Origin: a virus
Taxonomy: Duplodnaviria > Heunggongvirae > Uroviricota > Caudoviricetes
Length of the DNA stretch: 4,940 nt
Direction: 5' to 3' (one strand)
IMG/VR virus record: IMGVR_UViG_2654587792_000012
Coordinates: 1 to 4,940 of that record
Under the pieces are notes generated by a model that had not been told where the DNA came from, searched no databases, and saw only the letters and a program-made list of their open reading frames with translations. This document shows positions 1-4,940 of this stretch, in pieces (the first letter of the stretch is position 1; the number at the start of each line of letters is the position of its first letter). Made by a program: the position numbers and the translations under genes.

Positions 1-123
1 GTTCGTCCGGGCATGAAGATACCCCGCGCTCAGCGTGGACTGATGTTCAGACGCCCATGCAGGCGCACCGGATACGGCCAGACAAATGGCTGCGGACGAA
101 ATGGCGGCATAAAGTTTACGCAT
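1..123 (-). CDS. lom: Outer membrane protein Lom (Ail/Lom family), N-terminal fragment; CDS continues beyond the left edge of the window
   Basis: Minus-strand ATG at 121-123 preceded by GAGAGG (plus 129-134) with a 5-nt spacer. The frame is open to position 1 and translates to MRKLYAAISSAAICLAVSGAPAWASEHQSTLSAGYLHARTN: a signal peptide (hydrophobic core, AWA cleavage motif) followed by what I recognise from memory as the mature N-terminus of lambda Lom. Position immediately downstream of J matches lambda synteny. Not in the ORF track because no stop codon falls inside the window. Confidence 0.85.
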   Translation of the reverse strand, partial: MRKLYAAISSAAICLAVSGAPAWASEHQSTLSAGYLHARTN

Positions 124-128
124 AATTA

Positions 129-134
129 CCTCTC
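129..134 (-). promoter_or_regulatory. Shine-Dalgarno sequence of lom (GAGAGG, 5 nt upstream of the ATG)
   Basis: Minus-strand sequence AAAAGCGAGAGGTAATTATG read directly from the reverse complement of 121-140. Confidence 0.6.
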
Positions 135-144
135 GCTTTTCTGC

Positions 145-172
145 AATAAAAAAGGCGTCATTTCTGGCGCCC
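145..172 (-). terminator. Weak hairpin plus U-tract between J stop and lom start (possible intrinsic terminator or RNA stability element)
   Basis: Minus-strand RNA would read GGGCGCC-AGAAAU-GACGCC followed by UUUUUUAUU. The stem is only 4-5 bp (one mismatch, one G-U) and GC-rich; the U-tract is strong. Marginal as a terminator. Confidence 0.3.
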
Positions 173-190
173 GTATATGGGTTATAAAAT

Positions 191-3100
191 TCAGCTGATA
201 CTGATGCCTGCGGTGGCTTTCTTCATCACCACAACCAGCAAATCGCTGATACTTGCTGTGGGATACCAGTTATTCACTAGCCATGCTGATACCGAAAACT
301 CCAGCGTCATGTGACCGTGACCGGCAGGCATATCAATAACGCCACTGTAAATCAGCGTATTATCCAGCGCGGTACGGTTATAAATTTCAGCACCGTTTTT
401 CCGCACTATCAGACGGCATGAGGAGTAAATATCAGTATGCTCTCTCTCATGCTTAGCGCCACTGAATGCCACCGCCGGAATAACAATCTGCCGGTCAAAC
501 GGCTGATCGTCATAAACCCTGACGGTAATGGTCCCTGATGGCCACCGCTCCGGTGCCCGGGAGTCCCGCGGAAAAGCCTTACCCACTGTTTTGACTATAT
601 CGCCTTCAATCTGGTTGGCTGACAGTTTCCCCTTAATCTGACAGTTCTCATTAATTGTGACATTGTTGAGCGTCCCGGCGTTCGCATTCACACTGCCACT
701 GATATCTGCATTTTTAGCGGTCAGCTTTCCGTCCGGTGTCAGGGAAAATGCCGGAGGATTACCGCCGCTGGTAATGGTGGGAGCCGTCAGTCGCTTCAGG
801 AACACGTCGTTCATGAATATCTGGTTGCCCTGCGCCACAAACATCGGCGTTTCATTCCCGTTTGCCGGGTCAATAAACGCGATACGATTGGCGGCAACCA
901 GAAACTGGCTCAGTTTGCCTTCCTCCGCGTCCTCCATGCTGAGGCCAATACCCGCGACATAATGTTTGCCGTCTTTGGTCTGCTCAATTTTGACGCCCCA
1001 CATGGCATTCCACTTATCGTTGGCGTCCTTCCACTCTTTCGAAAACTCCTCCAGTCTGCTGGCGTTATCCTCCGTCAGGTCGACTTTTTCCAGCAGCTCT
1101 TTACCGAGATGGGATTCGGTTATCTTGCCTTTGAAAAAATCCAGGTAACCTTCCGCATCATCGCTCGCCCGACCGACGGCCTCCACGAATGCCGATTTGC
1201 CAACGGTGTTCACACTGCGGATATAAAAGTAATAATCATGGCCCGGTTTGATATTGATACTGGCGGCTATCCAGTACAGCCCCGAGCCAAGGTAGCGGGC
1301 TGTGGTTTCAACCTGCCTGATATCGGTAATCCGCTTTTCCGAGAACCAGAACTCAAACTGTACCGTCGGATCATAAACGGCAAGATGCGGCGTTGCGGTT
1401 ATCTGAAAATAGCCCGGCGTCAGCTCAATCGTGGCGGGTACCGCAGGTGCATTAATCCTGAACGTGGTGGTGGCCGGTTCCCCCTGCTGGCCATAACTGT
1501 TAATTGCCCTGACTGTCAGGGTGTATTCCCCGAGCGGCAGACCACTGAAACGATGCTCTGTATCCGCAGTGATGGCGGTGGTCACCAGACGGCTGTCCTG
1601 ACCGCTTCCACTGGTCAGGCGCAGACTGAAGCGCACACCCTTCACCACCCGCGGCGTGTCCCATTTCGCCTGCGCCAGATACTGGCTGTCAGCTGCACTC
1701 ACCTCCACCGTCAGGTGCTGCACTGCCGGTGGGATAACGCTGTTCAGGGTGCCTGACTGCGGCTCAAAGCTGGCCCCGTTATCCACGATGGCTTCTTTTT
1801 CCGGTACGTGCTGCACCGCCGTGATGGCAAAGGTGCCGTCCGTGTTTTCCCGGATGGAAACACAGCGGAACAGGCGACGACGCAGTGACGGCAGGGAGAG
1901 TCCCCATACACCGTATGTCTCCACACCATCAGGCAGGGTGCTGACCTGTATCCGGTCCGGCGCGGGGTGTGCAGTGATGGCCACGCTCACCGGCTTACCG
2001 CTGCCGTTAATCAGGTTCACCGTGGCGGCACCTGTCTCCGGCAGGGTCACCTCACGGTCCAGTGTCAGGGTGCGGCTGGCGGCATCGATGGACAGGACAC
2101 GTCCGCCGGTCATGGTACCGGCGTAGTCGTTATCACAGATTTCAATGATGTCACCGGGGGTGTGACGCAGCCCCTGTGACCCGAGCGTGAAATCCACCGT
2201 CTGCGTTTCCAGCAGTCCGGTCTTTATCACCCACAGCCCGGCACGGTGGGCCTGACCGCGACTGGTGCAACCGAACGCATCCATCTTCAGCAGGTTGCGC
2301 CCGTAGCGCAGTATGGCTTCCGGGTCTTCCACCAGTTCCGTGGAGGTCTGCCAGCCGTTCTGCGGGTCGGTGTAATTCACCTCCACCGCCGTGTGGCGGT
2401 CCTTCAGGGCGCTGAAGCTGTAGCGAAACCCCACGCCGTTATCATCCACCACTACATCGCAGTTGGTGTACGGCCACACCACATCCGACGGGCGGTCCTG
2501 AACGAACGTCAGCGTCTGGCCGTTCCATACCGGCATACAGCGCATCGCCGAGCAGAAATCACTGAGAACGTCCCACGCCTTACGCTGTTGTGACAGGTAC
2601 GCATTAAAGGTCATCCGCGGCTCTGTGCCCCCGAAACCATCCGGGACCGTCTGGTCGCAGTACTGCCCGATGGCATACAGCGCCCACTTGTCCACATCCG
2701 CCGCCCCCAGACGTTTTCCCATGCCGTAGCGCGGGTGAGTCAGCATGTCCCACAGGCACCAGGCCGGGTTGTTGCTGTATGCCGGTTTCAGGCTGCCGTC
2801 CCAGATGCCGCTGTAAGTGCGTTTTTCCGGGTCATAGTTTGACGGCACCAGGATGATGCGACCTCGGATATGGTAGTTCACCGTCATCTGCTGACCGCCA
2901 AACTGCTCCGCATCCACCTGCAGCCCCACAATCGCCGTGTTCGGGTAGCACTGTTTCACATCGATGATTTCGGTGTATGACGACCAGAGCGTCTTATTCT
3001 GCAGCTGGTCCGAGGTGCTGTCCGCTGTCTCCCGGACCATCCGGATGTTAAAAGGACGGGGAGGCAGATTATCCAGAATCACCGACGCCAGAAACTGCGA

Positions 3101-3580
3101 GGTGGTCTTGCCGTTAATGGTGACATCCTTTTCCGTCACCCAGTTACCGTTACGCTGTAACTGAATCAGCAGGCGGACGGATGTCGGGTTTCGGTCACCC
3201 TTTGACGTGGTCTGCACCAGTGACTGCACCCCGAAGGTGACCCGCAGGCGGTCAATGTTCGCGGATGTAATGGTGCGCGTCACCGGCTTTGCCTTCGTCA
3301 CTTCCACGCCCAGTGCGGTTTCCGCCCCGGAGGACTCAAAGCCTTCGGGTGGTGTCTGCTCCTGCTCCCCGGCGCGCCAGACCGCGGTCACACCGTGTAT
3401 CACAGGATTGCCGTCAGTGTCCGTCAGCGGGGTTTTGTTCACCAGAATACTCTGCAGTCCCTTCACCGGACCTTCAATCGGCCCTTCACCAATGGCATCA
3501 ATCACGCTCATCATCTGCGTGGACTTAAGATTGTCCTTTGCCTCAACCGGCGTGTGCGCCTTGCCGCCACCTTTGCCCAT
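191..3580 (-). CDS. J: Host specificity protein J / central tail fibre (tail tip), lambda gpJ family, 1129 aa
   Basis: Single uninterrupted minus-strand ORF (track 191..3622) ending at TGA 191-193. I place the start at the ATG at 3578-3580 (15th codon of the tracked ORF): from there the protein begins [37 protein letters not shown], which I recognise as the lambda gpJ N-terminus (from memory [22 protein letters not shown]...). A purine-rich AAGGGTGAG lies immediately upstream. The 14 extra codons in the track start at a TTG and run through a terminator-like hairpin. Length 1129 aa against about 1132 in lambda. Long conserved blocks (e.g. [42 protein letters not shown]) and two FN3-like repeats in the middle are consistent with gpJ. 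Confidence 0.95.
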
Positions 3581-3611
3581 TGTCTCACCCTTTACTGTGA
3601 TAACTGTTACG

Positions 3612-3644
3612 CACAAAAACAACAGGCATCCCGGAGGATGCCTG
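3612..3644 (-). terminator. Intrinsic-terminator-like hairpin plus U-tract on the sense (minus) strand, about 30 nt upstream of the J start codon
   Basis: Plus 3623-3631 CAGGCATCC and 3636-3644 GGATGCCTG form a perfect 9-bp stem (6 GC pairs) with a 4-nt loop (3632-3635). On the minus strand the stem is followed by TTGTTTTTGTG (plus 3612-3622). Confidence 0.45.
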
Positions 3645-3652
3645 TATCATCA

Positions 3653-3688
3653 CTGAATAAAAATTCTGAATATCTTCACATTTTCACA
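3653..3688. repeat. Short direct repeats in the spacer: CTGAATA twice (3653-3659, 3666-3672) and TTCACA twice (3675-3680, 3683-3688)
   Basis: Read directly from the sequence cactgaataaaaattctgaatatcttcacattttcacaaa. The repeats are too short to rule out chance in AT-rich DNA. Confidence 0.3.
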
Positions 3689-3776
3689 AACTGACTGTGG
3701 TACTAATAATTTCTCTGCGTTAATGTTTTTTGTCGTGACATAAGAATAATTCTCTATAGTTAATCTTCGTAACTCT

Positions 3777-3810
3777 CCCGCAGCTCCGCAACACTGCGGG
3801 ATTTTTTTAT
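3777..3810 (+). terminator. Terminator-like hairpin plus T-tract on the plus (antisense) strand, abutting the I stop codon
   Basis: Plus 3777-3783 CCCGCAG and 3794-3800 CTGCGGG form a 7-bp stem (extendable to 8-9 bp with a mismatch) around a 10-nt loop, followed on the plus strand by ATTTTTTTATTCTTTTT. On the minus strand the same hairpin is preceded, not followed, by the A/U run, so it is not a sense-strand terminator. Confidence 0.4.
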
Positions 3811-3815
3811 TCTTT

Positions 3816-4496
3816 TTACCTCTGCCGCCCGATAACCACGACCTTCCCGCCACCGCCTTCATCACGGGTACTGATGTCCTGAGAGATTCGCCGGGAGCCA
3901 ACCAGCATTTCCCCGTAAGGCACCGGCATCGGGTTACCCTGGGCAATCATATTGTCCAGTGACGAAAAGTACGTGTTCTGTTTACCGTTATCCGTGCTTT
4001 TGTACTCCGGTACTTTAGCCTTCGGGGCCAGCATCTGAGCCACACCACCCAGTATCATGCTGGCCCCCAGTGAAAACAGCATCGTGGTGGCAGAAAAACC
4101 ACCGGCTGCCAGGGCTGAACCCCATAACGCCATTGATGCCCCGGCAGTGAAGAAAGAGCCCACGATGGCTGCCGCCCCCAGCACAATCTGCAGTCCACCT
4201 TTTCCGGCCCCGGCCAGTCGCGGCACAATGTGGATGATCGTTCCCTCACCCAGCTGTTCGTGAAGACGGGCGTACACCGCCTCCGGTGCCGTGTCCTCAC
4301 CGCGAATACGTATCTGGTACCAGCCTTCGTTCATCTGACGGCGGAATCCCGGCACCTGTAACGACAGCGCCCGGATGGCTTCCGCTGCCGTGTTCACGTA
4401 CAGGCTGAGGCGGCGGCCAAATCGTTGCAAATCCCCGTGAAGGCAGATGCGTGCCAGTGGCGGTGACGCCAGACAGAATGCGTTCGTCGTTGCCAT
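3816..4496 (-). CDS. I: Tail tip assembly protein I (lambda gpI family), 226 aa
   Basis: ATG at 4494-4496 to TAA at 3816-3818. The protein begins MATTNAFCLASPPLARICLHGDLQRFGRR, has a Gly/Ala-rich hydrophobic central segment, and ends NGKQNTYFSSLDNMIAQGN...VVVIGRQR, which I recognise as lambda gpI (223 aa, from memory). Purine-rich GGGAGAGG lies upstream at a rather long spacing of about 11 nt. Start lies 103 nt inside the 3' end of K in another frame. Confidence 0.9.
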   Translation of the reverse strand: MATTNAFCLASPPLARICLHGDLQRFGRRLSLYVNTAAEAIRALSLQVPGFRRQMNEGWYQIRIRGEDTAPEAVYARLHEQLGEGTIIHIVPRLAGAGKGGLQIVLGAAAIVGSFFTAGASMALWGSALAAGGFSATTMLFSLGASMILGGVAQMLAPKAKVPEYKSTDNGKQNTYFSSLDNMIAQGNPMPVPYGEMLVGSRRISQDISTRDEGGGGKVVVIGRQR

Positions 4497-4940
4497 TTTT
4501 CGGAATACCTCTCCCGTTTACTCAGTTGTTCAGGCAGATGGTGAAGCAGTTCACCGTTGCCGCAGTAAATGGCGGCATGATTGGCCACCGATGCGCCAAA
4601 GCAGCACAGCAGGATATCGCCCGCCTGTGCAGAGGACAGGGGCACCCGGTAAAAGCCGGTGACCGCCATATTGTCCAGGTACAGGTTCTGACCATTGCGC
4701 CACCAGTCATCCTCACGCTCAAAATCCGGCATATCAATTCCCGCCAGATGGTATGCATCCCGGAACAGCGTGTAACAGTCCGTCACCCCGTGCTCAAAGA
4801 GCCGTCCTGTCAGATGTGGCACACAGCGGAATTTATGAATGTCCCCCCGGCAGACCAGCCACCAGGACAGTGCACTTTTTATCTGCAGCCGCCGGTCGGC
4901 CTCGCTCAGCCAGGGCAGACCACCGGGATGACTGTGGACC
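4394..4940 (-). CDS. K: Tail tip assembly protein K (lambda gpK family; JAMM/MPN+ plus NlpC/P60 domains); 5' end lies beyond the right edge of the window
   Basis: The minus-strand frame is open from the window edge (first full codon 4937-4939) to TGA at 4394-4396. The track reports it only from an internal GTG at 4822 because no start codon occurs between there and the edge. Translation from the edge gives VHSHPGGLPWLSEADRRLQIKSALSWWLVCRGDIHKFRCVPHLTGRLFEHGVTDCYTLFRDAYHLAG... HSHPGGLPWLSEAD fits the JAMM motif H-x-H-x7-S-x2-D (plus 4895-4936). The downstream Cys in DCYTLF (codon 4775-4777) and His in NHAAIY fit an NlpC/P60 Cys-His catalytic pair. This two-domain arrangement is that of lambda gpK. 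Confidence 0.9.
   Translation of the reverse strand, partial: VHSHPGGLPWLSEADRRLQIKSALSWWLVCRGDIHKFRCVPHLTGRLFEHGVTDCYTLFRDAYHLAGIDMPDFEREDDWWRNGQNLYLDNMAVTGFYRVPLSSAQAGDILLCCFGASVANHAAIYCGNGELLHHLPEQLSKRERYSEKWQRRTHSVWRHRHWHASAFTGICNDLAAASACT

Follow-up and report, generated by a model that had tools for sequence, protein, structure and literature searches.

A mosaic J protein of a lambda-like Escherichia coli prophage with an O157-type tip that very probably docks on OmpC rather than LamB

The C-terminal tip of lambda gpJ has an Ig-like fold, and four loops at its bottom insert into the receptor (PMC11101478). Lambda gpJ has been solved in the closed state (PDB entry 8xck) and in the open state on LamB (PDB entry 8xcj). 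Analyzing 1207 natural J homologues, Maddamsetti et al. (2018) reported that residues 960–1132 are disproportionately variable and that residues ~960–1132 of J constitute an independently recombining specificity module. Among natural J homologues, variability and indels peak at lambda positions 1012, 1048/49, 1077, and 1107 (PMC6646904).

Brodel et al. (Nature 2024; PMC11338833) fused natural prophage J C termini to lambda gpJ and obtained the chimeras A8 and 1A2, which use OmpC in place of LamB. In ΔlamB ΔompC cells, 1A2 delivered DNA when EDL933 OmpC was present but not with K-12 OmpC, which A8 accepts, whereas wild-type lambda particles failed with either protein. When assessed on 23 OmpC variants, 1A2 reached 76–99% delivery on 20 of them and failed on G1, G2, and G40 (PMC11338833). 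Structures represent A8 gpJ in the closed state (PDB entry 9wca) and in the open state with OmpC G17 of E. coli EDL933 (PDB entry 9wcb). Single substitutions in J can also change the receptor: phage 21, for which LamB is reported as the native receptor, gains OmpC by one mutation (PMC11336670).

Gene context and alignment with lambda gpJ

The window analyzed here is a 4940-bp E. coli draft contig (JHTM01000225.1, assembly GCA_001506145.1) in reverse complement; all of its genes lie on the minus strand, as do the features of J given below. Tail gene K (4394..4940), its 5′ end cut by the end of the contig, contains an NLPC_P60 domain, and matching genomes list it as a C40 peptidase. It is followed by the ORF of tail assembly gene I (3816..4496; Pfam Lambda_tail_I is found on the same gene in L007) and by gene J (191..3580), which encodes the tip attachment protein, or central tail fibre, as an intact ORF of 1129 aa running from the ATG at 3580 to the stop codon at 193–191. 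The window ends within lom, encoding an Ail/Lom outer-membrane protein, of which the first 41 codons are present (1..123) before the contig end cuts off the rest; the gene call and an Ail_Lom domain come from sister contigs, and the annotation of matching genomes agrees. ORFs, gene calls, and annotations together place J in the tail operon order K–I–J–lom that is expected for lambda gpJ. Two 13-kb contigs likewise encode the identical J protein, and their lambda-like genes for the head-tail connector and the tail form a complete set. A consensus scan of the gap between J and lom for a terminator or promoter found none, and searching the entire window against all Rfam families (E ≤ 1) gave no match.

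Genes I and J are separated by a spacer of 235 bp (3581..3815, minus strand), where lambda and phage 21 have about 60 bp; this spacer is not part of the finding on the J tip. The spacer is conserved at 72–100% in many Stx and EHEC lambdoid prophages, where it is unannotated. A first hairpin, with the invariant stem CCCGCAG/CTGCGGG, lies directly after I, and the opposite strand then has a run of seven Ts. A second hairpin lies ~30 nt before the start of J, with TGTTTTTG coming after it on the J strand; between phages, it has undergone one compensatory change, from T-A to C-G. The J-strand segment of the spacer folds better than shuffled sequences (z −3.6). This layout possibly corresponds to a small moron with its own terminators, which might specify a small RNA on either strand. 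The anti-sRNAs AgvB and AsxR were rejected as candidates, because their location is the PR′ moron site and they are unlike the spacer in sequence.

We compared J with lambda gpJ (NC_001416, 15505–18903) by global protein alignment. The two proteins (1129 and 1132 aa, respectively) are colinear from end to end, with 74% identity and 4 gap columns. Pfam finds six gpJ domains in J, all at E ≤ 1e-33 and arranged in the canonical order: FNIII-A_GpJ (aa 86–207), Phage-tail_3 (aa 330–498), Ig_J (aa 609–712), Ig_J_second (aa 714–816), Phage_Tail_Tip (aa 843–970), and Ig_GpJ_C (PF12421; aa 999–1129, E 1.7e-37). The similarity to lambda is unevenly distributed. Over aa 1–720, identity is ~75% at both the amino acid and the nucleotide level, with patches at 42–60%. 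It reaches 95–100% over aa 721–960 and drops to ~40% (amino acids) and ~50% (nucleotides) in the last ~150 residues. In bins of 50 residues, amino acid identity is 94–100% for aa 801–950 and 78% for aa 951–1000 and then falls to 48%, 40%, and 30%, whereas nucleotide identity is 94–100% for aa 781–960 and 46–64% for aa 991–1129. Third codon positions are 0.83–1.0 identical to lambda (mostly 0.9–1.0) in the adjoining aa 781–960, compared with 0.27–0.37, which is near random, over most of the tip (aa 991–1110). This contrast between the fibre segment and the tip cannot be due to chance.

A previous reading of this DNA, made from the sequence only, had described J as lambda-like up to about residue 975 and diverged from there to the C terminus. 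The per-bin identities show that the break near this residue (window position ~655; the interval 191–655 encodes aa 976–1129) is real and abrupt, and the pairwise alignment that had been suggested as a check confirms that the last ~150 residues are less lambda-like than the rest of J. Closeness to lambda up to ~975 holds for aa ~721–970 but not for aa 1–720, with its ~75% identity. Among the anchor residues said to be conserved, GDIVK, WPSGT, and PFDRQIV are indeed common to both proteins, whereas of VIDMPAG and MKK..GIS the two proteins share no more than DMPAG and KK..GIS, respectively. The small indel noticed near the end of J proved to be one residue long and lies in the last variable loop.

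Mosaic structure of J

Advancing by 60 nt at a time, we compared the DNA of J with that of lambda, VT1-Sakai (prophage Sp15 of O157:H7 Sakai; AP000400), phage 21, and phage 434. The segment for aa 1–720 (1421..3580), which covers the hub domains and the first Ig/FNIII domain, is VT1-Sakai-like (~95%) and diverged from lambda; its nucleotide identity is mostly 90–100% to VT1-Sakai and about 60–88% to lambda, phage 21, and 434. The following stretch, aa 721–800 (1181..1420), is conserved in each of the four J genes compared (88–100% nucleotide identity), and on this pattern it is likely a crossover zone. An allele of the lambda/434 type encodes the α-helical shaft and β-prism fibre, aa 801–960 (701..1180; domain names taken from PMC11101478), with 92–100% nucleotide identity to lambda and 434; against VT1-Sakai and phage 21, this segment is mostly at 52–75%, rising to 0.73–0.92 at both of its ends. 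The neck between the fibre and the binding domain, aa 961–1000 (581..700), has a phage 21/A8-like version of the sequence. Finally, the receptor-binding domain Ig_GpJ_C, aa 999–1129 (194..586), is of the O157-prophage/gpJ 1A2 type and is a predicted OmpC binder; nucleotide identity over aa 1001–1129 is 92–98% to VT1-Sakai and 43–65% to lambda.

These comparisons show J to be a mosaic of at least four alleles, for which recombination is the only possible explanation, because the silent sites of the tip are near random relative to lambda and yet lie beside a lambda-identical stretch, and because the tip is near-identical to that of VT1-Sakai, whose adjoining stretch differs from the one in the window. 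The earlier proposal that the tip had been swapped in is upheld by the junction itself, where a segment with 95–100% nucleotide identity to lambda abuts a tip at ~50% that is 92–98% VT1-Sakai. Its description of J as a conserved body with a changed tip is an oversimplification for a protein made of at least four pieces. We consider it extremely improbable that the tip diverged in place, through point mutation under diversifying selection and with no recombinational swap. Although rapid evolution of the specificity region has been documented (PMC6646904), such a process is at odds with third-position identity of ~0.3 in the tip next to 0.83–1.0 in aa 781–960, with the presence of the tip at 92–98% nucleotide identity in VT1-Sakai, where the adjoining fibre segment shows just ~55% identity to that of the window, and with published phylogenies, in which J and its specificity region give discordant trees.

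When the entire window was searched against complete genomes, no match above 95% was found. This reflects the particular combination of pieces and not any new piece.

Fold and specificity loops of the tip

A search of PDB sequences with the last 169 aa of J returned A8 gpJ (9wca, E 2.8e-64), lambda gpJ fragments (8xcj, E 3.9e-41), and full-length lambda gpJ (8iyk). We then modeled the same 169 aa with AlphaFold as a monomer. The input alignment was shallow (19 sequences), short fragments, several of them frameshifted, having been removed from the protein-search results beforehand. The model is all-β with a pLDDT of 80.6, its first ~40 residues being poorly predicted. Foldseek matched its fold to 9wca, 9wcb, 8xck, and 8xcj with TM scores of 0.72–0.76 (E 2e-19 to 4e-19 for 9wca, 9wcb, and 8xck). 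Structure prediction of the C-terminal domain, another of the suggested checks, thus matches the solved gpJ tips, and according to this model, the J tip keeps the Ig-like β-sandwich fold of the gpJ C terminus.

The specificity loops were centered on the lambda peaks at 1012, 1048/49, 1077, and 1107 (PMC6646904). Loop 1 (aa 1005–1012, RDSRAPER; 545..568) corresponds to lambda 1007–1014 around S1012 and is identical at 1 of 8 positions. Loop 2 (aa 1042–1052; 425..457; lambda 1044–1054) retains 2 of 11. It holds R1046, which is the sole loop difference from gpJ 1A2 and is aligned to the lambda hot spot V1048, and it is the loop that varies most among natural alleles of the J tip type (HEREHTD, HERNHTD, HERKNNN, and HGRGDKE). 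Loop 3 (aa 1067–1077; 350..382; lambda 1069–1079 around V1077) is likewise identical at 2 of 11 positions, and loop 4 (aa 1097–1111; 248..292; lambda 1099–1114 around D1107), which contains the one-residue indel, at 1 of 16. In total, 6 of 46 loop positions are identical to lambda, compared with 52 of 91 (57%) in the framework. All eight of the lambda host-range sites 1012, 1048, 1049, 1053, 1076, 1077, 1083, and 1107 (PMC6646904) differ in J.

With these differences, the J tip does not have the receptor loops and host-range residues that a LamB-type tip would keep. They are in agreement with the view that the C-terminal part of J is the host-range determinant, as every one of the receptor-governing lambda residues checked is changed. 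Relative to lambda, the aligned sequences indicate a tip in which the scaffold is retained and the binding surface is replaced.

Receptor of the tip module and related systems

The DNA of 1A2 in the supplement of PMC11338833 is machine-read text with small indels, and we therefore used a frameshift-tolerant alignment. At 164 readable positions, 1A2 is identical to the VT1-Sakai tip at 159 and to J at 151. The five mismatches with VT1-Sakai all sit at evident reading errors, indicating that 1A2 carries a VT1-Sakai-type tip. With the machine-read DNA cross-checked against VT1-Sakai in this way, J has eight true differences from the 1A2/VT1-Sakai module in 169 aa. Six of them are in the neck (S963N, A968S, Q981R, I982V, K983L, and I995L), and only two are in the binding domain (R1046K and S1127T). 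The native lambda part of 1A2 ends at residue ~964, so that the swapped module corresponds to J aa ~963–1129 and spans the interval 191–655.

Of the compared tips whose receptor use is reported, that of 1A2, an OmpC user, is the closest to the J C terminus. The sequence-only reading had anticipated either a receptor other than LamB or a LamB variant. The former agrees with our results, as the module is nearly identical to 1A2, which is OmpC-dependent in ΔlamB ΔompC cells (PMC11338833); the latter is unlikely, given the same 1A2 results. The best-supported reading is that the J tip would bind OmpC, probably over a broad range of alleles that does not include the K-12 allele, with the J allele carrying R1046 and S1127 presumably behaving like 1A2. 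This call follows from near-identity to 1A2 and not from membership of the broad tip class. Similarity of tip type alone is an unsafe predictor of the receptor, because the phage 21 tip is 82% identical to that of the OmpC binder A8, yet LamB is reported as its native receptor (PMC11336670). Phage 21 was dropped as an OmpC reference on account of this native receptor, as stated by Gerbino et al. (2024; PMC11336670). A full-text literature search for host specificity protein J together with OmpC, Stx, and receptor found no paper, and a search for the paper behind PDB entries 9wca and 9wcb found nothing relevant.

We consider it highly likely that the window encodes the J protein of a lambda-like E. 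coli prophage assembled from at least four recombined alleles, with an O157-type tip that docks on OmpC and not on LamB. The last ~130–170 residues form a receptor-binding module of the type present in O157:H7 prophages, such as VT1-Sakai (Sp15), in which the Ig-like β-sandwich scaffold of lambda gpJ bears four different bottom loops. The central tail fibre would end in three copies of the module, and their loops would dock on the trimeric porin OmpC instead of LamB. Docking on OmpC would spread the three domains apart, upon which the β-prism fibre would twist and the helical shaft would flip, and the tail tip would open for DNA ejection, in likeness to lambda on LamB. We infer that this opening mechanism carries over from lambda to J.

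The tip could instead still bind LamB, or the LamB allele of its natural host, in which case its divergence would merely track variation in LamB. The fold and framework in common with lambda would suit this explanation, as would phage 21, whose tip is of a non-lambda type although the phage is reported to use LamB natively (PMC11336670). We nevertheless judge it very improbable, because all four specificity loops and all eight host-range sites differ from lambda, and the near-identical 1A2 works in ΔlamB cells and needs OmpC (PMC11338833). Another possibility concerns the single loop difference from 1A2: through R1046 in loop 2, the tip may bind OmpC with an allele range other than that of 1A2 or may use an additional receptor. 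In the alignment, R1046 falls on a known hot spot of specificity (PMC6646904), natural alleles of this tip type vary in loop 2, and 1A2 and A8 accept different OmpC variants (PMC11338833); the exchange of arginine for lysine is conservative, however, and we regard such a shift as unlikely. The R1046 allele is widespread and 100% identical in many genomes, which argues neither way on the range of OmpC alleles. It seems to us rather more unlikely that the particular combination of a lambda shaft and fibre, a phage 21/A8 neck, an O157 domain, and R1046 gives access to other OmpC alleles (perhaps K-12-type) or to a second porin. If this were true, shuffling of neck and loops within the module, beyond whole-module swaps, would tune the host range.

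J might also belong to a defective prophage and no longer serve infection, which would be compatible with the best explanation of how the protein acts. Lambdoid prophages in pathogenic E. coli are often defective, the J of VT1-Sakai itself is split by mutation, and the window, a short contig, terminates in prophage genes that are repeated. On the other hand, J is an uninterrupted ORF of 1129 aa, and identical J proteins are found on the 13-kb contigs with complete head-tail connector and tail genes, leaving a defective prophage as a tentative and somewhat doubtful possibility. The J tip type is viable in infection, because the plaque-forming phages PhiR5_1 and PhiR55_1 carry it with 94–95% nucleotide identity (PMC13190303).

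The O157-type tip, for which we favor docking on OmpC, is common. Many complete E. coli genomes, for instance O103:H2 12009 and O45:H2 FWSEC0003, match the 450 nt that encode it with 100% identity; 1549 records match at ≥95% identity, and some match is present in 3559 of 5426 genomes. In the phage collection, 53 of the 243 records with a homologous tip have the J tip type (≥95% protein identity), and carriers include O157 Stx1, Stx2a, and PPompW prophages as well as the plaque-forming PhiR5_1 and PhiR55_1. The tip swap in J is real, but it is an ordinary and already known case of the published host-range module exchange, since the J specificity module has been published (Maddamsetti et al., 2018) and the tip type has been characterized as 1A2 (PMC11338833). 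By means of the same tip type, lambda particles have previously been redirected to OmpC (Brodel et al., 2024; PMC11338833). For tail tips of a class that is very common in E. coli prophages, our analysis allows a receptor to be named (OmpC, with the K-12 allele probably excluded), and it reveals a natural gene with the same junction of lambda fibre and O157 tip as the one picked by engineers.

Homologous modules on lambda-like bodies are found in phages 434 and 21, whose tips are of distinct types and are 47% and 67% identical to that of J, respectively; phage 434 is cited as an OmpC user. The trimeric, Ig-like tip of lambda gpJ is 48% identical to J over 169 aa and has the framework motifs GDIVK, WPSGT, PFDRQIV, DMPAG, and KK..GIS in common with it, but its receptor is LamB, and its four loops are replaced in J, with a one-residue indel in loop 4. 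A8 gpJ, an OmpC binder by structure (9wcb) and by delivery assays (PMC11338833), has the same domain family and fold as the J tip and 66% identity over 169 aa; the two proteins are unlike in their loops, and the differences comprise, among others, an insertion of 5 residues in loop 2 and a deletion of 4 residues in loop 1. Finally, the last 169 aa of J belong to the same allele family as gpJ 1A2 and the VT1-Sakai J C terminus. The neck reads RVL/L in 1A2 and QIK/I in J, one loop-2 residue differs as well, and the N terminus of 1A2 is that of lambda, whereas the N-terminal 720 aa of J are VT1-like. As in 1A2, a lambda-identical fibre lies directly upstream of the tip in J, making it a natural counterpart of the engineered fusion.

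Gene I and the I-J spacer

The gene I ORF (window 3816-4496) has two possible starts. Initiation at 4496 gives a 226-residue protein and an overlap with K, and the internal start gives a 193-residue product, as called on the sister contigs (8779-9360 in L005).

Between I and J lies an AT-rich spacer of 235 bp (window 3581-3815); the corresponding gap measures about 60 bp in both lambda and phage 21. Many Stx/EHEC lambdoid prophages retain the long spacer at 72-100%, with no annotation at this position. The Stx2 phage Stx2a_WGPS2 (NC_049941, 43182-44720) carries a transposase gene where J would start, inserted at the spacer's J-proximal end.

Signals of both orientations were found in the spacer. 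On the J strand (minus), just upstream of the J start, a terminator-like hairpin at window 3645-3622 is followed by TGTTTTTG; comparison among phages revealed one compensatory change (T-A/C-G) in this hairpin. The opposite strand carries a promoter-like site at about 3682-3709 and a second terminator-like hairpin, with T7, at 3785-3800, whose stem is invariant. Searching the window against Rfam returned no match for the spacer, and the known prophage anti-sRNAs AgvB and AsxR were both ruled out as its identity. The I-J spacer may encode a moron small RNA, and we consider it a candidate.

Mosaicism of J

Residues 801-960 of J (window 701-1180), comprising the shaft and the fibre, exist as two deeply different alleles with approximately 55% nucleotide identity between them. 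Lambda, 434, and the window carry one allele, and VT1-Sakai and phage 21 carry the other. Recombination of this segment is separate from that of the hub on one side and of the binding domain on the other.

The binding domain itself also appears mosaic in some J homologues. In an alignment that includes P0028, a natural J homologue fragment recovered by protein search, some natural fragments are of the window type in the first half of the domain and of a different type in the second half, from specificity loop 2 onward, which suggests that crossovers occur within the binding domain.

Comparison with the J gene of VT1-Sakai

VT1-Sakai is apparently the prophage that supplied the tip of gpJ 1A2, an OmpC-using lambda gpJ chimera. 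According to the annotation, a mutation splits its own J gene (L004, 1993-5465) into two ORFs, whereas J in the window is intact.

Follow-up and report, generated by a model that had tools for sequence, protein, structure and literature searches.

Why should a tightly packed tail operon keep two of its genes four times further apart than they are in phage lambda, with no protein encoded between them? The question arises from a 4,940-nucleotide stretch of a Caudoviricetes record (IMGVR_UViG_2654587792_000012, positions 1 to 4,940; hereafter the window), which holds the distal tail genes of a lambdoid prophage, all on the minus strand: part of K, then I (3816-4496, stop codon 3816-3818), J (ATG 3580-3578, stop at 191) and the start of a further open reading frame (ORF). 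Between I and J lies a spacer of 235 bp (3581-3815). An original prediction, made from the nucleotide sequence alone, described this gap as free of credible ORFs and gave the corresponding lambda gap as about 60 bp. Both statements are borne out: the lambda gap measures exactly 60 bp (15445-15504), leaving ~170 bp extra in the window, and 3581-3815 is touched only by out-of-frame ORFs that overlap I or run antisense to the start of J, for which reason we rejected protein coding in the gap. A six-codon ATG mini-ORF at 3724-3744 was likewise set aside, having no counterpart in the allele of strain E2348/69 when the two gaps are aligned.

The spacer is shared with the O55:H7 strain RM12579, where it is 100% identical and where RefSeq places the gene boundaries, including the J start used here, at the same positions; the genes around it are annotated in RefSeq as a C40 peptidase (K), a tail assembly protein (I), gpJ and an Ail/Lom protein. 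Outside the spacer, the identity between RM12579 and the window is ~96% across 630-4940 and ~91% across 1-208. Finding the same spacer in lambda would have spoken against extra DNA; it is absent from lambda, while being common in other lambdoid prophages.

Our analysis indicates that the gap most likely consists of two parts, a lambda-type junction next to J (3581-~3650) and an inserted small RNA (sRNA) gene on the opposite strand (~3651-3815). The J-proximal part comprises the J leader (3581-3611, minus strand), in which GGGUGAG (3584-3590), resembling a Shine-Dalgarno sequence, precedes the J ATG, and a predicted sense-strand terminator (3612-3645, minus strand) in which a 10-bp stem (3645-3636 paired with 3631-3622) encloses a UCCG loop and is followed by the tail UGUUUUUGUG (3621-3612). 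This hairpin has a predicted free energy of -19.3 kcal/mol (z = -4.3), and none of 200 shuffled sequences was as stable. It shows the features of an intrinsic terminator, namely a GC-rich stem, a short loop, a U-tract and a structure kept in relatives. Among ten variants, 99% of the cells in the stem are paired, compared with 35-50% when the 3′ partners are slid out of register; the variants include one compensatory pair (U-A to C-G) and G-U pairs at three positions where the plus strand would have A-C mismatches. The covariation score, which rests on the single compensatory pair, was reached by 16 of 500 shuffles. Taken together, the compensatory pair and the G-U pairs specific to the minus strand hint at an RNA-level role on the sense strand.

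A comparable arrangement is seen in lambda, whose I-J gap has, directly ahead of the J ribosome-binding site, a hairpin on the sense strand (CCGCC-UGCG-GGCGG) with UUUUGUCAUUU after it. Like the window, lambda thus places a GC-rich hairpin and a U-tract ahead of J; unlike the window, it has only 60 bp, carries no sRNA module and uses an unrelated hairpin sequence, such that an alignment of the two gaps matches at the ends only. Judged by position and predicted fold, 3581-~3650 corresponds to the short gap of lambda and has an element of the same kind built from unrelated sequence. A third J-proximal module is present in the commonest relatives in IMG/VR, in which the gap is 343 bp long and contains a palindromic hairpin of about -33 kcal/mol. 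Each of the three modules, unrelated to one another, puts a sense-strand hairpin with a U-tract ahead of J. The sense-strand element of the window probably terminates or attenuates transcription that lacks Q antitermination, or else stabilises the 3′ end of the upstream mRNA; Q-modified late transcription would read through 3612-3645, and only polymerase without the Q modification would stop there.

In the I-proximal part, a promoter-like site is followed, about 70 nt downstream, by a terminator on the plus strand; as a pair, they define a short, complete unit of transcription that runs opposite to I and J. The predicted terminator (3776-3808, plus strand) has an 8-bp stem (UCCCGCAG / CUGCGGGA, 3776-3783 paired with 3794-3801) with a variable loop of 10 nt in the window, and ends in a run of seven U residues (3802-3808), 8 nt before the I stop. 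With a predicted free energy of -13.9 kcal/mol (z = -4.6), this hairpin was again more stable than all 200 shuffles, so that terminator-like hairpins are present on both strands, as had been proposed; the suggestion that a hairpin at 3777-3800 halts antisense transcription just before it enters I agrees well with this terminator. On the sense strand, the stem is followed by AGAGUUACG rather than by U residues; the sRNA terminator is therefore expected to be unidirectional and should not stop late transcription.

The sigma-70-like promoter (3683-3710, plus strand) combines a -35 element TTCACA (3683-3688), a 16-nt spacer and a -10 element AATAAT (3705-3710), matching the consensus at 10 of 12 positions. 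No convincing sigma-70 promoter had been recognised in the gap before, and we revise that view, although the consensus score itself is at chance level: a scan of the whole window returned three such matches where 2.9 were expected, an equal-scoring one lying inside J (1209-1236). We therefore discarded consensus scanning alone as a measure of significance, and the weight of the promoter comes from its position and its homology, since it aligns with the TTCACA-17-TATAAT promoter of pasB in E2348/69. Immediately upstream, at roughly -57 to -36 relative to the predicted start, lies a conserved box, AAATTCTGAATATCTTCACATT (3661-3682, plus strand), which may be an UP element or bind a regulator.

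Transcription from this promoter would begin near G3717, 7 nt after the -10 element, giving a predicted primary sRNA of 92 nt (3717-3808, plus strand). A mature form of 78 nt (3731-3808, plus strand), starting 14 nt further downstream, is suggested by homology to the annotated 5′ end of the sRNA PasB and to the edge of the Hfq-CRAC peak of EcOnc22, both discussed below. Within the body, an ARN repeat, AAGAAUAAU (3742-3750, plus strand), may serve as a motif for the distal face of Hfq, and other alleles have A-rich runs of the ARN type at the corresponding place. Between this repeat and the terminator, a single-stranded stretch (3758-3775, plus strand) contains UUAAUCUUC, the best conserved motif of the sRNA body, and is a candidate seed or U-rich Hfq-binding region; a seed for PasB has been proposed at the corresponding stretch (Zhu et al. 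2026, 10.64898/2026.05.13.724894). RNAalifold finds the terminator to be the only structure conserved across alleles, with no conserved 5′ structure and an open body according to the prediction. In 13 of 14 alleles the stem of the terminator does not change at all, while its loop varies; as a consequence, covariation offers no support for the sRNA terminator.

An expressed sRNA is known from the equivalent position in EPEC O127:H6 strain E2348/69. PasB, 83 nt long and encoded on the minus strand of prophage PP6 (NC_011601.1, 1466343->1466261; PMC8550237 Table S6), was validated by Northern blotting, is strongly reduced in an hfq mutant and is more abundant in the 'non-activating' condition; with 37 RIL-seq partners, it conforms to the classical type of Hfq-dependent sRNA (Pearl Mizrahi et al. 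2021, PMC8550237). In PP6, the end of I (1466255) and the start of J (1466496) enclose a gap of 240 bp; PasB lies within it, on the strand opposite to both genes, with its 3′ end 6 nt from the I stop. The E2348/69 gap aligns with that of the window over its full length at 89% mean column identity. The two sRNA genes share their location in a lambdoid prophage, antisense orientation, promoter position, upstream box, CCCGCAG/CTGCGGG terminator stem with U7 adjoining the I stop and similar length, along with the same J-proximal hairpin in the flank. The PasB Northern probe, AATCCCGCAGTGATCGCGGAGCT (PMC8550237 Table S6), has a reverse complement nearly equal to window 3782-3803.

The bodies of the two RNAs, by contrast, are largely different. 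Window 3731-3808 is 71% identical to PasB overall and ~57% outside the terminator, and the longest shared word is 17 nt. PasB carries CUCCUU, an anti-Shine-Dalgarno-like motif complementary to the Shine-Dalgarno sequence, where the allele of the window has UUCUCU; its -10 element is TATAAT rather than AATAAT, and the terminator loops differ as well. Since the promoter region and terminator stem are common to both whereas the body is mostly different, the allele of the window probably has a different set of targets. The C/A at PasB position 27, which a recent survey describes for PasB-2, confirms that the PasB coordinates we extracted are in register.

This divergence places the window allele outside the published catalogue of PasB. 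The survey searched with E2348/69 PasB using blastn at word size 28 and more than 75% query coverage, and its variants differ by a few nucleotides only (Zhu, Shabalina and Storz, 10.64898/2026.05.13.724894). Comparing PasB with the window, megablast at word size 28 gives no match, and blastn at word size 11 aligns only PasB 51-83 with 3777-3808, that is, 33 nt or 40% of PasB, corresponding to the terminator alone; by its operational definition, the survey set thus does not include the allele of the window.

Counterparts are also found in the EHEC O157:H7 strain Sakai, in which Hfq-CRAC yielded three homologous plus-strand peaks, EcOnc22 in Sp15, EcOnc23 in Sp14 and EcOnc24 in Sp11 (Tree et al. 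2014, PMC4104026 Table S2). EcOnc22 was seen at ~85 nt on a Northern blot and is destabilised in a Δhfq strain (PMC4104026 Table S2); the targets of all three were listed as unknown in a 2021 review (PMC7873438). The coordinates in Table S2 follow an older system, and we calibrated the offset with Rfam matches to AgvB and AsxR, which gave +135 to +146 bp. In the current Sakai record, EcOnc22-24 all fall within the 240-bp I-J gaps of Sp15, Sp14 and Sp11, where I and J are on the minus strand, and a shift of +137 bp brings the peaks onto the plus-strand sRNA body, with starts at most 2 nt from the PasB-type 5′ end. The Sakai loci agree with the window in their place between I and J, in the strand used with respect to these two genes, in the terminator stem and in the AATAAT -10 element; their body allele (GAUGCCUGAAAAAUAACUCCAUAACG...) is another one, and their -35 element is degenerate. 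The papers considered here treat the two sets apart: the homologue note is empty in the PasB row of Table S6 in PMC8550237, whereas PasA and PasD have EcOnc entries, and the term 'EcOnc' is absent from the 2026 PasB survey (10.64898/2026.05.13.724894). Judging by our comparison, PasB of EPEC and EcOnc22-24 of EHEC look like alleles of a single polymorphic locus in the I-J gap.

To place the window within this family at the level of a profile, we used a covariance model of 96 positions built from 11 alleles, none of them of the window type. It matches the window at 3717-3808 on the plus strand end to end (model positions 1-96 of 96; 72.8 bits, E roughly 2e-11), reaches only 13.8 bits (E about 0.5) on the opposite strand and finds nothing in the lambda I-J gap. 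Together with the location in the I-J gap of a lambdoid prophage, the orientation antisense to the tail operon and a CCCGCAG-loop-CTGCGGG terminator whose U-run ends a few nucleotides from the I stop, this full-length similarity in sequence and structure suggests that the element is most likely a divergent member of the PasB / EcOnc22-24 family. By analogy with these homologues (PMC8550237, PMC4104026), the allele of the window would give rise to a discrete, Hfq-bound transcript of ~80-85 nt. The idea of a small RNA gene had already been raised, with the gene placed on the minus strand and ending at 3612. The gene survives, its strand and end do not: PasB and EcOnc22-24 are antisense to I and J, which corresponds to the plus strand of the window, and they end at the I-proximal hairpin, while the gap has no promoter-like site on the minus strand, where the covariance model scores poorly.

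The Rfam search that had been recommended to identify a known sRNA found nothing in the window for any family, including AgvB, AsxR, STnc100 and IsrG, even at E<=1, and no match at the gathering score in the I-J gaps of E2348/69 and Sakai; the same models do detect AgvB and AsxR in Sakai. AgvB and AsxR (RF02702, RF02703) resemble the element in being prophage-encoded and Hfq-binding, in their ARN motifs, in their moron-like insertion site and in an architecture whose 3′ part is conserved and whose 5′ part varies; they differ in length (51-60 nt) and in locus, since they lie outside the tail operon, downstream of PR' and the Q gene. We rejected an anti-sRNA of the AgvB/AsxR type on the basis of this locus and of the missing Rfam match. 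Two further sRNAs, svsR (PMC12803456) and HnrS (PMC13502914), were dropped after text searches tied neither of them to the tail operon or to PasB.

How widespread is the locus? Among 5426 complete E. coli genomes, 1662 (~30%) have some match to the spacer, as do 149 phage records, most of them from Stx1- and Stx2-converting phages. Nearly all matches listed carry no annotation beneath the spacer, the few exceptions being over-extended tail-assembly coding sequences. The classical PasB region is found in 956 of the 5426 genomes and the sRNA region of the window type in 194, with an identity of at least 99% in eight.

We further examined the variety of alleles with two scans of IMG/VR, the first anchored on the promoter word and the second on the terminator. 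Loci in the first sample were retrieved by the promoter word, and conservation of that word is therefore given by construction; the terminator-anchored sample provides the fair test. The -10 element of the 123 promoter-anchored loci is TATAAT in 91, AATAAT in 30 and GATAAT in two. In the terminator-anchored sample, the -35 and -10 elements vary more than the promoter-word sample suggested; over both scans, the -10 element takes the forms TATAAT, AATAAT, GATAAT and TATCAT. The upstream box persists in alleles that only the terminator retrieved, in which the -35 and -10 elements differ. In both scans the locus is a mosaic, assembled in differing combinations from several 5′ body modules, middle modules and terminator loops. 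What persists across alleles is the upstream box (TTCTGAAnnTCTTCACATTT), a GCGTTA start region, the A-rich ARN-type run, UUAAUCUUC and the terminator stem. As far as these sequences reveal, the polymorphism of the locus goes well beyond what a survey based on BLAST can detect.

Taken together, these observations make it quite probable that the gap is a lambda-type I-J junction into which a self-contained sRNA gene of the PasB / EcOnc22-24 family has been inserted, antisense to I and J; by analogy with the homologues, its product would be made in the lysogen, bound by Hfq and active in trans. The RNA would be transcribed from its own sigma-70 promoter, TTCACA-16-AATAAT, below the upstream box, and may be processed to ~3731, a step we propose because the annotated 5′ end of PasB and the edges of the EcOnc CRAC peaks both fall at the end of the U-run. 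Transcription would stop at ~3808, at the Rho-independent terminator, releasing an RNA of ~78-92 nt whose 5′ two-thirds are predicted to be unstructured and A/U-rich. Hfq would bind through the U7 tail, possibly also through AAGAAUAAU, and, as in the homologues, would stabilise the RNA in the lysogen. Functioning in the manner of PasB, the sRNA may then pair through the open 3′ half of its body with mRNAs of the host and of the accessory genome. We rejected the translation-initiation regions nearby as trans targets, because the predicted duplexes are no better than those of shuffled sequences, of which 85 of 300 were at least as good for J, 222 of 300 for the lom-like gene and 15 of 300 for I.

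The arrangement of the gene also brings to mind an action mainly in cis, in which the plus-strand RNA would target the late tail mRNA by RNase III cleavage, by uncoupling of I and J, or by interference with stray or late transcription into J, lom and the tail-fibre genes, trans targets being secondary. The RNA is perfectly complementary to the I-J intercistronic mRNA and its transcription converges with that of the operon, to which the gene is fully antisense; its position is fixed in every relative examined, and it remains beside the I stop even in relatives with an exchanged J-proximal module. The RNA, on the other hand, overlaps neither the I coding sequence nor the J ribosome-binding site, and PasB, with its many RIL-seq partners and its Hfq-dependent behaviour (PMC8550237), acts as expected of a trans-acting sRNA. 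The free variation of the body alleles is not needed for a cis-antisense role, and does not forbid one either. We regard cis action as the main function as unlikely, bearing in mind that it may coexist with action in trans.

A spacer acting purely as a bidirectional transcriptional insulator, with no functional RNA produced from the allele of the window, was among the explanations offered in the original prediction. Two strong hairpins pointing in opposite directions, and the recurrence of a sense-strand hairpin with a U-tract in all three J-proximal modules, are what such a device would call for. It would have no need for the ~130 bp between the hairpins, for a promoter-like site and an upstream box shared with relatives, or for a full-length match to the profile, and the homologous loci yield abundant Hfq-bound RNAs; we consequently consider it very improbable. 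Least credible of all, to a degree that lets us put it aside, is a decaying remnant or recombination scar, that is, a pasB pseudogene no longer expressed or functional: its body is divergent, its -10 element AATAAT is a weaker one, the exact allele is as rare as the eight genomes above imply and some relatives have the promoter replaced or disrupted by an IS, but the expressed Sakai allele has the same -10 element with a worse -35, the terminator, U7 tail, ARN run and UUAAUCUUC are all intact, and bodies of the window type recur in several mosaic combinations within the wider group of 194 genomes. Scar and pure insulator alike leave unexplained why promoter and terminator are shared with relatives and why the homologues are expressed.

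The preferred reading, an inserted sRNA gene of the PasB / EcOnc22-24 family, fits the proposal of a moron-like noncoding insertion. A moron is extra DNA between two genes of an operon, absent from relatives and equipped with its own promoter and terminator (Juhala et al. 2000, cited in PMC4104026). The segment ~3651-3815 is self-contained and absent from lambda, with a predicted promoter and a terminator of its own; it differs from a classical moron, which is a protein-coding gene, in being noncoding. The oversized gap in the tail operon is thereby explained as a known kind of lysogenic-conversion element.

The finding is real and largely explained by an sRNA family that is already known and experimentally supported. 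What is new is modest: a divergent, unannotated allele that would escape the published BLAST survey, and the apparent status of PasB and EcOnc22-24 as alleles of one locus. We tentatively suggest, as a possibility that we hold to be somewhat doubtful, that the locus is a cassette for exchanging seeds, in which a fixed scaffold (upstream box, promoter, GCGUUA, ARN run, UUAAUCUUC and terminator stem) carries recombining body and loop modules; PasB and EcOnc22-24 would then be alleles of a single hypervariable locus, each with its own Hfq-dependent regulon and possibly with gating of I and J in cis. A covariance model of the PasB / EcOnc22-24 family in the style of Rfam would improve the annotation of such elements. 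Should the targets differ between alleles, the extent of strain-specific post-transcriptional regulation in EPEC and EHEC would exceed what is now catalogued.

The relatives found most often in IMG/VR have a 343-bp I-J gap (locus L018, 7758–8100 of IMG/VR 2541047726_000002, and the other loci of types v0, v1 and v3), in which the sRNA module is adjoined by a different J-proximal module. This module contains a palindromic hairpin, AAACCCCGGUAUC-UGCU-GAUACCGGGGUUU, with a folding energy of about -33 kcal/mol and terminator-like character on both strands. The gap of phage lambda is 60 bp (locus L003, 746–805, corresponding to lambda 15445–15504), and its sense strand carries the hairpin CCGCC-UGCG-GGCGG followed by UUUUGUCAUUU, immediately 5' of the J ribosome-binding site. 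Since lambda's own gap contains a sense-strand hairpin and UUUUGUCAUUU, a hairpin with a U-tract before J recurs in three unrelated sequence modules.

Three further loci provide evidence for modular recombination and decay at the sRNA locus. The window-type sRNA body lies downstream of a different promoter region in L156, the promoter region of the sRNA gene has been replaced in L163, and in L166 the gene is reduced to its 3' third, joined to unrelated sequence. A separate interruption is seen on the reverse strand of L034 (IMG/VR 2534681940_000025), where the sRNA promoter is split between its -35 and -10 elements, directly after ...TTTTCACAAACTGA, by an element beginning TGAACCGCCCCGGGAATCCTGGAG. 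This element looks like an insertion sequence, because its first open reading frame (MTKNTRFSPEVRQRAV...) matches the Pfam HTH_Tnp_1 transposase family (E = 1.3e-12); one junction is visible, the contig stopping short of the other.

In the Sakai genome, the loci lie in prophages Sp15 (L124), Sp14 (L125) and Sp11 (L126). Coordinates in Table S2 of Tree et al. 2014 are offset from the current NC_002695.2 by about +137 bp at 1.27 and 1.94 Mb, as calibrated with the prophage sRNAs AsxR and AgvB. The annotation of J in Sp15 is split into two coding sequences, ECs_2943 and ECs_2944.

Elsewhere in the window, a promoter-like match, TTCACA-16-AATAAT, lies antisense within J (1209–1236, plus strand); its score equals that of the sRNA promoter, its occurrence is consistent with chance expectation, and no terminator is found nearby. 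Beyond the J stop (191), a short intergenic stretch (124–190, minus strand) leads to the next minus-strand reading frame (ATG at 123–121); its sense strand contains GGCGCCAGAAAUGACGCC and then UUUUUUAUU, a weak hairpin and U-run that the consensus scan did not score as a terminator.

Just 5' of the sRNA -35 element, an upstream box, TTCTGAAnnTCTTCACATTT (3661–3682, plus strand), is also present in L124, L131, L142, L144 and other loci, and is retained even in alleles retrieved via the terminator alone, where -35 and -10 differ. This box may serve as an UP element or be bound by a regulator; expression of PasB, a member of the same sRNA family, is condition-regulated in EPEC (PMC8550237).
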